In this document: piece after piece, positions 1 through 39,050 of the stretch
Numbering within the stretch: the first letter of the stretch is position 1
Layout: the number at the start of each line of letters is the position of its first letter
From: Kayfunavirus PDP351P3
Direction: 5' to 3' (one strand)
Length of the DNA: 39,050 nt
Sequence record: OZ035732.1
Translations under genes and position numbers: made by a program
Notes under the pieces: generated by a model
Told to the model about the DNA's origin: nothing
Seen by the model: only the letters and a program-made list of their open reading frames with translations
Databases searched by the model: none

Positions 1-29
1 TACAAAACGATTAAAGGAGGTGGTAAAAC

Positions 30-293
30 ATGACGCAGATGGACTTAGAGAAGTTCCTCTTGATGCTGGATACTGAACGTGCTCGCCTCATGCTGCAAGA
101 CCTGCGGGATGACTCTAAGCGTTCACCTCAGCTCTACAACGCCATTGAGAAGCTGCTTGCTCGTCACAACTTCGTGCTAAGCAAGGTGTCTGTGGACGAG
201 AAGACGCTGGCTGATATGGAGGCCCTGAACGCAGAGTACGATAAGGTGCTTTCAGCGACTGAGGATAATGACACCGGGTATGGTGTTCAATAA
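30..293 (+). CDS. small terminase subunit / DNA maturation protein A (T7 gp18-like)
   Basis: 87-aa ORF with AAAGGAGG RBS upstream; aligns over full length with T7 gp18 as recalled (LEMLDT...RSPQLYNAI.KLL.RH); synteny upstream of 18.5 and 19. Confidence 0.85.
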   Translation: MTQMDLEKFLLMLDTERARLMLQDLRDDSKRSPQLYNAIEKLLARHNFVLSKVSVDEKTLADMEALNAEYDKVLSATEDNDTGYGVQ

Positions 294-296
294 GTG

Positions 297-337
297 TTAG
301 ACTCAAGGTCATCTACAGGTGGCCTTTATGATTAACA
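297..337 (+). promoter_or_regulatory. conserved structured RNA element copy 1 (putative RNase III processing site, R18.5-like)
   Basis: Motif AGACTCAAGGTCAT-[small hairpin CTAC/GTGG]-GGCCTTTATGATTA, one of three copies, each about 20 nt upstream of an RBS; lower stem AAGG/CCTT. Confidence 0.45.
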
Positions 338-350
338 CTAAGGAGGTTAC

Positions 351-752
351 ATGAAAGATTCATACATAAGTGGCGGTTACTGGAAGGTTACTCGTAATGG
401 TAAGGTTCATGGAGTTCATAGATTACTATGGGAGGAAGCCTACGGTCCTATCCCAGATGGTTACGTCATAGACCACATTGATAGGAATCCTATGAATAAC
501 GAACTGTCAAACCTTAGGTGCATACCTAAAGGCGCAAACAAGGCTAACACTGTATCCTCTAGGGAACTACCTAAAGGCGTATACTCTAGGTTTGCTAAAC
601 GTCAAGGTATTACTGTGTACTATGGTGACATTAGGATGGGAGGTAAGAAAGAAACGCACGCTCCTACTAAGAATCTGATGGAAGTCGTGGAATGGGCTAA
701 GTCAACTCATAGTAGAATGCTTAAGGAGACATATGGTATTTCAAATGTTTAA
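351..752 (+). CDS. free-standing HNH homing endonuclease
   Basis: 133-aa ORF with AAGGAGG RBS; motif H-R-LLWEE-YGPIP-GYVIDHID-N-NN-SNLR shared with the two other HNH ORFs in the window; AT-richer codon usage (AGG, ATA, CTA) than neighbours; inserted between genes 18 and 18.5. Confidence 0.85.
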   Translation: MKDSYISGGYWKVTRNGKVHGVHRLLWEEAYGPIPDGYVIDHIDRNPMNNELSNLRCIPKGANKANTVSSRELPKGVYSRFAKRQGITVYYGDIRMGGKKETHAPTKNLMEVVEWAKSTHSRMLKETYGISNV

Positions 753-1179
753 GAGAGCGGCTCCGTGGTTACTTGCAGCAGTGATGTTTGCTGGTGGCTA
801 CCACACCGCTAACAATAAGTGGGAGGCTAAGGTCAATGCAGAATACACCTCGAATCTTAAGGCATCGGAAGATACAAGGCTTGCTGTCCAAGCTGAAGTC
901 AACAAAGTGTCCAAACGGTTTCAGGACGAAATGTCCTCGCTGGAAGGCAGCACTGATAGGATTATTGCTGACCTTCAGTCTGACAATAAGCGGCTGCGCA
1001 TCCGAGTCAAACCTACGAGTGGAACCACGCAAAGTGACGGTCGATGCGTCATTGATGGTTACGCCGAACTTGACGAACGAGATGCTAAACGTCTTATCGC
1101 CATCGGAGTGAAAGGAGACAAATGGATTAAGGCACTTCAGGACACTGTGAGAGCCTTACAGCAAGATAAGGAGGTGTAA
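733..1179 (+). CDS. i-spanin (Rz-like, T7 gp18.5-like)
   Basis: 148-aa ORF with N-terminal TM segment ([13 protein letters not shown]); aligns with recalled T7 gp18.5 ([20 protein letters not shown]...DERDAKR); start could instead be ATG 745. Confidence 0.8.
836..1111 (+). CDS. o-spanin (Rz1-like, T7 gp18.7-like) embedded in +1 frame of the i-spanin gene
   Basis: Alternate-frame ORF inside 18.5; GGAGG RBS 9 nt before ATG 836; lipobox LTISGC followed by ASES..., matching recalled T7 gp18.7 (PRWKGALIGL...ISGCASES...MLNV). Confidence 0.7.
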   Translation: MQNTPRILRHRKIQGLLSKLKSTKCPNGFRTKCPRWKAALIGLLLTFSLTISGCASESNLRVEPRKVTVDASLMVTPNLTNEMLNVLSPSE

Positions 1180-1181
1180 CC

Positions 1182-2945
1182 TTGAGTAAAGACTTAGTGG
1201 CCCGTCAGGCGCTAATGACTGCACGTATGAAGGCAGACTTCGTGTTCTTCCTGTTCGTCCTGTGGAAAGCTCTGTCACTCCCCGTCCCGACTCGCTGTCA
1301 GATTGATATGGCGAAGAAACTATCGGCTGGGGACAACAGGCGCTTCATCCTACAGGCGTTCCGTGGTATCGGGAAGTCCTTCATTACGTGTGCCTTCGTT
1401 GTCTGGAAGTTATGGAACAACCCAGACTTGAAGTTCATGATTGTGTCGGCCTCAAAGGAACGAGCCGATGCTAACTCCATCTTCATCAAGCGAATCATCG
1501 ACCTCATGCCTCAGCTTCAGGAACTCAAACCTAAGCAGGGACAGCGAGATGCGGTTATCAGCTTCGACGTTGGACCAGCCAAGCCAGACCACTCACCTTC
1601 GGTTAAGTCCGTTGGTATCACTGGTCAGTTGACTGGTAGTCGTGCTGACATCCTGATTGCCGATGACGTGGAGGTTCCGAACAACTCAGCGACTCAGGCC
1701 GCACGAGACCGTCTGTCAGAGCTTGTGAAAGAGTTCGACGCTATCCTGAAGCCGGGAGGTACAATCATCTATCTGGGTACTCCTCAGAACGAGATGACCT
1801 TGTATCGTGAGCTGGAAGGCCGTGGGTACACCACTACTATCTGGCCTGCTCGTTACCCACGTGATAAGAAGGACTGGCAGTCTTACGGCGACCGTCTGGC
1901 ACCGATGCTTCAGGCAGAGCTGGAAGAGGACCCTGAGTCCTTCTACTGGCGTCCGACTGATGAAGTACGCTTCGATGATACGGACCTGAAGGAACGCGAG
2001 TTGTCATATGGTAAAGCTGGCTTCGCTCTACAGTTCATGCTTAACCCGAACCTGAGTGATGCAGAGAAGTACCCTCTGAAGCTCCGTGACCTTATCGTAG
2101 CAGACTTGGACCCAGCATCCAGCCCAATGGTCTACCAATGGTTGCCGAACCCTCAGAACAAGCGTGAGGACGTTCCTAACGTTGGACTCATGGGTGACTC
2201 ATACCACACGTATCAGACTGTAGGTTCTGCCTTCAGTTCGTACACCCAGAAGATTCTGGTCATTGACCCTAGTGGTCGTGGTAAGGATGAAACTGGCTAT
2301 GCGGTACTATACCAGCTCAACGGCTACATCTTCGCTATGGAAGTTGGTGGTATGCGTGGTGGCTATGAAGACTCTACTCTGGAAGCGCTGGCTAAGATTG
2401 GTCGTAAGTGGAAGGTCAACGAATACGTCATTGAGGGTAACTTCGGTGATGGCATGTACCTTGAGCTATTCAAGCCTGTAGCGGCCCGTATTCATCCTGC
2501 TGCTGTAACTGAAGTGAAGAGTAAGGGTCAGAAGGAACTCCGCATATGTGACGTTCTGGAGCCTATCATGGGGTCTCACCGACTTATCGTTAACGCTGCT
2601 GCTATCGTCCAAGATTACCAGTCGGCCTCTGATAAGGATGGTGTTCGTAACCCTATCTACTCTCTCTTCTACCAGATGACACGTATCTCTCGTGAACGTG
2701 GAGCCTTGGCACACGATGACCGACTTGATGCTCTGGCTATCGGTGTACAGTTCTTCGTTGAGTCTATGGCTAAGGATGCCAACAAAGGCGAACGTGAAGT
2801 CACTGAGGAGTGGCTGGAGGAACAGATGGAGAACCCACGGAAAGGCTTCGAGTCCATCCACACTGAGTTCTGGGACAATGGGGTCCGGGTAACTCACGAT
2901 ACGGACGACGAGCTGGGGCTAGGGTCCTACATTACGTTCCACTAG
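1182..2945 (+). CDS. large terminase subunit / DNA maturation protein B (T7 gp19-like)
   Basis: 587-aa ORF, TTG start with AAGGAGG RBS; near-colinear match to recalled T7 gp19 ([72 protein letters not shown]). Confidence 0.95.
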
Positions 2946-3039
2946 CTTAATGAATAACTATGGGTGAAAGCTGCATGAATACGCAGTTAGTAACCTATAG
3001 TTACTACCAGTCTAACCTACTGTTTTACAAGGAGTTTGG

Positions 3040-3062
3040 ACTTAACTATCACTATAGGGAAG
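3040..3062 (+). promoter_or_regulatory. phage RNAP promoter (phiOR-like, downstream of gene 19)
   Basis: ACTTAACTATCACTATA-GGGAAG; matches the 11-member promoter family of this genome; predicted +1 G at 3057. Confidence 0.7.
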
Positions 3063-3241
3063 ACCCCCGGTTACTTATAGTATTACTGTAGTGAATATAC
3101 ATATGCAGACTTTATGCAAGACCTTAGGAGGCAGACTCCGAGTTCTTACCTAAGGCTTGCACCGATGGAAGGAGGGTGATATTAATCATAATCCCTCCAA
3201 TACAGATAGTAAAGACCATAGATACAGGAGGTATGTAGCAT

Positions 3242-3400
3242 ATGGCAAAGACCAAAGCTGTACTTAAAGCTCTGGCGACCAATCGAGCTACATACAGGTT
3301 TCTTACTGCTGTTCTACTTGCTGCTGGCGTTACTGCTGGAAGTCAGTGGGTCGGGTGGGTCGAGACTCTCGTATGTTCTCTGGTCTCTCAGTGTAATTAA
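3242..3400 (+). CDS. small hydrophobic protein (gene 19.5 position)
   Basis: 52-aa ORF with AGGAGG RBS, predicted TM segment (FLTAVLLAAGVTAG); position corresponds to T7 gene 19.5; no sequence match asserted. Confidence 0.4.
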   Translation: MAKTKAVLKALATNRATYRFLTAVLLAAGVTAGSQWVGWVETLVCSLVSQCN

Positions 3401-3561
3401 CGCAATCATGGTAACGATTCATGAGCGGAAGACCTAAGGTCAGTACGTGGATAAAGACTCACTCTACTGACCTTAGCTACTGTAGTCAAGGACTTTAGGT
3501 AACACCTTAAGAGAAGCTCACTTAGGGTCATCCTACTTATTGGTCTATCCTAGTGTCGCCT

Positions 3562-3602
3562 GACCTACGGTCCTTGACCTACAGTGGCTGTGGCCTACAG
3601 TA
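3562..3602 (+). repeat. short-repeat array (ACCTACRGT x3), candidate SRR-like repeats left of the terminal repeat
   Basis: GACCTACGGT, GACCTACAGT and GCCTACAGT within 40 bp. Confidence 0.5.
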
Positions 3603-3638
3603 GTGACGATGAGTTTGGACCAAAAGTTTGAGACCACA

Positions 3639-3840
3639 TCTCACAGTTCAAGAACCTCAAGTCTCCCCATAGGCCCTCTTTCAGTCCAGACCAAAGGCCC
3701 TACCCCAGTCTATCATAAGGTTGGACCGATGGTCAAGACGTTAGGTCGACGATAGGTCTAGGCTATGGCTTAGGGAAGGACGATAGGTTGGGACTATGGG
3801 TCTTCTTTGAGTCTCTATCTGTATCAGACCTTGAGTCACT
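3639..3840 (+). repeat. probable direct terminal repeat (single collapsed copy) containing the physical genome ends
   Basis: Begins with TCTCACAGT, the sequence that starts the T7 genome as I recall it; internal similarity to the T7 terminal repeat (TCCCCCATAGG, TCTCTATCTGT); flanked on both sides by ACCTACAGT arrays; boundaries approximate. Confidence 0.45.
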
Positions 3841-3925
3841 ACCTACAGTCTAACTACCTACAGTCTAACTACCTACAGTCATCGACCATCGGTACTGCCG
3901 CTACCTACAGTCAGAGACCTACAGT
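3836..3925 (+). repeat. short tandem repeat array (CTAACTACCTACAGT x3 plus 2 extra CCTACAGT), SRL-like
   Basis: Three tandem 15-bp units followed by two more CCTACAGT copies, directly right of the putative terminal repeat. Confidence 0.6.
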
Positions 3926-4036
3926 TAATAGACACAAAGGCTATAGACTTAAGGTCTAAGACATGTTAGTCAAAGACTATATCCTCTTACACCATGAGGC
4001 CGACGATAGCTTAATCAATATTATTTAAATTACCTA

Positions 4037-4065
4037 TTGACTATGGGTCTCGACTATGGCTTAAT
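4037..4065 (+). promoter_or_regulatory. candidate host sigma70 early promoter (A1-like)
   Basis: TTGACT-N17-CTTAAT; downstream sequence (CGTCAACACGACACGGCA) resembles the T7 A1 region as recalled. Confidence 0.4.
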
Positions 4066-4177
4066 AGCTTCCGTCAACACGACACGGCAACAACCGGATA
4101 GTGAAGACGCCGGGTCATCCCGGTTAAGTAGACAGCCTGCTAAGTCATACGAACAACAGGCAGATGACAGAAAGTAG

Positions 4178-4207
4178 TTGACAAGTAGTACAGACTTAAA
4201 GTAGTAT
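4178..4207 (+). promoter_or_regulatory. candidate host sigma70 early promoter (A3-like)
   Basis: TTGACA-N18-TAGTAT followed by GTACCACAT...CACTGAAA...CTCTTTAACAATCTGG, closely resembling the T7 A3 promoter and downstream leader as recalled. Confidence 0.5.
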
Positions 4208-4406
4208 GTACCACATCGAAACAACGGTGACGACCGACACTGAAACGGTCTACCTGAAGTCCTCTGACTGAAGGGAATGCTCTTTAACAATCTGGATAAA
4301 CTCTTAATGTGCGCCGATAGCGACTAACTACAGGGTCTTTGAGTCTACATCTGAAGGCCCTGACTGATAGTCACTAACACATACTTAACTTTGAGAGGAT
4401 ATAACT

Positions 4407-4916
4407 ATGGAACGTAACGCTAACGCATACTATGAGCTGCTGGCTGCAACTGTTGAAGCATTTAACGAGCGCATTCAGTACGACGAAATAGCTGAAGGCG
4501 ATGACTACTGCGATGCGCTGCATGAAGTCGTAGACGATATGGTTCCGCACTATTACCACGAGATTTTCACGGTGATGGCTGCCGATGGTATTGACCATGA
4601 GTTCGAAGACTCTGGGCTGATGCCTGAGACCAAGGACGTAACGTGTATACTACAAGCTCGCATCTATGAGGCACTGTATAATGATGTGTCTAATAGCTCG
4701 GATGTGGTATGGTTCGAGCCTGAAGAGGGCGACGAAAAGGCTGAATATTGGGTAGTTGATGCTAGAACAGGCGAGATAATTGAGCAAGCTGTATCACTTT
4801 ACGAGGCTATTGCATGTGCAAAAGACCTCTATGAGGCAGGTTTTCACATGCAGGTCGAAGACATCAATGATAACGTAGTGTTCGACCCTGCGTCTGCTGA
4901 GGAGGACTGCGAGTGA
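4407..4916 (+). CDS. ocr: Ocr-like DNA-mimic anti-restriction protein (gene 0.3) with about 55-aa C-terminal extension
   Basis: 169-aa highly acidic ORF; residues 1-105 align with recalled T7 Ocr ([43 protein letters not shown] vs [43 protein letters not shown]); first gene after the early promoters. Confidence 0.85.
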
Positions 4917-5071
4917 TAGTAACTTATGGTATCTGCCAGTATCACGTCAACATCGCCCGTATTATGGTCAAGACCGGGCAGTTAACGCACGATGCGGCTA
5001 TACGTCACCTGAAAGCGGTCTATAATGGCCGCAAGCGTATACACGACAGCTTACACGCTGAGGACAAGTAA
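4913..5071 (+). CDS. hypothetical early protein (52 aa, GTG start)
   Basis: GAGGAGG RBS 7 nt upstream of GTG; overlaps ocr stop; below the 60-aa ORF-track cutoff; no homolog recognised. Confidence 0.35.
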
Positions 5072-5072
5072 C

Positions 5073-5198
5073 ATGTACCAGATAACTTATAGCAGTGAAC
5101 AGGCGTTCTACGATGGGTGCTACGAGATGATGAAGCGCGGGGCTTGCTACGTGGCTAATCACCATAGCCTGACCATAACGCTGACAGGTGGCTACTAA
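5073..5198 (+). CDS. hypothetical early protein (41 aa)
   Basis: ATG with GAGGA RBS 7 nt upstream; MYQITYSSEQAFYDGCYEMMKRGACYVANHH...; no homolog recognised. Confidence 0.35.
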   Translation: MYQITYSSEQAFYDGCYEMMKRGACYVANHHSLTITLTGGY

Positions 5199-5274
5199 CT
5201 GCGAGTGATAGACGAGAGGTCATCGACTGATAGGTGGCCTCAAAGATTACCACTTGCATTAAGAGGAGTTAACT

Positions 5275-5364
5275 ATGAGTGTGGGACATTGGGTCTGCCT
5301 AGCGCCAGTTATCTGGATGATAGGCTATGGGATATACGACTGTATTAAACGGAAGTCACTATGA
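5275..5364 (+). CDS. hypothetical small membrane peptide (29 aa)
   Basis: AGAGGAG RBS; hydrophobic (WVCLAPVIWMIGYGIY); stop overlaps next start (ATGA). Confidence 0.25.
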   Translation: MSVGHWVCLAPVIWMIGYGIYDCIKRKSL

Positions 5365-5561
5365 TAGCTGCATTATTGATAGCCATAGGCTATGGACTTA
5401 TCGCCTACGTGCTGGTGAGAGACATCAACAAGGCACGTAAAGTCTACAAATTCAACTATGTGCGTCTGGGTCGCTGGACTGTACGTCAACCTAACGGACG
5501 ATTCATGCGCAACTTAGCGAACGTCTGGGATATAGCAACACTTGGGAGCAAACTACAATGA
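5361..5561 (+). CDS. hypothetical early protein with N-terminal TM segment (66 aa)
   Basis: ORF-track ORF; N-terminal hydrophobic helix MIAALLIAIGYGLIAYVLV followed by basic region; weak RBS. Confidence 0.5.
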   Translation: MIAALLIAIGYGLIAYVLVRDINKARKVYKFNYVRLGRWTVRQPNGRFMRNLANVWDIATLGSKLQ

Positions 5562-5884
5562 ACAAGTCATACGGGATTAATCTGGTACACTCTATGGACG
5601 CAGACATGCAAATGTTAAGCCTACTGGCTACCGGGTATCGTCACGGAACGTCAAGTCACTCCGCACGTCAACAGCAGGAGAGGGACCAGGTACTGCAAGC
5701 AAGACTCCGGGCTGAGGGCCATAAGTCCGAACTGATGTGTCTGGCGTATGGGGGACAACCAATCACCGAAGATGGTAAACTTCTGGTCTCAGGCTGGAGG
5801 GCGATAGACCAACGGTCAACCATCAAGCACACGACTCACGGTGACTTCAGCCATCTTCACGCTAACCCGCTGATATGCAAGTAA
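5558..5884 (+). CDS. hypothetical early protein (108 aa) at the position of T7 gene 0.7
   Basis: ORF-track ORF, translationally coupled (ATGA overlap); no kinase motifs visible; no homolog recognised. Confidence 0.55.
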   Translation: MNKSYGINLVHSMDADMQMLSLLATGYRHGTSSHSARQQQERDQVLQARLRAEGHKSELMCLAYGGQPITEDGKLLVSGWRAIDQRSTIKHTTHGDFSHLHANPLICK

Positions 5885-5889
5885 TTCTG

Positions 5890-5912
5890 ACTTAACTATC
5901 ACTATAGGACTC
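5890..5912 (+). promoter_or_regulatory. phage RNAP promoter immediately upstream of the RNA polymerase gene
   Basis: ACTTAACTATCACTATA-GGACTC; predicted +1 G at 5907; followed by repeat-rich leader (AAGTGAAAGAC x2, GACTTTAAGT x2). Confidence 0.7.
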
Positions 5913-5981
5913 AAGGTCTAAGACTCCAAGTGAAAGACCAAAGAGACTTTAAGTGAAAGACTAATAACAAGGACTTTAAGT

Positions 5982-8663
5982 ATGAGCGTCATATCTATTG
6001 ACAAACATGACTTCTCTGATGTGTCGAACGCTATTGAGCCGTTTAACCTGCTGGCCGACCACTATGGGCAAGACCTTGCAGTCAAACAGCTTCAGCTTGA
6101 GCATGAGGCATACACTGAAGGCGAGCGACGTTTCATCAAGAACCTTGAGCGACAGACTGAGCGCGGGGAACTGGCAGACAATCAGGTCGCCAAGCCTTTG
6201 ATGCAGACTCTTGTACCTAAGATTGCGCAAGCCGTCAGGGAGTGGCATGAAGGTCCAGACGGGAAGCTGTCAACCTCTCGTCCGAGCGTAGCGTTCACCA
6301 TGTTGAGCACTGAAGAGAAGGTCGTTAAAGACCGCTCTCTACGCATCTCCTGTGAGTCTGCTGCGGTTATCATACTGAAGGTCATCCTCTCCAAGCTTGT
6401 CAAGCCTGAAGGGATACCGATTACACCGATGGCCTCCGCGATAGGCCGTACACTTGAGGATGAAATCCGCTTCGGTCGCATCCGAGACAAGGAGCAGGAG
6501 CACTTCAAGAAGGCGATAGCTGAGAACCTGAACAAGCGAGCCGGCGCATCCTACAAGAAGGCCTACATGCAAGCTGTTGAGACATCCATGCTAGAGCAGG
6601 GTCAACTGGAAGATGCGTGGGGGACTTGGAGTCCGACCGAGGCTGTCCACGTTGGCATCAAGATGCTTGAGATTGTCATCCAGTCAACACAACTGGTCGA
6701 GCTTAAGCGCTACGGTGCTGGCAATGCAGCGGCTGACGTTGAGATGGTCCACCTGTCAGACTTCTGGGTAAAGAAGATGGCACAACGAGGATTCAGCCTT
6801 GCGGGTATCGCTCCGGTCTACCAACCTTGCGTCGTTCCACCTAAGCCGTGGACTGGTGTCGTAGGAGGTGGGTACTGGGCCAAAGGACGCAGACCACTAC
6901 CACTGATTCGCTTAGGGTCTAAGTCTGCGGTGGCACGTTACGAAGACGTGTACATGCCTGAAGTCTATGACGCTGTGAATATCATCCAGAATACGCCTTG
7001 GAAAGTGAACAAGAAGGTTCTGGACGTGGTGAACATGGTCGAGAAGCTGAATAACACGCCTATTGACGACATCCCTCAGATGGAACCACTGAAGCCTGAA
7101 GACTATGCGGGTGAGACTGAAGAGGAACTCAAGGCGTGGAAGAAGGCTGCTGCTGGTATCTACCGCCGAGAGAAGGCCCGGCAGTCACGCAGATTGTCAC
7201 TGAGCTTTATCGTTAACCAAGCGAACAAGTTCTCTCAGTTCAAGGCCATCTGGTTCCCGTACAACATGGACTGGCGAGGTCGCGTCTACGCTGTGCCGAT
7301 GTTCAACCCTCAGGGTAACGACATGCAAAAGGGTCTCCTGACTCTGGCAGTCGGTAAGCCTATTGGTGCTGATGGTTTCAAATGGCTGAAGGTCCACGGT
7401 GCAAACTGCGCGGGTATTGATAAAGTAACCTTCGAGGAGCGCATAAAGTGGGTTGAAGACAACCACGATAACATCATGGCTACCGCTAAGGCACCGATGG
7501 ACAGCATTGAGTGGTGGGGCAAGTTAGACTCTCCGTTCTGCTTCCTTGCGTTCTGCTTCGAGTATGCTGGCGTAATGTACCACGGTTTGTCTTACTCCTG
7601 TTCGCTGCCGATAGCTTTCGATGGGTCCTGCTCTGGGATTCAGCACTTTAGTGCGATGCTTCGTGATCACATCGGTGGACATGCGGTAAACCTGACGCCT
7701 TCCGGTAAGGTCCAAGACATTTACCGCATCGTGTCTGACCGCATTGAGGAGGAGCTTAAAGTCCTGCTGGTTAACGGTACGGATAACGAGATGGTGACTC
7801 ACGAGGACAAGAAAACGGGTGAGATTACCGAGCGTCTCAAGCTGGGGACACGAGAGCTGGCCCGTCAATGGCTGACATACGGTATGTCACGCAAGGTCAC
7901 TAAGCGCTCAGTAATGACTCTGGCCTACGGGTCGAAAGAGTATGGCTTCGCAGACCAAGTGTACGAGGACATCGTGATGCCAGCGATTGACTCAGGGTCT
8001 GGCGCTATGTTCACTGAGCCAAGCCAAGCGTCTCGCTTCATGGCTAAGATGATTTGGGAAGCTGTGAGCGTGACCGTAGTTGCTGCGGTAGACGCTATGA
8101 AGTGGCTTCAAGGTGCCGCCAAGCTGCTGGCTGCTGAAGTGAAGGACAAGAAGACTGGAGAAATCCTTAAGCCTTGCCTTCCGGTACACTGGGTCACACC
8201 TGATGGTTTCCCGGTCTGGCAGGAATACCGCAAGAAGGATACCACTCGTCTTAACCTGATGTTCTTAGGGTCATTCAACCTTCAGCCTACAGTCAATAAA
8301 GGCATGAAGAAAGAGCTGGACAAGCACAAGCAGGAGTCAGGCATTAGCCCGAACTTCGTCCACTCACAAGATGGTAGCCACCTCCGAAAGACTGTAGTCC
8401 ACACACATCGTAAGTACGGAGTGATGTCATTCGCAGTGATTCATGATAGCTTCGGGACCATCCCGGCTGACGCTGAGTATCTATTCCGTGGTGTCCGCGA
8501 GACGATGGTCGAGACCTACCGCGACAACGATGTGCTGCTTGACTTCTACGAGCAGTTTGAATACCAGCTTCATGAGAGCCAGCGCGACAAGCTGCCAGAG
8601 CTTCCGAAGAAAGGTAAACTGAATATCGAAGACATCTTGTCTTCAGACTTTGCATTCGCTTAA
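5982..8663 (+). CDS. single-subunit DNA-directed RNA polymerase (T7 gene 1-like)
   Basis: 893-aa ORF; long colinear identity blocks with recalled T7 RNAP (FPYNMDWRGRVYAV, MFNPQGNDM, DGSCSGIQHFSAMLRD, RSVTKRSVMTLAYGS, HDSFGT, terminal FAFA). Confidence 0.98.
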   Translation: MSVISIDKHDFSDVSNAIEPFNLLADHYGQDLAVKQLQLEHEAYTEGERRFIKNLERQTERGELADNQVAKPLMQTLVPKIAQAVREWHEGPDGKLSTSRPSVAFTMLSTEEKVVKDRSLRISCESAAVIILKVILSKLVKPEGIPITPMASAIGRTLEDEIRFGRIRDKEQEHFKKAIAENLNKRAGASYKKAYMQAVETSMLEQGQLEDAWGTWSPTEAVHVGIKMLEIVIQSTQLVELKRYGAGNAAADVEMVHLSDFWVKKMAQRGFSLAGIAPVYQPCVVPPKPWTGVVGGGYWAKGRRPLPLIRLGSKSAVARYEDVYMPEVYDAVNIIQNTPWKVNKKVLDVVNMVEKLNNTPIDDIPQMEPLKPEDYAGETEEELKAWKKAAAGIYRREKARQSRRLSLSFIVNQANKFSQFKAIWFPYNMDWRGRVYAVPMFNPQGNDMQKGLLTLAVGKPIGADGFKWLKVHGANCAGIDKVTFEERIKWVEDNHDNIMATAKAPMDSIEWWGKLDSPFCFLAFCFEYAGVMYHGLSYSCSLPIAFDGSCSGIQHFSAMLRDHIGGHAVNLTPSGKVQDIYRIVSDRIEEELKVLLVNGTDNEMVTHEDKKTGEITERLKLGTRELARQWLTYGMSRKVTKRSVMTLAYGSKEYGFADQVYEDIVMPAIDSGSGAMFTEPSQASRFMAKMIWEAVSVTVVAAVDAMKWLQGAAKLLAAEVKDKKTGEILKPCLPVHWVTPDGFPVWQEYRKKDTTRLNLMFLGSFNLQPTVNKGMKKELDKHKQESGISPNFVHSQDGSHLRKTVVHTHRKYGVMSFAVIHDSFGTIPADAEYLFRGVRETMVETYRDNDVLLDFYEQFEYQLHESQRDKLPELPKKGKLNIEDILSSDFAFA

Positions 8664-8675
8664 CAGGAGAGAGCT

Positions 8676-8891
8676 ATGAAATTTGCACACAAGCATACTG
8701 GCGTTAATGGCGGGACTCAAATCGTGACCGTAACAGAACACAACGGAAAGGGTCTGGTGAAGACCACGGTCATTCCTACCGAGATGTCAAAACAGCTTAA
8801 CGTCCCATTCAAGACCCTCGTCTATCTTGTGGAATCTAACCACGAGAAATACCTGAAAGACGCAGTGACCAAGCTGGAGCAGACCAAATGA
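8676..8891 (+). CDS. hypothetical protein (71 aa)
   Basis: ORF-track ORF with AGGAGAGAG RBS directly after gene 1; no homolog recognised. Confidence 0.5.
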   Translation: MKFAHKHTGVNGGTQIVTVTEHNGKGLVKTTVIPTEMSKQLNVPFKTLVYLVESNHEKYLKDAVTKLEQTK

Positions 8892-8965
8892 CAGACCTAC
8901 AGTTGCTGGCCTTGTGGCTGGGAGCACTCGCAGTATTCACTTTAATCCAGCGCAGAAGAGGTTAA

Positions 8966-8988
8966 CCTAAACTATCACTATAGGATTA
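8966..8988 (+). promoter_or_regulatory. phage RNAP promoter (phi1.1-like; candidate primary replication origin region)
   Basis: CCTAAACTATCACTATA-GGATTA; position after gene 1 corresponds to T7 phi1.1A/B, which flank the primary origin. Confidence 0.75.
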
Positions 8989-9030
8989 GACTCAAGGTCA
9001 TGACTCAAAGTCGTGGCCTTCATGATTAAC
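8985..9030 (+). promoter_or_regulatory. conserved structured RNA element copy 2 (putative RNase III site R1.1-like)
   Basis: AGACTCAAGGTCAT-[GACT caa AGTC hairpin]-GTGGCCTTCATGATTA; upper hairpin differs from copies 1 and 3 by compensatory changes. Confidence 0.5.
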
Positions 9031-9060
9031 CCTAATAAACACTACTGGAGATTTAACCGT

Positions 9061-9240
9061 ATGTATCAGAACACTATCAACTTCGAGCGCATCCGTGAAC
9101 GTCAGCAGACTGAAGGTTACATTCCTAAGGGACGCAAGCTGAACAAGACTAAACGTGGTGGTGGCGTGAAGGGTGCTTTCCGTAATGCTGAGGGCAAAGA
9201 CTCTATGGTCAACCAAGAGAAGTATTTCGTAGGAGCATAA
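9061..9240 (+). CDS. gp1.1-like small basic protein
   Basis: ATG 9061 with GGAG RBS 9 nt upstream (track ORF 9013 starts at a GTG inside the RNA element); contains GRKLNKTKR as in recalled T7 gp1.1. Confidence 0.6.
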   Translation: MYQNTINFERIRERQQTEGYIPKGRKLNKTKRGGGVKGAFRNAEGKDSMVNQEKYFVGA

Positions 9241-9244
9241 AAGT

Positions 9245-9496
9245 ATGAGCAGACGTTGGTTATTCGATGCATCCACGAGCCAGTGGTCAGCGTTAGGCCG
9301 GACTCACCGCGAGATGAGTGAGGCAGGACTTGATGTCCTAATGGATGACTCGCCGTGCTCAGGAAAAACTCTGGTCAGAATAATTGAAGCAGACGGTGGG
9401 AGGCTTCTGGTCTCCAGAGAATTTACCGAAGATGAAATCTTTAACTGTGAGCAATGGTGCTTACAACAATTGAACGCTTATAGGAGCTGGAAATAA
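9245..9496 (+). CDS. gp1.2-like protein (candidate inhibitor of host dGTPase)
   Basis: 83-aa ORF at gene 1.2 position; pattern similarity to recalled T7 gp1.2 (R..IED..G.L...F..E..FN.C..WL, terminal WK). Confidence 0.55.
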   Translation: MSRRWLFDASTSQWSALGRTHREMSEAGLDVLMDDSPCSGKTLVRIIEADGGRLLVSREFTEDEIFNCEQWCLQQLNAYRSWK

Positions 9497-10575
9497 TGAC
9501 TACTACTCTCAAGACCAACCCGCACCGCGCTGTAGATTACTCTGAGTCTGGCATTAAGAAGGCACTGGAGGCAGCAGGGTCTCTGGAAGCTGAGGTGAAG
9601 TACGATGGTGTGCGCCTGAATCTCCCGGTCCTGCGTGAAGGTGAGACCTACTGGCTGAGCCGTGAGTCGAAACCCCTGCCTGCCTTGGAATGGATGAACT
9701 CTGAGTTAGGTAATGCGTGGACCCAAGCTGACTGGCGCTGGTTCCTACGTCAAGCTGGATACGAAGGCGTGGGCCTGATGATTGACGGAGAGGTAATGGT
9801 CAAAGGCGTTGACTTCAACACCTCCTCAGGTCTCATCCGAACGAAGTGGCTGAAGCCTAGCAACGAGGAGTTCGCCGCTGTATGCTATCCGGGCCGTGGC
9901 AAGAAGGTCCCGTTCTGGGTCGCCCGGTCACGACTTCAGGTTGTTGTATACGGTGTCGTAGACATGACAACCATTGCTGACCCGAAAGCCGAAGGTCCTA
10001 TCCATAGCGTAACCCGACTGAAGGCCGAAGCTATCGTCCCTCTACTTCAGAAATACTTCCCGGAAATCGACTGGGTTCTGTCTGAGTCACACACGGTCTA
10101 TGACCTTGAGTCGCTCAACTCCCTGTACGAAGAGAAGCGTCTGGAAGGACATGAGGGTCTGGTAGTCAAGGACCCACTTGGTAAGTGGAAGCGTGGCAAG
10201 AAGTCAGGCATGTGGAAAATGAAGCCTGAGGATACCATCGACGGGACCGTATGCGGACTCGTGTGGGGGACTCCGGGTAAGGCCAACGAAGGTAAGGTGA
10301 TTGGCTTTGAGGTGCTGCTTGAGGATGGCATGGTGGTCAATGCTTGTGGCCTGACTGAAGAACAGAAGGACGAGTTCACGGCAGAAGTATTTAACCGCAA
10401 TGGGATTGACTCCCAGCGCGAGTACGAGGAATTGCTTTGTATTGAGACTTTCAACCCTTACGGCGGGTGGCAGTGTGAAGTCCTCTTCATGGAGCGGTTC
10501 CCTGATGGTTCCTTACGTCACCCTAGCTTCAAGTGCTGGCGCGGGACGGAAGATAACCCGACCATTAAGAGCTAA
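9496..10575 (+). CDS. ATP-dependent DNA ligase (T7 gene 1.3-like)
   Basis: 359-aa ORF; KTNP..AV...ES.IKKAL, adenylation motif E-KYDGVR, EGHEGLVVKDP, KRGKKSGMWKMKPE, DGSLRHPSF.RGTEDNP match recalled T7 ligase. Confidence 0.95.
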   Translation: MTTTLKTNPHRAVDYSESGIKKALEAAGSLEAEVKYDGVRLNLPVLREGETYWLSRESKPLPALEWMNSELGNAWTQADWRWFLRQAGYEGVGLMIDGEVMVKGVDFNTSSGLIRTKWLKPSNEEFAAVCYPGRGKKVPFWVARSRLQVVVYGVVDMTTIADPKAEGPIHSVTRLKAEAIVPLLQKYFPEIDWVLSESHTVYDLESLNSLYEEKRLEGHEGLVVKDPLGKWKRGKKSGMWKMKPEDTIDGTVCGLVWGTPGKANEGKVIGFEVLLEDGMVVNACGLTEEQKDEFTAEVFNRNGIDSQREYEELLCIETFNPYGGWQCEVLFMERFPDGSLRHPSFKCWRGTEDNPTIKS

Positions 10576-10584
10576 CTAAATGTC

Positions 10585-10620
10585 AACCCAGTGGTCTTCG
10601 CGGACTGCTGGGTTTCTTTG
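10585..10620 (+). terminator. putative intrinsic terminator for host RNAP (TE-like) after ligase
   Basis: Imperfect hairpin AACCCAGTGGTC...GACTGCTGGGTT followed by TCTTTGCTTTG; same location as T7 TE. Confidence 0.5.
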
Positions 10621-10660
10621 CTTTGTGCTAGCAAGCTATCGTCTGGGACACCAGCCTGAC

Positions 10661-10683
10661 CCTAAGCTATCACTATAGGACAA
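10661..10683 (+). promoter_or_regulatory. phage RNAP promoter (phi1.5/1.6-like)
   Basis: CCTAAGCTATCACTATA-GGACAA (G at -12). Confidence 0.7.
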
Positions 10684-10707
10684 CCATCAACAACCTAAGG
10701 AGACTCT

Positions 10708-10968
10708 ATGTCTAAGAACTTAATGTTCAACCGTTATTCTAGTACCTTCCACCTGTCCAACAACCTGTTCGCTTGCATTAAGCGAAACGAGAAGCTGGGC
10801 TACTTCGGGAAGGCCGTTAAGCTGTCACCTACAGTATTCGCTCTGATTACTCCGGGCAAAGCTGAAGAGGCTCGCCAGAAGCGTGAGACAAATGTGCCCG
10901 TGGTCCACACTAAGTGGCCACGCGTTCGTCTGTTCGTTGAGTTCGTAAAGGAGGTGGTAAATGGCTAA
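10708..10968 (+). CDS. hypothetical protein (gene 1.6 position)
   Basis: 86-aa ORF-track ORF with AAGGAG RBS; no homolog recognised. Confidence 0.55.
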   Translation: MSKNLMFNRYSSTFHLSNNLFACIKRNEKLGYFGKAVKLSPTVFALITPGKAEEARQKRETNVPVVHTKWPRVRLFVEFVKEVVNG

Positions 10969-11293
10969 GCACAAGGAGTGGTGTCGCTCGGTCCTTAGCT
11001 TCGGTTCGTGCGACTGCGGTGCTGGTAACAGCATCATCGCCGCGTGTAGTAAAGATGACGGGGTTCGCAAGCCATCTCACTATCAGGTCTTTGATGGCGT
11101 GGAATCCATTGAGATTATAGCACGGTCAATGACTGTCAGCGAGTTCCGTGGGTTCTGCTTAGGCAACGTCCTGAAGTATCGACTCCGGGCTGGTAAGAAG
11201 TCAGAGCTGGCTACTATGGAGAAGGACTTGAACAAAGCAGCCTTCTATCAGGAGCTGTTCGACCAACATAAAGGTAAATGTTATGCTGCCTAG
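10961..11293 (+). CDS. gp1.7-like nucleotide kinase (short form)
   Basis: C-terminal 75 aa nearly colinear with recalled T7 gp1.7 (KPSHY..FD..E.IE.IARSMTV..F.G.C.GN.LKYRLRAGKKSELA..EKDL.KA.FY.ELF..HK.KCYA); N-terminus much shorter than T7. Confidence 0.8.
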   Translation: MAKHKEWCRSVLSFGSCDCGAGNSIIAACSKDDGVRKPSHYQVFDGVESIEIIARSMTVSEFRGFCLGNVLKYRLRAGKKSELATMEKDLNKAAFYQELFDQHKGKCYAA

Positions 11294-11378
11294 TGAGTGG
11301 TGCCGGGAGATGTATGAGAAGACTCTCAACCCGGACTACATTACGTTATACAACCAATGGAAGGAGCGCGGTCTATGA
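11283..11378 (+). CDS. hypothetical small protein (31 aa, gene 1.8 position)
   Basis: Short ORF whose stop overlaps gp2 start (ATGA); weak RBS; frame choice uncertain. Confidence 0.25.
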
Positions 11379-11533
11379 CTGAGGTTGAGAAGAAGTACAT
11401 CGTGGAGCTTGAGGGTCGCGTTCAGTCCTTCGAGGTTCCGGTGTACGCAAAGTCTCTTGAAGAGGCTACCATGAAGTCCCAAGAGTATGAGGACGCTGGG
11501 TTTGTGGTCGGACGGATTCGTCCTGAGACCTAA
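11375..11533 (+). CDS. host RNA polymerase inhibitor (T7 gp2-like)
   Basis: 52-aa ORF (below ORF-track cutoff); [14 protein letters not shown]...[14 protein letters not shown] matches recalled T7 gp2 (SFEVPIYAETLDEA...PAGFEVTRVRP). Confidence 0.75.
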
Positions 11534-11551
11534 ACTATCACTGTAGGACAT
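11529..11551 (+). promoter_or_regulatory. phage RNAP promoter variant (phi2.5-like)
   Basis: CTAAACTATCACTGTA-GGACAT; one core mismatch (G at -3). Confidence 0.55.
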
Positions 11552-11590
11552 ACGTCCAGTTCGTAACTTTAAATTAGGAGATTTACACCG

Positions 11591-12289
11591 ATGGCTAAAG
11601 AGAAACTGAAGACTTTCACCACTCCGGTAGCTGGTATCGTTGAGCCTTACGCATGGCTGAACAAAGCAGACACCAAGTTTAATGAGCGTGGTGAGCATAA
11701 GGTTAACCTGACTTTCAGTCTGGATGACCCGAAGGTCCGTAAGATGATTGATGTCTTACAGAAGATTCACGACGATGCGTATGCGAAAGCACTCGCAGAC
11801 CACGAGAAGAACCCACCTCAGGTTCAGCGTGGCAAGAAGCCTATCGAGCCGCGTGAAGGCGATATGCCGTGGATTGAGAATGGTGACGGTACTGTTACCC
11901 TGAAGTTTAAATGCTTTGCGTCTTACCTTAAAGACGGCAAGTCAGAGCCTATCGTATTACGGTTCTACGACACCGATGCTAAACTCATCCGTGACGTCCC
12001 GAATATTGGCGCTGGCTCCAAACTGAAGGTCAAGTTTAAAGTCATGCCGTTTAAGTGGAACGCTGCGACTGGTGCAAGCGTTAAGCTCCAGCTTGAGTCC
12101 TGCCTTCTGGTAGAACTGAAGGAGTGGAAAGGCGATGGTGCTGGTGGTGATGGTGGCTGGGGTGATGATGAAGACATCGGTACTGGCTACAAAGCGTCAA
12201 CTGATGGTGACTTCGGGTCTGATGACTTCGGTGACGATGGTTCCGAAGGTGATGACGACTCCGGCTCTGGTGGCGATTACGACTTCTAA
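11591..12289 (+). CDS. single-stranded DNA-binding protein (T7 gp2.5-like)
   Basis: 232 aa; GDMPW..NGDGT.T.KFKC.AS, GSKLKVK, KWN.A.GASVKLQLES..LVEL, acidic Gly/Asp-rich tail ending in F as in T7 gp2.5. Confidence 0.95.
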   Translation: MAKEKLKTFTTPVAGIVEPYAWLNKADTKFNERGEHKVNLTFSLDDPKVRKMIDVLQKIHDDAYAKALADHEKNPPQVQRGKKPIEPREGDMPWIENGDGTVTLKFKCFASYLKDGKSEPIVLRFYDTDAKLIRDVPNIGAGSKLKVKFKVMPFKWNAATGASVKLQLESCLLVELKEWKGDGAGGDGGWGDDEDIGTGYKASTDGDFGSDDFGDDGSEGDDDSGSGGDYDF

Positions 12290-12741
12290 TGGCCCAATGG
12301 TCTGCAAAACGGGGGCACTCTGTGGGTGCCTACCGCTCTGGACTTGAAGCCAAGAACCAGCAGTGGCTGGAACAGAACGGCGTCAAAGCGGAGTACGAAA
12401 GCCATTATATCAACTATGTGATTCCGGCTTCCGACCACAAGTACACACCAGATTTTATCCTTCCCAACGGTATCATCGTGGAGACCAAAGGTATATTCGA
12501 TAGTGATGACCGTAAGAAGCACCTTCTGGTACGAGAACAGCATCCAGAGTTAGACATCCGGTTCGTGTTCTCAAGTTCCCGCTCCAAGTTATACAAAGGG
12601 TCTCCGACCACGTATGGCGCATGGTGCGAAAAGAACGGCTATAAGTATGCCGATAAGTTCATCCCGGTTGAGTGGCTCCGAGAGGCGACTGTACGTCTGC
12701 CTTCAGGTATACTCATCCCCAAGAAGAAAGGAGTTAAGTGA
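12289..12741 (+). CDS. endonuclease I, Holliday-junction resolvase (T7 gene 3-like)
   Basis: 150 aa; VGAYRSGLE, YVIPAS.H.YTPDF.LPNGI.VETKG...SDDRKKHLL.REQHPELDIR.VFSSSR.KLYKGSPT.YG matches recalled T7 endo I. Confidence 0.95.
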   Translation: MAQWSAKRGHSVGAYRSGLEAKNQQWLEQNGVKAEYESHYINYVIPASDHKYTPDFILPNGIIVETKGIFDSDDRKKHLLVREQHPELDIRFVFSSSRSKLYKGSPTTYGAWCEKNGYKYADKFIPVEWLREATVRLPSGILIPKKKGVK

Positions 12742-13196
12742 TGACTACCTGTAAAGACCTTGAAGTTGGAACACGTTACAGATTCTCAAAGAACACCCTG
12801 TTGAATAACCCCGGATTCACTGATGCTGTTTTCGAAAAGCGAGAAGACCATAGCGTAATTGTGGAGAAGGGGTGGCATCCTGAGGATTACATCGGTGAGA
12901 CTACCAGCTGGAATGGTCACGAGACCTACAGTGTAGAAGTTGTTGACCAGCCTCAAGTCCTGCCAGCTTCGAGCGTACCACCTGTGACTGTGAAGCGTGA
13001 AGTCCTGACCATCGACAAGATTGGTGTGGGCCAGACGTTCATCGTCCACGGTAAACCGGAGGAAGTGTACGTTAAGATTAGTAACTCACACGTCTTCAAC
13101 CATAAGCGCCTCCAGATGCACACCACGGATGCACAGCGCTTCACCCAGCACCTGAATCTTGTGGTCGTAGAATTGGTGGTGTACAATGGTAAGTAA
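12741..13196 (+). CDS. hypothetical protein (151 aa) between endonuclease I and amidase
   Basis: ORF-track ORF (ATG 12741, AAAGGAG RBS); typical local codon usage; T7 has no gene here; no homolog recognised. Confidence 0.6.
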   Translation: MTTCKDLEVGTRYRFSKNTLLNNPGFTDAVFEKREDHSVIVEKGWHPEDYIGETTSWNGHETYSVEVVDQPQVLPASSVPPVTVKREVLTIDKIGVGQTFIVHGKPEEVYVKISNSHVFNHKRLQMHTTDAQRFTQHLNLVVVELVVYNGK

Positions 13197-13644
13197 GGTA
13201 CAGTTCAACCCACGGTCCCGGACTGACGCTATCTTCGTTCACTGTTCGGCTACCAAGCCAGAGATGGACATCGGGGTAGAGACCATCCGTATGTGGCATA
13301 AGCAACAAGGCTGGCTGGACGTAGGCTACCACTTTATCATCAAGCGCGATGGTACTGTGGAAGAGGGTCGCCCGGTCAATGTCGTAGGGTCACACGTTAA
13401 GGACTGGAACTCACGGTCTGTAGGCGTCTGCCTTGTAGGTGGAATTGATGCTAAGGGAAAGTTTGAAGCTAACTTCACTCCGGCCCAGATGAACTCACTG
13501 CGAAACAAGCTGGCTGACCTGAAGGTCCTGTATCCTCAGGCAGAAATCAAAGCACACCATGACGTAGCGCCAAAGGCGTGTCCAAGTTTCGACTTACAAC
13601 GCTGGCTGTCTACCAACGAACTGGTCACTTCCGACCACTGTTAA
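13186..13644 (+). CDS. N-acetylmuramoyl-L-alanine amidase / T7 lysozyme (gene 3.5-like)
   Basis: 152 aa; VQF..R..TDAIFVHCSATKP, WLDVGYHFIIKRDGTVE.GR, GVCLVGGID.KGKF.ANFTPAQM.SLR, AHH.VAPKACPSFDL.RW, terminal ELVTSD match recalled T7 gp3.5. Confidence 0.95.
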   Translation: MVSKVQFNPRSRTDAIFVHCSATKPEMDIGVETIRMWHKQQGWLDVGYHFIIKRDGTVEEGRPVNVVGSHVKDWNSRSVGVCLVGGIDAKGKFEANFTPAQMNSLRNKLADLKVLYPQAEIKAHHDVAPKACPSFDLQRWLSTNELVTSDHC

Positions 13645-13667
13645 TAAACTCTAAAGGAGAAAACCAA

Positions 13668-13883
13668 ATGATTAAACTTATCGAATTTCTTGGTCGTCTG
13701 GTGGTGCGTGGTTATCGTCGTGCTGCGGCTATGGAACGAAAGGTAGAAAAGAAGACTGCTGATGGTGCGGCTGATGCTGCTGCTCTAGCTGACAAGCTGA
13801 CCATCGCGTCACTGGAAGCTGGGATGAAGGCACGTCAAGCTGACACCAAAGCTGACCAGTTGTCTCAGTTCTTCAAAGCCTAA
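13668..13883 (+). CDS. hypothetical Ala-rich protein (71 aa)
   Basis: ATG 13668 with AAAGGAG RBS (track ORF 13578 extends upstream without RBS); no homolog recognised. Confidence 0.5.
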   Translation: MIKLIEFLGRLVVRGYRRAAAMERKVEKKTADGAADAAALADKLTIASLEAGMKARQADTKADQLSQFFKA

Positions 13884-13901
13884 ACTATCACCTTAGGGAT
13901 G
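13879..13901 (+). promoter_or_regulatory. weak or variant phage RNAP promoter upstream of gene 4
   Basis: CCTAAACTATCACCTTA-GGGATG; upstream half matches consensus, -4 and -3 deviate (CT instead of TA). Confidence 0.4.
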
Positions 13902-13948
13902 AGACCATGAGTCCTGTCCCTTTGTTCGCATTTGTGATTAAGGAGTGA

Positions 13949-15652
<1,704 letters not shown>

Positions 15653-15694
15653 TCGGGACATAGCTGACTATAAGAATTTTATGGAGGACCGTTA

Positions 15695-15859
15695 GTGTTA
15701 AAGAAACTTAAAGCTCGATACCATCGGTTCATGTACAAATGGTGGAGCGATGAAGCAACCTGCCTGTCGAACATTCTGGGAGACCAAAGGTTCGACTCTA
15801 AGGCATGGAAGAAAGCTAACCGGAAGTTTATGTATCACTTCTTGCGTACAGACTTATAG
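15695..15859 (+). CDS. hypothetical small protein (54 aa, GTG start)
   Basis: GGAGGA RBS 7 nt upstream of GTG; below ORF-track cutoff; Trp/Lys-rich; T7 gene 4.5/4.7 position. Confidence 0.3.
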   Translation: MLKKLKARYHRFMYKWWSDEATCLSNILGDQRFDSKAWKKANRKFMYHFLRTDL

Positions 15860-15860
15860 G

Positions 15861-15902
15861 TCTAGACTCAAGGTCATTCACTTCGAGTGGCCTTTATGAT
15901 TA
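15861..15902 (+). promoter_or_regulatory. conserved structured RNA element copy 3 (putative RNase III site upstream of DNA polymerase)
   Basis: AGACTCAAGGTCAT-[CACT tcg AGTG hairpin]-GGCCTTTATGATTA, then RBS GCGGAGGA and ATG 15924. Confidence 0.5.
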
Positions 15903-15923
15903 GACTAAAGCGGAGGATTAACC

Positions 15924-17939
15924 ATGTTTGACCTTAAGGATATTTGGGGTTCGGACATCGAGACCAACGGTCTCCTTGATACAGTATCCCAGTTTCACTG
16001 TGGGGTCCTGATTAACGCCGAGTCGAATGAGACCCTTAAGTATGGGGTAGCTCCGATGGTCGGTATCATCGGGGGCTTCAAAGAGTATGTGCAGAAGGTG
16101 GAAGAGATTGCCACATCACCTGATGGTATGCTGGTATTCCACAACGGTATCAACTATGACGTCCCGGCTATTGACAAGCTGAAGCGTCTGTACTTTGGTA
16201 AACGCTTTAACTTCCCGAAACACAAGATGATTGATACCTTGGTTCTGGGCCGCTTGATGTACCCAAACATTAAGTTCTCAGACATGGGCGCGGTGAAATC
16301 TGGTCGTCTGCCGCCTAAGATGATGGGACGCCAGTCTCTTGAGGCTTGGGGCTATCGTCTAGGTGAGATGAAGGGTGAGTACAAACACGATTACGTTGCC
16401 AAGTGCAAGGCCGAAGGTATCGAATATAAGTCTGGGGACGAATGGTTGTTCCCATCTCAGGAGATGCTGGACTATAACGTTCAAGACGTTGTGGTCACGC
16501 TGGCGTTGTTCAAGAAGTTCCTGACTGACAAGTATTACTTCCAGTCTGAACAGTTCGCTTTCGAACAGATTTATGCGTTGCGTCTGGAACATGATGCTGC
16601 GTGGACCTGCGCGAAGATGGAGCGTAATGGCTATCCGATGAACACCGAGATGGTCGAAGGCTTATATCGTGAACTCACTGTCAAACGTGCGGAGTTACTG
16701 GACAAGCTGCGCTCTACTTTCGGTAGCTGGTACGCACCAAAGGGAGGCAAGGAGTTCTTCAGGCATCCACGGACAGGTAAGGACCTTCCGAAGTACCCGA
16801 GAGTCGTGTATCCTAAGGTAGGTGGCATCTTTAAGAAGCCGAAGAACAAAGCTCAACGCTTAGGTCTTGAACCTTGTGAACTCGATACGCGAGACACGAT
16901 GGAGGGAGCACCCTTCACGCCAATCACTTACGTTGAGTTTAATCCGGGAAGCGGAGACCACTTAGCGAAAGTCCTGATGGAGCGTGGTTGGGAGCCTGTG
17001 GACTTCACTGACACTGGGAAACCGGTAGTTGATGACGAGACGTTAGAACACGTTAAGTTGCCAGACGCAGAGGCTCAGGCTTGCGTAGAGCTGGTCCGTG
17101 AGTATCTGGTAGTCCAGAAGAGAATCGGGCAGGCTGCTGAAGGTAAGAACGCATGGTTGAAACTTGTAGGTCCAGACGGACGTATGCATGGTTCAATCAA
17201 TCCATGTGGTGCAGTAACAGGACGTGCGACCCATAGTTCACCAAACATGGCTCAGGTCCCTGCTAACGGTGCTCCGTATGGTGAGACTTGCCGTGGTGCT
17301 TTCGGTGCAGCGTGGAACAAGAAGGACGGTAAGCCAGACCCTTGGATTCAAGTAGGCGTGGATGCTTCAGGTCTTGAGCTTCGTTGTCTGGGGAACCGAG
17401 CGGCTCCGTTTGATGGTGGAGATTATGCGAAGACTGTGGTCGAAGGTGACATCCACTGGGCCAACGCAGTCAACGCTGGGTTAGCACCTAACGTCCCACG
17501 CGACAAGTCGAACCACGACCACGAGGCTTTCCGTAACAACGCTAAGACGTTCATCTATGCGTTCCTGTATGGTGCAGGGGCAGCTAAGATTGGACTGATA
17601 GTAGGCGGTGGGAAGAAGGAAGGTTCAGCTCTCATGAAGAAATTCATTGAGGGCACACCAGCCATCAAGGACCTCAGGGAAGCTGTGAGTAATACGTTAA
17701 TCTCAGACTCTAAGTGGGTAGATGGTGAGAACATCGTTAAGTGGAAACGCCGATGGTTGCGTGGACTTGATGGTCGCCGTATCCACATCCGGTCTCCACA
17801 CTCAGCACTTAACGCCTTACTTCAAGGCGATGGTGCGGTAATCTGTAAGCACTGGATTGTCGAGACTGAACGTATGCTCGAAGAGGCCGGGTATGTCCAC
17901 GGCTGGGAAGGAGACTTCGCATACATGGCATGGGTGCAT
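15924..17939 (+). CDS. DNA polymerase (T7 gene 5-like), exon 1
   Basis: 672 codons; SDIE.N.LL..V..FHCGV, HNG..YDVPA, NVQDVVVT, GSWY.PKGG.E.F.HPRTGK.LPKYPR, DASGLELRC, AKTFIY.FLYGAG, KWKRRW..GLDGR..H.RSPH.ALN.LLQ, FAYMAWVH match recalled T7 gp5; frame then runs into intron. Confidence 0.9.
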
Positions 17940-18540
17940 AAACTATCTCATTGTGCACATTAAATCTGGTGAACTCGGTGAAACCCTTCTAGGGCAATAC
18001 CGAGCCAAGCCATAGGGAGGATATATGAGAGGCAAGAAGTTAATCCTTGCGACCACAGAGAGTGGTTGTATCATCCCTACGTCACACAAACTTAATGCTG
18101 ATGGTTATTTCCGAAAGAGGACTAACGGTGTCCTAGAGATGTATCACAGGACAGTATGGAAGGAACAGCACGGAGATATACCAGAAGGGTATGAAGTAGA
18201 CCACAAGTGTAGGAACAGGGCATGCTGTAATGCAGAGCATCTCCAGTTACTAGAAGGGTCTGAGCATGCAGTCAAGACAAACAGTGAACGCTACGCTGAC
18301 CGTAAAGAGTCTGCGAGGGAATACTGGTTGGAGACTGGATGTACAGGAACACACTTAGGTGAGAAGTTTGGTGTTACGTTCTCTGCCGCGTGTAAGTGGA
18401 TTAGAGAGTGGAAGGCGTAGAGACTATCCGAAAGGAGTAGGGCCGAGGGTGAGATTCCCTCGTTACCCGAAGCGCCAGACAGTCAACTCAAAGGCTGATG
18501 ATATAGTCCGACACTCCTAGTAATAGGAGAATACAGAAAG
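17940..18540 (+). mobile_element. group I intron interrupting DNA polymerase motif C, carrying an HNH homing endonuclease gene
   Basis: 5' exon ends in U (17939), intron ends in G (18540); exon GUGCAU can pair with intron GUGCAC (17953-17958) as P1; P7 strands AGAGACUA (18419-18426) and GAUAUAGUCC (18500-18509); flanking exons rejoin in frame to give ...AWVH-DEIQV... Confidence 0.8.
18025..18420 (+). CDS. intron-encoded HNH homing endonuclease
   Basis: 131-aa ORF with GGGAGG RBS inside the intron; HNH family motif (YHRTVWKEQHGDIPEGYEVDHKCRNRACCNAEHLQL) shared with ORFs 351-752 and 21443-21835; AGG/AGA-rich codon usage. Confidence 0.85.
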   Translation: MRGKKLILATTESGCIIPTSHKLNADGYFRKRTNGVLEMYHRTVWKEQHGDIPEGYEVDHKCRNRACCNAEHLQLLEGSEHAVKTNSERYADRKESAREYWLETGCTGTHLGEKFGVTFSAACKWIREWKA

Positions 18541-18696
18541 GATGAGATTCAAGTAGCTTGTCGTACTCAGGAGATTGCCGAAGAAGTCGTCAAGATTGCT
18601 CAACTTGCTATGCGTAAGGTGGGTGAGTTCTATAACTTTAAATGTGTTCTTGATACGGAGGGTAAGATTGGACCCACGTGGAAAGAATGTCATTAA
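18541..18696 (+). CDS. DNA polymerase (T7 gene 5-like), exon 2
   Basis: 51 codons DEIQVACRTQEIAEEVVKIAQLAMRKVGEFYNFKCVLDTEGKIGPTWKECH*, colinear with recalled T7 gp5 C-terminus (DEIQVGCRTEEIA...RCLLDTEGKMGPNWAICH). Confidence 0.85.
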   Translation, partial: DEIQVACRTQEIAEEVVKIAQLAMRKVGEFYNFKCVLDTEGKIGPTWKECH

Positions 18697-18714
18697 CGGA
18701 AAGGAGTAGCACTA

Positions 18715-19005
18715 ATGGCTATGACCAAACGTATGCGAGTTTCGTTCTCGCTTGGTACTGTGTTGTCAACTGAAAAAGTGGAGAACTTCAAGAATAATCT
18801 CTGCGAGCTGAGCCGTAAGGTCCTCAACGGAGAGAAGACCACTGGTTTTGAGCGCAAGATGGTAGAGGTTGGTGTGACTGAAGGTCTGGAAGCTGTAATC
18901 GAACTTGTCTTAAAGAGAGACATCGTCTACGGTATGAAAGAAGACCTTAGCAACTACTATGACCCGCTGAGCTTTGGTAACTTCCGGGTGGAGTTCAAGA
19001 AATGA
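18715..19005 (+). CDS. gp5.5-like protein (candidate H-NS-binding protein)
   Basis: 96 aa; N-terminus MAMTKRMRVSF matches recalled T7 gp5.5 MAMTKKFKVSF; synteny. Confidence 0.65.
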   Translation: MAMTKRMRVSFSLGTVLSTEKVENFKNNLCELSRKVLNGEKTTGFERKMVEVGVTEGLEAVIELVLKRDIVYGMKEDLSNYYDPLSFGNFRVEFKK

Positions 19006-19211
19006 GTGAATACTTACGGGTCCTTGCGGCCCTTAAGTCCTGCCCGAAGACCTTCCAGTCCAACTATGTGCGCAACAACGCCGCACTTGTGGCTGAGGCT
19101 GCGAGTCGTGGACATCTAAGCTGCCTGTCTATGGATGGGCGTAACAACGGTGCGTGGGAGATTACCGCTGCTGGCACCAAGTTCCTGAACCAACACGGAG
19201 GCTGTTTATGA
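19002..19211 (+). CDS. gp5.7-like protein
   Basis: 69 aa; MSEYLRVLAALKSCPKTFQSNYVRNNAALVAEAASRGHLSCL...GAWEITAAGTKFL nearly colinear with recalled T7 gp5.7. Confidence 0.8.
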   Translation: MSEYLRVLAALKSCPKTFQSNYVRNNAALVAEAASRGHLSCLSMDGRNNGAWEITAAGTKFLNQHGGCL

Positions 19212-20074
19212 GCGAGAAGAAGATAGCTCTGGTTCTGGATGGAGACTATCTGGTCTTCTCTTCTATGGCTGCTGCCGAGGACGAGACAGATTGGGGTGAT
19301 GACATCTGGACCCTTATCTGCGACCACGAGAAGGCTCGTCGTATCCTTGAGAACACCATCGCTGAAATCGTTAAGAAGCGAAAGGCGTGGAAAGACGCTA
19401 AGATTGTGATGTGTTTCACTGATGATGATAACTGGCGCAAGTCCATCCTGCCTACCTATAAGGCCAACCGTAAAGGTTCTCGCAAGCCTGTAGGATACAA
19501 GAAGTTCGTAGCTGAAGTGATGTCTGACCCACGGTTCAACAGCTTCCTTCGTCCTACGCTTGAGGGTGATGACTGTATGGGTATCATCGGGACACGACCT
19601 CAGATTGTCGGGTGTGACCATGCGGTGCTGGTGTCCTGTGATAAGGACTTCAAGACAATCCCGAACTGCGAGTTCTTCTGGTTAACCACTGGTGAAATCC
19701 TGAGTCATACGACTGCCGAGGCAGACTACTGGCACATGGAGCAGACCATCAAGGGTGACATTACAGACGGCTACGGTGGCATTCCTGGGATGGGCGAGGA
19801 CACCACTCGTGCGTTCCTTGACGAGCCGTACTACTTCGTGCAGGAGAGCCGTGAGCTTAAGACTGGTAAGAACAAAGGGCAGATTAAGACTGAGTGGAAG
19901 AAATATCCGAAGCGTGAAGACATGACGCTGTGGGACTGCATGGTTACACTGGCTGCTAAGGCTGGCATGACCGAGGAGGAACTTCTGGTCCAAGCTCAGG
20001 TCGCTCGTATTTGTCGAGCCTCTGACTACGACCCTAAGTCCAAGGAGGTCATCCTGTGGACACCATCCATGTAG
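19208..20074 (+). CDS. 5'-3' exonuclease (T7 gene 6-like)
   Basis: ATG 19208 overlapping gp5.7 stop (track ORF 19154 is an upstream extension); CDHEKARRILE, WRKS..P.YKANRK...KPVGY, LEGDD.MG, SCDKDFKTIPNC.F.W.TTG.IL, W...QTIKGDITDGY.GI.G, LWDC, KAGMTEE match recalled T7 gp6. Confidence 0.93.
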   Translation: MSEKKIALVLDGDYLVFSSMAAAEDETDWGDDIWTLICDHEKARRILENTIAEIVKKRKAWKDAKIVMCFTDDDNWRKSILPTYKANRKGSRKPVGYKKFVAEVMSDPRFNSFLRPTLEGDDCMGIIGTRPQIVGCDHAVLVSCDKDFKTIPNCEFFWLTTGEILSHTTAEADYWHMEQTIKGDITDGYGGIPGMGEDTTRAFLDEPYYFVQESRELKTGKNKGQIKTEWKKYPKREDMTLWDCMVTLAAKAGMTEEELLVQAQVARICRASDYDPKSKEVILWTPSM

Positions 20075-20148
20075 TCTACTGGGCCGGACTTCTGGCCCTT
20101 TACTGTATGTACAAGTGGTTCGGGTCGAACAACCGTCCTAAACACTGA
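20056..20148 (+). CDS. hypothetical small hydrophobic peptide (30 aa, GTG start; gene 6.3 position)
   Basis: AAGGAGG RBS 7 nt upstream of GTG; VVYWAGLLALYCMYKWF; below ORF-track cutoff. Confidence 0.25.
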   Translation: MDTIHVVYWAGLLALYCMYKWFGSNNRPKH

Positions 20149-20200
20149 GTCTAACCGATAGTCATATCCTATCAATCCAACAGTCATCCATAGGTGAAAC

Positions 20201-20223
20201 ACTAAACTATCACTATAGGGACT
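20201..20223 (+). promoter_or_regulatory. phage RNAP promoter (phi6.5-like)
   Basis: ACTAAACTATCACTATA-GGGACT. Confidence 0.75.
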
Positions 20224-20284
20224 TTAGGACCTAAGATATGACTATAAGATAGACTTTAGTCTTAACTTAAAGAGGAGATTCAAG

Positions 20285-20557
20285 ATGGCGATTAATGCTA
20301 TTGAAAACGTTGTTAAGCAGTTACAGGAAGAAAGACTTGATGTCCCGAACATCTCCCAGTCTGCCATCCAGTTCCTGCACGTACTGTTCAACGCAAGCTA
20401 CGCTGAGAAGACGGGAGCTATCAGCCTCCTCAAGCAGCAGGGCTACAGCGATGCGTTCATTGCCGGGTTTATCAAGGGTCTCCAGTATTGCTCTGACACT
20501 CTCGACTCTGCGATTGCTATGCGTCGTGAGCTGAAAGATACCGTTCAGTTCGATTAA
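20285..20557 (+). CDS. hypothetical protein (gene 6.5 position)
   Basis: 90-aa ORF-track ORF with AGAGGAG RBS after the phi6.5-like promoter. Confidence 0.5.
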   Translation: MAINAIENVVKQLQEERLDVPNISQSAIQFLHVLFNASYAEKTGAISLLKQQGYSDAFIAGFIKGLQYCSDTLDSAIAMRRELKDTVQFD

Positions 20558-20571
20558 CTGTAGGAGGGACT

Positions 20572-20796
20572 ATGTGTTTCAGTCCAAAGATTAGCACTCC
20601 GAAGCCTTCGGTACAAGCACCTGAACCGGCACCTCTGAGTGAGGAAGTTGCGTCAGTTGACATCGGGGCTGAAGAGGACGTGGACACCAACGAGACCAAA
20701 GGTATCAAAGACCTGAAGGTCAAGAAGGAGTCTGCGCCTAAAGATAAATCGTCAGTGAGTCGCGCTATGCGTAACTCTGGCGTAAACATGGGGTAA
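20572..20796 (+). CDS. gp6.7-like virion protein
   Basis: 74 aa; N-terminus MCFSPKISTPK and EPAPLSEEV match recalled T7 gp6.7 (MCFSPKIKTPK...EPAPLTQEV). Confidence 0.75.
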   Translation: MCFSPKISTPKPSVQAPEPAPLSEEVASVDIGAEEDVDTNETKGIKDLKVKKESAPKDKSSVSRAMRNSGVNMG

Positions 20797-20800
20797 GACA

Positions 20801-21205
20801 ATGCTACCATATCTCAACTCACGCGAAGGTCGCCACATGTGCGCCTGTCGCCTCTGGGAAGACGGGCAGTCTAACTTCAAGTCATTCGAGGACTTCAAGG
20901 CTCATACTTACCGTATGGCTGACGAGTTCGACGGTGAAGAGTACACAATCTACGATGCCTCAGGTCAACCAGTAGCGTATCTCTACATGCTGGCTACCGC
21001 ATCTTGGCACCGACCGACTCCCGGTCTTGACCTTTCAATCGTCGCTATTCGTCGTGACTCGCAGTCCTCCCGCAAGGTTCTTGAGACTGTCAGACACATC
21101 ATATACGAAGAGTGCAAGCGTTGGGGTCTTGGCTGGTATTCTCGTGTCAAGCATGTTTCAGGGTCGGTAGACATCGTAACAACTAAGGAGATTAACCGTG
21201 GGTAA
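20801..21205 (+). CDS. gp7-like protein (by synteny)
   Basis: 134-aa ORF-track ORF between 6.7 and 7.3; no confident sequence recall. Confidence 0.55.
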   Translation: MLPYLNSREGRHMCACRLWEDGQSNFKSFEDFKAHTYRMADEFDGEEYTIYDASGQPVAYLYMLATASWHRPTPGLDLSIVAIRRDSQSSRKVLETVRHIIYEECKRWGLGWYSRVKHVSGSVDIVTTKEINRG

Positions 21206-21446
21206 ATCAATCAGTAAGGCTTTCAAGAAAGTGGTGAAAAGTACGTTAGGGACAGTGGGTCTTGGCTCTGACGATGCTCCTAAGGTTGTTGAGGCTCAGA
21301 CCCCAGCAGCACCAGTGGAAGTACCGAACGACCAAGTGGAGGATGTGGATACTGAAACAACCGCATCTGATGAGAAGAAAGTGAAGCGTTCTGGTAAGCG
21401 TAGCCTTCAGGTCTCTCGCACCTCTGGTGGAGGCATCTCTATATGA
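21198..21446 (+). CDS. gp7.3-like tail/adsorption protein
   Basis: 82 aa, GTG start with AAGGAG RBS; MGK...KK..K, central VEVP, KRSGKRSLQVSRTSGGGISI vs recalled T7 gp7.3 ...GGKKSLSVARSSGGGINI. Confidence 0.75.
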   Translation: MGKSISKAFKKVVKSTLGTVGLGSDDAPKVVEAQTPAAPVEVPNDQVEDVDTETTASDEKKVKRSGKRSLQVSRTSGGGISI

Positions 21447-21835
21447 CACCATGTCATGAATGGGGTGGATATTGCACCAAGGATGGCTACGGTGAAACTA
21501 GGGTAGATGGGCGCAAGGTTCGCGTTCATCGCCTAGAGTGGACGAAACACTACGGACCCATTCCGCATGACAAAGTGGTTCGCCACAAGTGTGACAACCC
21601 TAAGTGTTTTAATATTGAACACCTAGAGTTAGGAACAACACAAGATAACACGGCTGACAGAGTGTCTCGTGGTCGAAGCGCCAAAGGAGAGGATAACGGT
21701 AACGCCATCCTCACTATTGATATTGTCAATGAGATTCGCGAGAGTGGCATGTCTCAGCGCAAAATAGCGAAGACCTATGGAGTGTCACAGTCTACCGTAT
21801 CTAAAATCAAACGCAATGTAACGTGGAGGGCATAA
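21443..21835 (+). CDS. HNH endonuclease with C-terminal helix-turn-helix (gene 7.7 position)
   Basis: 130 aa; VHRLEWTKHYGPIPHDKVVRHKCDNPKCFNIEHLEL (HNH); C-terminal QRKIAKTYGVSQSTVSKIKRN (HTH-like); T7 gene 7.7 is also an HNH-type gene. Confidence 0.85.
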   Translation: MTPCHEWGGYCTKDGYGETRVDGRKVRVHRLEWTKHYGPIPHDKVVRHKCDNPKCFNIEHLELGTTQDNTADRVSRGRSAKGEDNGNAILTIDIVNEIRESGMSQRKIAKTYGVSQSTVSKIKRNVTWRA

Positions 21836-21836
21836 C

Positions 21837-23405
21837 ATGGCAGAACGTGAAGGATTTGCGGCTGAGGGGGCGAAGGCAGTTTATGATAGGCTAAAGAACG
21901 GACGACAGCCTTACGAGACCCGCGCACAAAACTGCGCTGCCGTGACCATCCCCTCTCTATTTCCTAAGGAGTCAGATAACTCCTCTACGGAATACGTGAC
22001 GCCGTGGCAAGCTGTGGGTGCTCGCTGCTTGAACAACTTGGCTGCAAAGCTGATGTTGGCATTATTCCCTCAGTCACCGTGGATGCGACTGACAGTCTCC
22101 GAATATGAGGCCAAGACCTTGAGTCAGGACTCAGAGGCTGCTGCTCGTGTTGACGAAGGGCTTGCTATGGTCGAGCGTGTGTTGATGGCCTACATGGAGA
22201 CTAACAGTTTCCGTGTCCCATTGTTTGAGGCTCTTAAGCAGCTTATCGTCTCCGGTAACTGTCTGCTCTACATTCCAGAGCCTGAACAGGGAACCTACAG
22301 TCCTATGCGAATGTACCGCTTAGTGTCCTACGTTGTTCAACGTGATGCTTTCGGTAACATCTTACAGATTGTGACTCTCGACAAGGTAGCGTTTAGTGCT
22401 CTACCGGAAGACGTGAAGTCTCAACTAAACGCAGACGACTATGAGCCTGACACCGAGCTGGAAGTGTATACGCACATCTACCGTCAGGACGACGAGTATC
22501 TGCGCTACGAGGAAGTGGAAGGAATTGAGGTAGCAGGGACCGAGGGTTCTTACCCACTGACTGCATGTCCGTACATCCCGGTACGAATGGTTCGACTGGA
22601 TGGTGAAGACTATGGTCGTTCTTACTGCGAGGAGTATCTGGGAGACCTGAACTCGCTGGAGACGATTACAGAAGCTATCACCAAAATGGCTAAGGTAGCC
22701 TCCAAGGTGGTGGGCCTCGTTAACCCGAACGGTATCACGCAACCCCGTCGTCTGAACAAGGCGGCTACAGGTGAGTTCGTGGCTGGTCGAGTTGAGGACA
22801 TCAACTTCCTGCAACTGACGAAAGGTCAGGACTTTACGATTGCCAAGTCGGTGGCTGACGCTATCGAGCAACGTTTAGGATGGGCCTTCCTTCTTAATAG
22901 TGCTGTTCAGCGTAATGCCGAGCGAGTCACTGCTGAAGAGATTCGTTATGTTGCTGGCGAACTGGAGGCGACCTTAGGTGGCGTGTACTCAGTACAATCC
23001 CAAGAGCTTCAGTTACCTATCGTCCGTGTGTTGATGAACCAGCTTCAGTCTGCTGGCATGATTCCTGACCTTCCGAAAGAAGCGGTAGAGCCTACGGTAT
23101 CCACTGGTCTAGAAGCGTTAGGTCGTGGTCAGGACTTGGAGAAGCTAACTCAGGCAGTCAACATGATGACCGGGCTACAGCCTCTGCAACAGGACCCAGA
23201 CATTAACTTGCCTACCCTTAAGCTGCGACTGCTGAATGCCTTAGGCATTGACACCGCTGGTCTGCTGCTTACTCAGGACGAGAAGTTGCAACGTATGGCT
23301 GAACAATCCGCTCAAGGAGCTGTGGTCAACGGTGCGTCTGCTGCTGGTGCTAATATGGGTGCTGCTGTAGGTCAGGGAGCTGGTGAGGACATGGCTCAAG
23401 CCTAA
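21837..23405 (+). CDS. portal (head-tail connector) protein (T7 gp8-like)
   Basis: 522 aa; PYETRAQNCA..TIPSLFPK.SDN.ST.Y.TPWQAVGAR.LNNLA.KLMLALFP, RLDGE.YGRSY.EEYLGDL.SLE, ERVTAEEIRYVA.ELE.TLGGVYS..SQELQLP.VRVL match recalled T7 gp8. Confidence 0.97.
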   Translation: MAEREGFAAEGAKAVYDRLKNGRQPYETRAQNCAAVTIPSLFPKESDNSSTEYVTPWQAVGARCLNNLAAKLMLALFPQSPWMRLTVSEYEAKTLSQDSEAAARVDEGLAMVERVLMAYMETNSFRVPLFEALKQLIVSGNCLLYIPEPEQGTYSPMRMYRLVSYVVQRDAFGNILQIVTLDKVAFSALPEDVKSQLNADDYEPDTELEVYTHIYRQDDEYLRYEEVEGIEVAGTEGSYPLTACPYIPVRMVRLDGEDYGRSYCEEYLGDLNSLETITEAITKMAKVASKVVGLVNPNGITQPRRLNKAATGEFVAGRVEDINFLQLTKGQDFTIAKSVADAIEQRLGWAFLLNSAVQRNAERVTAEEIRYVAGELEATLGGVYSVQSQELQLPIVRVLMNQLQSAGMIPDLPKEAVEPTVSTGLEALGRGQDLEKLTQAVNMMTGLQPLQQDPDINLPTLKLRLLNALGIDTAGLLLTQDEKLQRMAEQSAQGAVVNGASAAGANMGAAVGQGAGEDMAQA

Positions 23406-23422
23406 ACTATCACTATAGGAAC
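23400..23422 (+). promoter_or_regulatory. phage RNAP promoter (phi9-like)
   Basis: CCTAAACTATCACTATA-GGAACA; starts inside the portal stop region. Confidence 0.75.
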
Positions 23423-23493
23423 AACGTCTGGTCTACAATTTGTAGGTTTCTAGTCCGTTGTTCCTACCATTTCAATCAAAGGAGAATGACTCA

Positions 23494-24378
23494 ATGTCTC
23501 AATCAGTTTATGCCGAGTTCGGCGTTAGCTCTAATGCAATCACTGGTTCCGTTGAGGACCTGAACGAACACCAGAAGTCTATGCTTGAACAGGACGTAGC
23601 GGTTCGCGATGGCGATGATGCTATTACCTTCAAGCAACTGGAAGCCGAAAACGAAGAGGCTACCGAAGAAGACGAGAACGTCGAAGAGACTGAAGGTGAA
23701 GAAGACCACGAGTCAGATGATGAAGAGTCTGAGACAGATGGCGAGCAACCTGAGTTCGTCGAACTTGGTGATGCGCCGAAAGAGCTGACCGAAAGTGTCA
23801 CCGCTCTGGATGAAAACGAAGCTGCATTTGACGACATGGTGTCTTCTGCTGTAGAAGCTGGCAAGGTCACTGCTGATGAAATTACCGCTATCAAGGCTGA
23901 ATACGCCAAGGACGGTAAGTTGTCTGACGCATCCTACGCTAAGTTGCAGGAAGCAGGTTACACCAAGCGTTTCGTAGATTCGTTTGTACGTGGTCAGGAA
24001 GCTCTGGCTGAACAGTATGCTGCTGGCGTGGTACGCTACGCTGGTGGTGCTGAACAGTTTAATCGCATCCTGTCTCACCTTGAGGCCAACGACCCGTCAA
24101 CTCGTGAAGCACTGGAAGCTGCTATCGTTCGTAAGGACATTGCGACTACCAAAGCTCTGCTGAATCTGGCTGGCAAGACTCTTGGTAAAGCTGTGGGCGT
24201 TAAACCTCAGCGTACAATCACCAATCAGGCTAAACCTGTGGTCGCACCTAAGGCTCCTCAGACCGAAGCATTCAGCTCCAAGGCTGATATGATTAAGGCT
24301 ATGAGTGACCCGCGATACCTGCGTGACGCTAAGTACACGATGGAAGTTCGCGCTAAGGTAGCTGCCTCAAGCCTGTAG
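23494..24378 (+). CDS. capsid assembly (scaffolding) protein (T7 gp9-like)
   Basis: ATG 23494 with AAAGGAGAA RBS (track ORF 23458 is an upstream extension); acidic; YAKLQEAGYTK.FVDSFVRGQEAL.EQY, KAMSDPRY..DA.Y match recalled T7 gp9. Confidence 0.9.
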   Translation: MSQSVYAEFGVSSNAITGSVEDLNEHQKSMLEQDVAVRDGDDAITFKQLEAENEEATEEDENVEETEGEEDHESDDEESETDGEQPEFVELGDAPKELTESVTALDENEAAFDDMVSSAVEAGKVTADEITAIKAEYAKDGKLSDASYAKLQEAGYTKRFVDSFVRGQEALAEQYAAGVVRYAGGAEQFNRILSHLEANDPSTREALEAAIVRKDIATTKALLNLAGKTLGKAVGVKPQRTITNQAKPVVAPKAPQTEAFSSKADMIKAMSDPRYLRDAKYTMEVRAKVAASSL

Positions 24379-24379
24379 G

Positions 24380-24402
24380 ACTAAACTATCACTATAGGGA
24401 GA
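24380..24402 (+). promoter_or_regulatory. phage RNAP promoter (phi10-like, strong late promoter)
   Basis: ACTAAACTATCACTATA-GGGAGACC; +1 to +6 GGGAGA identical to T7 class III consensus; about 100-nt leader containing AAACTTTATC (epsilon-enhancer-like) and AGGAGA RBS. Confidence 0.85.
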
Positions 24403-24504
24403 CCAAGAGAAAGACTCAATGTTTCCCTATTACTTCAGTCCATACGGATTGGGCGTACAGTAAGTAATAAACTTTATCTTTCAATCGAATAGGAGAATTA
24501 TCAT

Positions 24505-25548
24505 ATGGCAAACGTTCCGGGTCAGAAAATTGGTACAGACCAAGGTAAAGGCAAATCTAGTTCCGACGCTCTGGCGTTGTTCCTGAAGGTCTTTGCTGGT
24601 GAAGTCCTGACCGCATTCACTCGCCGCTCTGTAACGGCTGACAAGCATATTGTCCGTACCATTCAGAACGGTAAGTCTGCTCAGTTCCCGGTCATGGGTC
24701 GCACCTCTGGTGTGTATCTGGCTCCCGGTGAGCGACTGTCCGATAAGCGTAAAGGTATCAAACATACCGAGAAAGTGATTACCATTGATGGTCTGCTGAC
24801 TGCCGATGTGATGATTTTCGACATTGAAGACGCGATGAATCACTATGACGTGGCTGGCGAGTATTCCAACCAGTTAGGTGAAGCGCTGGCTATCGCCGCT
24901 GATGGTGCGGTTCTGGCTGAAATGGCTATCTTGTGTAACCTCCCTGCCGCTTCCAACGAGAACATCGCTGGTCTGGGCACTGCGTCCGTACTGGAAGTTG
25001 GTAAGAAAGCTGACCTCGATACCCCGGCTAAACTGGGTGAAGCAATCATTGGTCAATTGACCATTGCTCGTGCTAAGCTGACCTCCAACTACGTTCCTGC
25101 TGGCGACCGTTACTTCTACACCACGCCTGACAACTACTCTGCAATCCTCGCGGCTCTGATGCCGAACGCTGCTAACTATGCTGCGCTGATTGATCCAGAG
25201 ACTGGTAACATCCGTAACGTGATGGGCTTCGTTGTTGTTGAAGTTCCGCATCTGGTACAGGGTGGTGCTGGTGAGACTCGTGGTGAAGATGGTATCACTA
25301 TCGCTTCCGGTCAGAAACACGCATTCCCGGCAACTGCTACTGGCGACGTTAAAGTTGCTATGGACAACGTTGTGGGTCTGTTCTCTCACCGTTCCGCTGT
25401 TGGTACTGTGAAGCTGCGTGACTTAGCGCTGGAACGTGACCGTGACGTAGATGCTCAGGGCGACCTGATTGTCGGTAAATACGCTATGGGCCACGGTGGT
25501 CTGCGTCCAGAAGCAGCAGGCGCACTGGTTTTCAGCCCAGCGGCGTAA
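24505..25548 (+). CDS. major capsid protein (T7 gp10A-like)
   Basis: 347 aa; GKSAQFPV.GRT...YLAPGE.L.DKRK.IKHTEKVITIDGLLTADV, DIEDAMNHYDV, ALMPNAANYAALIDPE.G.IRNVMGF.VVEVPHL, SAVGTVKLRDLALER, KYAMGHGGLRPEAAGA match recalled T7 gp10A. Confidence 0.97.
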   Translation: MANVPGQKIGTDQGKGKSSSDALALFLKVFAGEVLTAFTRRSVTADKHIVRTIQNGKSAQFPVMGRTSGVYLAPGERLSDKRKGIKHTEKVITIDGLLTADVMIFDIEDAMNHYDVAGEYSNQLGEALAIAADGAVLAEMAILCNLPAASNENIAGLGTASVLEVGKKADLDTPAKLGEAIIGQLTIARAKLTSNYVPAGDRYFYTTPDNYSAILAALMPNAANYAALIDPETGNIRNVMGFVVVEVPHLVQGGAGETRGEDGITIASGQKHAFPATATGDVKVAMDNVVGLFSHRSAVGTVKLRDLALERDRDVDAQGDLIVGKYAMGHGGLRPEAAGALVFSPAA

Positions 25549-25679
25549 GCACCTTTAGCCAACCTAACGTCGCTACAGTAGCGGCTGCACCTGAAGAGGA
25601 GACCCTAACTCCTCAACAGAAAGCTGCGCGTACTCGTGCTGCGAACAGGGCCGCTAAACTGGCTGAGTCCAACAACTAA
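24505..25679 (+). CDS. minor capsid protein 10B-like product via -1 programmed ribosomal frameshift
   Basis: Slippery heptamer G GTT TTC at 25527-25533 (the T7 gene 10 shift heptamer as I recall it), 5 codons before the 10A stop; -1 frame stays open 48 codons to TAA 25677-25679. Confidence 0.55.
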
Positions 25680-25683
25680 TTGA

Positions 25684-25722
25684 AACCCCTTGGGTGCCTT
25701 CGGGTGCTTGAGGGGTTTTTTG
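25684..25722 (+). terminator. T-phi-like terminator downstream of capsid gene
   Basis: AAACCCCTTGGGTGCCTTCGGGTGCTTGAGGGGTTTTTTG; GC-rich hairpin plus U-tract; 3' half CTTGAGGGGTTTTTTG identical to T7 T-phi as recalled. Confidence 0.8.
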
Positions 25723-25742
25723 CTTAAAGTGAGAGGAGACTT

Positions 25743-26309
25743 ATGGCTCAATACATTCCACTGAATGCTAACGATGACTTAGATGCCATCAACGATATGT
25801 TAGCTGCTATCGGTGAACCAGCAGTCCTACAGCTTGACGAGGGTAACGCTGATGTCTCGAATGCTCAACGTATCCTACATCGTGTCAATCGTCAGGTCCA
25901 AGCTAAAGGATGGAACTTTAACATCAACGAAGCTGCTGTCCTGACACCTGATGTCCAAGACAATAGGATTCGATTCCTACCGTCATACCTTCGTGTAATG
26001 ACTGCCGGGGCCACCAGCTATTATAGCAACATGGGTGGATACCTGTACGACCTGTCCACTCAGTCAACCACTTTCACCGACCCTATAACGGTAGAGCTTG
26101 TTGAGATGAAACCATTCTCTGAGATGCCAGTGGTCTTCAGGGACTACATCGTTACCAAGGCTAGCCGTGAGTTCAACGCTAAGTTCTTCGGTAGCCCAGA
26201 GTCAGAGCTATACCTTCGTGAGCAGGAAGCAGAACTCTATCAGCAGGTTATGGAGTACGAGATGGACACTGGTCGCTACAACATGATGTCTGACATCGGG
26301 AGGGACTAA
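25743..26309 (+). CDS. tail tubular protein A (T7 gp11-like)
   Basis: 188 aa; D.L..IGEP.V..L.EGNAD...A.RIL...NRQ.Q..GW.FNI.E, ASR.FN..FFG.PE, EYEMD.G.YNM match recalled T7 gp11. Confidence 0.9.
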   Translation: MAQYIPLNANDDLDAINDMLAAIGEPAVLQLDEGNADVSNAQRILHRVNRQVQAKGWNFNINEAAVLTPDVQDNRIRFLPSYLRVMTAGATSYYSNMGGYLYDLSTQSTTFTDPITVELVEMKPFSEMPVVFRDYIVTKASREFNAKFFGSPESELYLREQEAELYQQVMEYEMDTGRYNMMSDIGRD

Positions 26310-26536
26310 TGGCTAGTCACAACCTGAAGATTCACCGCCAGCACTTTGGTCCGGTACAACTAGGTCTAAAGACAGCAGAGCTGAGACTTAACGACCGGGA
26401 CTTTAAGGTTGGCGACTGGCTTATTCTGAATGAGTGGGACAACGGGTACACTGGACAACAGGTAGCACGTAAGGTTGTCCACATTGCTGACGTTGGTGAC
26501 ATCGCTGAGGGATACGTCCTAATGAGTATGATTTAA
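26309..26536 (+). CDS. ASCH/DUF3850-like small protein inserted between tail tubular genes
   Basis: 75 aa; H.LKI....F.PV..G.KT.E.R.NDRDFKVGDWLIL.EWD...YTG......V..I.......GYVLMS fits the DUF3850 (ASCH-fold) pattern as I remember it; T7 has no gene here. Confidence 0.6.
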   Translation: MASHNLKIHRQHFGPVQLGLKTAELRLNDRDFKVGDWLILNEWDNGYTGQQVARKVVHIADVGDIAEGYVLMSMI

Positions 26537-26545
26537 GGAGGGCCT

Positions 26546-28903
26546 ATGCCACTTATCACACAAAGCATAAAAAATCTTAAAGGTGGAATTAGCCAGCAGC
26601 CTGACATCCTGAGGTTCTCAGACCAAGGCGAGGAGCAAGTTAACTGCTGGTCATCAGAGAGTGATGGACTCCAGAAGCGTCCACCTACAGTCTTCAAGCG
26701 ACGTCTTAACATCGACGTTGGGAGCAACCCTAAGTTCCACCTGATTAACCGTGATGAGCAGGAGCAGTATTACATCGTGTTCAACGGGACCGACATTAAA
26801 GTAGTTGACTTGAGCGGTAATCAATACTCAGTGTCCGGTGCAGTAGACTACGTTAATACATCCAACCCGCGAGATGACATCCGTGTCGTCACTGTTGCAG
26901 ACTATACGTTCATCGTGAACCGTAAGGTTGTCGTTAAAGGTGGAAGCGAGAAGTCACACTCTGGTTATAATAGTAAAGCTCGTGCTTTAATAAACCTGCG
27001 TGGTGGACAGTATGGTCGCACCCTTAAGGTAGGAATCAACGGAGGCGTTAAGGTTTCGCATAAGTTGCCAGCAGGTAATGATGCCGAGAATGACCCACCT
27101 AAGGTGGATGCTCAGGCCATCGGTGCAGCTCTGAGAGACCTTCTTGTTGCTGCTTACCCTACCTTCACGTTCGACCTTGGGTCTGGCTTCCTGTTAATCA
27201 CTGCCCCTTCAGGGACTGACATTAACTCAGTGGAGACGGAGGATGGCTACGCTAACCAGCTAATCAGCCCAGTACTCGACACGGTGCAAACAATCTCTAA
27301 GTTACCTCTTGCAGCTCCAAATGGGTACATCATTAAGATTCAAGGTGAGACCAACAGTAGCGCCGATGAATATTACGTGATGTATGACTCCAACACTAAG
27401 ACGTGGAAGGAGACAGTAGAGCCGGGAGTGGTCACTGGGTTCGATAACACCACAATGCCACATGCTCTGGTTAGACAATCTGACGGCTCCTTTGAGTTCA
27501 AGACTCTGGACTGGTCTAAGCGTGGTGCTGGTAATGATGACACAAACCCTATGCCTAGCTTCGTGGATGCCACGATTAACGATGTGTTCTTCTACAGGAA
27601 TAGGCTGGGGTTCTTGTCAGGCGAGAACGTAGTCATGAGCCGTTCAGCAAGCTACTTTGCGTTCTTCCCTAAGAGTGTGGCGACACTGAGTGATGATGAT
27701 CCTATTGACGTAGCTGTGAGTCACCCTAGAATCTCAATCCTTAAGTATGCCGTTCCGTTTAGTGAGCAGCTACTACTTTGGTCAGATGAGGTGCAGTTCG
27801 TGATGACAAGCTCAGGGGTCCTTACCTCGAAGTCTATCCAGCTTGATGTAGGCTCAGAGTTTGCCTTAGGTGACAATGCCAGACCGTTCGCTGTAGGACG
27901 CTCAGTCTTCTTCTCAGCGCCTCGTGGGTCATTCACCAGTATTAAGCGATACTTCGCTGTAGCAGATGTGTCTGACGTGAAGGATGCCGATGATACAACT
28001 GGTCACGTACTGTCCTACATCCCTAACGGGGTGTTTGATATTCAAGGTACAGGGACTGAGAACTACATCTGCGTCAACTCTACAGGTGCATACAACAGAA
28101 TCTACATCTACAAGTTCTTGTTTAAGGACGGCGTACAGCTTCAAGCCTCTTGGTCGCACTGGGAGTTCCCTAAAGCTGATAAGATTCTGGCGTCTGCGTC
28201 GATTGGCTCTACCATGTTCATTGTTCGTCAGCACCAAGGCGGCGTGGACCTTGAGCACCTTAAGTTCATCAAGGAGGCCACTGACTTCCCGTCAGAGCCG
28301 TATAGACTACACGTTGACTCCAAGGTGTCTATGGTCATTCCAATTGGCTCGTTTAATGCTGACACCTATAAGACTACGGTTGACATTGGTTCTGCTTATG
28401 GTGGAAACGCTCCGTCTCCCGGTCGGTACTATCTGATTGACAGTCAGGGTACCTACGTGGACCTTGGTGAATTGACCAGTATCTCTACTGAGGTTATCCT
28501 CAACGGCGATTGGTCAGGACGCACAGTGTTCATCGGACGGTCTTATCTAATGTCTTACAAGTTCTCACGGTTCCTGATTAAGATTGAAGACGAGAGTGGT
28601 ACTCAGTCTGAAGACACTGGTCGTCTACAGCTTCGTAGGGCTTGGGTCAACTACAAGGACACTGGCGCTCTTAGACTCATTGTCAGAAACGGTGAGCGGG
28701 AGTTCGTGAACACCTTTAATGGGTACACCCTTGGTCAGCAAACCATCGGGACTACCAACATTGGGGATGGTCAGTATCGCTTCGCTATGAATGGTAACGC
28801 ATTAACCACGAGTCTAACCTTAGAGTCAGATTATCCTACCCCAGTGTCCATCGTTGGCTGTGGCTGGGAGGCGTCATACGCTAAGAAAGCTCGTTCCGTC
28901 TAA
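26546..28903 (+). CDS. tail tubular protein B (T7 gp12-like)
   Basis: 785 aa; QSIKNLKGGISQQPDILR, MPHALVR, INDVFF.RNRLGFLSGEN, DDDPIDVAVS, ILKYAVPFSE.LL.WSD, GRLQLRRAWVNY, IVGCGWE match recalled T7 gp12. Confidence 0.97.
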   Translation: MPLITQSIKNLKGGISQQPDILRFSDQGEEQVNCWSSESDGLQKRPPTVFKRRLNIDVGSNPKFHLINRDEQEQYYIVFNGTDIKVVDLSGNQYSVSGAVDYVNTSNPRDDIRVVTVADYTFIVNRKVVVKGGSEKSHSGYNSKARALINLRGGQYGRTLKVGINGGVKVSHKLPAGNDAENDPPKVDAQAIGAALRDLLVAAYPTFTFDLGSGFLLITAPSGTDINSVETEDGYANQLISPVLDTVQTISKLPLAAPNGYIIKIQGETNSSADEYYVMYDSNTKTWKETVEPGVVTGFDNTTMPHALVRQSDGSFEFKTLDWSKRGAGNDDTNPMPSFVDATINDVFFYRNRLGFLSGENVVMSRSASYFAFFPKSVATLSDDDPIDVAVSHPRISILKYAVPFSEQLLLWSDEVQFVMTSSGVLTSKSIQLDVGSEFALGDNARPFAVGRSVFFSAPRGSFTSIKRYFAVADVSDVKDADDTTGHVLSYIPNGVFDIQGTGTENYICVNSTGAYNRIYIYKFLFKDGVQLQASWSHWEFPKADKILASASIGSTMFIVRQHQGGVDLEHLKFIKEATDFPSEPYRLHVDSKVSMVIPIGSFNADTYKTTVDIGSAYGGNAPSPGRYYLIDSQGTYVDLGELTSISTEVILNGDWSGRTVFIGRSYLMSYKFSRFLIKIEDESGTQSEDTGRLQLRRAWVNYKDTGALRLIVRNGEREFVNTFNGYTLGQQTIGTTNIGDGQYRFAMNGNALTTSLTLESDYPTPVSIVGCGWEASYAKKARSV

Positions 28904-28927
28904 CTTATTGAAGGGCCTATATATTTA

Positions 28928-28950
28928 CCTTAACTATCACTATAGGGACT
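28928..28950 (+). promoter_or_regulatory. phage RNAP promoter (phi13-like)
   Basis: CCTTAACTATCACTATA-GGGACT. Confidence 0.75.
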
Positions 28951-28979
28951 ATAGGCCCTTAAGGTTATAAGGAGACTTT

Positions 28980-29450
28980 ATGTATATTCGCAAGGCTACG
29001 GAACCAGATGTCCACTACTTTCTGTGGCATCTTTCAGCAGATGATGTTAATGAATGCAAAGCAAACTACGGGTCAACCGTGGGTCTCTCTGAGAGACTGC
29101 TTAAGCACCTATCTCCATCATCTGTGGTTTTAACGAATGGTGTAGGTGAAGTGTTTGCCTATGGTGGAAACCAAGGGGATAACGTATGGTTCTTGACTTC
29201 AGGTCTGGTCAACAAGCTGAGACCTAAAGAGAAGCGAGAGTTCATAAAGCGTATCTCTGAGTACAGGGACTTAATGTTAGACCAATACGGGACCATCTGG
29301 AACTACGTGTGGTCAGGCAATAAGTCTCACATTAAATTCTTGAAGTTGCTTGGGGCTAAGTTCCATGATGATTGGACTATCAGCCCGGTAACTGGTGAGC
29401 GTTTTCAATTATTCACTATCTCTAAGGAGGACGTATGTGTGAACCCGTAA
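28980..29450 (+). CDS. internal virion protein A (gp13 position)
   Basis: 156-aa ORF-track ORF with AAGGAGA RBS; assigned by synteny between gp12 and gp14. Confidence 0.55.
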   Translation: MYIRKATEPDVHYFLWHLSADDVNECKANYGSTVGLSERLLKHLSPSSVVLTNGVGEVFAYGGNQGDNVWFLTSGLVNKLRPKEKREFIKRISEYRDLMLDQYGTIWNYVWSGNKSHIKFLKLLGAKFHDDWTISPVTGERFQLFTISKEDVCVNP

Positions 29451-30022
29451 GTATCGGCATGGGTATCATGGCTGTAGCAGGGGCCACTATGTCCGCATCA
29501 CAACAGGCCAAGGCCGAAGGTGCAGCAATTGACGCTCAGAACCGACAGGCTCAGGAAATGGTTAAGCAGATGAACTACTCTGACGCCAACCTGAGGATGC
29601 AGGAGCGAGACCTGAAGGAGCAGCAGCTGGCTGAACTGACAGAGACCACGCTCAACGGTATCCGCAATCAGGGTATGGTCCGAGCTGCGGTGGCTGAGTC
29701 CGGTCTGGAAGGGAACTCTATGGACAGGATTGAACGTCAGGTCGCAGGAGATACAGTCAAGGAGCGAGCAGGGATTACCGAAAGTTACAACCGCGACTAT
29801 GCGGCTATCTTCGGGAACCGTATCGCCAACATTGAGAACACAAAGTCTGCTATCCGTGGTCAAGGTAAAATCATCAAGACCAGCCCACTGGCTCATGCAC
29901 TTAATGTTGCTAACGCCGGGATGCAAGGCTACGCCGCTGGTAAGTCAATCTCTGGAGAGTCCAGCTCTGGTGGTTCTGCACCAATTAGTGCTGCTAAAGG
30001 CACACCTACAGGTCATAGCTAA
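29435..30022 (+). CDS. internal virion protein B (T7 gp14-like)
   Basis: 195 aa; MC start, hydrophobic N-terminus, SMDRIER, YNRDYAAIF resemble recalled T7 gp14 (MCWAAAIPIA..., SMDRIKR, YRRDYQAIF). Confidence 0.8.
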   Translation: MCEPVSIGMGIMAVAGATMSASQQAKAEGAAIDAQNRQAQEMVKQMNYSDANLRMQERDLKEQQLAELTETTLNGIRNQGMVRAAVAESGLEGNSMDRIERQVAGDTVKERAGITESYNRDYAAIFGNRIANIENTKSAIRGQGKIIKTSPLAHALNVANAGMQGYAAGKSISGESSSGGSAPISAAKGTPTGHS

Positions 30023-30033
30023 GAGGAGGACTA

Positions 30034-32316
30034 ATGGCTAGTAATATTGAATCAGCTCTTGCTAATCGGACTATGGGTCGTGGCAGAGCGCCGGGTAAAA
30101 CTATCGCCGTCAACTATCAAGCAGCCAGCGTTCAGGCTCCAACTGGTGACTCAGGTTTGGCTCGGGCGTTAACCAACTTCGTTGAGTCTGGTACTGGATT
30201 ATACAAGCAGTTCAAAGACGAGGAGAAGACACGGGCCGACGAGCGGTCTAACGAGATTATCCGTAAGCTGACACCTCAGCAAAGACGTGAGGCTATCCAG
30301 AACGGCACACTGCTGTATCAGGACGACCCTTACGCTATGGAAGCACTTCGAGTCAAGACTGGCCGCAATGCTGCTTTTGCGGTAGACGACGAGATTAACG
30401 TTAAGATTCAGAACGGTGAGTTCCGTACACGTCAGGACATGGAAGAGTATCGCCACCAGCGACTTCAGGATGCCGCTAAGTCCTATGCTGAAGAGGCGGG
30501 TATTAACCCTACTGACGAGTTCTTCCAGCGTGGATTCAACGATAACATCACGGACAGAAACATCGCTATCTACGGGTCCTTCAATAAGTATTTCAGCAAG
30601 CAGTCTGAAGAGACAGCAATGTTGAACACTCGTATTGAGATGAACTCGTTCCTTAACGATGGGGACCTGATGCGTTCGCCTGAGTCTGGAAAGACCTTCA
30701 TGACCTACCTGCGGGATGGTCTAACAACTGCTGCTATCCCTTCGGACCAGCGAGCACGAGAGGTAATCACCCAGACGGTACGTGACGCAATCCAGAAGTC
30801 AGGAGGCTCAAACTTCCTACAGCAAGTCCGTGGCGAGCGTATCACCCTTAATGGTGTTGACGCTACCATCGAAGAGATTGTAGGACCTGACGTCTTCAAT
30901 GCTGCTATGGTCGAGGCCCAAGGGACTGAGTATAAATTGGTGGCTAAGTATCAGGAAGACTTGGCGTTAGGCGTTCAGTCTGCGATTCTTCAGGATGACC
31001 CAACCATCGGTCTGGCCCAGATTCAGAAACTCAAAGAACAGAACAACCTGCTTCAACCGGGTGAAGAACTCACGCCTCAGCGTCAGATGCTTATTAATGC
31101 CGAAGCCAGCTTGCTTGAAGCGGTCAAGCGTAAGTCTGCTGAACAGGCGAAGGAGAACACTAAGTTAATCCAGACACAGAACAAGCAACTGGTCATTGAC
31201 CAAGTGTATCAGCGACGTCTGGCTGGGGACAACGTGTCCACCAACTATGAGGACCTTCCTGTCTCTGACGCTACAGGTGAGTTCAAGCGTTCAGATATGA
31301 ACAACTACGCGTCTGCCAAGCTGCAGCAGATTGACCAGATGGACATCCCTGAGGCTGCTAAAGACGCTCAGAAGGTGGCATTGTTAAGAGCTGACACTAA
31401 CAACGGTCCGTTCCGTAATGCCTTCCAGACGCTGACTCAGGACGCTGCTGGTGAGTGGCAAGCTGCTGTCATCCGTGGACAGTACGACCCAGACAAGATG
31501 AAACGCTTCGAGTCTCTTCGTCGTGCCTACACTCAGGACCCTTCAAGTTTCGCTGCTCTGTATCCTGACCAAGCCCAGTTGTTCTCTACGTTCGACCAGA
31601 TGGACAAGATGGGTCTGGACCCTCAGACGATGATTGAAGCTGATAAGCAAGCTGCAAGTCAAAGCCGTGAGATGCGCATGGAGTCAGACAAGGCGTGGCA
31701 GGAGTTGAAGAACGACTCCAAGAACACCCAGTTGTCTCGTCTCCCAACGTCTCTGGACTCAAGTGCTCGTAAGGTCTGGGACTCATGGTACTATCGTACA
31801 GGTAACGCTGACGCTGCAACTCAGCAGACTCAACGCTGGCTGAATGAAAATACCGTAACGTTCCAGTCTGAAGGTTCTGACGGTAAGTCCATCGGCATGG
31901 TGTCAAAGCACCAGCTTATGGTCGGGGATAACCCAGAGTCGTGGCAGGTTGGTCGAGACATTATCGACACCGCTCGTAAGCAGCTCATTAAGGCCAACCC
32001 TTGGGTAGTGAACTCTCAGTTGTCCGTTGTTGAACAGAACGGCTCTATCTTCCTCCAAGACGCTACAGGGACTATTCGTATTCGCTACGATAAAGAACTT
32101 GTAGGTAAACTCTACCGCGAACAACAGCAGAAGGCACAAGATGCCGCATACGCTCAGGCAGAACGTGACGCTAACAAGCGAGCGCGTATCGTCGGGACTA
32201 AAGCTGCTGGTGACAAACGTCGAGCTGACCGAGAGGCCAACATCGAGAAGCGCGGAGGGATGTACAATGACGTCTCATTGGAGGGTATCGCAAACGTACT
32301 AATCGGTAAGGAGTAA
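30034..32316 (+). CDS. internal virion protein C (T7 gp15-like)
   Basis: 760 aa; ADERSNEIIRKLTPQQRREA.QNGTLLYQDDPYAMEALRVKTGRNAA, EEYRH.RLQ, DPQ....ADK match recalled T7 gp15. Confidence 0.93.
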   Translation: MASNIESALANRTMGRGRAPGKTIAVNYQAASVQAPTGDSGLARALTNFVESGTGLYKQFKDEEKTRADERSNEIIRKLTPQQRREAIQNGTLLYQDDPYAMEALRVKTGRNAAFAVDDEINVKIQNGEFRTRQDMEEYRHQRLQDAAKSYAEEAGINPTDEFFQRGFNDNITDRNIAIYGSFNKYFSKQSEETAMLNTRIEMNSFLNDGDLMRSPESGKTFMTYLRDGLTTAAIPSDQRAREVITQTVRDAIQKSGGSNFLQQVRGERITLNGVDATIEEIVGPDVFNAAMVEAQGTEYKLVAKYQEDLALGVQSAILQDDPTIGLAQIQKLKEQNNLLQPGEELTPQRQMLINAEASLLEAVKRKSAEQAKENTKLIQTQNKQLVIDQVYQRRLAGDNVSTNYEDLPVSDATGEFKRSDMNNYASAKLQQIDQMDIPEAAKDAQKVALLRADTNNGPFRNAFQTLTQDAAGEWQAAVIRGQYDPDKMKRFESLRRAYTQDPSSFAALYPDQAQLFSTFDQMDKMGLDPQTMIEADKQAASQSREMRMESDKAWQELKNDSKNTQLSRLPTSLDSSARKVWDSWYYRTGNADAATQQTQRWLNENTVTFQSEGSDGKSIGMVSKHQLMVGDNPESWQVGRDIIDTARKQLIKANPWVVNSQLSVVEQNGSIFLQDATGTIRIRYDKELVGKLYREQQQKAQDAAYAQAERDANKRARIVGTKAAGDKRRADREANIEKRGGMYNDVSLEGIANVLIGKE

Positions 32317-32320
32317 CATA

Positions 32321-35300
32321 ATGGCGACTCGTGGTATTCGCAATAACAATCCGGGTAACATCCGGGTAAGTAAGGACCAATGGGAAGGAATGACTGGAGA
32401 TGATGGCGCATTCGTCACCTTCGATAGTCCAGAGTCTGGCGTCCGAGCTTTAGGTAAAAACCTGCTGTCCTACGGTCGCCAAGGTTATGACTCCATCGAG
32501 AAGATTATCAACCGATGGGCACCTCCTAACGAGAACGACACTAAGGCTTATATTGACTCAGTGGTGGCTGCAACTGGTATTCCAGCTACCCAGAGTCTCG
32601 ACCTATCGGACCCTGACACCCTGTCTTCTCTGGCACAAGCTATCAGCTTCCATGAGACAGGCTCACGGTACGACCCTGAAGTCTATCAGAAGGGAGTCGC
32701 ACGAGCACTCAATGGCATTAGCCCAAAGACTCCACCAGTAAGCGCTAACGTATTTGACGCACTCACGGAAGGACTCAAGGCTAAACCTAAAGTAGCTCTG
32801 GGCGAGAACCTTCCGACCGCTGCTGGTCTGAACATTGAGGGTCAATCACCTGAAGCTCCCAACGAATCGTTCGGTGAGATGTTCTATAAGGCTACTGGAG
32901 AGACCATGCAGGAGCGAGAGGACCGCTCTACGTGGTTCGGTTTCGGTGCGGCTACAGAAGCTGACGTGAAGAACTCTATGGTAGGCGTGGCTATCCGAGC
33001 TGGCCAGACTGAGGATTCACTGGATGTCATTGGCGATGTGTTCAACCCAACCCGATGGAACAACCATAAGTGGTCTCGTGAGGAGCTGGACCAGATTCGT
33101 AACGCTGGGGTTTTGCCTCAGTATTACGGAGTCATTACTGGTGGCTCTCCTCAGAACCTTACCGAGCTTATTAACTTGGCGCTTGAGAACCAGAAGTTGG
33201 ACCAAGAGAGGGCCAAGGCTGGGACTGGTGCTCAGTTAGCCGCTGGTGTGATTGGAGCTGGTGTGGACCCTCTGACCTACGTTCCTATCGCTGGACAGGT
33301 AGGTAAGGGTGGGAAGCTAATCAACAAGATGTTCACTGTGGCTGCTCAGTCTGGTGCTCTTGCTGGGGCATCCGAGATTGCTCGAACCTCAGTTGCTGGT
33401 GGGGACGCTCATGTGGCTGAAGCTATCCTTGGTGGTGTTCTCTTCGGTGGCGGTATGACTGCTATCGCTGATGGACTAGGTAGAGCCTTAGGCCGCAACA
33501 CTAATGAGTTTGCTGGTCCAGCTACACGTCTGGAAGCTCGTGAGACTGCTCGTAACGTTGATGGTCAGGACCTATCTCGTCTACCTATTCAGGAAGGTGA
33601 GCAGACCTTTAGTCATCAAGGTGTTAAGTTCGCAGACGTTCCGAACGAGCCGGGTAGTGTACGACTGGAAGATGGTTCAATCCTGATTGGTGAGAACCCT
33701 CTGAACCCTAAGACACGTCAAGTCTTTGACGAAGTGATTGAGCCGGAACGTGCCGCTGCTGGTGTGAACCTTGGTGGACTTACCGAGATTGGCCTGAAGC
33801 TGCTTCGGTCTGAGAACCCTGAGATTCGTGGAGTAGCTGCTGACTTAGTGCGTTCACCGACTGGTATGCAGTCTGGGGCCTCAGGTAAAATCGGGACAAC
33901 TGCGTCAGACGTGTTCGAGAGACTTCGTGCTGTGGACCATCGGTTCTACAACGACCTCGACGATGCTGTTACTGAGGCACTCAAGGACCCTTACTTCCAG
34001 ACAGCATTCTGGCGAGACTCTGGCGCATTCCGTCAAGACATCTATCAGCGTGTGTCTATGGCTATCGAAGATGGTAGTGGGAACCTGAAGGCTGAACTGA
34101 CTCCGGGAGAACTGAAAGTCTATGACCTGCTGAAGAACCAGTTCGACGCCAAGCGTGAGATGATGGAGAATCCAGCTATGTTTGGTCGCCCAGACGCTCA
34201 GTCTATCTTTCCGGGTAGTCGCTTCAAGGGAACCTACGTCCCGCATGTGTATAGCAACCAGATGAAGGAGCTGTACATCAAGGAGCTTGGAAGTCCAGAG
34301 GCGTTGCAGGAGGCCATCAAGAAGTCATGGTTGACCAGCTATGCGTCTCGACCTGAAGTCAAGAAACGCGTGGACGAGGCACTTTTAGAGGCTGACCCTA
34401 CTTTGACTCCAGAGGGACTTGCGGCTGCGGTCGATAAGTACGCCAACGATAGGGCTTACGGTATCTCCCATACAGGGCAGTTCGAACGTTCATCCGTAAT
34501 GGAAGAGAACATCAACGGTCTGGTTGGTCTGGAGAACAATAGCTTCCTTGAGGCTCGTAACCTGTTCGATAGCGATATGTCAATCGTCCTGCCTAACGGT
34601 CAGACCTTCAGTGTCAACAACCTGCGTGAGTGGGACATGGACAAGATTGTCCCGGCCTACAACCGTCGAGTTAATGGCGACATTGCTATCATGGCTGGTA
34701 CAGGAAAAACCACGAAGGACATGAAGGACTTGGTTGAGACCATGATGAACAAGGCTGGCGATGACGGTAAGTTGAAAGGTGAGGTATCTACCTTACGTGA
34801 CACCCTGAAGATTCTCACTGGTCGTGCTCGACGTGATGGTGCTGACGATGCAGCCTTCGCTACCGTGATGCGCACAATGACAGACCTAGCGTTCTTCGCT
34901 AAGAATGCCTACATGGGTGTTCAGAACTTGACGGAGATTGGTGGTATGTTGGCTCGCGGCAACGTTCGTGCGCTGCTACATGGAGTCCCTATGTTCCGTG
35001 ACCTAGCCTTCCGTAACAAGAAGGTCGGGGCCTCGGAGATTAAGGACCTGCATAATGTTATCTTCGGTAAAGAATTGGATGACTCAATCCGTCCGTCTAA
35101 ACAGGATGTTATCGACCGTCTGCGCTCTTACAGTGACCTCAGTCGTGGTACAGCTACAGCTCTGGGGACTGCCAAGTATTACACTGGTGAACTTGCAGTA
35201 CGCTCTCCGTTCACTAAAGTCCTCAACGGTACGACCAACTACCTGTTAGATGCTGGACGTCAAGGCTTCCTGTCTGACATCGTGGAACATAGCCTGACTG

Positions 35301-36208
35301 GTAGTAAGCGTAAGTTCGATGACCGCTGGCTGAAGACAGCTGGTATCTCTGACGAGCAGTGGAAGGGCATTAAGTCCCTAATCCGTGAGTCAGTGACTCG
35401 TGGGCCAGACGGGAAGTACACCATCAAGGATAAGAAGGCGTTCAGTCAGGACCCAAGGGCTATGGACCTGTGGCGCATGGGTGACACCATAGCTGACGAA
35501 ACGTTACTCCGTCCTCATAAGCTGTCAAACATGGACGCCAAGGCTTATGGTCCTCTCGCTAAGACTGTCCTTCAGTTTAAGAACTTCGTCATCAAGTCTA
35601 TCAATGGGAGAACCATGCGCACATTCTATAACGCCACCAAGAACAACCGAGCTATTGATGCTGCGCTGTCCACTGTGATGTCTATGGGCCTTGCTGGTAT
35701 CTACTACATGGCTCAGGCACACCTCAAGGCTTACGCTATGCAGGATGGTCGTGACCGTGAGTACCTCAAGCAAGCTCTGGACCCGACGATGATTGGATAT
35801 GCAGCTCTATCACGTAGTTCACATCTTGGTGGCCCACTTGGGGTAGCTAACATTCTGGGTGGCATCGCTGGGTATGAGGACACTAAGATGCTCCGTTCGT
35901 CTATCCTACCTCGTTCGCCTACAGAGAAGCCTGAACGTGCCATCGCGTATGGTGCAGCTACAAGTGACCCTGTGATGAATGTTGTTGGTAACTTCTTGGA
36001 GCAGGTTCCAGCTTTCGGATATGCTGCTAACGTTGGGGCTACGGCTTACAACTTGGCTGGCTACCTCAAGGCTGATACTCGTGTCAACGAGCGTGACTAC
36101 ATGACCGGGATGTATAATACGTTCCGTGAACTGGTTCCGAACGACCCAATTACCCAGAAGCTGTTGCTTGGAACGTTTGAGGAGCAAGGTATCCACATCA
36201 AGGACTAA
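32321..36208 (+). CDS. internal virion protein D (T7 gp16-like core) with non-T7 N-terminal domain
   Basis: 1295 aa; from about residue 200 colinear with recalled T7 gp16 (TRWN.H.W..EELD.IR, GAGVDPL.YVP, LRSPTGMQSGASGK, GTYVPHVY, FLEARNLFDSD, GDIAIM, GKTTK, ILTGRARR, RSPFTK.LNGTTNYLLDA, PRAMDLWR, NNRAIDAALS, LVPNDP.TQ.L); first about 160 aa (MATRGIRNNNPGNIR...) do not resemble the T7 N-terminal SLT domain. Confidence 0.93.
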   Translation: MATRGIRNNNPGNIRVSKDQWEGMTGDDGAFVTFDSPESGVRALGKNLLSYGRQGYDSIEKIINRWAPPNENDTKAYIDSVVAATGIPATQSLDLSDPDTLSSLAQAISFHETGSRYDPEVYQKGVARALNGISPKTPPVSANVFDALTEGLKAKPKVALGENLPTAAGLNIEGQSPEAPNESFGEMFYKATGETMQEREDRSTWFGFGAATEADVKNSMVGVAIRAGQTEDSLDVIGDVFNPTRWNNHKWSREELDQIRNAGVLPQYYGVITGGSPQNLTELINLALENQKLDQERAKAGTGAQLAAGVIGAGVDPLTYVPIAGQVGKGGKLINKMFTVAAQSGALAGASEIARTSVAGGDAHVAEAILGGVLFGGGMTAIADGLGRALGRNTNEFAGPATRLEARETARNVDGQDLSRLPIQEGEQTFSHQGVKFADVPNEPGSVRLEDGSILIGENPLNPKTRQVFDEVIEPERAAAGVNLGGLTEIGLKLLRSENPEIRGVAADLVRSPTGMQSGASGKIGTTASDVFERLRAVDHRFYNDLDDAVTEALKDPYFQTAFWRDSGAFRQDIYQRVSMAIEDGSGNLKAELTPGELKVYDLLKNQFDAKREMMENPAMFGRPDAQSIFPGSRFKGTYVPHVYSNQMKELYIKELGSPEALQEAIKKSWLTSYASRPEVKKRVDEALLEADPTLTPEGLAAAVDKYANDRAYGISHTGQFERSSVMEENINGLVGLENNSFLEARNLFDSDMSIVLPNGQTFSVNNLREWDMDKIVPAYNRRVNGDIAIMAGTGKTTKDMKDLVETMMNKAGDDGKLKGEVSTLRDTLKILTGRARRDGADDAAFATVMRTMTDLAFFAKNAYMGVQNLTEIGGMLARGNVRALLHGVPMFRDLAFRNKKVGASEIKDLHNVIFGKELDDSIRPSKQDVIDRLRSYSDLSRGTATALGTAKYYTGELAVRSPFTKVLNGTTNYLLDAGRQGFLSDIVEHSLTGSKRKFDDRWLKTAGISDEQWKGIKSLIRESVTRGPDGKYTIKDKKAFSQDPRAMDLWRMGDTIADETLLRPHKLSNMDAKAYGPLAKTVLQFKNFVIKSINGRTMRTFYNATKNNRAIDAALSTVMSMGLAGIYYMAQAHLKAYAMQDGRDREYLKQALDPTMIGYAALSRSSHLGGPLGVANILGGIAGYEDTKMLRSSILPRSPTEKPERAIAYGAATSDPVMNVVGNFLEQVPAFGYAANVGATAYNLAGYLKADTRVNERDYMTGMYNTFRELVPNDPITQKLLLGTFEEQGIHIKD

Positions 36209-36226
36209 ACTATCACTATAGGAAAC
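36204..36226 (+). promoter_or_regulatory. phage RNAP promoter (phi17-like)
   Basis: ACTAAACTATCACTATA-GGAAAC; overlaps gp16 stop. Confidence 0.75.
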
Positions 36227-36272
36227 GGGAGGCGCTACCATAGGTCTCCATTTAAATCACAAAGGAGGCATA

Positions 36273-38762
36273 ATGTCCACGATTACACAATTCCCTTCAG
36301 GAAACACTCAGTACAGGATTGAGTTCGACTACCTATCCAGAACGTTTGTTGTTGTTACTCTGGTGAATAGCTCTAACCTTACCCTGAACCGTGTACTGGA
36401 AGTTGGTCGAGATTACCGATTCCTTAATCCAACGATGATTGAGATGTTGGTTGACCAATCAGGTTTCGACATCGTTCGTATTCACCGTCAGACTGGAACT
36501 GACTTAGTGGTAGACTTCAGGAATGGCTCAGTGTTGACAGCTAGTGACCTGACTAATGCAGAGCTTCAGGCTATCCATATTGCAGAAGAAGGTCGAGACC
36601 AAACGGTTGACTTAGCGAAGGAATATGCCGATGCTGCTAGTAGCTCTGCTGGCAACGCTAAGGATAGCGAGGACGAAGCACGCCGAATCGCTGATAGTAT
36701 CAAGACATCTGGTCAAATTGGCTATATTACCCGCCGCTCCTTCGAGAAAGGCTTCAACGTTACAACATGGAACGAGGTCCTGCTATGGGAAGAGGATGGC
36801 GAATATTACCGTTGGGACGGTGACTTTCCTAAAACCGTACCTGCTGGCTCAACTCCTGAAACTTCAGGTGGAGTTGGTTTAGGTGCATGGGTTAGCGTTG
36901 GTGATGCGTCACTTAGAGGGCAAATATCTTCTAAATACGGATTATCAATTATTGGTGGGTTTGAATCAGTAGATGATATGAGATCCTATTCATCAGTTGC
37001 AAGTTTGCCAGACGGCACAAGGGCTTTCTTGTTTAGTTTTTATGCCGGGAAAAGCATTGGTGGAGGTATATTTCAATGGCACAGTAACGCAACAACTGAT
37101 GATGATGGCTTCTCTGTTATTAAACCATCAGCTGTTTCAGGAGCAGGTCGATGGATTAACATTAAACGTGGCAGACTAACCCCGGAAGAATGTGGGTGCG
37201 TACCTAATGACCCATCATTTGACAACGGCGTACCGCTTAATAGATGGGCGTCACAGCAGCATTGTATAGGTTCCGTTGGCGTCTTTTATAAAACAACTGC
37301 TTTAATTCCGTCACCGCCAGCGTACCCACAGTATATAGACGCTAAAGGCATGAGGCTGATGACTACTGTGGCTGACGTAAATGGGGTGGAACTCTCCTCT
37401 GATATGTCTCGACGTATCAATATTGAGGGTCTTGAGTCGTTCGGTGACCCGTCATTAACAGTAACGAATCGCAATAAAGCCAACGGCTTCTATATCGCTG
37501 GCTGTAGGGAAGTAGTCCTAAAAAACATTCGCTGTGAGGGATGGAAAAACGCTGGTGTCTGGTGGTTTGAAGTCAACAATATGACTATCGACGGATTTAT
37601 TGGATGGAGAAATGATTGGGATGGTTCCACACTATTCTCCTCTGGTGGGGATTTAGTTGAATGGACTTCGAGCGACGGGTTGGCGAAATCCTGCAGTATA
37701 ACTAATTTCGCGTGTTTTTCAGATGGCAGCCAAAGCATATCCATAAACTCATTATCTTTTGGGCGAAATGTACTAATCAGTAACGGACGCTGTTTCACGT
37801 ATGACGCTACAGATTTTACACCAAAAACTCGGACTAACATAAAAGCACGACATGGAATCACGATAGGTTACAACTCCAACCAGACGTATGGTGGTGGTGT
37901 TAAAGTTAGTAACGTCATTATCAGAGATAAGGGGTGGACTGGCATTTGCCGCTCTGGTGGTTTAGATGGCGCTGTACGATATCAACCAGCTACCATTTCT
38001 AACGTTTCAGTGTACGATTGCGGTTTTGGTATAAACCAAGACAACATTGGTGCTGGTATTCTGTTTGGTGACGTAGTTGACGGAGACATGATCAACAACT
38101 GTTATGTGGAAGGTTTCGCCAACGCTAATAACGGTGCGTACAAAATTCAGGATTCTGTAGGTACAGGGAAGCTGACAATAGCTAACTGTGTTGATAAAGG
38201 TTCTGCTGGATACGGTGTACACATAGCGACAGAATCGGTTAACGTAATGGTTATCGGCCACAGAAGCATAGAACCAACCGGTGCAGGTATTTTCCTTGAG
38301 GCAAAAGGCGGCGCAACACTATTCCGGTCGCATACTGTTGACGGATGTCGTATTGAGCGTGTGACGGACGGTTACGGAATATTTTTGTCTAACGGCGTAA
38401 TTAGTGCGAATATCAAAAACAATGAAATCCGTGGTACTTCTACGAACTCCACAACAAACTGTGCTATTCGTGTAAACCAAAATGGGCAAAACATAAATAT
38501 CAGAGGAAATCAGATTTACGGTTTTGCATACGGGTTGTGGTACAACACCTATGTGAACACCACAACGGTATTCCCGTGGGGTAACAACCAATTCTTCGGC
38601 TGCATTAACGCACACCGTTTCGCAAGGACGACAGGAACCAGTGTTGCTAAGGTAGAACCTAATTATTACGACGGCGCTACTACAAATCAATTCTCTAATG
38701 GTGGCGTAGGAACGAGTAACGGAACGGAAGAATTTAGAGTTAATGGCACTCCCGTGACCTAA
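36273..38762 (+). CDS. tailspike: T7 gp17-like N-terminal tail-attachment domain fused to a parallel beta-helix (putative polysaccharide depolymerase) module
   Basis: 829 aa; residues 1-150 resemble recalled T7 gp17 N-terminus (EFDYLSR.FVVVTL, DYRF, LVDF.NGS.L.A.DL..A.LQ..H.AEE.RD); remainder has beta-helix-type repeats (NNCYVEGF, NNEIRGTS, IRGNQIYG) and is AT-richer than the rest of the genome. Confidence 0.9.
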   Translation: MSTITQFPSGNTQYRIEFDYLSRTFVVVTLVNSSNLTLNRVLEVGRDYRFLNPTMIEMLVDQSGFDIVRIHRQTGTDLVVDFRNGSVLTASDLTNAELQAIHIAEEGRDQTVDLAKEYADAASSSAGNAKDSEDEARRIADSIKTSGQIGYITRRSFEKGFNVTTWNEVLLWEEDGEYYRWDGDFPKTVPAGSTPETSGGVGLGAWVSVGDASLRGQISSKYGLSIIGGFESVDDMRSYSSVASLPDGTRAFLFSFYAGKSIGGGIFQWHSNATTDDDGFSVIKPSAVSGAGRWINIKRGRLTPEECGCVPNDPSFDNGVPLNRWASQQHCIGSVGVFYKTTALIPSPPAYPQYIDAKGMRLMTTVADVNGVELSSDMSRRINIEGLESFGDPSLTVTNRNKANGFYIAGCREVVLKNIRCEGWKNAGVWWFEVNNMTIDGFIGWRNDWDGSTLFSSGGDLVEWTSSDGLAKSCSITNFACFSDGSQSISINSLSFGRNVLISNGRCFTYDATDFTPKTRTNIKARHGITIGYNSNQTYGGGVKVSNVIIRDKGWTGICRSGGLDGAVRYQPATISNVSVYDCGFGINQDNIGAGILFGDVVDGDMINNCYVEGFANANNGAYKIQDSVGTGKLTIANCVDKGSAGYGVHIATESVNVMVIGHRSIEPTGAGIFLEAKGGATLFRSHTVDGCRIERVTDGYGIFLSNGVISANIKNNEIRGTSTNSTTNCAIRVNQNGQNINIRGNQIYGFAYGLWYNTYVNTTTVFPWGNNQFFGCINAHRFARTTGTSVAKVEPNYYDGATTNQFSNGGVGTSNGTEEFRVNGTPVT

Positions 38763-38792
38763 CAAAACCCCGCTTCGGCGGTGTTGTTTTAT
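38762..38792 (+). terminator. putative hairpin/terminator after tailspike gene
   Basis: ACAAAACCCCGC-TTCG-GCGGTGTTGTTTT: about 12-bp stem with one mismatch, UUCG-type loop, T-rich tail. Confidence 0.4.
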
Positions 38793-38889
38793 CATCAGAA
38801 GGTTGTGGAGGTAGAGGCTAACTACACGCTGACCAACGTATGATAACAACTTTGGGTCATGGACGACCCGCTTTAAACTGGAGGTTTTA

Positions 38890-39050
38890 TGATTGAGTTA
38901 GACTTCAAGAATGAGGTCCTTAAAGCCTCTCCTATCGTCGGGACCGCTGCGGCTGATGGTGCCAGTCGGTTCTTCTTCGGACTCACACTGAACGAATGGT
39001 TCTACGTTGCAGCTATCGCGTACACCGTTGTCCAGATTGGTGTGCTAGTC
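38890..39050 (+). CDS. type II holin (T7 gp17.5-like), 3'-truncated by window end
   Basis: ATG 38890 with GGAGG RBS; MIELDFKNEVLKASPIVGTAAADGASRFFFGLTLNEWFYVAAIAYTVVQIG matches recalled T7 gp17.5 (MLSLDFNNELIKAAPIVGTGVADVSARLFFGLSLNEWFYVAAIAYTVVQIG); no stop within window. Confidence 0.8.

What the first reader, a model, noticed from the sequence alone, without database searches (positions are those of the whole stretch)
12741..13196. Unknown 151-aa gene inserted between endonuclease I and the amidase
T7 genes 3 and 3.5 are adjacent. Here a 151-aa ORF with a good RBS and typical local codon usage lies between them, overlapping both neighbours by a few codons (so it is translationally coupled and expressed with the DNA-metabolism genes). 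I see no recognisable motifs. Its placement suggests a role in DNA metabolism or host takeover.
Basis: seen in the sequence. Interest (0 to 1): 0.5.

Follow-up and report, generated by a model that had tools for sequence, protein, structure and literature searches.

The report
K1F-type gene 3.2, swappable N-domain
The ORF is a real, conserved phage gene, the counterpart of the uncharacterised "gene 3.2" of K1F-like T7 relatives: a very conserved C-terminal small beta-barrel joined to an N-terminal barrel that related phages swap, duplicate or delete like a cassette, and its function is still unknown.

Summary
The 151-aa ORF at 12741..13196 (+) is real. It has an AAGGAG ribosome-binding site, genome-typical codon usage and strong purifying selection. 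The window is a complete Kayfunavirus (K1F-like) genome, and the ORF is the ortholog of K1F gene 3.2. That gene has been annotated as hypothetical since K1F was deposited and is present in 219 GenBank T7-like phages. An exhaustive profile search of 1.84 billion proteins found only 14 clusters, all in this family. The gene always sits just downstream of endonuclease I; in nearly all loci the amidase follows directly, though some have an extra ORF in between.

No Pfam, NCBIfam, PADLOC or PDB sequence match and no literature on function were found.

New here is the anatomy. The protein has a basic, near-invariant C-terminal SH3-like barrel (motif SNSHxFN-x4-QMHTT-x3-RF), which in many phages is the whole 74-aa protein. 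A proline-rich linker, conserved at protein level, joins it to an acidic N-terminal SH3-like barrel. That N-terminal barrel is one of at least four mutually unrelated cassette types exchanged by recombination.

The best guess is a class II accessory or host-interaction adaptor, possibly counter-defence, with a constant core and an exchangeable specificity module. This is inference only.

The gene is ordinary as an annotation and moderately interesting as an architecture.

The parts
11530..11554 (+). Phage RNA-polymerase promoter (CTAAACTATCACTGTAGG...). It heads the transcription unit 2.5 - 3 - 3.2 - 3.5 - 3.7 and corresponds to T7 phi2.5.
   Evidence: This is one of a 10-11 copy promoter repeat family. 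T7 has phi2.5 in the same place.
12289..12741 (+). Gene 3, endonuclease I (150 aa). Its 3' end carries the ribosome-binding site of gene 3.2 and forms the left homology arm of the N-cassette.
   Evidence: Pfam Phage_endo_I, E 2.8e-81. Nucleotide identity to relatives is about 95% up to roughly 12760.
12728..12733 (+). Shine-Dalgarno sequence AAGGAG of gene 3.2.
   Evidence: Read directly from the sequence. Annotated as a ribosome-binding site in phage Pipis.
12741..13196 (+). Gene 3.2 coding sequence, 151 aa plus stop.
12741..12950 (+). N-terminal variable cassette (aa 1-70), the 'window type'. It is acidic (about -5) and predicted to be an SH3-like barrel.
12951..12989 (+). Proline-rich linker PQVLPASSVPPVT (aa 71-83). 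It forms the right edge of the cassette.
   Evidence: The peptide is conserved across all N-types while synonymous sites vary freely.
12990..13193 (+). Constant C-terminal domain (aa 84-151). It is basic (pI 9.5) and predicted to be an SH3-like barrel. In many relatives it is the whole protein (74 aa).
13080..13142 (+). Invariant motif SNSHvFN-x4-QMHTT-x3-RF (aa 114-134).
   Evidence: It is invariant even in homologues that are 30-37% identical.
13186..13644 (+). Gene 3.5, amidase/lysozyme. Its start overlaps the end of gene 3.2 by 11 nt.
   Evidence: Pfam Amidase_2 and PHROG 822. The same 11-nt overlap is present in the distant homologue loci L026 and L027.

Best explanation
The ORF is the Kayfunavirus ortholog of K1F gene 3.2, a class II ('DNA-metabolism period') accessory protein. 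It is co-transcribed and translationally coupled with endonuclease I and the amidase.

The protein has three parts:
- A constant, basic C-terminal SH3-like beta-barrel that carries the family's function. It is near-invariant, and in many phages it is the entire 74-aa protein.
- A conserved proline-rich linker.
- An exchangeable N-terminal SH3-like barrel. This barrel is one of several unrelated cassette types that move between phages by recombination between the 3' end of gene 3 and the linker.

Inferred mechanism (not shown): the constant barrel binds one conserved partner, either a phage or host protein or a nucleic acid. The N-terminal cassette adds a strain-variable binding specificity. 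The whole would then act as a host-interaction or counter-defence adaptor rather than a core replication enzyme.

Shown: the gene is real, orthologous to gp3.2, syntenic, under purifying selection and of this domain architecture, and the cassette is exchanged, duplicated and deleted.

Inferred: the folds (AF2 models), expression timing, binding function and any counter-defence role.

The confidence figure below is for the descriptive part. The adaptor or counter-defence mechanism on its own rates about 0.35.
For: Identity and synteny:
- The window is 93-95% identical to Kayfunavirus genomes.
- The gene is 96-97% identical in nucleotides to hypothetical genes of SEA1f, TM1, Vec13 and Pipis. It corresponds to K1F gene 3.2.
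- It matches PHROG 16385 at E 3.4e-51.
- Even 30-37% identical homologues lie directly after endonuclease I.

Selection:
- The C-domain has dN/dS of 0-0.19, comparable with endonuclease I and the amidase.
- The N-cassette has dN/dS of 0.1-0.26.
- The linker peptide is conserved despite free synonymous change.

Cassette behaviour:
- Nucleotide identity runs at about 95%, falls to 31-48%, then returns to about 90%, with sharp edges at about 12760 and 12940.
- There are four major N-types plus singletons. The four major types are not related to one another by hhalign, with probability below 7%.
- GenBank counts are K1F-type 56, window type 26, a third type 10 and a fourth type 2, out of 219 records. 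None of the types occurs outside this slot.
- In the same phage pairs the N-cassette has dS 0.04-0.14 while the linker plus C-domain has dS 0.33-0.95. This indicates recent horizontal spread of the cassette into diverged backbones.
- Tandem forms exist: P0121 with two N-modules, and L025 with a junction at a shared GTGACTGT.
- Deletion forms exist: P0125, P0133, P0136 and the 74-aa lineage.

Fold:

Transcription unit: promoters lie at 11530 and 13880 and none lies inside the gene.
Against: - There is no functional evidence of any kind. Pfam, NCBIfam, PADLOC and PDB sequence searches gave no hit.
- BFVD neighbours are all uncharacterised.
- No paper on function was found.
- The C-domain model rests on a shallow alignment of 16 sequences.
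- The N-type does not track host in any obvious way. The window type is found in phages isolated on K-12, K1 strains and Klebsiella.
- Variability alone does not prove an arms race.
Confidence: 0.85

Rival explanations
1. The protein is a nucleic-acid-binding accessory factor of phage replication or recombination, working with gp2.5 and endonuclease I. The basic C-terminal barrel would bind DNA or RNA in the manner of KOW, Sm, L2 or EF-P-type barrels. The N-domain would be a modulatory add-on.
For: - The gene sits between the SSB and endonuclease I genes and the amidase, in the class II unit.
- The C-domain has pI 9.5 and an invariant polar His/Asn/Ser/Thr/Arg hairpin.
- The best structural neighbours include the nucleic-acid-binding barrels L2, EF-P, RimP, KOW and Tudor.
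- Purifying selection is as strong as on endonuclease I.
Against: - The family is absent from T7, where genes 3 and 3.5 abut. Only 14 clusters were found among 1.84e9 proteins, so it is not a general requirement of T7-type replication.
- Cassette-like replacement, duplication and loss of the N-half is unusual for a housekeeping factor.
Confidence: 0.25
2. The protein regulates its downstream neighbour, the amidase/lysozyme (gp3.5). Indirectly it would then affect the phage RNA polymerase, which T7 lysozyme inhibits. Tight translational coupling would set the stoichiometry.
For: The 11-nt overlap between the end of gene 3.2 and the start of gene 3.5 is conserved even in distant homologues. The two genes are almost always adjacent.
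Against: - In PH1061 an HNH gene lies between 3.2 and 3.5. In the P0132 lineage a 118-aa ORF lies between them. Adjacency is therefore not obligatory.
- T7 lysozyme works without such a partner (established T7 biology).
- There is no co-variation or interaction evidence.
Confidence: 0.1
3. Only the C-terminal 70 aa are functional. The N-terminal half would be evolutionary debris: remnants of morons or recombination scars fused in frame, with no function of their own.
For: - The C-domain alone is the whole protein in many phages.
- Natural N-deletion variants exist.
- L025 shows illegitimate-recombination products in this slot.
Against: - The N-cassette is predicted with pLDDT of about 90 as a compact barrel.
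- It has dN/dS of 0.1-0.26, although this rests on only 2-5 substitutions of each kind.
- It stays in frame in every type.
- It has spread recently into diverged backbones.
- The linker is protein-constrained.
Confidence: 0.1

Closest known systems
gp3.2 of Escherichia phage K1F (YP_424930.1), also EcoDS1 gp3.2 and Cronobacter phage Dev2 gp3.2; PHROG 16385 / 15211 (unknown function)
   Same: The genomic slot is the same (gene 3, then 3.2, then 3.5). The C-terminal domain is the same (93.8% nucleotide identity to K1F over nt 214-456). The linker, the start/stop overlaps and the transcription unit also match.
   Different: The N-terminal 70 aa of the window protein belong to a different cassette type from K1F's GWPxGTIVTKC type. 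The two are not related by hhalign. Dev2 and the Citrobacter SH phages have no N-domain at all (74 aa).
SH3-like small beta-barrels (FeoA, the DtxR/IdeR C-terminal SH3-like domain, KapB, ribosomal L2, EF-P domain I, KOW/Tudor)
Fast-evolving accessory / counter-defence genes of T7-like phages (e.g. Ocr gp0.3, gp1.2, gp5.9; the 'accessory regions' concept of Silas et al., bioRxiv 10.1101/2023.04.06.535777)
   Same: It is a small, non-universal gene in a fixed slot between core genes. It shows allelic replacement, loss and gain between close relatives.

Membership tests
K1F gp3.2 family (PHROG 16385/15211) | Significant sequence match to the family profile or its members | tested here: met
   PHROG 16385 at E 3.4e-51 and PHROG 15211 at E 4.9e-40. 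There are 254 homologues, the best 98% identical. Nucleotide identity to K1F gene 3.2 is 93.8% over the C-half.
K1F gp3.2 family (PHROG 16385/15211) | Position immediately downstream of gene 3 (endonuclease I) and upstream of gene 3.5 (amidase) | tested here: met
   Window coordinates 12289-12741 / 12741-13196 / 13186-13644. The same order is seen in K1F, PH1061, Pipis, L004-L019 and L020-L027.
K1F gp3.2 family (PHROG 16385/15211) | Invariant C-domain motif Y..SNSH.FN....Q.HTT...RF | tested here: met
   Window residues Y110, S114-H117, F119, N120, Q125, H127-T129, R133 and F134 are invariant in alignments A1, A2 and A3.
FeoA / DtxR-type SH3-like domain families (Pfam FeoA and relatives) | Sequence match to the family HMM | tested here: not met
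   Pfam gave no hit at E<=1 for the protein, or at E<=10 for 16 family members. The PDB profile search returned nothing relevant.
FeoA / DtxR-type SH3-like domain families (Pfam FeoA and relatives) | SH3-like five-stranded barrel fold | tested here: inconclusive
Known anti-defence proteins (Ocr, Tad1/Tad2, Acb, Gad, etc.) | Sequence or strong structural similarity to a characterised anti-defence protein | tested here: not met
Known anti-defence proteins (Ocr, Tad1/Tad2, Acb, Gad, etc.) | Demonstrated neutralisation of a defence system | not testable with these tools
   This needs efficiency-of-plating assays of knockout and cassette-swap phages on defence-carrying hosts.
T7-type class II (DNA-metabolism period) genes | Location in a phage-RNAP transcription unit downstream of the phi2.5-type promoter, with no internal promoter or terminator | tested here: met
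   Promoter copies lie at 11530 and 13880 and none lies between them. T7 has phi2.5 and phi3.8 at equivalent places.
T7-type class II (DNA-metabolism period) genes | Recognisable enzymatic or DNA-binding domain of DNA metabolism | tested here: not met
   No domain was found in any library.
Imm11 immunity protein (PF07791) | Score above the Pfam gathering threshold | tested here: not met
   12 bits against a cutoff of 22.1, over 27 residues, in 2 of the 10 members scanned individually (4 of 16 in the alignment scan, best E 0.037). Rejected as noise.

The most novel reading that the evidence does not exclude
gp3.2 is a plug-and-play counter-defence or host-takeover adaptor. The invariant C-terminal barrel would dock onto one conserved machine, either a host protease, polymerase or ribosome, or a phage replisome component. 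The interchangeable N-terminal barrels, of which there are at least four unrelated types and sometimes two in tandem, would decide which strain-specific host factor or immune sensor is captured. Phages would re-arm by swapping a 200-bp cassette between two short conserved arms. Deletion variants would then be escapes from immune systems that sense the cassette.
Probability: 0.2. Interest if true: 0.7.

Novelty: already known. Interest (0 to 1): 0.35.

Why it matters
As a gene call this adds nothing new. It is the gp3.2 'hypothetical protein' present in every Kayfunavirus deposit.

What may matter is the architecture documented here, which I found described in none of the papers searched. One of the most conserved small proteins of the genus is fused to a domain-sized cassette. 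That cassette is replaced, doubled or deleted between otherwise 95%-identical therapeutic-candidate phages, including K1F relatives and phages of the BASEL and Gaborieau collections.

If the cassette sets a post-adsorption host-range determinant, it would be a compact, engineerable specificity module. It could also explain host-range differences that tailspikes do not account for. The slot is also a clean natural example of short-homology cassette exchange in T7-like genomes.

Tried and rejected
- Family libraries. Pfam, NCBIfam, PADLOC and PDB sequence searches found nothing, whether run with the single protein, the profiles or all alignment members. The weak Imm11 match was checked and rejected: 12 bits over 27 aa.
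- Remote homology. An exhaustive HMM search of 1.84e9 representatives gave only 14 clusters, all in the same family. Word-indexed profile searches with the C-domain and with the N-domain added only close relatives.
- Internal duplication (N-domain derived from the C-domain). hhalign probability is 1-5%, so this was rejected as untestable at sequence level.
- 2H-phosphoesterase-like reading of the two His motifs. I rejected this by reasoning alone. The first motif lacks the H-x-T/S pattern, and the domain size and fold do not fit.
- DNA-level element as the cause of conservation. There is no phage promoter in the gene. Synonymous sites vary freely in both the linker and the C-domain. Conservation is therefore at protein level.
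- Internal start producing a free C-domain from the long form. I saw no Shine-Dalgarno sequence upstream of V82/V84 when reading the sequence, so I did not pursue it.
- Literature. Searches for gp3.2, gene 3.2, the Kayfunavirus anti-defence and accessory-gene terms, the PHROG ids, the motif and YP_424930 gave no functional data. The K1F genome paper is not in the library.

Full report
**1. Observation**

The + strand carries an ORF from ATG 12741 to TAA 13194-13196, 151 aa. An in-frame GTG at 12738 would add one codon. AAGGAG lies at 12728-12733, 7 nt before the ATG.

The ATG shares one base with the TGA of the preceding gene (TGATG). The last 11 nt overlap the ATG (13186) of the next gene.

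The neighbours are endonuclease I (Pfam Phage_endo_I, E 2.8e-81) and an Amidase_2 lysozyme.

A CAI-like index built from the genome's 22 long ORFs gives 0.743 in frame, against 0.50 and 0.58 out of frame. The genome mean is 0.70 +/- 0.05.

In T7 itself genes 3 and 3.5 abut at 10706. The only amendment is that the 5' overlap is 1 nt, not several codons.

**2. What genome and which gene**

The first 25 kb of the window are 93-95% identical over about 90% of their length to Kayfunavirus (K1F-like Studiervirinae) genomes. The 39,050-bp window is a complete genome of that genus.

Megablast of the ORF finds 91 phage records. Fourteen match over the full length at 90-97% identity, all annotated as 'hypothetical protein'. 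The rest match only nt 205-456.

In K1F the gene at this place is annotated as gene 3.2, 'gp3.2 protein'. EcoDS1 and Dev2 use the same name.

PHROGs places the protein in families 16385 and 15211, both of unknown function.

**3. Distribution**

A word-indexed search of 5.8e9 proteins found 254 relatives.

An exhaustive HMM search of 1.84e9 cluster representatives found only 14 clusters, all small proteins of this family.

tblastn with the C-terminal 70 aa finds 219 GenBank phage records. All those listed are T7-like phages of about 37-41 kb. Nearly all are recorded on Enterobacterales hosts, with one record labelled Enterococcus phage EFA-1. None has a functional name.

Every locus I inspected has the gene directly after endonuclease I. 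This includes the most distant homologues, at 30-37% identity: P0131, P0132, P0137 and P0129.

**4. It is a protein under selection**

- For the C-terminal domain, dN/dS against 11 relatives is 0.00-0.19. For example, there are 0 non-synonymous and 14-15 synonymous differences against L003. This matches endonuclease I and the amidase in the same pairs.
- The linker peptide PxVLPASSVPPVTVK is retained across N-types, while nearly every codon shows synonymous variants.
- No phage promoter lies in the gene. Promoter copies sit at 11530 (before gene 2.5) and 13880 (before gene 4). The gene therefore belongs to the unit 2.5-3-3.2-3.5-3.7, equivalent to the T7 phi2.5 to phi3.8 unit.

**5. Anatomy**

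Alignment of 121 sequences shows a near-invariant C-terminal ~80 aa and an N-terminal ~70 aa that cannot be aligned between groups.

BLAST clustering gives four major N-types plus singletons. Their counts below come from a hit list biased towards the query.

| N-type | Sequences in cluster | GenBank phage records |
|---|---|---|
| K1F type, GWPxGTIVTKC | 62 | 56 |
| Window type | 31 | 26 |
| Third type | 18 | 10 |
| Fourth type | 12 | 2 |

The remaining records, out of 219, carry other types or no N-domain. No N-type was found anywhere but in this slot. Profile-profile comparison finds no relationship between the types, or between any type and the C-domain; probability is below 7%.

- *Viral structures.* BFVD returns only family members and other uncharacterised small phage proteins.
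- *Charge and motif.* The C-domain is basic (pI 9.5, about +3). The window's N-domain is acidic, at about -5. The residues invariant across all homologues are Y110, S114-N115-S116-H117, F119, N120, Q125, H127-T128-T129, R133 and F134. They fall on the beta4-beta5 hairpin and the following short helix.

**6. Cassette dynamics**

- *Sharp boundaries.* Against phages with another N-type, nucleotide identity is about 95% through gene 3. It collapses to 31-48% between about 12761 and 12940, then returns to about 90% from the linker onward.
- *Recent spread.* Among five phages sharing the window's N-type, the N-cassette has dS of 0.04-0.14. The linker plus C-domain of the same pairs has dS of 0.33-0.95. 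The cassette is therefore much younger than its backbone and has spread horizontally.
- *Mosaic C-domain.* The dS of the C-domain also often exceeds that of the flanking genes. The whole gene is therefore mosaic.
- *Duplications.* P0121 (226 aa) carries a K1F-type and a window-type module in tandem, in frame. Locus L025 has a window-type cassette plus linker joined to a duplicated 3' tail of gene 3. The tail includes its ribosome-binding site and is followed by a complete second gp3.2. The junction lies in a GTGACTGT string common to the gene 3 tail and the linker.
- *Losses.* P0125, P0133 and P0136 are natural deletion variants that have lost part or all of the N-domain. A whole lineage (Dev2, the Citrobacter SH phages, GA2A, L013-L019) encodes only the 74-aa C-domain.
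- *Homing endonucleases nearby.* HNH homing-endonuclease genes lie next to this slot in some relatives. One lies between 3.2 and 3.5 in PH1061, and one before gene 3 in L008, L009 and L012. These may promote local gene conversion.

**7. Function**

Nothing is known. The libraries gave no hit. No paper in the searchable corpus addresses the gene.

My best-supported reading has two parts. The C-terminal barrel carries a conserved binding function, because it is sufficient on its own in many phages and is as constrained as the neighbouring enzymes. The N-terminal barrel is an optional, exchangeable specificity module.

The pattern of replacement, duplication, deletion and recent horizontal spread is what is seen for phage accessory and counter-defence genes. 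It argues against a core replication role, as does the family's absence from T7. I put about 0.35 on a host-interaction or counter-defence adaptor and about 0.25 on a nucleic-acid-binding replication or recombination accessory factor. The regulator-of-lysozyme and 'N-half is debris' rivals each get about 0.1. All of these are inferences.

**8. Comparison and novelty**

Membership in the K1F gp3.2 family is established by sequence, synteny and motif. Membership in any functionally defined family was tested and not met.

The SH3-like fold is a resemblance from predicted models at low Z. The gene is already known as an annotation, with deposited copies 96-98% identical. The domain-level cassette architecture appears not to have been described.

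Interest is modest at 0.35: ordinary as a gene call, but a tidy and experimentally tractable candidate for a modular host-interaction factor.

Noticed in passing
L025:3001-3768 (Logan SRR30884456 contig); compare window 12686-12694 and 12982-12992: The gene 3.2 slot is duplicated in tandem. A window-type N-cassette plus linker is fused to a second copy of the endonuclease I 3' tail, with its ribosome-binding site, followed by a complete gp3.2 of another N-type. The junction lies in a GTGACTGT string shared by the gene 3 tail and the linker. This is a footprint of short-homology recombination.
   Followed up: partly
L026:115-795 (protein P0121, 226 aa): A natural gp3.2 with two different N-terminal modules (K1F type, then window type) fused in frame ahead of the constant C-domain.
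   Followed up: partly
window 3041, 5891, 8967, 10662, 11530, 13880, 20202, 23402, 24381, 28929, 36205 (+): A family of about 11 phage RNA-polymerase promoters with core CTAAACTATCACTATAGG. A degenerate extra copy lies at 20231, 29 nt after the one at 20202.
   Followed up: partly
window 290-334, 8979-9028, 15855-15902 (+): A conserved element is present in three copies: TAGACTCAAGGTCAT-N5-10-GTGGCCTTTATGATTA. AAGGTCAT and GTGGCCTT can pair as an 8-bp RNA hairpin with two G-U pairs. At 8979 the element directly follows a listed promoter copy (8967); at 15855 it follows a TATAGG string that is not in the listed promoter family. It may be an RNase III-type processing site or a conserved leader.
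   Followed up: partly
L002:1946-2317 (phage PH1061); L008 and L009:1900-2349; L012:1995-2444: HNH homing-endonuclease genes are inserted beside the gene 3 / 3.2 / 3.5 block in some relatives. One lies between 3.2 and 3.5 in PH1061, and one before gene 3 in L008, L009 and L012. The window has none here. They may contribute to the local mosaicism and the raised dS of the gene 3.2 C-domain.
   Followed up: no
window 12135-12347 (+): A 70-aa alternative-frame ORF spans the end of gene 2.5 and the start of gene 3. It is annotated as gp2.55 in K1F and is present as an ORF in most related loci. It overlaps the acidic-tail codons of gp2.5, so it may be kept open only by that constraint.
   Followed up: no
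L021:5456-5812: In the distant lineage that carries P0132, an extra 118-aa ORF with no Pfam hit lies between the gp3.2 homologue and the amidase.
   Followed up: no
window 12813-12815 (codon 25 of gene 3.2): Codon 25 of the N-cassette is Gly, Ser or Gln among five otherwise about 97% identical copies (NNPGFTD, NNPSFTD, NNPQFTD). It is a single hot position in a very young cassette.
   Followed up: no

What the first reader, a model, noticed from the sequence alone, without database searches (positions are those of the whole stretch)
17940..18540. Group I intron with HNH homing endonuclease splits the DNA polymerase gene at catalytic motif C
The polymerase frame ends at ...FAYMAWVH (17939) and runs into a stop 8 codons later. 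The rest of the conserved C-terminus (DEIQV...LDTEGKIGPTWKECH) resumes in frame at 18541. The 601-bp insert shows group I hallmarks directly in the sequence: U before the 5' splice site, terminal G at 18540, a P1 pairing between exon GUGCAU and intron GUGCAC (17953-17958) with U-G wobble at the splice site, and P7-type strands AGAGACUA / GAUAUAGUCC. A 131-aa HNH ORF with its own RBS sits in the intron. The insertion lies between the His and Asp of the invariant polymerase motif C (VHDE), a classic homing site. Introns of this kind have been reported in gene 5 of some T7-like phages (recalled, not checked), so the element class is probably known, but this copy and its homing endonuclease specificity may be uncharacterised.
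Basis: partly seen in the sequence, partly recalled or inferred. Interest (0 to 1): 0.8.

Follow-up and report, generated by a model that had tools for sequence, protein, structure and literature searches.

The report
Known self-splicing intron in phage polymerase
The DNA polymerase gene of this K1F-like coliphage is interrupted, right at its catalytic centre, by a 601-base mobile group I intron carrying its own HNH homing endonuclease; the element is real and well supported, but it is a family already described and experimentally characterised in T7-like phages.

Summary
Gene 5 (family A DNA polymerase) breaks after ...FAYMAWVH (17939) and resumes at 18541 (DEIQV...). The joined 723-aa product aligns without a gap to T7 gp5 across H653|D654. 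The 601-nt insert (17940-18540) is a group I (IA2-type) intron, with a 131-aa HNH_3 endonuclease ORF (18025-18420) in the P6a loop.

- **Rfam:** RF00028 matches end to end but below cutoff (38 vs 50 bits). Six ORF-bearing relatives also fail, while ORF-less relatives score 59 and 94 bits.
- **Covariation:** on 14 copies, 96.5% of cells pair (35-43% when slid), and 32 of 65 pairs change on both sides.
- **Mobility:** the nearest relatives lack the intron. This copy is 97-99% identical to that of T7-type phage 13a, but only about 80% identical to K1F's. A roughly 16-nt 13a-type co-conversion tract sits in exon 2.

The element is already known: Bonocora & Shub 2004 and 2009 (ΦI, W31, I-TslI), and K1F and 13a annotate gene 5 as a join. 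Splicing and cleavage by this particular copy are inferred, not shown. Interest is low.

The parts
15924..17939 (+). Exon 1 of gene 5 (family A DNA polymerase), 672 codons ending ...FAYMAWVH
   Evidence: ORF list. Pfam DNA_pol_A, E = 1.4e-27. Gapless alignment to T7 gp5.
17940..18540 (+). Group I (IA2-type) intron, 601 nt; U at position -1 (17939), terminal G at 18540
   Evidence: Rfam RF00028 over the full model, 38 bits, E = 5.5e-8. Covariation on 14 copies. Absent from the nearest relatives.
17934..17941 (+). P1 5' strand: exon GUGCAU plus intron AA; the splice site follows U17939
   Evidence: Pairs with 17951-17958. U-G at the splice site in 14 of 14 copies. The exon/guide pair G-C changes to A-U in 3 copies (helix 1).
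17951..17958 (+). Internal guide sequence UUGUGCAC (P1 3' strand)
17945..17952 (+). P10 5' strand AUCUCAUU, pairing with the first 8 nt of exon 2 (18541-18548, GAUGAGAU)
   Evidence: Sequence. C-G changes to U-A in step with the synonymous GAG/GAA codon in exon 2 (helix 2).
17965..17971 (+). P3 5' strand UCUGGUG (pairs with 18473-18479, CGCCAGA)
   Evidence: 5 of 7 pairs have changes on both sides; 100% of cells paired (helix 3). Recovered in the MFE fold.
17975..18003 (+). P4-P5 domain: P4 17975-17980 with 17998-18003; P5 17984-17987 with 17991-17994; A-rich J4/5 and J5/4
   Evidence: helices 4-5. Matches the Rfam alignment. Recovered in the MFE fold.
18004..18013 (+). P6 (18004-18006) and P6a (18010-18013) 5' strands; their partners are 18414-18416 and 18408-18411, and the ORF lies in the P6a loop
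   Evidence: helices 6-8 (C-G to U-A in P6; P6a changes on both sides). The ORF-less relatives close this helix with a short hairpin.
18014..18021 (+). Shine-Dalgarno-like AGGGAGGA, 3 nt upstream of the ORF's ATG
   Evidence: Sequence. The GG core is invariant in the alignment.
18025..18420 (+). Intron-encoded HNH homing endonuclease gene (131 aa plus stop); the last codons overlap the P6a and P6 3' strands, and the UAG stop lies in J6/7
   Evidence: Pfam HNH_3, E = 5e-16. PHROG 6254 HNH endonuclease, E = 2.5e-46. 45% identical to T3 gene 5.3 'homing endonuclease'. AF2 model pLDDT 88.5, best PDB fold match I-HmuI.
18422..18427 (+). P7 5' strand GACUAU (pairs with 18503-18508, AUAGUC)
   Evidence: 100% of cells paired; two pairs change on both sides in the Arash copy (helix 9).
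18428..18468 (+). P7.1 (CC-GAAA-GG, 18428-18435), invariant GUA linker (18437-18439) and P7.2 (18440-18468): the IA2 signature
   Evidence: helices 10-12. GUA is invariant. The IA2 criterion is as stated in PMC3428280.
18480..18497 (+). P8 hairpin CAGUC...GGCUG
   Evidence: helices 13-14 (all pairs vary, several on both sides). Recovered in the MFE fold.
18514..18529 (+). P9 hairpin CUCCU-AGUAAU-AGGAG
   Evidence: 4 of 5 pairs change on both sides; 100% of cells paired (helix 15).
18541..18696 (+). Exon 2 of gene 5 (51 codons plus stop), starting with the catalytic Asp-Glu of motif C; the first ~16 nt are a 13a/T7-type co-conversion tract
   Evidence: Window GATGAGATTCAAGTAG equals 13a, whereas six intron-less Kayfunavirus alleles have GA(C/T)GA(A/G)(T/C)T(G/A)CAGATTGC. 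From nt 19 onward the window is identical to them.

Best explanation
A mobile, self-splicing group I intron of subgroup IA2 interrupts gene 5 between the codons for His and the catalytic Asp of polymerase motif C (T7 H653|D654; E. coli Pol I site 881). After transcription the RNA folds into the P1-P10 ribozyme. Exogenous guanosine attacks after U17939, which sits in the P1 U-G pair. P10 then aligns exon 2, the exons are ligated after G18540, and the mRNA encodes an intact 723-aa polymerase. The ORF in the P6a loop makes an I-HmuI/I-TslI-type HNH endonuclease that cuts, probably by nicking, intron-less gene 5 alleles in co-infecting phages. Repair from the intron-bearing genome then copies in the intron plus a few flanking exon bases (homing). 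Shown here: the exact exon junction, the ribozyme secondary structure by covariation, the HNH domain, the presence/absence polymorphism, and lateral transfer with a co-conversion tract. Inferred from homologues and general knowledge: actual splicing and cleavage by this copy.
For: The junction is exact and collinear with T7 gp5. Rfam Intron_gpI matches the full model at E = 5.5e-8. ORF-less relatives pass the curated cutoff: Arash at 58.9 bits and L087, at a polymerase H|D site, at 94.4 bits. My explicit structure on 14 copies gives 96.5% paired cells against 35-43% when slid, 32 of 65 pairs with changes on both sides, and 0 of 500 shuffles reaching any measure. U at -1 and the terminal G are invariant. 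The MFE fold of the ORF-deleted RNA recovers P3-P6a, P7.1, P7.2, P8 and P9 with z = -3.4. HNH_3 matches at E = 5e-16. Intron-less alleles exist in the closest relatives. Against 13a, identity is 96-100% in the intron but 58-78% in the exons; against K1F the exons are ~94% identical but the intron ORF only 73.5%. Exon 2 carries a 16-nt co-conversion tract. GenBank/RefSeq annotate gene 5 of K1F and 13a as two-piece joins. The literature reports self-splicing of the ΦI/W31 intron and nicking by I-TslI.
Against: The window copy scores below Rfam's gathering threshold (38 vs 50 bits), although ORF-bearing relatives all do the same. No RNA or biochemical data exist for this copy. The two primary papers (PMC529087, PMC2856452) were not available to read, and the ΦI/W31 sequences could not be compared directly. 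The structural match of the HNH model to I-HmuI is weak (E = 6e-3, TM 0.37).
Confidence: 0.94

Rival explanations
1. Split gene without splicing: the polymerase is made as two polypeptides (679 aa and about 51 aa) that assemble, as in 'genes in pieces' created by free-standing endonuclease insertions.
For: Many database records annotate the two halves as separate 'DNA polymerase' CDSs, for example ECBP2, PAS59 and Edwardsiella DT115P1.
Against: Exon 2 has no in-frame start codon before its 24th codon, so no ORF of at least 30 aa is called in that frame and the catalytic Asp-Glu could not be translated independently. The insert has a fully covarying ribozyme fold, which a simple endonuclease insertion would not need. 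The intron guide sequences P1 and P10 covary with the exon sequence.
Confidence: 0.02
2. A decaying, splicing-defective relic of the intron: a dead element in a defective or misassembled genome.
For: Degenerate copies do exist. The Citrobacter phage NS1 copy has a mutated P7 3' strand and no proper exon 2 after it. No expression data exist for this copy.
Against: All core helices are intact in the window. The 3' ribozyme half is 100% identical and the 5' half 98.8% identical to phage 13a. The HNH ORF is uninterrupted with all family-invariant residues. The rest of the genome is collinear with viable K1F-like phages.
Confidence: 0.03
3. Another kind of intervening element, such as an intein, a group II intron or a translational bypass.
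For: The polymerase frame is interrupted at a conserved catalytic motif, which is also typical of inteins.
Against: An in-frame stop comes 8 codons into the insert, so protein splicing is impossible. No Rfam group II hit appears, while the full-length group I model matches. 601 nt is far beyond known ribosomal bypass.
Confidence: 0.01

Closest known systems
[quoted passage not shown]
   Same: Same host gene and same insertion site (E. coli Pol I position 881, His|Asp of motif C). Same subgroup features: no P2 in this lineage, and P7.1 and P7.2 joined by GUA. HNH ORF in P6a (as described in PMC3428280). I-TslI is reported as a nicking homing enzyme.
   Different: Direct sequence identity to ΦI/W31 could not be measured, because AY769989 and AY769990 are not in the searchable collections. 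This copy sits in a Kayfunavirus rather than a T7/T3-type phage.
The intron annotated in gene 5 of coliphage 13a (NC_011045) and present in BUCT788, HZP2, SYGE1 and Bas103/104
   Same: 97-98.7% nucleotide identity over all 601 nt. Same boundaries, and the same first 16 nt of exon 2.
   Different: In 13a the flanking polymerase exons are only 58-78% identical to the window, so the host backbone differs (Teseptimavirus vs Kayfunavirus). BUCT788 shares both the backbone and the intron.
The K1F-type intron of the same genus (K1F gp5.3, CLB_P1, Ro45lw)
   Same: Same site, same architecture, and annotated as a join in GenBank. Described as a putative group I intron in PMC4925675.
   Different: Only ~80% identical overall, with the ORF at 73.5% nucleotide and 78% amino-acid identity. 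It has a different P1 loop and P10 guide, matched to its own exon 2 (GAUGAGUUA).
T3 gene 5.3, a free-standing HNH homing endonuclease next to an intron-less gene 5
   Same: Homologous protein, 45% identical over residues 6-94. The published model is that the intronic and free-standing enzymes target the same polymerase sequence (summarised in PMC10448857).
   Different: T3 5.3 is free-standing and shorter. The window has no gene 5.3 between genes 5 and 5.5.
I-HmuI / I-BasI / I-PfoP3I: HNH nicking endonucleases of group I introns in other phage DNA polymerase genes
   Same: HNH_3-type His-Me finger nuclease encoded inside a polymerase-gene group I intron. The best PDB fold match is I-HmuI, 1u3e.
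   Different: Different insertion sites (674 and 676 vs 881 in E. coli numbering). The ORF is in P8 in SPO1 rather than P6a. No detectable sequence similarity to any PDB chain.

Membership tests
Group I intron (Rfam RF00028) | Score at or above the curated gathering threshold of the covariance model | tested here: not met
   38 bits against a cutoff of 50, although E = 5.5e-8 and the full model (1-253) is matched. Six ORF-bearing relatives also fail, while ORF-less relatives score 58.9 and 94.4 bits. The model misplaces the ~400-nt ORF insertion, aligning P7 5' to 18044 instead of 18422.
Group I intron | U at the last exon position forming a U-G wobble in P1 with the internal guide sequence | tested here: met
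   U17939 pairs with G17953; U-G in 14 of 14 copies. The exon/guide pair covaries G-C to A-U (helix 1).
Group I intron | Terminal guanosine (omega-G) at the 3' end of the intron | tested here: met
   G18540, invariant in 14 of 14 aligned copies (invariant G247).
Group I intron | Conserved core P3-P4-P5-P6-P7-P8-P9, with the P3/P7 pseudoknot supported by covariation | tested here: met
   65 pairs, 96.5% paired, 32 with changes on both sides, 0 of 500 shuffles, slid controls 35-43%. The MFE fold agrees for the nested helices.
Group I intron | P10 pairing between the guide region and the start of the 3' exon | tested here: met
   17945-17952 AUCUCAUU with 18541-18548 GAUGAGAU: 7 Watson-Crick pairs plus one G-U. 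C-G changes to U-A together with GAG/GAA.
Group I intron | GTP-dependent self-splicing | not testable with these tools
   Reported for the ΦI/W31 homologues (Bonocora & Shub 2004, cited). Not shown for this copy.
Subgroup IA2 | Extra helices P7.1 and P7.2 linked by G-U-A | tested here: met
   P7.1 at 18428-18435, GUA at 18437-18439 (invariant), P7.2 at 18440-18468 (helices 10-12). The criterion is quoted from PMC3428280.
HNH (His-Me finger) homing endonuclease, I-HmuI/I-TslI type | HNH catalytic domain | tested here: met
   Pfam HNH_3, 58.5 bits against a cutoff of 24.8. H60, N69, H72 and H81 are invariant across 46 homologues.
HNH homing endonuclease | Encoded in a peripheral loop of a self-splicing intron, with its own translation signals | tested here: met
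   The ORF lies in the P6a loop, with an AGGGAGGA Shine-Dalgarno 3 nt before the ATG.
HNH homing endonuclease | Genetic footprint of homing: presence/absence polymorphism at one site, a phylogeny discordant with the host gene, and exon co-conversion | tested here: met
HNH homing endonuclease | Site-specific cleavage or nicking of the intron-less allele | not testable with these tools
   Reported for I-TslI of ΦI. Not tested for this protein.
HNH homing endonuclease | I-HmuI-like three-dimensional fold | tested here: inconclusive
   The AF2 model is confident (pLDDT 88.5). I-HmuI 1u3e is the top PDB hit, but only at E = 5.8e-3 with TM 0.37.

The most novel reading that the evidence does not exclude
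This genome, with its near-twin BUCT788, records a natural cross-genus homing event. A Teseptimavirus (13a/T7-type) intron entered a Kayfunavirus polymerase gene and brought a ~16-nt exon-2 tract. That tract rewrites two residues next to the catalytic Asp (DELQIA to DEIQVA) and preserves the intron's own P10 pairing. As a result, two distinct intron lineages (13a-type and K1F-type) now occupy the identical site within one genus. The same intron family also sits at the same His|Asp junction in Gordonclarkvirinae, Grimontviridae and other phages, which suggests much broader inter-family spread than the published ΦI/W31/T3 picture.
Probability: 0.8. Interest if true: 0.3.

Novelty: already known. 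Interest (0 to 1): 0.15.

Why it matters
Practically, it matters for annotation. Gene callers split this essential polymerase into a truncated 679-aa ORF, an 'HNH endonuclease' and sometimes a tiny second 'DNA polymerase', and many deposited relatives carry that error. Gene 5 should be annotated as join(15924..17939,18541..18696). Biologically, it is a clean natural example of intron homing between phage genera, with a mapped co-conversion tract and guide sequences that covary with the exon. It adds no new principle beyond what Bonocora & Shub established for T7-like phages.

Tried and rejected
- **Rfam at gathering thresholds on the whole window:** no hit. The permissive search was needed. 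I then showed that the shortfall goes with the ORF insertion, by scoring ORF-less and ORF-bearing relatives.
- **Reading the two primary papers** (DOI, PMC529087, PMC2856452): not held. I relied on how other papers cite them.
- **The search for related loci with the HNH protein in viral contigs:** only 4 loci. The phage GenBank collection and a core-motif DNA scan were more productive.
- **Sequence search of the HNH protein against the PDB:** nothing at E <= 1. The fold search gave only a weak I-HmuI match.
- **The large protein-database search:** many homologues but no informative names.
- **MAFFT misaligned the P8 5' strand in divergent copies,** so P8 pair counts (85-93% paired) understate the support. 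The helices are evident per sequence.
- **Considered and rejected:** intein (in-frame stop), a two-polypeptide split gene (no start codon for exon 2), and group II intron or translational bypass.
- **RBS sequestration:** I looked for evidence that intron folding hides the HNH ribosome-binding site and found no convincing pairing. I make no claim either way.

Full report
**What the window is.** The 39,050-nt window is a complete, circularly permuted genome of a K1F-like coliphage (Kayfunavirus, Autographiviridae). It is 93-95% identical over 25 kb to Kayfunavirus PDP351P4, P762, Bas105 and others, and collinear with K1F once the permutation is allowed for. The finding concerns gene 5, the T7-type family A DNA polymerase.

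**Checking the observation.**
- The ORF 15924..17963 ends ...GDFAYMAWVH-KLSHCAH-stop.
- From 18541 the frame reads DEIQVACRTQEIAEEVVKIAQLAMRKVGEFYNFKCVLDTEGKIGPTWKECH-stop.
- Joining 15924-17939 to 18541-18696 gives a 723-aa protein. It aligns to T7 gp5 (PDB 6n7w and others) at E = 8e-274 with no gap at the junction, and GDFAYMAWVH|DEIQV is identical in T7.
- Counting along that alignment places the insertion between T7 H653 and D654. From established knowledge of T7 DNA polymerase, D654 is one of the two metal-binding catalytic aspartates. This corresponds to E. coli Pol I position 881, the site that PMC3428280 gives for the ΦI and W31 introns.
- The insert is 601 nt (17940-18540), preceded by U and ending in G. 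It contains a 131-aa ORF (18025-18420) that matches Pfam HNH_3 (E = 5e-16) and PHROG 6254 'HNH endonuclease' (E = 2.5e-46). A Shine-Dalgarno-like AGGGAGGA lies 3 nt upstream of its ATG.

**Is the insert a group I intron?** Rfam's Intron_gpI model does not reach its curated threshold on the window. With the permissive threshold it matches from model position 1 to 253 over 17930-18530, at 38 bits and E = 5.5e-8. In that alignment the model places the P7 5' strand at about 18044 and treats everything up to P3' as an insertion. The true P7 strand, GACUAU, lies at 18422, immediately after the ORF.

The low score therefore looked like a cost of the ORF, and I tested that on relatives:
- An ORF-less relative in Salmonella phage Arash scores 58.9 bits.
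- An ORF-less relative sitting at a polymerase ...FVH|DEY... junction in a viral contig (L087) scores 94.4 bits.
- Six ORF-containing relatives in that same run, and all the ORF-containing phage copies, fail the threshold just as the window does.

**Secondary structure.** I derived an explicit structure (coordinates):

| Element | Coordinates and sequence |
|---|---|
| P1 | exon GUGCAU + AA (17934-17941) with guide UUGUGCAC (17951-17958) |
| P10 | 17945-17952 AUCUCAUU with exon 2 18541-18548 GAUGAGAU |
| P3 | 17965-17971 with 18473-18479 |
| P4 | 17975-17980 with 17998-18003 |
| P5 | 17984-17987 with 17991-17994 |
| P6 | 18004-18006 with 18414-18416 |
| P6a | 18010-18013 with 18408-18411, enclosing the ORF |
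| P7 | 18422-18427 with 18503-18508 |
| P7.1 | 18428-18435 |
| GUA linker | 18437-18439 |
| P7.2 | 18440-18468 |
| P8 | 18480-18497 |
| P9 | 18514-18529 |
| omega-G | 18540 |

There is no P2 in this lineage. The ORF's last four codons overlap the P6a and P6 3' strands, and its UAG stop lies in J6/7.

**Comparative test of the structure.** I collected copies from 13a, BUCT788, HZP2, Teseptimavirus PDP351P2, K1F, Aeromonas phage PT2, ECBP2, PAS59, Edwardsiella phage DT115P1, Vibrio phage Vp_R1, two viral contigs and Arash. I replaced the ORF interiors with N's and aligned them. On that alignment:
- 96.5% of cells form standard pairs, against 35-43% when the 3' partners are slid by 1-3 columns.
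- 32 of the 65 pairs show changes on both sides.
- None of 500 column shuffles reaches any of the five measures.
- P3 has 5 of 7 covarying pairs and P9 has 4 of 5.
- The exon/guide pair at the base of P1 switches from G-C to A-U in three phages.
- The P10 pair switches from C-G to U-A together with the synonymous GAG/GAA codon in exon 2.
- U at -1, the U-G wobble, omega-G and the GUA linker are invariant.

Independently, the minimum-free-energy fold of the ORF-deleted RNA recovers P3, P4, P5, P6, P6a, P7.1, P7.2, P8 and P9 exactly as drawn (z = -3.4, 0 of 200 shuffles). P7 forms a pseudoknot with P3, so that method cannot recover it. Having P7.1 and P7.2 joined by GUA is the criterion for subgroup IA2 quoted in PMC3428280.

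**Evidence of mobility.**
- *Presence/absence.* An artificial spliced junction aligns as a single continuous piece in the nearest relatives: P762, ST31, PH1061, PSK1, Bas105 and P7124 (sequences). The intron is therefore present in some close genomes and absent from others.
- *Discordant ancestry.* The intron alone is found in 62 phage records. The window copy is 97-98.7% identical to those of BUCT788, 13a, SYGE1, HZP2 and Bas103/104, but only about 80% identical to the K1F-type copy of its own genus.
- *Segment-wise identity.* Against 13a the exons are 58-78% identical, while the intron is 98.8% (5' ribozyme), 95.7% (ORF) and 100% (3' ribozyme). Against K1F the exons are about 94% identical, while the intron ORF is 73.5%.
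- *Co-conversion tract.* Six intron-less Kayfunavirus alleles begin exon 2 with GA(C/T)GA(A/G)(T/C)T(G/A)CAGATTGC (protein DELQIA). The window begins with GATGAGATTCAAGTAG (DEIQVA), identical to 13a for 16 nt, and from nt 19 onward is identical to the Kayfunavirus alleles. This is the classic footprint of homing, and the tract also preserves the intron's P10 pairing.
- *Upstream of the splice site.* All intron-bearing alleles have GGGTGCAT, which P1 requires. Several intron-less alleles have GTCCAC or GTTCAC, and so lack the U at -1.

**The endonuclease.**
- It has more than 150 homologue clusters. Across 46 of them C15, H21, H41, H60, C62, N69, H72, H81, N86 and C123 are invariant.
- T3 gene 5.3, annotated 'homing endonuclease', is 45% identical over residues 6-94. 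Many Kayfunavirus and Klebsiella phages carry a free-standing homologue between genes 5 and 5.5. This matches the published idea that the intronic and free-standing enzymes target the same polymerase sequence, sometimes called collaborative homing (PMC10448857).
- The ΦI enzyme I-TslI is cited as a nicking homing endonuclease with a 9-bp core site.
- An AlphaFold model is confident (pLDDT 88.5). Its best PDB fold match is the nicking HNH homing endonuclease I-HmuI, but only weakly (probability 0.95, E = 6e-3, TM 0.37). Sequence search against the PDB finds nothing.

**Rival explanations.**
- *A two-polypeptide split polymerase* is unlikely. Exon 2 has no in-frame start before its 24th codon, so the catalytic Asp-Glu could not be translated without splicing. 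A covarying ribozyme would also be pointless.
- *A decayed, non-splicing relic* is unlikely because every core helix is intact and nearly identical to 13a.
- *An intein* is excluded by the in-frame stop.

**Comparison with what is known.** This is the intron family described by Bonocora & Shub (2004) in ΦI and W31, and studied for homing in 2009. K1F's and 13a's database records already annotate gene 5 as a two-piece join around the endonuclease. [quoted passage not shown] I could not read the two primary papers or compare the ΦI/W31 sequences directly.

**Verdict.** The feature is real, correctly delimited and correctly interpreted, and it is already known. The modest additions from this analysis are:
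- the complete covariation-supported structure, including P10 and the P6a placement of the ORF;
- the explanation of the sub-threshold Rfam score;
- the demonstration that this copy is a 13a/T7-type intron laterally acquired by a Kayfunavirus, with a 16-nt co-conversion tract;
- the observation that relatives occupy the same His|Asp site in several other phage groups (Gordonclarkvirinae, Grimontviridae, Aeromonas and Edwardsiella podoviruses).

Splicing and cleavage by this specific copy remain inferred.

Noticed in passing
window 351-752 (+): Free-standing HNH_3 endonuclease ORF (133 aa, Pfam E = 4e-18) between the small terminase gene (18) and the Rz-like gene (18.5). The whole 342-740 segment is absent from K1F. 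It is only ~32% identical to the intron's HNH protein.
   Followed up: partly
window 21443-21835 (+): Second free-standing HNH_3 endonuclease with a C-terminal helix-turn-helix (130 aa, Pfam E = 3e-17), inserted between gene 7.3 and the portal gene 8. Absent from K1F. About 29% identical to the intron's HNH protein. The genome therefore carries three HNH endonuclease genes.
   Followed up: partly
window 26309-26536 (+): A 75-aa DUF3850/ASCH-domain ORF lies between tail tubular genes 11 and 12 and is absent from K1F.
   Followed up: partly
window 36908-38796: The C-terminal part of the tail spike/fibre gene has no nucleotide match in K1F, whose gene encodes the endosialidase. This suggests a different receptor-binding or depolymerase module, and so a different host capsule type.
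   Followed up: no
window 3428-4378: The window is circularly permuted relative to K1F: window position 1 corresponds to about K1F 36156. Window 3639-3815 matches both K1F ends, so it corresponds to the terminal repeat present once here, and the true genome ends probably lie there.
   Followed up: partly
window 18359-18520 (+): A 53-aa GTG-start ORF runs across the ribozyme core (P6 to P9) and corresponds in position to K1F's annotated 'gp5.4 / unknown' CDS. Because it overlaps the conserved, covarying RNA helices it is probably a spurious gene call.
   Followed up: partly
L009 (Citrobacter phage NS1, MN715150.2 277-2079): This K1F-type intron copy has a mutated P7 3' strand (AUACUC) and a mutated P7.1. 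It is not followed by GATGAG, and it lies at the start of the record. It is either a decaying copy or a misassembled or rearranged genome.
   Followed up: no
L057 (IMGVR_UViG_3300013297_000194), 790-2873: Four separate Rfam-significant group I introns (64-99 bits) lie within about 2.1 kb of one viral contig, an unusually dense cluster.
   Followed up: no
L016 (Salmonella phage Arash, OQ632216.1) 1049-1320: An ORF-less group I intron (Rfam 58.9 bits), related in its 3' core to the window's intron, splits a polymerase gene that the record annotates as separate 'DNA polymerase nu' and 'DNA polymerase theta' CDSs. It retains an RBS and ATG remnant in its P6a hairpin.
   Followed up: partly
L011, L012, L013, L014, L015 and other phage records: Many deposited genomes annotate the intron-split polymerase as two independent 'DNA polymerase' CDSs plus an HNH gene instead of a join, for example ECBP2, PAS59, Edwardsiella DT115P1, Vibrio Vp_R1 and SJSY21, and Yersinia vB_Yep_15. 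This is a systematic misannotation. All of them carry the intron at the same His|Asp junction.
   Followed up: partly

What the first reader, a model, noticed from the sequence alone, without database searches (positions are those of the whole stretch)
25527..25679. Conserved -1 programmed frameshift site at the end of the capsid gene
The heptamer G GTT TTC (25527-25533) lies 5 codons before the 10A stop. It is the same heptamer I recall for T7 gene 10. The -1 frame stays open for 48 codons to a TAA at 25677, immediately before the T-phi-like terminator. This would give a C-terminally extended minor capsid protein.
Basis: partly seen in the sequence, partly recalled or inferred. Interest (0 to 1): 0.45.

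Follow-up and report, generated by a model that had tools for sequence, protein, structure and literature searches.

The report
T7-type capsid gene frameshift site
The window is a K1F-like (Kayfunavirus) relative of phage T7, and the flagged site is the well-known -1 ribosomal frameshift at the end of capsid gene 10 that makes a longer minor capsid protein (10B); it is real but ordinary and already described.

Summary
G_GTT_TTC lies at 25527-25533 in register with capsid gene 10A (24505-25548). The -1 frame then runs 48 codons to TAA 25677-25679, 2 nt before a 17-bp terminator hairpin. Heptamer count and ORF length are not above chance; the comparative evidence is what counts. The -1 stretch has no start codon. 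It is 64% identical to the T7 gp10B tail (E 2e-11). It evolves under purifying selection only in the -1 frame (pN/pS 0.06-0.24, against above 1 in the other frames). Across non-redundant capsid loci, 30 of 31 with the heptamer carry a conserved -1 extension. Among Val-Phe loci with no extension, 1 of 20 uses GTT TTC, and that one has a 1-nt deletion. The predicted products are 10A (347 aa, 36.3 kDa) and 10B (391 aa, 40.9 kDa). The 48-residue tail is identical in protein sequence to that of phage K1F, where gene 10b is published as a -1 frameshift product and used for capsid display. The EcoDS1 record annotates the same region. Verdict: a real, already known feature. The RNA stimulator stays unresolved, as in T7. 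No frameshift product was measured for this phage.

The parts
24384..24406 (+). Phage RNA-polymerase promoter upstream of gene 10 (phi10 equivalent)
   Evidence: AACTATCACTATAGGGAGA is one of 11 such sites, all on the + strand, against 0.83 expected. The EcoDS1 record annotates the homologous position as a promoter.
24505..25548 (+). Gene 10A, major capsid protein, 347 aa, 36.3 kDa
   Evidence: ORF. Pfam PF21703 Gp10A-like, E 2.5e-105, covers residues 60-342 and so ends at the shift site. It matches PDB chains of T7-like capsids.
25527..25533 (+). Slippery heptamer G_GTT_TTC (codons Val342, Phe343), the -1 shift site
   Evidence: In register with 10A. Identical to the T7 site. Present in every sampled locus with capsid identity of 82% or more, and in all 12 loci with the T7-type tail.
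25533..25679 (+). 10B-specific coding region in the -1 frame: 48 codons plus TAA. The 10B product is 24505-25533 joined to 25533-25679, 391 aa, 40.9 kDa
   Evidence: Translation. No start codon in the open -1 stretch 25479-25676. pN/pS 0.06-0.24 in this frame only. Homology to the T7 10B tail. AlphaFold2 predicts 26 residues without regular structure, then a helix at residues 27-47.
25539..25574 (+). Candidate local stem, 8 bp (25539-25546 with 25567-25574), starting 5 nt after the heptamer. Unproven
   Evidence: Present in the 199-nt minimum-energy fold. 98% of cells pair across 7 distinct relatives, but with no double compensatory change, and K1F carries a mismatch. The local fold is no better than shuffles (z +0.56 and -0.21).
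25682..25721 (+). T-phi-like intrinsic terminator: 17-bp stem, UUCG loop, U-run. CCCC in the 5' arm at 25686-25689
   Evidence: -25.2 kcal/mol, z -4.5. Aligns with T7 T-phi. EcoDS1 annotates the homologous region as a terminator. In T7 a CCCC in this terminator is reported to be involved in frameshifting (PMC5009743).

Best explanation
This is the gene 10A/10B -1 programmed ribosomal frameshift of T7-like phages, in a Kayfunavirus (K1F-like) genome. Most ribosomes translate 10A (347 aa) and stop at TAA 25546. A minority slip one base back while tRNA-Val and tRNA-Phe decode GUU UUC. The A-site Phe tRNA re-pairs fully with UUU and the P-site Val tRNA re-pairs partly with GGU. These ribosomes then read CAG CCC AGC and onward for 48 codons to TAA 25677, at the foot of the terminator. 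The product, 10B (391 aa), has the complete capsid fold plus a linker of about 26 residues and a basic helix (PQQKAARTRAANRAAKLAESN) at the C-terminus. It is inferred to co-assemble with 10A as a minor, surface-exposed capsid species. Shown here: the anatomy, the protein-coding constraint in the -1 frame, the lack of an independent start, and the link between slippery site and extension. Inferred from relatives: the slip really occurs, its rate is of the order of the ~10% reported for T7, and 10B is incorporated into capsids. Not resolved: which RNA element stimulates the slip.
For: Register and coordinates. Same heptamer at the same place in T7, where 10B is annotated as a joined CDS. G_GU U_UUC is the documented T7 site: PMC5009743. 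The 10B tail is homologous to T7's (E 2e-11). Nei-Gojobori pN/pS over the 20-codon block LTPQQKAARTRAANRAAKLA, comparing the window, L009, L031 and T7: 0.06-0.24 in the -1 frame, 2.8-5.3 in the 10A frame, above 1.1 in the +1 frame. No ATG, GTG or TTG in the 66-codon open -1 stretch. Of the non-redundant loci, 30 of 31 with G_GTT_TTY carry a long or conserved -1 extension, against 2 of 28 with no slippery motif; Fisher p 1.4e-8 on the 68 loci that could be anchored. Among Val-Phe loci, 30 of 36 with an extension use GTT TTC, against 1 of 20 without. The K1F tail is identical in protein sequence. K1F gene 10b is published as a -1 frameshift adding 44 residues, and C-terminal fusions to it yield viable display phages. 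The EcoDS1 record carries 'may be translated via slippery sequence' and 'region of similarity to gp10B'. In Kvp1, mass spectrometry found peptides unique to the 10B C-terminus, and the authors place the shift at TTTTCA.
Against: There is no direct measurement for this phage. The heptamer count and the open-frame length are at chance level on their own. No significant local stimulatory structure lies 3' of the site (z +0.56 and -0.21). The candidate 8-bp stem has no compensatory support and is mismatched in K1F. No Rfam family matches. The 20-codon block used for pN/pS was chosen because it aligns well, which favours low pN, although it does not explain the frame specificity.
Confidence: 0.93

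Rival explanations
1. Inherited relic: the heptamer and the open -1 frame are kept only because the phage is a recent relative of K1F and T7, and no frameshift product is made or selected for in this lineage.
For: Close relatives are 96-97% identical in DNA, so identity among them is uninformative. One relative, L008, has a 1-nt deletion that breaks the -1 reading. One K1F preprint describes the minor capsid protein as non-essential.
Against: Frame-specific purifying selection holds across deep divergence: capsid identity is 71-75% to T7 and L031. Synonymous GTT is lost in lineages without an extension. The identical tail in K1F is reported to be expressed and displayed.
Confidence: 0.04
2. 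The region after the 10A stop is a non-coding 3' UTR, conserved for RNA reasons such as mRNA stability or terminator function. The open frame would then be incidental.
For: The 199-nt stretch folds better than shuffles (z -3.9). The terminator is strongly conserved.
Against: The z-score comes from the terminator hairpin; the stretch without it scores z +0.56. Substitutions between lineages fall on third positions of the -1 frame. The extension is swapped for Big_2 protein domains in relatives that share the slippery site.
Confidence: 0.02
3. The extended protein arises by another route: an independently initiated small ORF, stop-codon readthrough, or transcriptional slippage on the T-run.
For: None specific. 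These are the generic alternatives for making an extended product.
Against: No start codon exists in the open -1 stretch. In the zero frame, a TAG lies 10 codons after the TAA and the conserved peptide is not in that frame. A run of four T is far shorter than the homopolymer runs known to support polymerase slippage (established knowledge, not tested here).
Confidence: 0.01

Closest known systems
Phage K1F gene 10 / gene 10b (Kayfunavirus K1F) and the EcoDS1 gp10A annotation
   Same: Same genus-level group, 96% DNA identity over the region. Same heptamer, same register, same net gain of 44 residues. The 10B-specific tail is identical in protein sequence. The terminator is near-identical, differing only in U-run length in some relatives including K1F. 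K1F 10b is published as a -1 frameshift product used for display. EcoDS1 annotates the slippery sequence and the gp10B-like region.
   Different: A few synonymous and one or two non-synonymous differences near the 10A stop; for example, K1F has GAG where the window has GCG. The genome overall is about 95% identical over 90% to the nearest record, so it is a distinct isolate or species.
Phage T7 gene 10A/10B frameshift (Condron, Atkins and Gesteland 1991, as cited in PMC5009743 and PMC1635266)
   Same: Identical heptamer G_GUU_UUC a few codons before the 10A stop. The -1 extension ends just upstream of T-phi. It shares the motif ETLTPxQxAARTRAAN. T7 shifts in about 10% of translations.
   Different: The T7 extension is longer (56 codons after the shift against 48) and its first half differs. 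T7 has a GGGGG run and a moderate stem-loop 3' of the site; the window has neither. The capsids are about 71% identical.
T3 / phiYeO3-12 type capsid frameshift with an Ig-like extension
   Same: [quoted passage not shown]
   Different: These phages shift at a lysine codon; the A_AAG motif is seen in 12 sampled loci. They add a Big_2 or Ig-like domain of about 88 residues rather than a linker plus helix.

Membership tests
T7-type gene 10A/10B -1 programmed ribosomal frameshift | Slippery heptamer G_GUU_UUC in the zero-frame register, near the 3' end of a Gp10A-family capsid gene | tested here: met
   25527-25533 with codons CTG GTT TTC. Pfam Gp10A-like, E 2.5e-105. Identical to the T7 site.
T7-type gene 10A/10B -1 programmed ribosomal frameshift | A -1 frame that is open from the site and encodes a 10B-specific tail homologous to that of T7 | tested here: met
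   48 codons to TAA 25677. 64% identity over 36 aa to the T7 10B tail, E 2e-11.
T7-type gene 10A/10B -1 programmed ribosomal frameshift | The extension is under protein-coding selection and has no initiation codon of its own | tested here: met
   pN/pS 0.06-0.24 in the -1 frame only. No ATG, GTG or TTG in 25479-25676.
T7-type gene 10A/10B -1 programmed ribosomal frameshift | The slippery site is conserved beyond what the protein sequence requires, and it co-occurs with an extension | tested here: met
   Among Val-Phe loci, GTT TTC is used in 30 of 36 with an extension and 1 of 20 without. Fisher p 1.4e-8, not corrected for phylogeny.
T7-type gene 10A/10B -1 programmed ribosomal frameshift | A distal 3' element in the T-phi terminator (CCCC) that contributes to frameshifting | tested here: inconclusive
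   The T-phi-like hairpin with CCCC at 25686-25689 is present and conserved. Its role in frameshifting cannot be tested by sequence analysis. The T7 requirement is taken from PMC5009743.
T7-type gene 10A/10B -1 programmed ribosomal frameshift | Two capsid species (10A and a larger 10B) are made and assembled into virions | not testable with these tools
   Reported for T7, Kvp1 by mass spectrometry and K1F through display fusions. Not measured for this genome.
Canonical X_XXY_YYZ site with a nearby stem-loop or pseudoknot stimulator (dnaX or IS911 type) | A stable structure 5-9 nt 3' of the heptamer, supported by covariation | tested here: inconclusive
   An 8-bp stem starts 5 nt downstream, but the local fold has z +0.56 and -0.21. 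There is no double compensatory change, and K1F has a mismatch. No Rfam hit.

The most novel reading that the evidence does not exclude
The K1F-type clade may frameshift without any nearby stimulatory RNA structure, depending only on the heptamer plus a long-range contribution from the terminator about 150 nt downstream. Sister lineages (L009, L031, L027, T7) have a stem-loop 4-6 nt after the same heptamer. If so, one shift site would be driven by different stimulators in close relatives. Separately, the basic helix AARTRAAN, conserved from T7 to Kayfunavirus, may have a specific and still unknown function. In otherwise 94-98% identical capsids it is exchanged for a different domain of about 88 residues.
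Probability: 0.25. Interest if true: 0.35.

Novelty: already known. Interest (0 to 1): 0.1.

Why it matters
The main value is for annotation. Gene callers report only the 347-aa 10A product. Some pipelines then mislabel it 'minor capsid protein' (the PRF-SP2 record; PDB 9vvq). The correct annotation for this genome is a second, joined CDS: 24505..25533 and 25533..25679. The end of 10B is also a proven insertion point for capsid display in K1F. Because the tail here is identical in protein sequence, the same engineering should transfer to this phage. The finding opens no new biological question.

Tried and rejected
- A tblastn search of the 48-aa tail against the phage collection found nothing. 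The low-complexity filter probably masked this Ala-rich peptide, so the result says nothing either way. Relatives were found through the capsid protein instead.
- Rfam, at a permissive E-value on 24300-25800, gave no match.
- The tail has no Pfam family.
- Enrichment of the heptamer and the length of the -1 ORF were tested as evidence in their own right and rejected; both are at chance level.
- A local stem-loop stimulator was sought by folding and pair counting, with an inconclusive result.
- The primary T7 papers (PMC209055, PMC328964, PMC5952207) are not held in the library. T7 facts are therefore cited through PMC5009743 and PMC1635266.
- Two Python attempts at the codon table failed (misaligned, one search had a regex off by one). 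One search is the corrected version.
- Independent initiation, readthrough and transcriptional slippage were considered and rejected; see the rival explanations.

Full report
**What the window is.**
- The 39,050-base window is a complete, circularly permuted genome of a T7-like podophage.
- Pfam identifies the terminase at 1182-2945, the single-subunit RNA polymerase at 5982-8663, and the gene 9 scaffold at 23458-24378.
- Gene 10, the capsid gene, lies at 24505-25548 (Pfam Gp10A-like, E 2.5e-105). Gene 11, tail tube A, lies at 25743-26309.
- Eleven phage-promoter-like sites (AACTATCACTATAGG) all lie on the + strand, against 0.83 expected. One lies just upstream of gene 10.
- The gene 10 region is 96-97% identical to Kayfunavirus phages such as K1F, EcoDS1, SH3 and ST31.
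- The first 24 kb match the nearest record at 94.8% identity over 90% of their length. The phage is therefore a distinct Kayfunavirus.

**Checking the observation.**
- GGTTTTC is at 25527-25533. Gene 10A starts at 24505, so the zero-frame codons are CTG GTT TTC, giving the register G_GTT_TTC.
- TTC is followed by AGC CCA GCG GCG and then TAA at 25546-25548.
- After a -1 slip the next codon is CAG at 25533. Forty-eight sense codons follow, to TAA at 25677-25679.
- Two bases later a 17-bp hairpin begins (25682-25719), with a UUCG loop and a U-run. Its energy is -25.2 kcal/mol, z -4.5.
- T7 carries the same heptamer three sense codons before its 10A stop.
- On their own, however, they are not above chance. 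The heptamer occurs 4 times in the window against 4.0 expected.
- Also, 6.5% of 50-codon off-frame windows in this genome are open, as are 20% of shuffles of the stretch.

**Evidence that the -1 frame is translated.**
- The open -1 stretch (25479-25676, 66 codons) contains no ATG, GTG or TTG. It cannot be an independent gene.
- The peptide QPSGVSTFSQPNVATVAAAPEEETLTPQQKAARTRAANRAAKLAESNN aligns with the T7 gp10B-specific tail at 64% identity over 36 residues, E 2e-11.
- I compared the alignable 20-codon block between the window, two more distant phages (L009, L031) and T7. Nei-Gojobori pN/pS is 0.06-0.24 in the -1 frame, 2.8-5.3 in the 10A frame, and above 1.1 in the +1 frame.
- Most differences are therefore synonymous third-position changes in the -1 frame.
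- The block was chosen because it aligns, which biases pN downward. That does not explain why only one frame shows the pattern.

**Evidence that the heptamer is the functional site.**
- I fetched 78 capsid loci from IMG/VR and added K1F, EcoDS1, PRF-SP2 and T7.
- Of the 71 non-redundant loci, 30 of 31 with an in-register G_GTT_TTC or G_GTT_TTT have a long or conserved -1 extension. Twelve carry the T7-type tail and 18 a longer domain.
- Of the 28 loci with no slippery motif, only 2 have such an extension. Both read C_GTT_TTC.
- Twelve loci carry A_AAG instead, the lysine-codon site reported for T3 and phiYeO3-12.
- Among loci that encode Val-Phe at these two positions, GTT TTC is used in 30 of 36 with an extension.
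- It is used in only 1 of 20 without an extension, where GTC TTC dominates. Fisher p is 1.4e-8, not corrected for phylogeny.
- The single exception, L008, has a 1-nt deletion just after the site.
- This is a constraint on a synonymous codon that exists only where there is something to shift into.

**What is made.**
- 10A is 347 aa and 36.3 kDa. 10B is 343 + 48 = 391 aa and 40.9 kDa, a net gain of 44 residues.
- The Pfam capsid domain ends at residue 342, which is the shift site.
- AlphaFold2, run on the tail alone, predicts about 26 residues without regular structure and then a helix at residues 27-47, with pLDDT 80-92.
- The added piece is thus a flexible linker plus a basic helix on the capsid C-terminus.

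**Mechanism.**
- The A-site tRNA-Phe can re-pair fully (UUC to UUU). The P-site tRNA-Val re-pairs partly (GUU to GGU). This is the documented behaviour of the T7 site (PMC5009743).
- In T7 the shift occurs in about 10% of translations (PMC1635266). A CCCC in the terminator, over 200 nt downstream, is reported to be involved.
- Here the homologous terminator and its CCCC (25686-25689) are conserved, about 150 nt downstream.
- I found no convincing local stimulator. The 77 nt after the site fold no better than shuffles (z +0.56).
- An 8-bp stem starting 5 nt downstream (25539-25546 with 25567-25574) appears in the 199-nt fold. It pairs in 98% of cells across relatives.
- That stem has only one-sided changes, and K1F carries a mismatch in it.
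- T7, L009, L031 and L027 do have stem-loops starting 4-6 nt after the heptamer, with z from -1.0 to -2.8.
- Rfam has no matching family. The stimulator remains open, as it does for T7.

**Rival explanations.**
- A relic without function is contradicted by frame-specific selection across deep divergence and by loss of GTT where no extension exists.
- A conserved non-coding RNA is contradicted by the third-position substitution pattern, by the lack of structure outside the terminator, and by the replacement of this stretch with Big_2 protein domains in relatives that share the site.
- Independent initiation is excluded by the absence of start codons.
- Readthrough is excluded because the zero frame hits TAG after 10 codons and is not the conserved frame.
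- Transcriptional slippage is unlikely on a run of four T. This rests on established knowledge and was not tested.

**Comparison with what is known.**
- The feature meets every sequence-level criterion of the T7 gene 10A/10B frameshift. See the membership table.
- The 10B tail is identical in protein sequence to that of K1F.
- The K1F literature states that gene 10 undergoes a -1 frameshift adding 44 triplets to give the minor capsid protein.
- GFP, SpyTag and Ig-like domains fused to the end of K1F 10b give viable phages that display them (PMC6277420; PMC13370021; bioRxiv 10.1101/2024.10.11.617866).
- The EcoDS1 GenBank record annotates 'may be translated via slippery sequence' and 'region of similarity to gp10B' at the homologous position.
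- In Kvp1, mass spectrometry found peptides unique to the 10B C-terminus, and the authors place the shift at TTTTCA (PMC2579914).

**Verdict.**
- The finding is real and correctly interpreted, but already known. Interest is low (0.1).
- Its practical use is annotation. This genome should carry a joined 10B CDS, 24505..25533 and 25533..25679.
- The 347-aa product should be named the major capsid protein, not the minor one.

Noticed in passing
L057 2-982 and downstream; L041 241-1266 and downstream (IMG/VR 3300034127_000003 and 3300034349_000001): Two metagenomic T7-like capsid genes end with G_GTT_TTT, and the -1 frame then stays open for 400 codons. The extension is a Big_2 domain (Pfam E 9e-12) followed by about 313 residues with no Pfam or PDB match. 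By eye it has GDS, GTNN and DGTH motifs reminiscent of SGNH hydrolases. If it is made by frameshifting, it would be an unusually large capsid decoration, possibly enzymatic.
   Followed up: partly
L010, L012-L022, L073, L074 (IMG/VR loci), just after the capsid match at about 2222-2510: Capsids 94-98% identical to the window's keep the same heptamer but carry a different -1 extension of about 88 residues (…DVTDWSLL…SRRTNSLYFKA…). A representative of this extension (L073) has no Pfam hit. The switch point lies at or within a few codons of the shift site, which suggests modular exchange of capsid decorations by recombination there.
   Followed up: partly
L008 about 2241 (IMG/VR 2974615076_000001): A 1-nt deletion (TAAG to TAG) at the 10A stop puts the otherwise intact K1F-type extension in the +1 frame, so a -1 shift gives only 11 more codons. 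This is either a sequencing error or a natural loss of 10B.
   Followed up: no
window 26309-26536 (+): A 75-aa ORF lies between genes 11 and 12. Its ATG overlaps the gene 11 stop (ATGA). It matches Pfam DUF3850 (E 1.9e-19) and ASCH (E 1.4e-5). It is a small accessory gene inside the structural module, of unknown role.
   Followed up: partly
L002 426-1469 (OM867676 PRF-SP2); PDB 9vvq: The 347-aa product, which has the length of 10A, is labelled 'minor capsid protein' or 'minor capsid protein 10B' in several Salmonella Kayfunavirus records and in a PDB entry. This looks like an annotation-pipeline mislabel; none of these records annotates the joined 10B CDS.
   Followed up: no
L009 2223-2296; L031 2223-2296; L027 2190-2263; L004 (T7) 1187-1260: These lineages have stem-loops starting 4-6 nt after the same heptamer (z -1.0 to -2.8). 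In T7, L009 and L031 the outer stem contains the 10A stop codon. L009 and L031 share the architecture despite sequence differences. The window's clade lacks a comparable structure.
   Followed up: partly
window 1-39050: The window is a whole T7-like genome, permuted so that the terminase gene (1182-2945) comes first. The tailspike (36273-38762) has a T7 tail-fibre N-terminal domain plus a beta-helix domain.
   Followed up: partly

What the first reader, a model, noticed from the sequence alone, without database searches (positions are those of the whole stretch)
26309..26536. ASCH/DUF3850-like moron inserted between tail tubular protein genes A and B
A 75-aa ORF translationally coupled to gp11 (ATGA overlap at 26309) fits the DUF3850 / ASCH-fold pattern (H.LKI...F..V..G.KT.E.R.NDRDFKVGD.L.L.E......YTG......V..I......GYV). 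T7 has nothing between genes 11 and 12. ASCH/PUA-like domains bind RNA or modified nucleic acids, and the function in phages is unknown. Sitting in the middle of the late operon, it would be expressed late and at high level.
Basis: partly seen in the sequence, partly recalled or inferred. Interest (0 to 1): 0.55.

Follow-up and report, generated by a model that had tools for sequence, protein, structure and literature searches.

The report
Small DUF3850/ASCH gene between tail genes
A real 75-codon gene for a tiny ASCH-fold (DUF3850) protein of untested function sits between the two tail-tube genes of this K1F-like coliphage; about 80% of related database phage records carry it and several already label it, and it is dispensable because phage K1F has cleanly deleted it.

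Summary

The window is a Kayfunavirus. The same gene is identical or nearly identical in about 150 GenBank phages, labelled 'RNA-binding protein', 'DUF3850' or gene 11.05. The identification is therefore correct but not new.

- The overlap is TAATG (one base), not ATGA.
- It is not a moron in the strict sense. It has no promoter or terminator of its own, and its GC content equals that of its flanks.
- It lies downstream of the T-phi-like terminator, so 'high level' is unproven.

K1F has 100% identical gp11 and no DUF3850 anywhere. Its junction looks like an exact 237-nt deletion, so the protein is not needed to build tails.

Elsewhere the family (more than 16,000 clusters) sits in early, replication or nin-like regions. 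It lacks the YqfB catalytic Thr and Glu and is mildly acidic. My best guess is a nucleotide- or base-recognising, possibly hydrolytic, accessory protein. No one has tested the function.

The parts
26309..26536 (+). DUF3850/ASCH ORF, 75 aa, 8.5 kDa, pI 6.4. Carries the ASCH octapeptide G19-L-K21-T-A-E24-L-R26 and the DUF3850 loop N28-D29-R30.
26298..26304 (+). Shine-Dalgarno GGGAGGG for the ORF, written in synonymous codons (Gly-Arg) of the last codons of gene 11.
   Evidence: present in all 16 DUF3850+ loci and in the two deletion derivatives; replaced by GGTCGA or AGCCGA in the 10 loci where gp12 has its own spacer SD.
26307..26311 (+). TAATG stop/start overlap of gene 11 and the ORF (one shared base).
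26535..26545 (+). Spacer carrying the SD AAGGAGGG for gene 12. It overlaps the ORF's stop codon TAA (26534-26536).
   Evidence: In each lineage this spacer matches the spacer of the DUF3850-minus relatives with the same gp12 type.
25743..26309 (+). Gene 11, tail tubular protein A (context, upstream coupling partner).
26546..28903 (+). Gene 12, tail tubular protein B / nozzle (context, downstream gene).
25684..25722 (+). T-phi-like intrinsic terminator between genes 10 and 11. Transcripts of the ORF must read through it.
   Evidence: The homologous feature is annotated in EcoDS1.
24382..24400 (+). Phage RNA polymerase promoter (phi10 equivalent), the nearest promoter upstream of the ORF.
   Evidence: 11 matches in the window against 0.04 expected by chance. 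EcoDS1 annotation.
28930..28948 (+). Phage promoter (phi13 equivalent), the next promoter downstream. No promoter lies between this one and 24382.

Best explanation
The ORF encodes a non-structural accessory protein of 8.5 kDa. It is a minimal ASCH/PUA-like beta-barrel of the DUF3850 family.

Shown: it is a real gene under selection. It is transcribed only as part of the late 10-11-12 transcript, downstream of the T-phi-like terminator. It is translated by coupling to gene 11, using a TAATG overlap and an SD written in synonymous codons of gene 11. It is dispensable for making tails and for lytic growth, because K1F and a sister phage deleted exactly the ORF plus its spacer (237 nt) while keeping 100% identical gp11.

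Inferred: the protein works through the conserved polar cleft typical of ASCH domains. The cleft residues are K21, E24 and R26 on strand 2, the N28-D29-R30 loop, and H4, K7, D36 and E42. I think it recognises one nucleotide or base, either free or at or within a nucleic acid, and probably processes it chemically. It does not look like a protein that coats RNA as a polyanion binder.

The family's usual home is the early, replication or nin-like module of phages and prophages, so the target is more likely in nucleic-acid or nucleotide metabolism than in the virion.

My confidence by step: identity and fold about 0.97; non-structural accessory role about 0.8; single-nucleotide or base cleft with possible catalysis about 0.35. 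The overall figure given is a blend of these.

For: Real, translated gene: pN/pS 0.146, with variable sites 11/12/41 by codon position. The SD covaries with the presence of a coupled ORF in 28 loci.

Operon context: phage promoters only at 24382 and 28930, with a terminator at about 25684-25722.

Dispensable and non-structural: K1F has gp11 100% identical and gp12 N-terminus 93% identical but no ORF. A six-frame HMM search finds no DUF3850 anywhere in the K1F genome. 12 of the 26 informative related loci (two of the 28 tabulated are gp11 contig-end fragments) lack it.

Family context: a lambdoid nin-like region, DUF551-DUF3850-DUF1367-YbcO-RusA. Enterococcus prophages carry it between the methylase and the terminase. 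It is in the early region of a T1-like phage, between helicase and primase in DS8, and after gene A in a P2-like phage. Known fusions are to ParB-CTPase, HTH domains, a dATP/dGTP pyrophosphohydrolase and DUF551.

Cleft: K21, E24, R26, N28, D29, R30, G35 and E42 are invariant, and H4, K7, D36, Y69 and S73 are at least 90% conserved, across members 44-84% identical to the window protein. The same core is conserved in 95 fusion proteins.

Not a basic RNA coater: the window protein has pI 6.4, and 131 stand-alone members have a median pI of 6.1, with 81% below 7.
Against: No biochemical or genetic datum exists for any DUF3850 protein. The ligand and any catalysis are pure inference.

CR44b's ortholog at the same slot has lost N28-D29-R30 and K7 yet remains an open ORF. 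If that copy is functional, the loop is not essential.

The late-operon position differs from the family's usual early context, so the Kayfunavirus copy could have a different role.

No conserved aromatic cage of the kind seen in modified-base readers is evident.

I could not inspect the model's coordinates to confirm that the conserved residues line one pocket.
Confidence: 0.5

Rival explanations
1. It is what the databases call it: a generic RNA-binding protein. It would bind phage or host RNA and modulate translation or stability late in infection, for example by tuning gp12 synthesis.
For: The ASCH superfamily was originally predicted to bind RNA. PHROG 986 and RefSeq both carry the label 'RNA-binding protein'. 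The gene sits in the mRNA directly upstream of the gp12 start.
Against: The label is transferred from the ASCH Pfam description and has not been tested. The protein is slightly acidic, with pI 6.4 and a family median of 6.1. Its invariant residues include four acidic ones. YqfB-type ASCH proteins showed no nucleic-acid binding (PMC9599836). K1F and Dev2-like phages express gp12 without it.
Confidence: 0.15
2. It is a counter-defence protein. It would bind or destroy a modified nucleotide or nucleotide signal, for example m6-dAMP released when gp3 and gp6 degrade host DNA. This would blind host immune sensors that use PUA-like domains.
For: A PUA-Cal-HAD defence system senses m6-dAMP that arises from phage-induced chromosome breakdown (bioRxiv 10.64898/2026.01.15.699771). 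DUF3850 is enriched in phages and prophages, and ParB fusions have been suggested to act in anti-defence. Patchy presence and absence among near-identical phages is typical of anti-defence genes.
Against: There is no direct evidence. No conserved aromatic cage is present. Late expression behind T-phi is poor timing for blocking an early sensor. The only PADLOC match is insignificant (E=0.007).
Confidence: 0.1
3. It is a virion or tail-assembly factor, co-produced with gp11 and gp12 because it acts on them or is packaged.
For: Its position between the tail genes and its translational coupling to gp11. It occupies the same slot in about 170 phage records.
Against: K1F and L004 have identical gp11 and about 94% identical gp12 N-terminus without it. 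Dev2-like phages also lack it. Everywhere else the family lies in non-structural modules. The virion mass-spectrometry studies I found are uninformative: SH3 and SH4 lack the gene, and in B1 only six gel bands were identified, missing even gp11 and gp12.
Confidence: 0.07
4. It is a hitch-hiking cassette with little or no benefit to the phage, kept by linkage in a slot that tolerates insertions.
For: The slot also accepts HNH endonuclease ORFs, in Hafnia phage yong1 and phage B1 ORF41. The ORF has been lost cleanly at least once. CR44b carries a degenerate copy.
Against: pN/pS is 0.146. Family-wide invariant residues are retained in 15 of 16 copies. The dedicated SD is maintained by synonymous codon choice in gene 11. 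The gene is present in about 80% of Kayfunavirus-like records.
Confidence: 0.08
5. It is a YqfB-type N4-acylcytidine amidohydrolase that salvages acetylated cytidine.
Against: The nucleophile Thr24 of YqfB is Glu24 here. The protein ends at residue 75 and nothing aligns to the Glu74 region. hhalign gives only 21% probability over 38 columns.
Confidence: 0.03

Closest known systems
The unnamed ORF between genes 11 and 12 of Escherichia phage EcoDS1 (YP_002003774.1, 'RNA-binding protein'); gene 11.05 of Citrobacter phage CR44b; Bas105_0046
   Same: Same slot and the same TAATG coupling. The EcoDS1 protein is 100% identical. 48 phage records are at least 99% identical and 95 more are 95-99% identical. 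This is the orthologous gene.
   Different: Nothing functional differs. CR44b's copy is only 45% identical and has lost the NDR loop.
PDB 3IUW, 'activating signal cointegrator' NP_814290.1 of Enterococcus faecalis V583 (structural-genomics entry, DUF3850)
   Different: It comes from a Gram-positive host. Its genomic setting was not examined here, and no function has been published.
E. coli YqfB (PDB 1TE7 / 9KYF), ASCH-domain N4-acetylcytidine amidohydrolase
   Same: The ASCH barrel. The octapeptide is in register: G19, K21, T22 and R26 align, as does the F-K-x-G-D turn.
   Different: 103 aa against 75 aa. Catalytic Thr24 is Glu24 here. The C-terminal part carrying Glu74 is absent. Only 17-19% identity.
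Zymomonas mobilis ASCH (PDB 5GUQ), reported ssRNA-specific ribonuclease
   Different: 143 aa and 7% identity. Its catalytic residues were not compared here.
ParB-CTPase-DUF3850 fusion proteins of phages and prophages (PNAS 2025, PMC12704722)
   Same: They contain the same DUF3850 module and are phage-enriched.
   Different: They are multi-domain, CTP-binding and encoded next to parA. The window protein is the bare domain in a tail operon.

Membership tests
DUF3850 (Pfam PF12961), PUA-like/ASCH clan | Score above the Pfam gathering threshold over the whole domain | tested here: met
   70.1 bits against 22.9. Residues 4-73 align to profile positions 2-76 of 77.
DUF3850 (Pfam PF12961), PUA-like/ASCH clan | Conserved R-x-N-D-R loop after strand 2 | tested here: met
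   R26-L-N28-D29-R30 is present. It is invariant in 30 diverse members and matches 3IUW.
ASCH superfamily | Octapeptide GxKxxExR | tested here: met
   G19-L-K21-T-A-E24-L-R26. Pfam ASCH 26.2 bits against 21.2. That this motif defines the superfamily is from Iyer et al. 2006, recalled from memory.
ASCH superfamily | [quoted passage not shown] | tested here: met
ASCH superfamily | Binds RNA or another nucleic acid | not testable with these tools
The mildly acidic pI gives no support.
YqfB-type amidohydrolase | Catalytic triad Lys21-Thr24-Glu74, plus Arg26 | tested here: not met
   K21 and R26 are present. Position 24 is Glu. Nothing aligns beyond YqfB residue 49.
Moron (extra gene between genes that are adjacent in relatives, forming an autonomous transcription unit, often of deviant composition) | Present in some phages and absent from close relatives between the same two genes | tested here: met
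   K1F, L004 and 10 other loci lack it.
Moron (extra gene between genes that are adjacent in relatives, forming an autonomous transcription unit, often of deviant composition) | Own promoter and/or terminator | tested here: not met
   No phage promoter lies between 24382 and 28930. No sigma-70-like or terminator-like site lies at 26200-26600.
Moron (extra gene between genes that are adjacent in relatives, forming an autonomous transcription unit, often of deviant composition) | Base composition different from the flanks | tested here: not met
   GC 0.487 against 0.483 for gp11, 0.489 for gp12 and 0.499 for the whole window.
T7-group virion / tail protein | Required together with gp11 and gp12, or found in particles | tested here: not met
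   K1F makes tails with identical gp11 and has no DUF3850 in its genome. Presence in particles has no usable data.
Modified-base reader of the PUA clan (YTH / EVE / SRA type) | Conserved aromatic cage around the modified base | tested here: inconclusive

The most novel reading that the evidence does not exclude
The stand-alone DUF3850 barrel is a new kind of phage enzyme or decoy. It would act on a modified or damaged nucleotide that appears when the phage degrades the host chromosome, for example m6-dAMP or an acylated or otherwise marked base. By hydrolysing or sequestering that nucleotide it would stop PUA-type or other nucleotide-sensing host immunity from firing. The Kayfunavirus presence/absence polymorphism would then reflect which hosts carry such sensors.
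Probability: 0.1. Interest if true: 0.7.

Novelty: already known. Interest (0 to 1): 0.27.

Why it matters
DUF3850 is a very large family with no tested function. It has 16,175 clusters at 50% identity with E<=0.001, and the members and contexts examined here were mostly in phages and prophages. The domain assignment in this window adds nothing new.

What this analysis adds is a natural genetic handle. Kayfunaviruses with near-identical tail genes exist with the gene (EcoDS1, Bas105, this window), with an exact deletion of it (K1F), and with a motif-degenerate copy (CR44b). They are all easily engineered T7-like phages, so a clean loss- and gain-of-function test across hosts and defence systems would be cheap. 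A positive result would annotate thousands of phage genes.

Tried and rejected
(1) RNA element instead of a protein. The 271-nt region folds only modestly better than shuffles (z -2.2, 5 of 200 shuffles as good). Rfam finds nothing there. Substitutions are concentrated at third codon positions. Rejected.

(2) Antisense ORFs 26332-26502 and 26366-26482. The codon-position pattern fits the + frame. Treated as spurious.

(3) YqfB-type enzyme. Rejected on the missing Thr24 and Glu74.

(4) NCBIfam gave no hit. PADLOC gave only an insignificant hit, PDC-M07B at E=0.007.

(5) Fusion partners as a clue to function. Of 95 long homologues, most extensions have no Pfam match. The matches were 10 DUF551 and single cases of a dATP/dGTP pyrophosphohydrolase and of LexA, Crp and MarR HTH domains. 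Suggestive of DNA or nucleotide biology but not decisive.

(6) Virion proteomics in the literature. Citrobacter phages SH3 and SH4 lack the gene. Enterobacter phage B1 has it as ORF40, but only six gel bands were identified. No information.

(7) A second copy elsewhere in K1F or in the window. None found.

(8) Literature searches for ASCH plus anti-defence, and for Kayfunavirus plus RNA-binding protein, found nothing on this gene.

(9) A genome-wide search for genes that co-occur with DUF3850 among Kayfunaviruses was considered but not run. The sample would be small and phylogenetically non-independent.

Full report
**What is there**

The window is a complete, circularly permuted genome of a Kayfunavirus (K1F/EcoDS1-like, Autographiviridae). 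The best GenBank matches are 93-95% identical over about 90% of the first 25 kb and 95-97% identical around the finding.

It lies between gene 11 (25743-26309, Pfam Tube 3.6e-46) and gene 12 (26546-28903, Phage_nozzle).

The gene 11 stop and the ORF start share one base (TAATG, 26307-26311), not ATGA. A Shine-Dalgarno sequence GGGAGGG (26298-26304) lies within the last codons of gene 11. A second one, AAGGAGGG (26535-42), follows the ORF's stop and serves gene 12.

**Is it a gene?**

Yes, for three reasons.
- Fifteen distinct alleles from relatives give pN/pS 0.146 (gene 11: 0.032). Their variable sites fall 11/12/41 across codon positions.
- The SD co-varies with what follows it. In all 16 loci that carry the ORF, gene 11 ends ...GGG AGG/AGA GAC TAATG. 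In the 10 loci without the ORF where gene 12 has its own spacer SD, the same Gly-Arg codons read GGT CGA (AGC CGA, Ser-Arg, in L027). So the SD is kept only where something must start at the overlap.
- The RNA of the region is not notably structured (z -2.2), and Rfam finds nothing.

**What the protein is**

- Sequence matches: Pfam DUF3850 1.9e-19 (70 bits, cut-off 22.9) and ASCH 1.4e-5. PHROG 986 2.8e-35. PDB 3IUW, an unpublished structural-genomics DUF3850 protein from Enterococcus faecalis, at 1.2e-10 with the single sequence and 2.1e-19 with a profile.
- Motifs: the ASCH octapeptide (G19-L-K21-T-A-E24-L-R26) and the DUF3850 loop (N28-D29-R30) are both present.
- Conservation: across 30 members that are 44-84% identical, K21, E24, R26, N28, D29, R30, G35 and E42 are invariant. 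H4, L6, K7, V16, G19, D36, L38, L40, G49, Y69, V70 and S73 are at least 90% conserved.
- Family size: 16,175 clusters at 50% identity with E<=0.001, and 5,598 at <=1e-10.

**Already known**

The same ORF is annotated in EcoDS1 ('RNA-binding protein'), in Bas105 and in CR44b (gene 11.05). Other records call it 'DUF3850 domain-containing protein' or 'activating signal cointegrator'. The translated match is at least 99% identical in 48 phage records and 95-99% identical in 95 more. All these labels are homology transfers. Among the papers that mention DUF3850, none tests a function.

**Operon context and the 'moron' label**

The phage-promoter consensus (TAAACTATCACTATAGGNA) occurs 11 times in the window against 0.04 expected by chance. 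The nearest copies are at 24382 (phi10) and 28930 (phi13), and none lies near the ORF. A T-phi-like terminator sits at about 25684-25722 between genes 10 and 11 (annotated in EcoDS1). No sigma-70-like or terminator-like site flanks the ORF. Its GC content (0.487) equals that of its neighbours.

It is therefore a promoterless accessory ORF inside the late 11-12 message, reached by read-through of the terminator. It is not an autonomous moron, and 'high level' is not established.

**Presence and absence**

T7 has a 23-nt spacer between genes 11 and 12. K1F, the type Kayfunavirus, has gene 12 starting at the gene 11 stop. The alignment shows a clean 237-nt difference, from ATG...CCT to ATG. Among the 26 informative related sequences (IMG/VR loci plus the K1F, T7 and EcoDS1 reference loci, leaving out the two contig-end fragments that hold only the start of gene 11), 14 carry the ORF and 12 do not, T7 among them. 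In GenBank about 170-180 of about 215 Kayfunavirus-like records carry it.

K1F and its sister L004 nest inside the ORF-bearing clade on both flank trees. They keep the GGGAGG + TAATG signals, now fused to gene 12, and they lack the spacer SD that every other lineage has. I therefore read their state as an exact secondary deletion. K1F has no DUF3850 anywhere else (six-frame HMM search, best E 2.2). It keeps gp11 100% identical to the window's.

A second presence/absence pair exists in the Dev2-type gene 12 lineage: L015 with the ORF and L012 without. The spacer after the ORF is lineage-specific and matches the spacer of ORF-less relatives with the same gene 12 type. Homologous recombination in the flanks therefore probably moves the cassette.

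The slot also receives HNH endonuclease ORFs, in Hafnia phage yong1 and Enterobacter phage B1 ORF41. CR44b holds a 45%-identical ortholog that has lost K7 and N28-D29-R30. It is a single lineage, so selection on it cannot be measured.

**What it probably does**

Because K1F dispenses with it, the protein is not a tail component or an obligatory assembly factor. Elsewhere the family lives in non-structural modules:
- a lambdoid nin-like region, DnaB ... DUF551-DUF3850-DUF1367-YbcO-RusA;
- Enterococcus prophages, between a cytosine methylase and the terminase;
- the early region of a T1-like phage;
- between helicase and primase in DS8;
- fused to an N-terminal extension in a protein annotated as an exonuclease, in the early region of Herelleviridae;
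- directly after replication gene A in a P2-like phage.

Fusions join it to ParB-CTPase domains, to HTH domains, to a dATP/dGTP pyrophosphohydrolase and to DUF551.

The protein is not basic. Its pI is 6.4, and 131 stand-alone members have a median pI of 6.1. Half of its invariant polar residues are acidic. That fits a specific ligand or catalytic cleft better than a polyanion binder. YqfB-type ASCH enzymes act on a free nucleoside and do not bind nucleic acids (PMC9599836).

The YqfB chemistry itself is excluded. In the register-preserving alignment, K21, T22 and R26 match, but the nucleophile Thr24 is Glu24, and the part carrying Glu74 is absent.

My committed reading is a late-made, non-structural ASCH module. 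Its cleft would recognise, and possibly hydrolyse, a single nucleotide or base, either free or in nucleic acid. I put this at about 0.35. The rivals (generic RNA binder, counter-defence decoy, virion factor, neutral hitch-hiker, YqfB-type enzyme) are scored separately in the report.

**Verdict**

The domain assignment is right. The 'moron', 'ATGA' and 'high level' details are not. The feature is already annotated in many genomes, and the biological function remains unknown.

The useful new points are three: the synonymous-SD covariation, which argues for translation; the reading of K1F as an exact deletion derivative; and the resulting natural +/-/degenerate allelic series for experiments.

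Noticed in passing
window 15924-18693 (insert 17940-18540): The DNA polymerase gene is split. Residues 1-671 are encoded at 15927-17939 and residues 672-722 at 18541-18693, in another frame (tblastn with the Bas105 polymerase). The 601-nt insert carries an HNH_3 ORF at 18025-18420 (5e-16). It matches Rfam Intron_gpI over the full model at 38 bits, below the gathering score of 50, with local E 4.4e-8. The whole-window gathering scan missed it. K1F annotates the same arrangement as a joined CDS plus an HNH endonuclease, so this is a known type of T7-like polymerase group I intron.
   Followed up: yes
window 351-752 and 21443-21835: Two further free-standing HNH_3 endonuclease ORFs (4e-18 and 3.4e-17; the second has a C-terminal HTH). 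One lies between the small terminase gene and the spanin gene, the other between gene 7.3 and the portal gene. Bas105 has only short spacers at both places, so they look like homing-endonuclease insertions specific to this phage lineage.
   Followed up: partly
L030 1140-1580 (Hafnia phage yong1); Enterobacter phage B1 ORF41 (PMC12785254): In these relatives a further ORF sits between the DUF3850 ORF and gene 12, overlapping the start of gene 12: annotated as an endonuclease in yong1, and a 158-aa hypothetical protein (ORF41) in B1. The 11/12 slot is a recurrent insertion site.
   Followed up: partly
L026 3567-3791 (Citrobacter phage CR44b gene 11.05): An ortholog of the DUF3850 ORF at the same slot, 45% identical. 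The C-terminal half is conserved, but K7 and the N-D-R loop are replaced (LRPSIPEIKAGDW). It is still an intact 74-codon ORF with the same SD and TAATG coupling. Only CR44b has this form.
   Followed up: partly
window 4407-4916: The Ocr homologue is 169 aa. Pfam ocr (4.4e-30) covers only residues 8-96. This matches the length of K1F gene 0.3, but Bas105's copy is 114 aa. The C-terminal roughly 70 residues have no assigned domain.
   Followed up: no
window 1-4400: The window is a permuted whole genome. It opens with late genes 18, 18.5 and 19 (30-2945). An approximately 1.4-kb stretch without long ORFs follows, containing the first phage promoter at 3042, before gene 0.3. The physical genome ends and terminal repeat presumably lie in this stretch.
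   Followed up: no

What the first reader, a model, noticed from the sequence alone, without database searches (positions are those of the whole stretch)
32321..32920. gp16 internal virion protein carries a non-T7 N-terminal domain
From about residue 200 the protein is colinear with T7 gp16. The first about 160 residues (MATRGIRNNNPGNIRVSKDQWEGMTGDDGAFVTFDSPESGVRALGKNLLSYGRQGYDSIEKIINRWAPPNEN...) do not resemble the T7 gp16 N-terminal lytic transglycosylase domain as I recall it. In T7 that domain is ejected into the cell wall to digest peptidoglycan, so this may be an alternative cell-wall-active module.
Basis: partly seen in the sequence, partly recalled or inferred. Interest (0 to 1): 0.5.

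Follow-up and report, generated by a model that had tools for sequence, protein, structure and literature searches.

The report
Enc34-type lysin domain on gp16
This K1F-like relative of phage T7 has replaced the cell-wall-cutting head of its ejected virion protein gp16 with an unrelated-looking but known wall-degrading domain (the Enc34 endolysin type), a real but fairly ordinary module swap shared by the whole phage genus.

Summary
The window is a Kayfunavirus (K1F-like T7 relative). Its gp16 (32321-36208, 1295 aa) is colinear with T7 gp16 only from residue 125 (T7 residue 152). Residues 1-124 give no SLT or other Pfam hit, whereas the T7 N-terminus hits SLT at E=7e-31.

The replaced domain is not an orphan. 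It belongs to the Enc34-endolysin / CDD PHA02564 family:
- Sequence match to PDB 7q47 at E=5e-15.
- The three residues named as catalytically important in Enc34 (Trp79, Tyr95, Glu131) are conserved here as W66, Y77 and E112.
- dN/dS is 0.06-0.14 among Kayfunaviruses.

Two family members (Enc34 ORF39 and BSPM4 M4Lys) degrade peptidoglycan in vitro, with N-acetylglucosaminidase activity proposed.

About 220 sequenced phages share this gp16, and a near-identical protein is in the PDB (9vvp). The same module heads gp16 in Minipunavirus and in a Burkholderia podophage, and it occurs in many other virion proteins. I rate it a new member of a known kind, of modest interest.

The parts
32307..32313 (+). 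Ribosome-binding site TAAGGAG of gene 16, inside the last codons of gp15 (gp15 stop TAA at 32314-32316)
   Evidence: Sequence read; ORF list.
32321..32692 (+). gp16 residues 1-124: Enc34-type (CDD PHA02564) lysozyme-like muralytic domain that replaces the T7 SLT domain
32330..32365 (+). Residues 4-15, RGIRNNNPGNIR: the family's N-terminal signature motif (N8, N10, N13, I14, R15 invariant in 50 homologs)
   Evidence: Alignment A1.
32516..32518 (+). Codon W66 (RWAPP), equivalent to Enc34 Trp79
   Evidence: HMMER alignment, where chain numbering is +1 relative to the paper (PMC8943055). Conserved in >=90% of A1. Tyr in Minipunavirus.
32549..32551 (+). Codon Y77, equivalent to Enc34 Tyr95
   Evidence: Invariant in A1 and A2.
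32654..32656 (+). Codon E112 (FHETG), equivalent to the proposed catalytic Glu131 of Enc34
   Evidence: Invariant in A1 and A2. Residue identity checked.
32693..32920 (+). gp16 residues 125-200: linker homologous to T7 gp16 152-222, the 'molecular tape' that binds gp15 in the periplasmic tunnel
   Evidence: BLASTP 31% identity. phmmer alignment. Role of T7 residues 157-228 taken from PMC8954989.
32921..36208 (+). gp16 body, residues 201-1295 plus stop: T7-type internal virion protein D / ejectosome inner-membrane and cytoplasmic part
   Evidence: 56% identity to T7 gp16. phrog_342 over full length. 9vvp_L is near-identical.
28980..32316 (+). Upstream partners gp13, gp14 and gp15 (internal virion proteins A, B, C), in the same order as in T7
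   Evidence: phrog_308, phrog_805 and phrog_1339. T7 gene order in L001.
13186..13644 (+). Separate T7-type amidase (gp3.5 homolog), so the gp16 domain is not the phage's only lysin
   Evidence: phrog_822 amidase E=3e-80.

Best explanation
Gene 16 of this Kayfunavirus encodes the T7-type ejection protein gp16, but the N-terminal SLT lytic-transglycosylase domain (T7 residues 1-151) has been exchanged, exactly at the domain/linker boundary, for a 124-residue Enc34-type (PHA02564) lysozyme-like domain. By analogy with T7, gp16 is packed in the capsid core and expelled through the tail at infection. Its N-terminal domain sits in the periplasm on the outside of the gp15 tunnel. There it locally cleaves peptidoglycan, using E112 as the general acid with W66 and Y77 positioning the glycan, so that the trans-envelope channel can form. 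The bond cut is probably the GlcNAc-MurNAc glycosidic bond (N-acetylglucosaminidase, hydrolytic) rather than the MurNAc-GlcNAc bond with 1,6-anhydro formation that T7 cuts. Shown here: the domain's identity, fold, conserved catalytic residues, purifying selection, and T7-type context. Inferred: enzymatic activity of this protein, its bond specificity, and its role at entry.
Against: No assay exists for this protein or for any gp16 of this type in the literature I could search. The bond specificity of the family is unsettled: M4Lys data also suggested endopeptidase activity, and Enc34 specificity was not measured. No substrate complex exists. I could not see whether residues 1-124 are ordered in 9vvp. 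Even in T7 the enzymatic domain is needed only under some conditions (PMC8954989), and Vibrio phage ICP3-type gp16 has no such domain at all, so the contribution to infection may be small.
Confidence: 0.8

Rival explanations
1. The domain keeps the Enc34 fold but is catalytically silent and serves only as a structural 'wing' or plug of the gp15-gp16 periplasmic tunnel or of the capsid core.
For: In T7 the N-domain forms the wings of the tunnel and its catalysis is conditionally dispensable. ICP3-like phages lack any N-domain. No activity data exist for this protein.
Against: The proposed catalytic Glu and the Trp/Tyr pair, plus the RGIRNNNPGNIR motif, are conserved exactly as in stand-alone enzymes of the family. 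A purely structural role would not require them. dN/dS is as low as in the body.
Confidence: 0.08
2. It is simply a very diverged SLT/GH23 domain, so nothing was swapped and the reader's recall of T7 was at fault.
For: The Enc34 authors argue for a remote common origin of this fold with GH23/GH73, with the catalytic Glu in the same spatial position.
Confidence: 0.02
3. The domain acts at the end of infection as a (second) endolysin for lysis rather than at entry.
For: Characterised family members (Enc34 ORF39, M4Lys, D3112-like orf21, Seuratvirus endolysins) are lysis enzymes.
Against: It is fused to the packaged ejection protein in the T7 position. The phage has its own T7-type amidase. The fusion has no signal sequence or transmembrane helix next to the domain. 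The protein is in virions.
Confidence: 0.05

Closest known systems
Enc34 ORF39 endolysin catalytic domain (PDB 7Q47; CDD PHA02564 'V virion protein'), and Salmonella phage BSPM4 M4Lys
   Different: Those are about 25-kDa lysis proteins with a C-terminal transmembrane domain, made late to lyse the cell. Here the domain is the N-terminal head of a 141-kDa packaged ejection protein. The model shows a short beta-hairpin (residues 24-34) where Enc34 has a long loop.
T7 gp16 (internal virion protein D, 'peptidoglycan transglycosylase gp16'; PDB 7EYB, 7K5C)
   Same: Same gene position. Colinear from residue 125 to the end at 56% identity, including the gp15-binding tape and the membrane/cytoplasmic body. 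Presumably the same role of an N-terminal wall-cutting domain.
   Different: The N-terminal catalytic module is SLT/GH23 in T7 (E37) and Enc34-type here (E112). The likely chemistry differs: lytic transglycosylase versus hydrolytic glycosidase acting on the other glycosidic bond.
Other virion-associated lysins built by module fusion (SP6 gp36 / K1-5 gp38 lysozyme-type internal proteins, phiKMV gp36, NO16 GP11, PM2 P5-like proteins)
   Same: The same principle: a wall-degrading module is attached to, or packaged with, ejected virion proteins (PMC5380687). NO16 GP11 and phiV10 p18 carry this very module.
   Different: The carrier proteins differ, and so does the position of the module (N-terminal here, internal or C-terminal elsewhere).

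Membership tests
Enc34-type endolysin catalytic domain (CDD PHA02564) | Significant sequence similarity to a structurally or biochemically characterised member | tested here: met
   phmmer versus 7q47_A: E=5e-15, residues 3-122. tblastn also reaches BSPM4 M4Lys and chivirus/Seuratvirus endolysins.
Enc34-type endolysin catalytic domain (CDD PHA02564) | All-helical permuted lysozyme alpha-lobe fold | tested here: met
Enc34-type endolysin catalytic domain (CDD PHA02564) | Catalytic signature Glu131 / Trp79 / Tyr95 (Enc34 numbering) | tested here: met
   E112, W66 and Y77 align to them. E112 and Y77 are invariant and W66 is >=90% conserved in 50 homologs.
Enc34-type endolysin catalytic domain (CDD PHA02564) | Peptidoglycan-degrading activity | not testable with these tools
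   Shown for Enc34 ORF39deltaC and M4LysdeltaTMD only (PMC8943055, PMC7143992).
SLT / GH23 lytic transglycosylase (Pfam PF01464) | Profile match to the SLT domain | tested here: not met
   No Pfam hit at E<=1. Controls hit SLT: T7 at 7.4e-31, Bas104 at 9e-32, PPpW-4 at 4e-19.
SLT / GH23 lytic transglycosylase (Pfam PF01464) | GH23 fold with the catalytic Glu at the end of the first core helix (T7 E37) | tested here: not met
T7-type gp16 ejection protein (internal virion protein D, phrog_342) | Full-length colinear homology of the body, including the gp15-binding linker | tested here: met
   Query 125-1294 aligns with T7 152-1314, 1307 bits. phrog_342 E=0.
T7-type gp16 ejection protein (internal virion protein D, phrog_342) | Gene order gp13-gp14-gp15-gp16-gp17 in a T7-like genome | tested here: met
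   The window is 95-97% identical to Kayfunavirus genomes.
T7-type gp16 ejection protein (internal virion protein D, phrog_342) | Packaged in the virion core | tested here: inconclusive
   Not testable on this sequence itself. The near-identical 'Gp29' occurs as 4 chains in PDB 9vvp. A gp16 of this kind (141 kDa, 99% identical to Cronobacter phage Dev2 gp16) was detected by virion mass spectrometry in phages SH3 and SH4.
T7-type gp16 ejection protein (internal virion protein D, phrog_342) | N-terminal lytic transglycosylase (as in the name 'peptidoglycan transglycosylase gp16') | tested here: not met
   See the SLT rows. The names 'peptidoglycan lytic exotransglycosylase' or 'transglycosylase' given to this protein in many GenBank records are not supported.

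The most novel reading that the evidence does not exclude
The N-terminus of gp16 is a recurrent exchange site where podophages swap the chemistry of their entry lysin (lytic transglycosylase, Enc34-type hydrolase, or none) to suit the host wall. The Enc34-type head, which does not need the free MurNAc C6-OH, would then be an adaptation to peptidoglycan modifications or inhibitors that block lytic transglycosylases. One example is O-acetylated peptidoglycan in the Morganella and Providencia hosts of Minipunavirus. The evidence does not exclude this. In the gp16-body tree, carriers of the Enc34-type head are not monophyletic (Minipunavirus groups with T7 at 96.5% bootstrap). Yet their N-domains are each other's nearest phage relatives. 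Mosaic dS values also mark the boundary as a recombination point.
Probability: 0.15. Interest if true: 0.55.

Novelty: new member of a known kind. Interest (0 to 1): 0.3.

Why it matters
There are three practical points.
1. It corrects a common annotation error. More than 200 Kayfunavirus genomes, many of them candidate therapeutic phages for E. coli K1, Salmonella Typhi, Enterobacter and Citrobacter, carry a gp16 labelled 'lytic (exo)transglycosylase' or listed as having no recognisable domain. The head is in fact an Enc34-type enzyme.
2. It gives a natural, isogenic-like comparison (T7 versus K1F-type gp16) for asking what wall chemistry the ejectosome really needs.
3. This domain family is very large (18,374 clusters at 50% identity) and recurs in ejected or virion proteins, yet it has no Pfam model, so it goes unseen in routine annotation.

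None of this changes the general picture of how T7-like phages enter cells.

Tried and rejected
- Pfam and NCBIfam scans of the whole protein and of the N-terminus gave nothing. This is informative only together with the T7 control.
- I looked for prior descriptions. The K1F genome paper (PMC1317022) is not held.
- No paper was found for PDB 9vvp.
- No paper in the library contains both 'Enc34' and 'internal virion'.
- A UPEC endolysin survey lists the nearest relatives' gp16 with no domain.
- The JG068 paper turned out to concern an SLT-type protein and is irrelevant.
- Enterobacter phage 04_vB_Eclo_IJM (L006) was dropped from the dN/dS analysis because its gp16 is fragmented by frameshifts.
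- One tblastn query was given in the wrong frame and failed. It was replaced by a small tree built from loci already fetched.
- GC content of the N-domain coding region (0.52) is the same as its neighbours (0.50-0.55), so there is no compositional sign of recent import.
- tblastn hits that start at residue 16-21 are probably caused by low-complexity masking of the RNNNPGN run, not by a missing motif: PRF-SP4, one of the phages whose hit started at residue 17, keeps the motif.
- I could not test the idea that the swap tracks host peptidoglycan O-acetylation.

Full report
**What is there.** The window is a T7-like genome of the genus Kayfunavirus (K1F-like). Bases 32321-33500 are 95-97% identical to Escherichia phages SHAK9454, SHAK7854, YZ1 and LM33_P1, and 207 phage records cover at least 80% of that stretch. 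A TAAGGAG ribosome-binding site lies 7 nt upstream, inside the end of gp15. The neighbours are gp13, gp14 and gp15 (phrog_308, 805, 1339) upstream and a tailspike gp17 downstream. A T7-type amidase lies at 13186-13644. The gene order is that of T7.

**Check of the observation.**
- Against the PDB, the protein matches T7 gp16 (7eyb_I) only over residues 125-1294, which align with T7 152-1314.
- BLASTP of the two N-termini aligns only 125-198 with T7 152-220, at 31% identity. Nothing upstream aligns.
- In a three-way alignment, identity to T7 is at noise level up to about residue 120 and reaches roughly 45-60% per 50-residue window from about residue 190. The body is 56% identical overall.
- Pfam and NCBIfam find nothing in the whole protein or in residues 1-200, even at E<=1.
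- The control works: T7 gp16 residues 15-127 hit PF01464 (SLT) at E=7.4e-31. The gp16 N-termini of phages Bas104 and PPpW-4 hit SLT at 9e-32 and 4e-19.

The one correction is that the foreign part is residues 1-124. Residues 125-200 already correspond to the T7 linker 152-222. [quoted passage not shown] The exchange is thus a clean swap at a domain boundary.

**What the N-terminal domain is.**
- I aligned the first 160 residues with 49 homologs (A1) and predicted the structure. Mean pLDDT is 90.1, and the model has five core helices plus a short hairpin.
- Foldseek against the PDB returns only 7q47 at E<=1e-3 (E=2.5e-9, TM 0.70, probability 1.00).

The Enc34 paper (PMC8943055) places that domain in CDD family PHA02564. 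It shows that the domain lyses outer-membrane-permeabilised E. coli, P. aeruginosa and Hafnia. [quoted passage not shown] In the HMMER alignment, where chain numbering is offset by +1, these three residues align with E112, W66 and Y77 of the window protein. E112 and Y77 are invariant and W66 is at least 90% conserved among 50 homologs. So is the N-terminal RGIRNNNPGNIR motif.

The related M4Lys of Salmonella phage BSPM4 degrades purified peptidoglycan. Its products indicated N-acetylglucosaminidase activity, and possibly endopeptidase activity as well (PMC7143992). The Enc34 authors favour a GH73-like N-acetylglucosaminidase mechanism for the whole family.

**Is the domain maintained?** I compared the window with Kayfunaviruses GA2A and PRF-SP4. 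Codons 1-124 have dN/dS of 0.06-0.14 at dS of about 1.0, similar to the body at 0.055-0.11. GC content of the region (0.52) matches its surroundings. The domain is therefore an old, constrained part of the gene, not a recent or decaying insertion.

**How it most likely works.** This is inference by analogy with T7, from PMC8954989 and the Moak & Molineux work cited there. gp16 is packed in the capsid core; PDB 9vvp holds 4 chains of a near-identical 'Gp29'. It is ejected through the tail. Its N-terminal domain stays in the periplasm on the gp15 tunnel, while the body inserts into the inner membrane. The Enc34-type head would cut the glycan strands locally with E112 as the catalytic acid. It would do so as a hydrolase, and probably on the GlcNAc-MurNAc bond, unlike the T7 lytic transglycosylase. 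The steps shown here are domain identity, fold, conserved catalytic residues, selection and context. Activity, bond specificity and timing are inferred. Rival readings are scored low for the reasons given in the rivals section: an inert structural wing, a very diverged SLT, or a late-acting endolysin.

**Distribution.**
- tblastn of residues 1-125 finds 686 phage records. About 223 of them are at >=60% identity.
- That number matches the 221 records whose gp16 body is >=80% identical to the window, so the trait is genus-wide.
- The SLT-type head is found in 1139 records.
- The same Enc34-type head sits at the N-terminus of gp16 in Minipunavirus (Morganella and Providencia phages). It also heads the large internal virion protein of Burkholderia phage AMP1, subfamily Okabevirinae.
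- ICP3-like Vibrio phages have a gp16 with no enzymatic head at all.
- In a small neighbour-joining tree of the gp16 body (858 gap-free columns), Minipunavirus groups with T7 and Bas104 in 96.5% of 200 bootstraps, and with Kayfunavirus in 1.5%.
- Yet the Minipunavirus N-domain's nearest phage relatives are the Kayfunavirus N-domains, at about 48% identity. This implies at least two exchanges at this junction, with the caveat of few taxa and a distance method.
- Within Kayfunavirus the boundary is also mosaic. Between the window and GA2A, the N-domain has dS 1.03, the linker 0.18 and the body 0.61. GA2A has an endonuclease gene wedged just upstream of gene 16.

**The wider family.**
- A profile search of 1.84 billion cluster representatives finds 18,374 proteins at E<=1e-3 and 13,031 at E<=1e-10.
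- Most are stand-alone proteins of 130-230 aa, some named 'structural protein' by NCBI after phage PM2 P5.
- Others carry the module inside large virion proteins: epsilon15-like p18, a tape measure protein, PHROGs 873, 992, 2276 and 7182, and a 1259-aa protein with a crAss cargo domain.
- A 1421-aa metagenomic protein combines this head with a remote gp16-like body.
- The module is also in the virion of the tailless vibriophage NO16 (PMC13552765).
- None of these has a Pfam domain covering it.

**Comparison with what is known, and novelty.** The domain family is known, has a crystal structure, and has two biochemically tested members. The carrier protein is the well-studied T7 gp16. A near-identical protein is already in the PDB. 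[quoted passage not shown] Many GenBank records call it a lytic (exo)transglycosylase, which the sequence does not support. A 2025 survey lists the closest relatives' gp16 with no detectable domain (PMC12031403). No paper in the searchable library links Enc34 with internal virion proteins. I could not read the K1F genome paper, which may mention the missing transglycosylase motif. I therefore file this as a new member of a known kind. It is a real, well-supported module swap of modest interest. Its main value is in correcting annotation and in offering a natural T7/K1F contrast for studying what the ejectosome's wall-cutting head must do.

Noticed in passing
window 32321-32920; L005 3770-4219 and 4201-8088: The 5' end of gene 16 is mosaic within Kayfunavirus. 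Between the window and GA2A, the N-domain is 83.9% identical (dS 1.03), the adjacent linker 98.7% (dS 0.18) and the body 94.8% (dS 0.61). GA2A has an 'endonuclease' gene inserted between gp15 and gp16 that overlaps the gp16 start, a possible driver of local gene conversion.
   Followed up: partly
L009 1339-4137 (Vibrio phage JSF25, Chatterjeevirus ICP3): This gp16 homolog (1127 aa) begins only about 54 residues before the conserved body and has no Pfam-detectable N-terminal enzyme. It represents a third, head-less state of gp16 in Studiervirinae.
   Followed up: partly
L002 4456-8385 (Morganella phage Lilpapawes) versus window 32321-36208 and L001 4096-8052: The phylogenies are incongruent. 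The Minipunavirus gp16 body groups with the SLT-type T7 and Bas104 (96.5% bootstrap), but its N-domain is Enc34-type and closest to Kayfunavirus. W66 is replaced by Tyr and the PPNEND loop differs, while the catalytic Glu is kept.
   Followed up: partly
protein family of window 32321-32692 (P0121-P0264): The Enc34-type domain family is very large: 18,374 clusters at 50% identity with E<=1e-3. It has no Pfam or NCBIfam model. Architectures include four matched stretches of the domain in one 762-aa protein (P0121), two in a crAss cargo-domain protein (P0122, PF25725), and an N-terminal copy on a remote gp16-like 1421-aa protein (P0206).
   Followed up: partly
GenBank records matched (e.g. OQ860962-OQ860986, OQ703102, PV540240): Many Kayfunavirus gp16 genes are annotated 'peptidoglycan lytic exotransglycosylase' or 'peptidoglycan transglycosylase', apparently by transfer from T7. 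The sequence has no SLT domain.
   Followed up: yes
window 36273-38762: The gp17 tailspike (829 aa) matches tail fibre/spike families only over its N-terminal ~315 residues, with the T7-gp17-like adaptor at residues 1-226. The C-terminal ~500 residues, presumably the receptor-binding or depolymerase part, were not characterised.
   Followed up: no
window 12738-13196: A 152-aa ORF with a GTG start lies between the gp3-like endonuclease and the amidase. It matches PHROGs of unknown function (phrog_16385, phrog_15211) only over its C-terminal half, so the true start may be further downstream.
   Followed up: no
L006 (Enterobacter phage 04_vB_Eclo_IJM, OP272493.1): The internal virion protein genes of this record are broken into many short CDSs. 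This looks like a frameshift-rich assembly rather than biology.
   Followed up: no

What the first reader, a model, noticed from the sequence alone, without database searches (positions are those of the whole stretch)
36900..38762. Mosaic tailspike: conserved T7-type N-terminal adaptor fused to an AT-rich beta-helix (depolymerase-like) module
The first 150 residues of gp17 match the T7 tail-fiber N-terminal domain that docks onto the tail. From about 36900 the nucleotide composition turns visibly AT-richer, with A/T-ending codons (TTA, AAA, ATA, TCT). The protein there carries repeated beta-helix-type motifs (NGRCFTYD, VIIRDKGWTGICRSGG, NNCYVEGF, NNEIRGTS, IRGNQIYGFAYG) typical of tailspike polysaccharide depolymerases. 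This suggests horizontal acquisition of the receptor-binding and enzymatic module from a lower-GC donor, and that the host receptor is a capsule, O-antigen or exopolysaccharide.
Basis: partly seen in the sequence, partly recalled or inferred. Interest (0 to 1): 0.65.

Follow-up and report, generated by a model that had tools for sequence, protein, structure and literature searches.

The report
Kayfunavirus tailspike with swapped receptor-binding module
This is the tailspike gene of a K1F-like coliphage (very probably PDP351_P3): a genus-conserved tail-attachment part joined to a rare beta-helix receptor-binding cassette shared with five other phage lineages. It is an ordinary, already described kind of mosaic, but here it can be tentatively tied to the OgN5/Onovel1 O-antigen of E. 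coli ST410.

Summary
ORF 36273-38762 encodes an 829-aa tailspike. Residues 1-211 are a T7 gp17-type adaptor plus a PF18668 domain, 93-95% identical in nucleotides across 165 phage records. Residues 212-829 are a different module, found full length in only one other phage record, PDP351_P4.

The compositional claim is only partly right. Codon usage shifts at about 36870 (p~0.03), and an AT3-rich patch spans 36849-37148. Bulk GC and GC3 do not step there; the GC3 drop begins at the start of the gene.

The same module sits behind five other anchors: Kagunavirus-like, N4-like, P22-like, Uetakevirus-like and Agtrevirus. All three complete E. coli genomes carrying it in prophages have the Onovel1/OgN5 O-antigen cluster, against 62 of 5426 genomes overall. 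The probable isolation host is ST410 with an untypeable O-antigen.

The likely receptor is therefore this O-antigen. Published host-range scores show lysis of some O6, K1 and rough strains, which is a caveat. This is a new member of a known kind.

The parts
36273..38762 (+). gene 17 tailspike ORF, 829 aa, directly after gp16 (32321-36208)
36300..36632 (+). T7 gp17-type N-terminal tail-attachment domain (PF03906, aa 10-120)
   Evidence: E 7e-16. T7 gp17 structures 7boz, 8dsp and 8e4g match aa 6-117.
36732..36905 (+). PF18668 Tail_spike_N (TSP1/Gp66-type) domain, aa 154-211. It is the last part of the genus-conserved anchor.
   Evidence: E 5e-20; 9vvr_A matches aa 1-225; CBA120 TSP1/3/4 match aa 151-230.
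36820..36920 (+). 5' crossover zone (aa ~183-216). Identity to other Kayfunaviruses falls from >0.93 to random, while identity to the Kagunavirus-like RBP rises from ~0.63 to 0.90-1.00.
   Evidence: It corresponds in position to the conserved 44/95-nt anchor-end motif of Pas et al. 2023 (PMC10408124).
36906..38759 (+). exchangeable receptor-binding module (aa 212-829), starting at SLRGQISSKYGLSIIGGFESV
   Evidence: alignments to P22-like, 989-aa, 860-aa, ChubbyThor and 825-aa proteins all begin at aa 211-217. Also.
36849..37148 (+). AT3-rich patch (codons 193-292, GC3 0.22).
   Evidence: permutation p~0.015. A similar, milder dip over the first 135 RBD codons (GC3 0.31-0.33 against 0.39-0.45 for the rest) is present in five homologous modules checked in other phage contexts.
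36906..37247 (+). small alpha/beta neck sub-domain preceding the helix (aa 212-~325)
   Evidence: secondary structure; profile positions 130-234 match the N-terminal parts of K2-2 TSP, Fri1 gp49, CBA120 TSP4 and WceF; phage heyday TSP, 40% identity.
37260..38597 (+). right-handed parallel beta-helix (aa ~330-775)
37605..37664 (+). most conserved block, WRNDWDGSTLFSSGGDLVEW (aa 445-464), with three invariant Asp and a nearly invariant Glu. Candidate active-site loop (inference).
   Evidence: invariant N232, D233, W234, D235, D245 and near-invariant E248 in module numbering. for coordinates.
38607..38759 (+). C-terminal beta-strand cap domain (aa ~779-829)
38761..38788 (+). hairpin directly after the stop codon (terminator-like, -9.5 kcal/mol)
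   Evidence: position-equivalent GC hairpins sit downstream of the RBP gene in P4, LM33_P1, the Kagunavirus-like contig and the N4-like contig.
38789..38800 (+). TTATCATCAGAA motif marking the 3' border of the cassette. Identity to LM33_P1 returns to 0.98 from 38800.
   Evidence: It occurs once in the window, and at the equivalent place in L001, L005 and L009.

Best explanation
Gene 17 of this Kayfunavirus encodes a single modular tailspike.

Anchor. Residues 1-211 dock the spike on the tail. They comprise a T7 gp17-type N-terminal domain, a helical linker and a PF18668 domain, and are kept at about 94% nucleotide identity across the genus.

Cassette. Residues 212-829 were brought in by homologous recombination with another coliphage lineage. 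The cassette is a neck domain, a right-handed parallel beta-helix and a C-terminal cap. Its closest non-Kayfunavirus relatives are RBPs that also carry PF18668: a 768-aa protein on a short, unclassified contig (93% aa) and a Kagunavirus-like RBP (90% aa).

Borders. The 5' crossover lies inside the coding sequence for the end of the shared PF18668 domain (about 36820-36920). The 3' crossover lies at a conserved hairpin plus TTATCATCAGAA motif just after the stop codon (38761-38800).

Function (inferred). The beta-helix binds the host O-antigen, most likely the L-fucose-pathway, O-acetylated OgN5/Onovel1 type carried by some E. coli ST410. It probably cleaves that O-antigen as a glycoside hydrolase, letting the phage reach the outer membrane.

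Shown here: the architecture, the breakpoints, the sharing of the module across lineages, the beta-helix fold prediction, and the prophage/O-antigen-cluster association.

Inferred: the receptor identity, the enzymatic activity and its class, and the direction of transfer.
For: Architecture:
- Pfam PF03906, PF18668 and PF13229.
- PHROG tail fibre/tailspike families match only the first ~230 aa strongly.
- PDB 9vvr_A matches aa 1-225, and nothing in the PDB matches the C-terminal part by sequence.

Mosaicism:
- 165 phage records share nt 1-~646 of the gene at 93-95%. Only PDP351_P4 shares the rest.
- By tblastn the C-terminal part finds only P4 (93%) and Agtrevirus ChubbyThor (54%).
- Sliding identity gives sharp 5' and 3' breakpoints.

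Module in other lineages, always joined at aa 211-217:
- P22-like prophages.
- A Kagunavirus-like 42-kb contig.
- An N4-like 77-kb contig with vRNAP.
- Uetakevirus-like prophages.
- An Agtrevirus.

Fold:
- AF2 model with pLDDT 85.2 and pTM 0.85.
- Foldseek top hits are CBA120 TSP2, Fri1 gp49 and K2 depolymerases.

Receptor:
- All 3 complete E. coli genomes with the module in a prophage carry one O-antigen cluster. The prophages are of two types and sit at three different integration sites.
- That cluster is present in 62 of 5426 genomes. Chance of 3 out of 3 is about 1.4e-6.
- The cluster is >=99.8% identical in strain 19-7, the Onovel1 (OgN5) reference strain of Ba et al. 2024.
- The window length (39050 bp) and genus match PDP351_P3, isolated on E. 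coli PDP351 (ST410, O non-typeable, H9, no K type listed).
- P3 and P4 score 0 on two ST410 O8 strains.
- Onovel1 is an experimentally supported phage receptor in ST410 for another phage.

Prior description of this exchange mechanism: Pas et al. 2023, PMC10408124.
Against: - In the published matrix PDP351_P3 also scores 3 on T147 (O6:K5), 2 on AN17 (O6:K5) and LF7074 (O45:K1), and 1 on T145, NILS79, NILS82, BE and BL21. OgN5 is therefore not an absolute requirement for lysis, or the spike tolerates other glycans.
- PDP351's O-antigen cluster itself was not available. 'ONT' in an ST410 strain is compatible with Onovel1 but does not prove it.
- Bulk GC does not step at the junction, so composition alone does not demonstrate transfer or its direction.
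- The hairpin is weak on its own (z -1.3).
Confidence: 0.8

Rival explanations
1. The module targets a capsule or another exopolysaccharide (K antigen or colanic acid), not the O-antigen, and acts as a lyase-type capsule depolymerase.
For: - Kayfunavirus K1F itself uses a capsule.
- P3 lyses K5 and K1 strains in the published matrix.
Against: - No capsule type is listed for PDP351.
- P22-like and Uetakevirus-like prophage tailspikes, which carry this module, are classical O-antigen binders (Pas et al. 2023).
- The 3-of-3 association is with an O-antigen cluster.
- The K5 strain PDP21 and the O6 strain LF31 are not lysed.
- The OgN5 cluster encodes no uronic-acid pathway of its own, which argues against a lyase.
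Confidence: 0.12
2. The beta-helix module only binds its glycan, or modifies it (for example by deacetylation), without cleaving the backbone.
For: - No catalytic site was identified.
- The OgN5 cluster has two acetyltransferases.
- The Uetakevirus-like prophages carry an acyltransferase right after the RBP gene, so acetylation status matters for this receptor.
Against: - No esterase (SGNH-type) domain was found.
- Three invariant Asp and a conserved Glu sit in one block that is kept down to 43% identity, as expected of a glycosidase site.
- Most solved O-antigen tailspikes with this fold are endoglycosidases (established knowledge).
Confidence: 0.2
3. The low GC and odd codon usage are not a trace of transfer. 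They follow from the amino-acid make-up and relaxed codon selection of tailspike genes, and the gene has been vertically inherited.
For: - The conserved anchor is also low in GC3 (0.43).
- The GC3 change point is at the gene start.
- The RBD is rich in N, I, S, T and G.
- Bulk GC of anchor and RBD does not differ significantly.
Against: - Homology, not composition, shows the transfer: random identity to other Kayfunavirus RBDs, but 90-98% nucleotide identity to a Kagunavirus-like RBP over the same interval, with backbone identity resuming 40 nt after the stop.
- A codon-usage change point at 36870 is significant.
Confidence: 0.05

Closest known systems
Kayfunavirus tailspikes with a conserved anchor and swapped RBD (K1F endosialidase gp17, LM33_P1 O25b tailspike; scheme of Pas et al. 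2023, Virol J 20:174)
   Same: - Same gene position.
- Same ~211-aa anchor at 93-95% nucleotide identity.
- Break at the same place.
- Conserved motif at the anchor end and a terminator-like motif after the gene.
   Different: The RBD is unrelated in sequence to those of K1F, LM33_P1 and all but one other Kayfunavirus record. Its glycan target has not been characterised.
[not shown]
   Same: The RBD is 84-88% identical in amino acids over aa 212-829, with the same junction residue.
   Different: The N-terminus is the P22 head-binding domain (PF09008) instead of the T7 adaptor plus PF18668. These are temperate phages. There is no nucleotide similarity at either flank.
Kagunavirus-like siphovirus RBP (741 aa, Logan contig ERR14760773_2621)
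   Same: - 90% aa and 90-98% nucleotide identity across the RBD.
- It shares a PF18668 domain before the RBD and the hairpin plus TTATCATCAGAA after it.
   Different: It has a different short N-terminal anchor and a siphovirus genome context.
CBA120 TSP2 and other Ackermannviridae tailspikes (PDB 5w6p, 6w4q); Shigella phage ChubbyThor gp1
   Same: - PF18668-type domain and neck domain.
- ChubbyThor gp1 is 54% identical over the whole RBD.
   Different: CBA120 TSP2 is only 13-20% identical and targets O157. These spikes belong to a branched four-spike complex on a myovirus.
Cyanophage Pam1 tailspike receptor-binding domain (PDB 7eea)
   Different: 13% identity, an unrelated host, and no functional transfer implied.

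Membership tests
T7 gp17-type N-terminal tail-attachment domain (PF03906) | Profile match above the curated cut-off at the N-terminus | tested here: met
   58.7 bits against 25.2, aa 10-120.
T7 gp17-type N-terminal tail-attachment domain (PF03906) | Sequence similarity to solved T7 gp17 N-terminal structures | tested here: met
   8dsp_C, 8e4g_O and 7boz_a, E 1e-15 to 4e-17, aa 6-117.
T7 gp17-type N-terminal tail-attachment domain (PF03906) | Gene sits after the gp16 internal virion protein in a T7-like late operon | tested here: met
   gp16 at 32321-36208, with the holin following.
T7 gp17-type N-terminal tail-attachment domain (PF03906) | Physical docking on the gp11/gp12 tail | not testable with these tools
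   Needs cryo-EM or pull-down.
Kayfunavirus conserved RBP anchor | High nucleotide identity of the first ~640 nt to other members of the genus, with the break at the anchor end | tested here: met
   165 records at 93-95%; break at 36820-36920.
Tail_spike_N (PF18668, TSP1/Gp66 N-terminal domain) | Profile match above the cut-off | tested here: met
   71.7 bits against 25, aa 154-211.
Right-handed parallel beta-helix tailspike / depolymerase (pectin-lyase-like fold) | Beta_helix profile match | tested here: met
   27.9 bits against 25.9 (marginal), aa 607-762. Homologues carry PF13229 and PF27114 Phage_tail_beta.
Right-handed parallel beta-helix tailspike / depolymerase (pectin-lyase-like fold) | Predicted three-dimensional fold is a parallel beta-helix | tested here: met
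   [not shown]
Right-handed parallel beta-helix tailspike / depolymerase (pectin-lyase-like fold) | Homotrimeric assembly | not tested
   Only a monomer was modelled.
Right-handed parallel beta-helix tailspike / depolymerase (pectin-lyase-like fold) | Catalytic acidic residues in a substrate groove | tested here: inconclusive
   invariant D448, D450 and D460 and near-invariant E463 (full-length numbering). They lie in a lower-confidence loop, and no residue-level alignment to a characterised enzyme was obtained.
Right-handed parallel beta-helix tailspike / depolymerase (pectin-lyase-like fold) | Polysaccharide-degrading activity (halo formation, oligosaccharide release) | not testable with these tools
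   Needs an enzyme assay.
O-antigen-serogroup-specific RBD subtype (sense of Pas et al. 2023) | The same RBD subtype (>=30% aa) is found behind different genus-specific anchors | tested here: met
   six lineages at 43-93% aa identity.
O-antigen-serogroup-specific RBD subtype (sense of Pas et al. 2023) | Prophages carrying the RBD reside in strains of one O-antigen genotype | tested here: met
   3 of 3 genomes carry the Onovel1/OgN5 cluster, against a background of 62/5426.
O-antigen-serogroup-specific RBD subtype (sense of Pas et al. 2023) | The phage's host range follows that serogroup | tested here: inconclusive
   no other Onovel1 strain is in the published panel. Two ST410 O8 strains are not lysed, but P3 scores 1-3 on some O6:K5, K1 and rough strains.
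Polysaccharide lyase tailspikes (K5 lyase, K1 lyase type) | Uronic-acid-containing substrate and lyase catalytic residues | tested here: inconclusive
   [not shown]

The most novel reading that the evidence does not exclude
This RBD family would be the tailspike module specific for the OgN5/Onovel1 O-antigen. That is the O-antigen acquired by the globally spreading carbapenem-resistant E. coli ST410 B5/H24RxC clone. The family includes PDP351_P3 and P4, P22-like and Uetakevirus-like prophages, Kagunavirus-like and N4-like phages, and ChubbyThor gp1. If so, it would be the first sequence-defined depolymerase or typing reagent for that serogroup. Its borders (the PF18668-end coding motif and the hairpin plus TTATCATCAGAA) would act as portable recombination sites for cross-family RBD exchange.
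Probability: 0.5. Interest if true: 0.45.

Novelty: new member of a known kind. Interest (0 to 1): 0.3.

Why it matters
Modular tailspikes are the main determinant of host range in these phages. The principle and the exchange motifs are already published, so this case adds an example, not a concept.

Its practical value lies in the RBD subtype. The subtype is rare (1 IMG/VR contig, 0 GTDB species-representative genomes, 3 of 5426 complete E. coli genomes). It has no solved or characterised relative. It can be linked by genome context to the Onovel1/OgN5 O-antigen of a high-risk ST410 lineage. If that link holds, the module is a candidate for serogroup-specific detection, enzymatic O-antigen removal, or retargeting of phages and tailocins against that clone.

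Tried and rejected
- **Bulk GC or GC3 step at 36900.** Rejected. There is no significant GC3 change point within the gene (p 0.45), and anchor and RBD do not differ in GC (p 0.20). The genome-level GC3 drop starts at the gene start.
- **Foreign low-GC donor.** Rejected in favour of exchange among coliphages. The module keeps GC 0.44-0.46 in all close contexts.
- **Sequence search of the PDB for the C-terminal part.** Neither the single sequence nor the profile gave a hit to the beta-helix. The profile mainly picked up P22 head-binding domains present in the alignment, so no catalytic residues could be transferred.
- **Scan of GTDB species-representative genomes.** No relative was found. IMG/VR gave a single contig.
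- **Sigma-70 promoter and terminator consensus scan of 36000-39050.** Nothing above the shuffled expectation, and it missed the post-stop hairpin.
- **Looking for Onovel1 strains in the published host-range panel.** There are none, so the receptor hypothesis could not be tested there.
- **Linking the Onovel1-specific Agtrevirus P-32M-3-Y to this RBD.** Its sequence is not in the collections, and the paper does not assign the responsible spike.
- **LEA_4 Pfam hit at aa 104-132.** Below the cut-off. It reflects the helical, Ala/Asp/Glu-rich linker.
Full report
**What the window is.** The 39,050-bp window is a complete, circularly permuted Kayfunavirus genome (K1F-like, Autographiviridae).
- Its backbone is about 94% identical to AN24_P4, Vec13 and K1F.
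- A supplement of Gaborieau et al. (bioRxiv 10.1101/2023.11.22.567924) lists PDP351_P3 as a Kayfunavirus of exactly 39,050 bp. It was isolated on E. coli PDP351 (phylogroup C, ST410, O non-typeable, H9, R1 core, no K type listed).
- The only other phage record with the full-length tailspike is PDP351_P4 (OZ035749.1), isolated on the same strain.
- I therefore treat the window as PDP351_P3. This is an inference from length, genus and the shared spike.

**Check of the observation.**
- ORF 36273-38762 (+) encodes 829 aa, and all five quoted motifs are present.
- Pfam finds PF03906 (T7 tail-fibre N-terminal domain) at aa 10-120, PF18668 (Tail_spike_N of TSP1/Gp66) at aa 154-211, and PF13229 (Beta_helix) at aa 607-762, just above its cut-off.
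- Solved structures match only the first ~225 aa. 9vvr_A, an 843-aa tail spike protein, matches aa 1-225 very closely. T7 gp17 N-termini match aa 6-117. CBA120 TSP1/3/4 match aa 151-230.
- The conserved part is therefore about 211 aa and two domains, not 150 aa and one.

**Homology breakpoints.**
- Megablast finds 165 phage records that share gene positions 1 to about 646 at 93-95%. Only P4 continues, at 89.8% over the whole gene.
- Against LM33_P1, a Kayfunavirus with another RBD, 60-nt identity is 0.93-1.00 up to 36819. It is 0.72 at 36820, 0.63 at 36880 and random afterwards, and returns to 0.98 from 38800.
- Against a Kagunavirus-like RBP gene (L005) the profile is the mirror image. Identity is about 0.63 until 36879, then 0.90-0.98 as far as 38799, then random.
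- In 10-codon bins the switch lies between aa 181 and 211. There the window is 67-83% identical to both partners.
- At the 3' side the stop codon is followed by a hairpin (38761-38788, -9.5 kcal/mol) and then TTATCATCAGAA (38789-38800).
- That motif occurs once in the window. It lies at the same distance after the RBP gene in P4, LM33_P1 and the Kagunavirus-like contig.
- This agrees in position with the conserved anchor-end and post-gene terminator motifs that Pas et al. 2023 proposed as recombination hotspots for RBD swapping among lytic coliphage genera (PMC10408124).

**Composition.**
- The 1845-bp C-terminal part has GC 0.442, lower than any equally long stretch elsewhere (minimum 0.4515). 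Its GC3 is 0.395, against 0.53-0.62 for most other large genes (0.47 and 0.51 in two).
- Its codon usage, scored against the rest of the genome, lies below every 614-codon window elsewhere.
- Within gene 17 a codon-usage change point falls at codon 200 (window 36870; permutation p~0.03).
- A low-GC3 segment spans codons 193-292 (36849-37148), with GC3 0.22 against 0.43 (p~0.015).
- The remainder of the RBD (GC3 0.42) does not differ from the anchor (0.43). There is no significant GC3 change point within the gene (p 0.45). Bulk GC of anchor and RBD is not significantly different (p 0.20).
- Over gp16 plus gp17 the GC3 change point sits at about codon 39 of gene 17.
- A similar but milder low-GC3 dip at the start of the module (GC3 0.31-0.33 over its first 135 codons) is present in five homologous modules checked in other phages.
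- The RBD is enriched in G, N, I, S, T and C.

**The module elsewhere.**
- A search of 5.8 billion proteins gives only 36 relatives. Pairwise alignments all begin at gp17 aa 211-217, unless the partner also has a PF18668 domain, in which case they start near aa 148.
- Contexts found:
  - 729-aa 'phage tailspike protein' of E. coli and E. fergusonii with a P22 head-binding N-terminus (84-88%), located in P22-like prophages at argW and next to dacD.
  - A 741-aa RBP on a 42-kb Kagunavirus-like contig (90%).
  - An 860-aa RBP on a 77-kb N4-like contig with a virion RNA polymerase (75%).
  - 825-aa RBPs in Uetakevirus-like prophages, followed by an acyltransferase (52%).
  - gp1 of Agtrevirus ChubbyThor (54%).
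- The module's GC is 0.44-0.46 in all contexts with at least 75% identity. Flanks range from 0.455 (Kagunavirus-like) to 0.50 (Kayfunavirus).
- The 'lower-GC donor' is thus most simply another coliphage lineage. Direction is not proven.
- The subtype is rare: no hit in GTDB species representatives and one IMG/VR contig.

**Fold.**
- An AF2 model of aa 216-829, built on 30 sequences, has pLDDT 85.2 and pTM 0.85. It is almost all beta.
- Foldseek against the PDB puts CBA120 TSP2, Acinetobacter Fri1 gp49 and Klebsiella K2 depolymerases first (E 5e-8 to 1e-6).
- The refutation condition 'no beta-helix' is not met.
- The enzyme class is unresolved, because the neighbours include hydrolases, lyases and epimerases.
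- The best-conserved block, WRNDWDGSTLFSSGGDLVEW (aa 445-464), holds three invariant Asp and a nearly invariant Glu across relatives down to 43% identity. I propose it as the active-site loop. This is inference only.

**Receptor.**
- Only 3 of 5426 complete E. coli genomes contain the module.
- Its wzx-wzy-GT segment is present at 99.7% identity or more in 62 of 5426 genomes. These include all three module-bearing genomes.
- The three prophages are of two types at three integration sites, so the acquisitions are independent. The chance of 3 out of 3 is about 1.4e-6.
- One of the 62 is strain 19-7 (CP123017). It is the reference strain in which Ba et al. 2024 describe the O8-to-Onovel1 (OgN5) switch of the ST410 B5/H24RxC clone (PMC10786849).
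- Onovel1 is an experimentally supported phage receptor in ST410 for an Agtrevirus (PMC12753057).
- In the published matrix PDP351 is lysed by P3 and P4 (score 3 each). Two ST410 O8 strains score 0.

**Caveats on the receptor.**
- The panel holds no other Onovel1 strain.
- P3 also scores 3 on T147 and 2 on AN17 (both O6:H1 K5). It scores 2 on LF7074 (O45:K1), and 1 on T145, NILS79, NILS82, BE and BL21.
- P4 scores 2 on BL21 and NILS79.
- The O-antigen assignment is therefore a well-supported hypothesis (about 0.5-0.6), not a result.
- I read only part of the matrix.

**Comparison and verdict.**
- The finding is a correct reading of an ordinary, well-documented architecture: a Kayfunavirus gp17 with a conserved anchor and a horizontally exchanged beta-helix RBD.
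- The genome is already published, and the exchange mechanism has been described.
- New here:
  - the exact borders of the cassette in this phage;
  - the demonstration that this rare RBD subtype is shared by six phage lineages;
  - a specific, testable receptor assignment to OgN5/Onovel1.
- I rate it a new member of a known kind, with interest 0.3.

Noticed in passing
window 38889-39050 joined to 1-33: The holin gene (64 aa, MIELDFKNEV...KGGGKT*) runs over the end of the window and finishes at its start. The small terminase subunit begins at about nt 30. The window is therefore a circularly permuted assembly whose arbitrary start cuts the holin gene.
   Followed up: yes
window 38800-38830 vs L009 (LM33_P1) 5208-5250 and L001 (P4) 3018-3090: LM33_P1 has two copies of an ATCATC(A)GAAGG-like motif separated by about 14 nt, and the window has one. 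After the motif, P4 continues with ~40 nt of non-coding sequence shared with the Kagunavirus-like contig (TCCATCGG...CCTTGTGGGCTTTGTTGTTT). The window returns directly to Kayfunavirus backbone. The 3' crossover points of the two sister phages thus differ, and P4 retains Kagunavirus-like downstream DNA. This hints at exchange between Kagunavirus and Kayfunavirus.
   Followed up: partly
window 36880-37360 and 37360-37540: There is mosaicism inside the RBD. In the first ~480 nt the window is closer to the Kagunavirus-like gene (0.90-0.98) than to its sister phage P4 (0.78-0.93). At 37360-37540 it is closer to P4 (0.78-0.92 against 0.68-0.72). This suggests further recombination within the RBD subtype.
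   Followed up: partly
window 36820-36879 (aa 183-203): This 60-nt stretch is only 0.72 identical to both P4 and LM33_P1, and 0.63 to the Kagunavirus-like gene, although the protein is conserved. It also has the lowest GC3 of the gene. Its source is none of the sequences at hand.
   Followed up: no
window 36906-38759 (protein aa 212-829): The RBD contains 2.4% cysteine (about 15 Cys), against 0.7% in the other large proteins of the phage. Several are conserved in the family (e.g. C92 and C116 in module numbering).
   Followed up: no
published host-range matrix (Gaborieau et al. supplement), columns PDP351_P3 and PDP351_P4: P3 and P4 share the RBD at 93% aa identity, but P3 additionally lyses the O6:K5 strains T147 and AN17 and the K1 strains LF7074 and T145. 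The RBD type alone does not explain this.
   Followed up: partly
L007 12552-13670 and L011 7739-8857: In Uetakevirus-like prophages the divergent variant of this RBD is followed, on the opposite strand, by an acyltransferase (PF01757). Such genes are typical of O-antigen acetylation for superinfection exclusion. This is consistent with an O-antigen receptor.
   Followed up: no
L006 9272-15018: The N4-like contig carries the module in an 860-aa protein. It is flanked by a 239-aa Cap_depo (PF26986) protein and a second 793-aa RBP with PF18668 plus a WcaM-like domain. This is a G7C-type branched two-spike arrangement.
   Followed up: no
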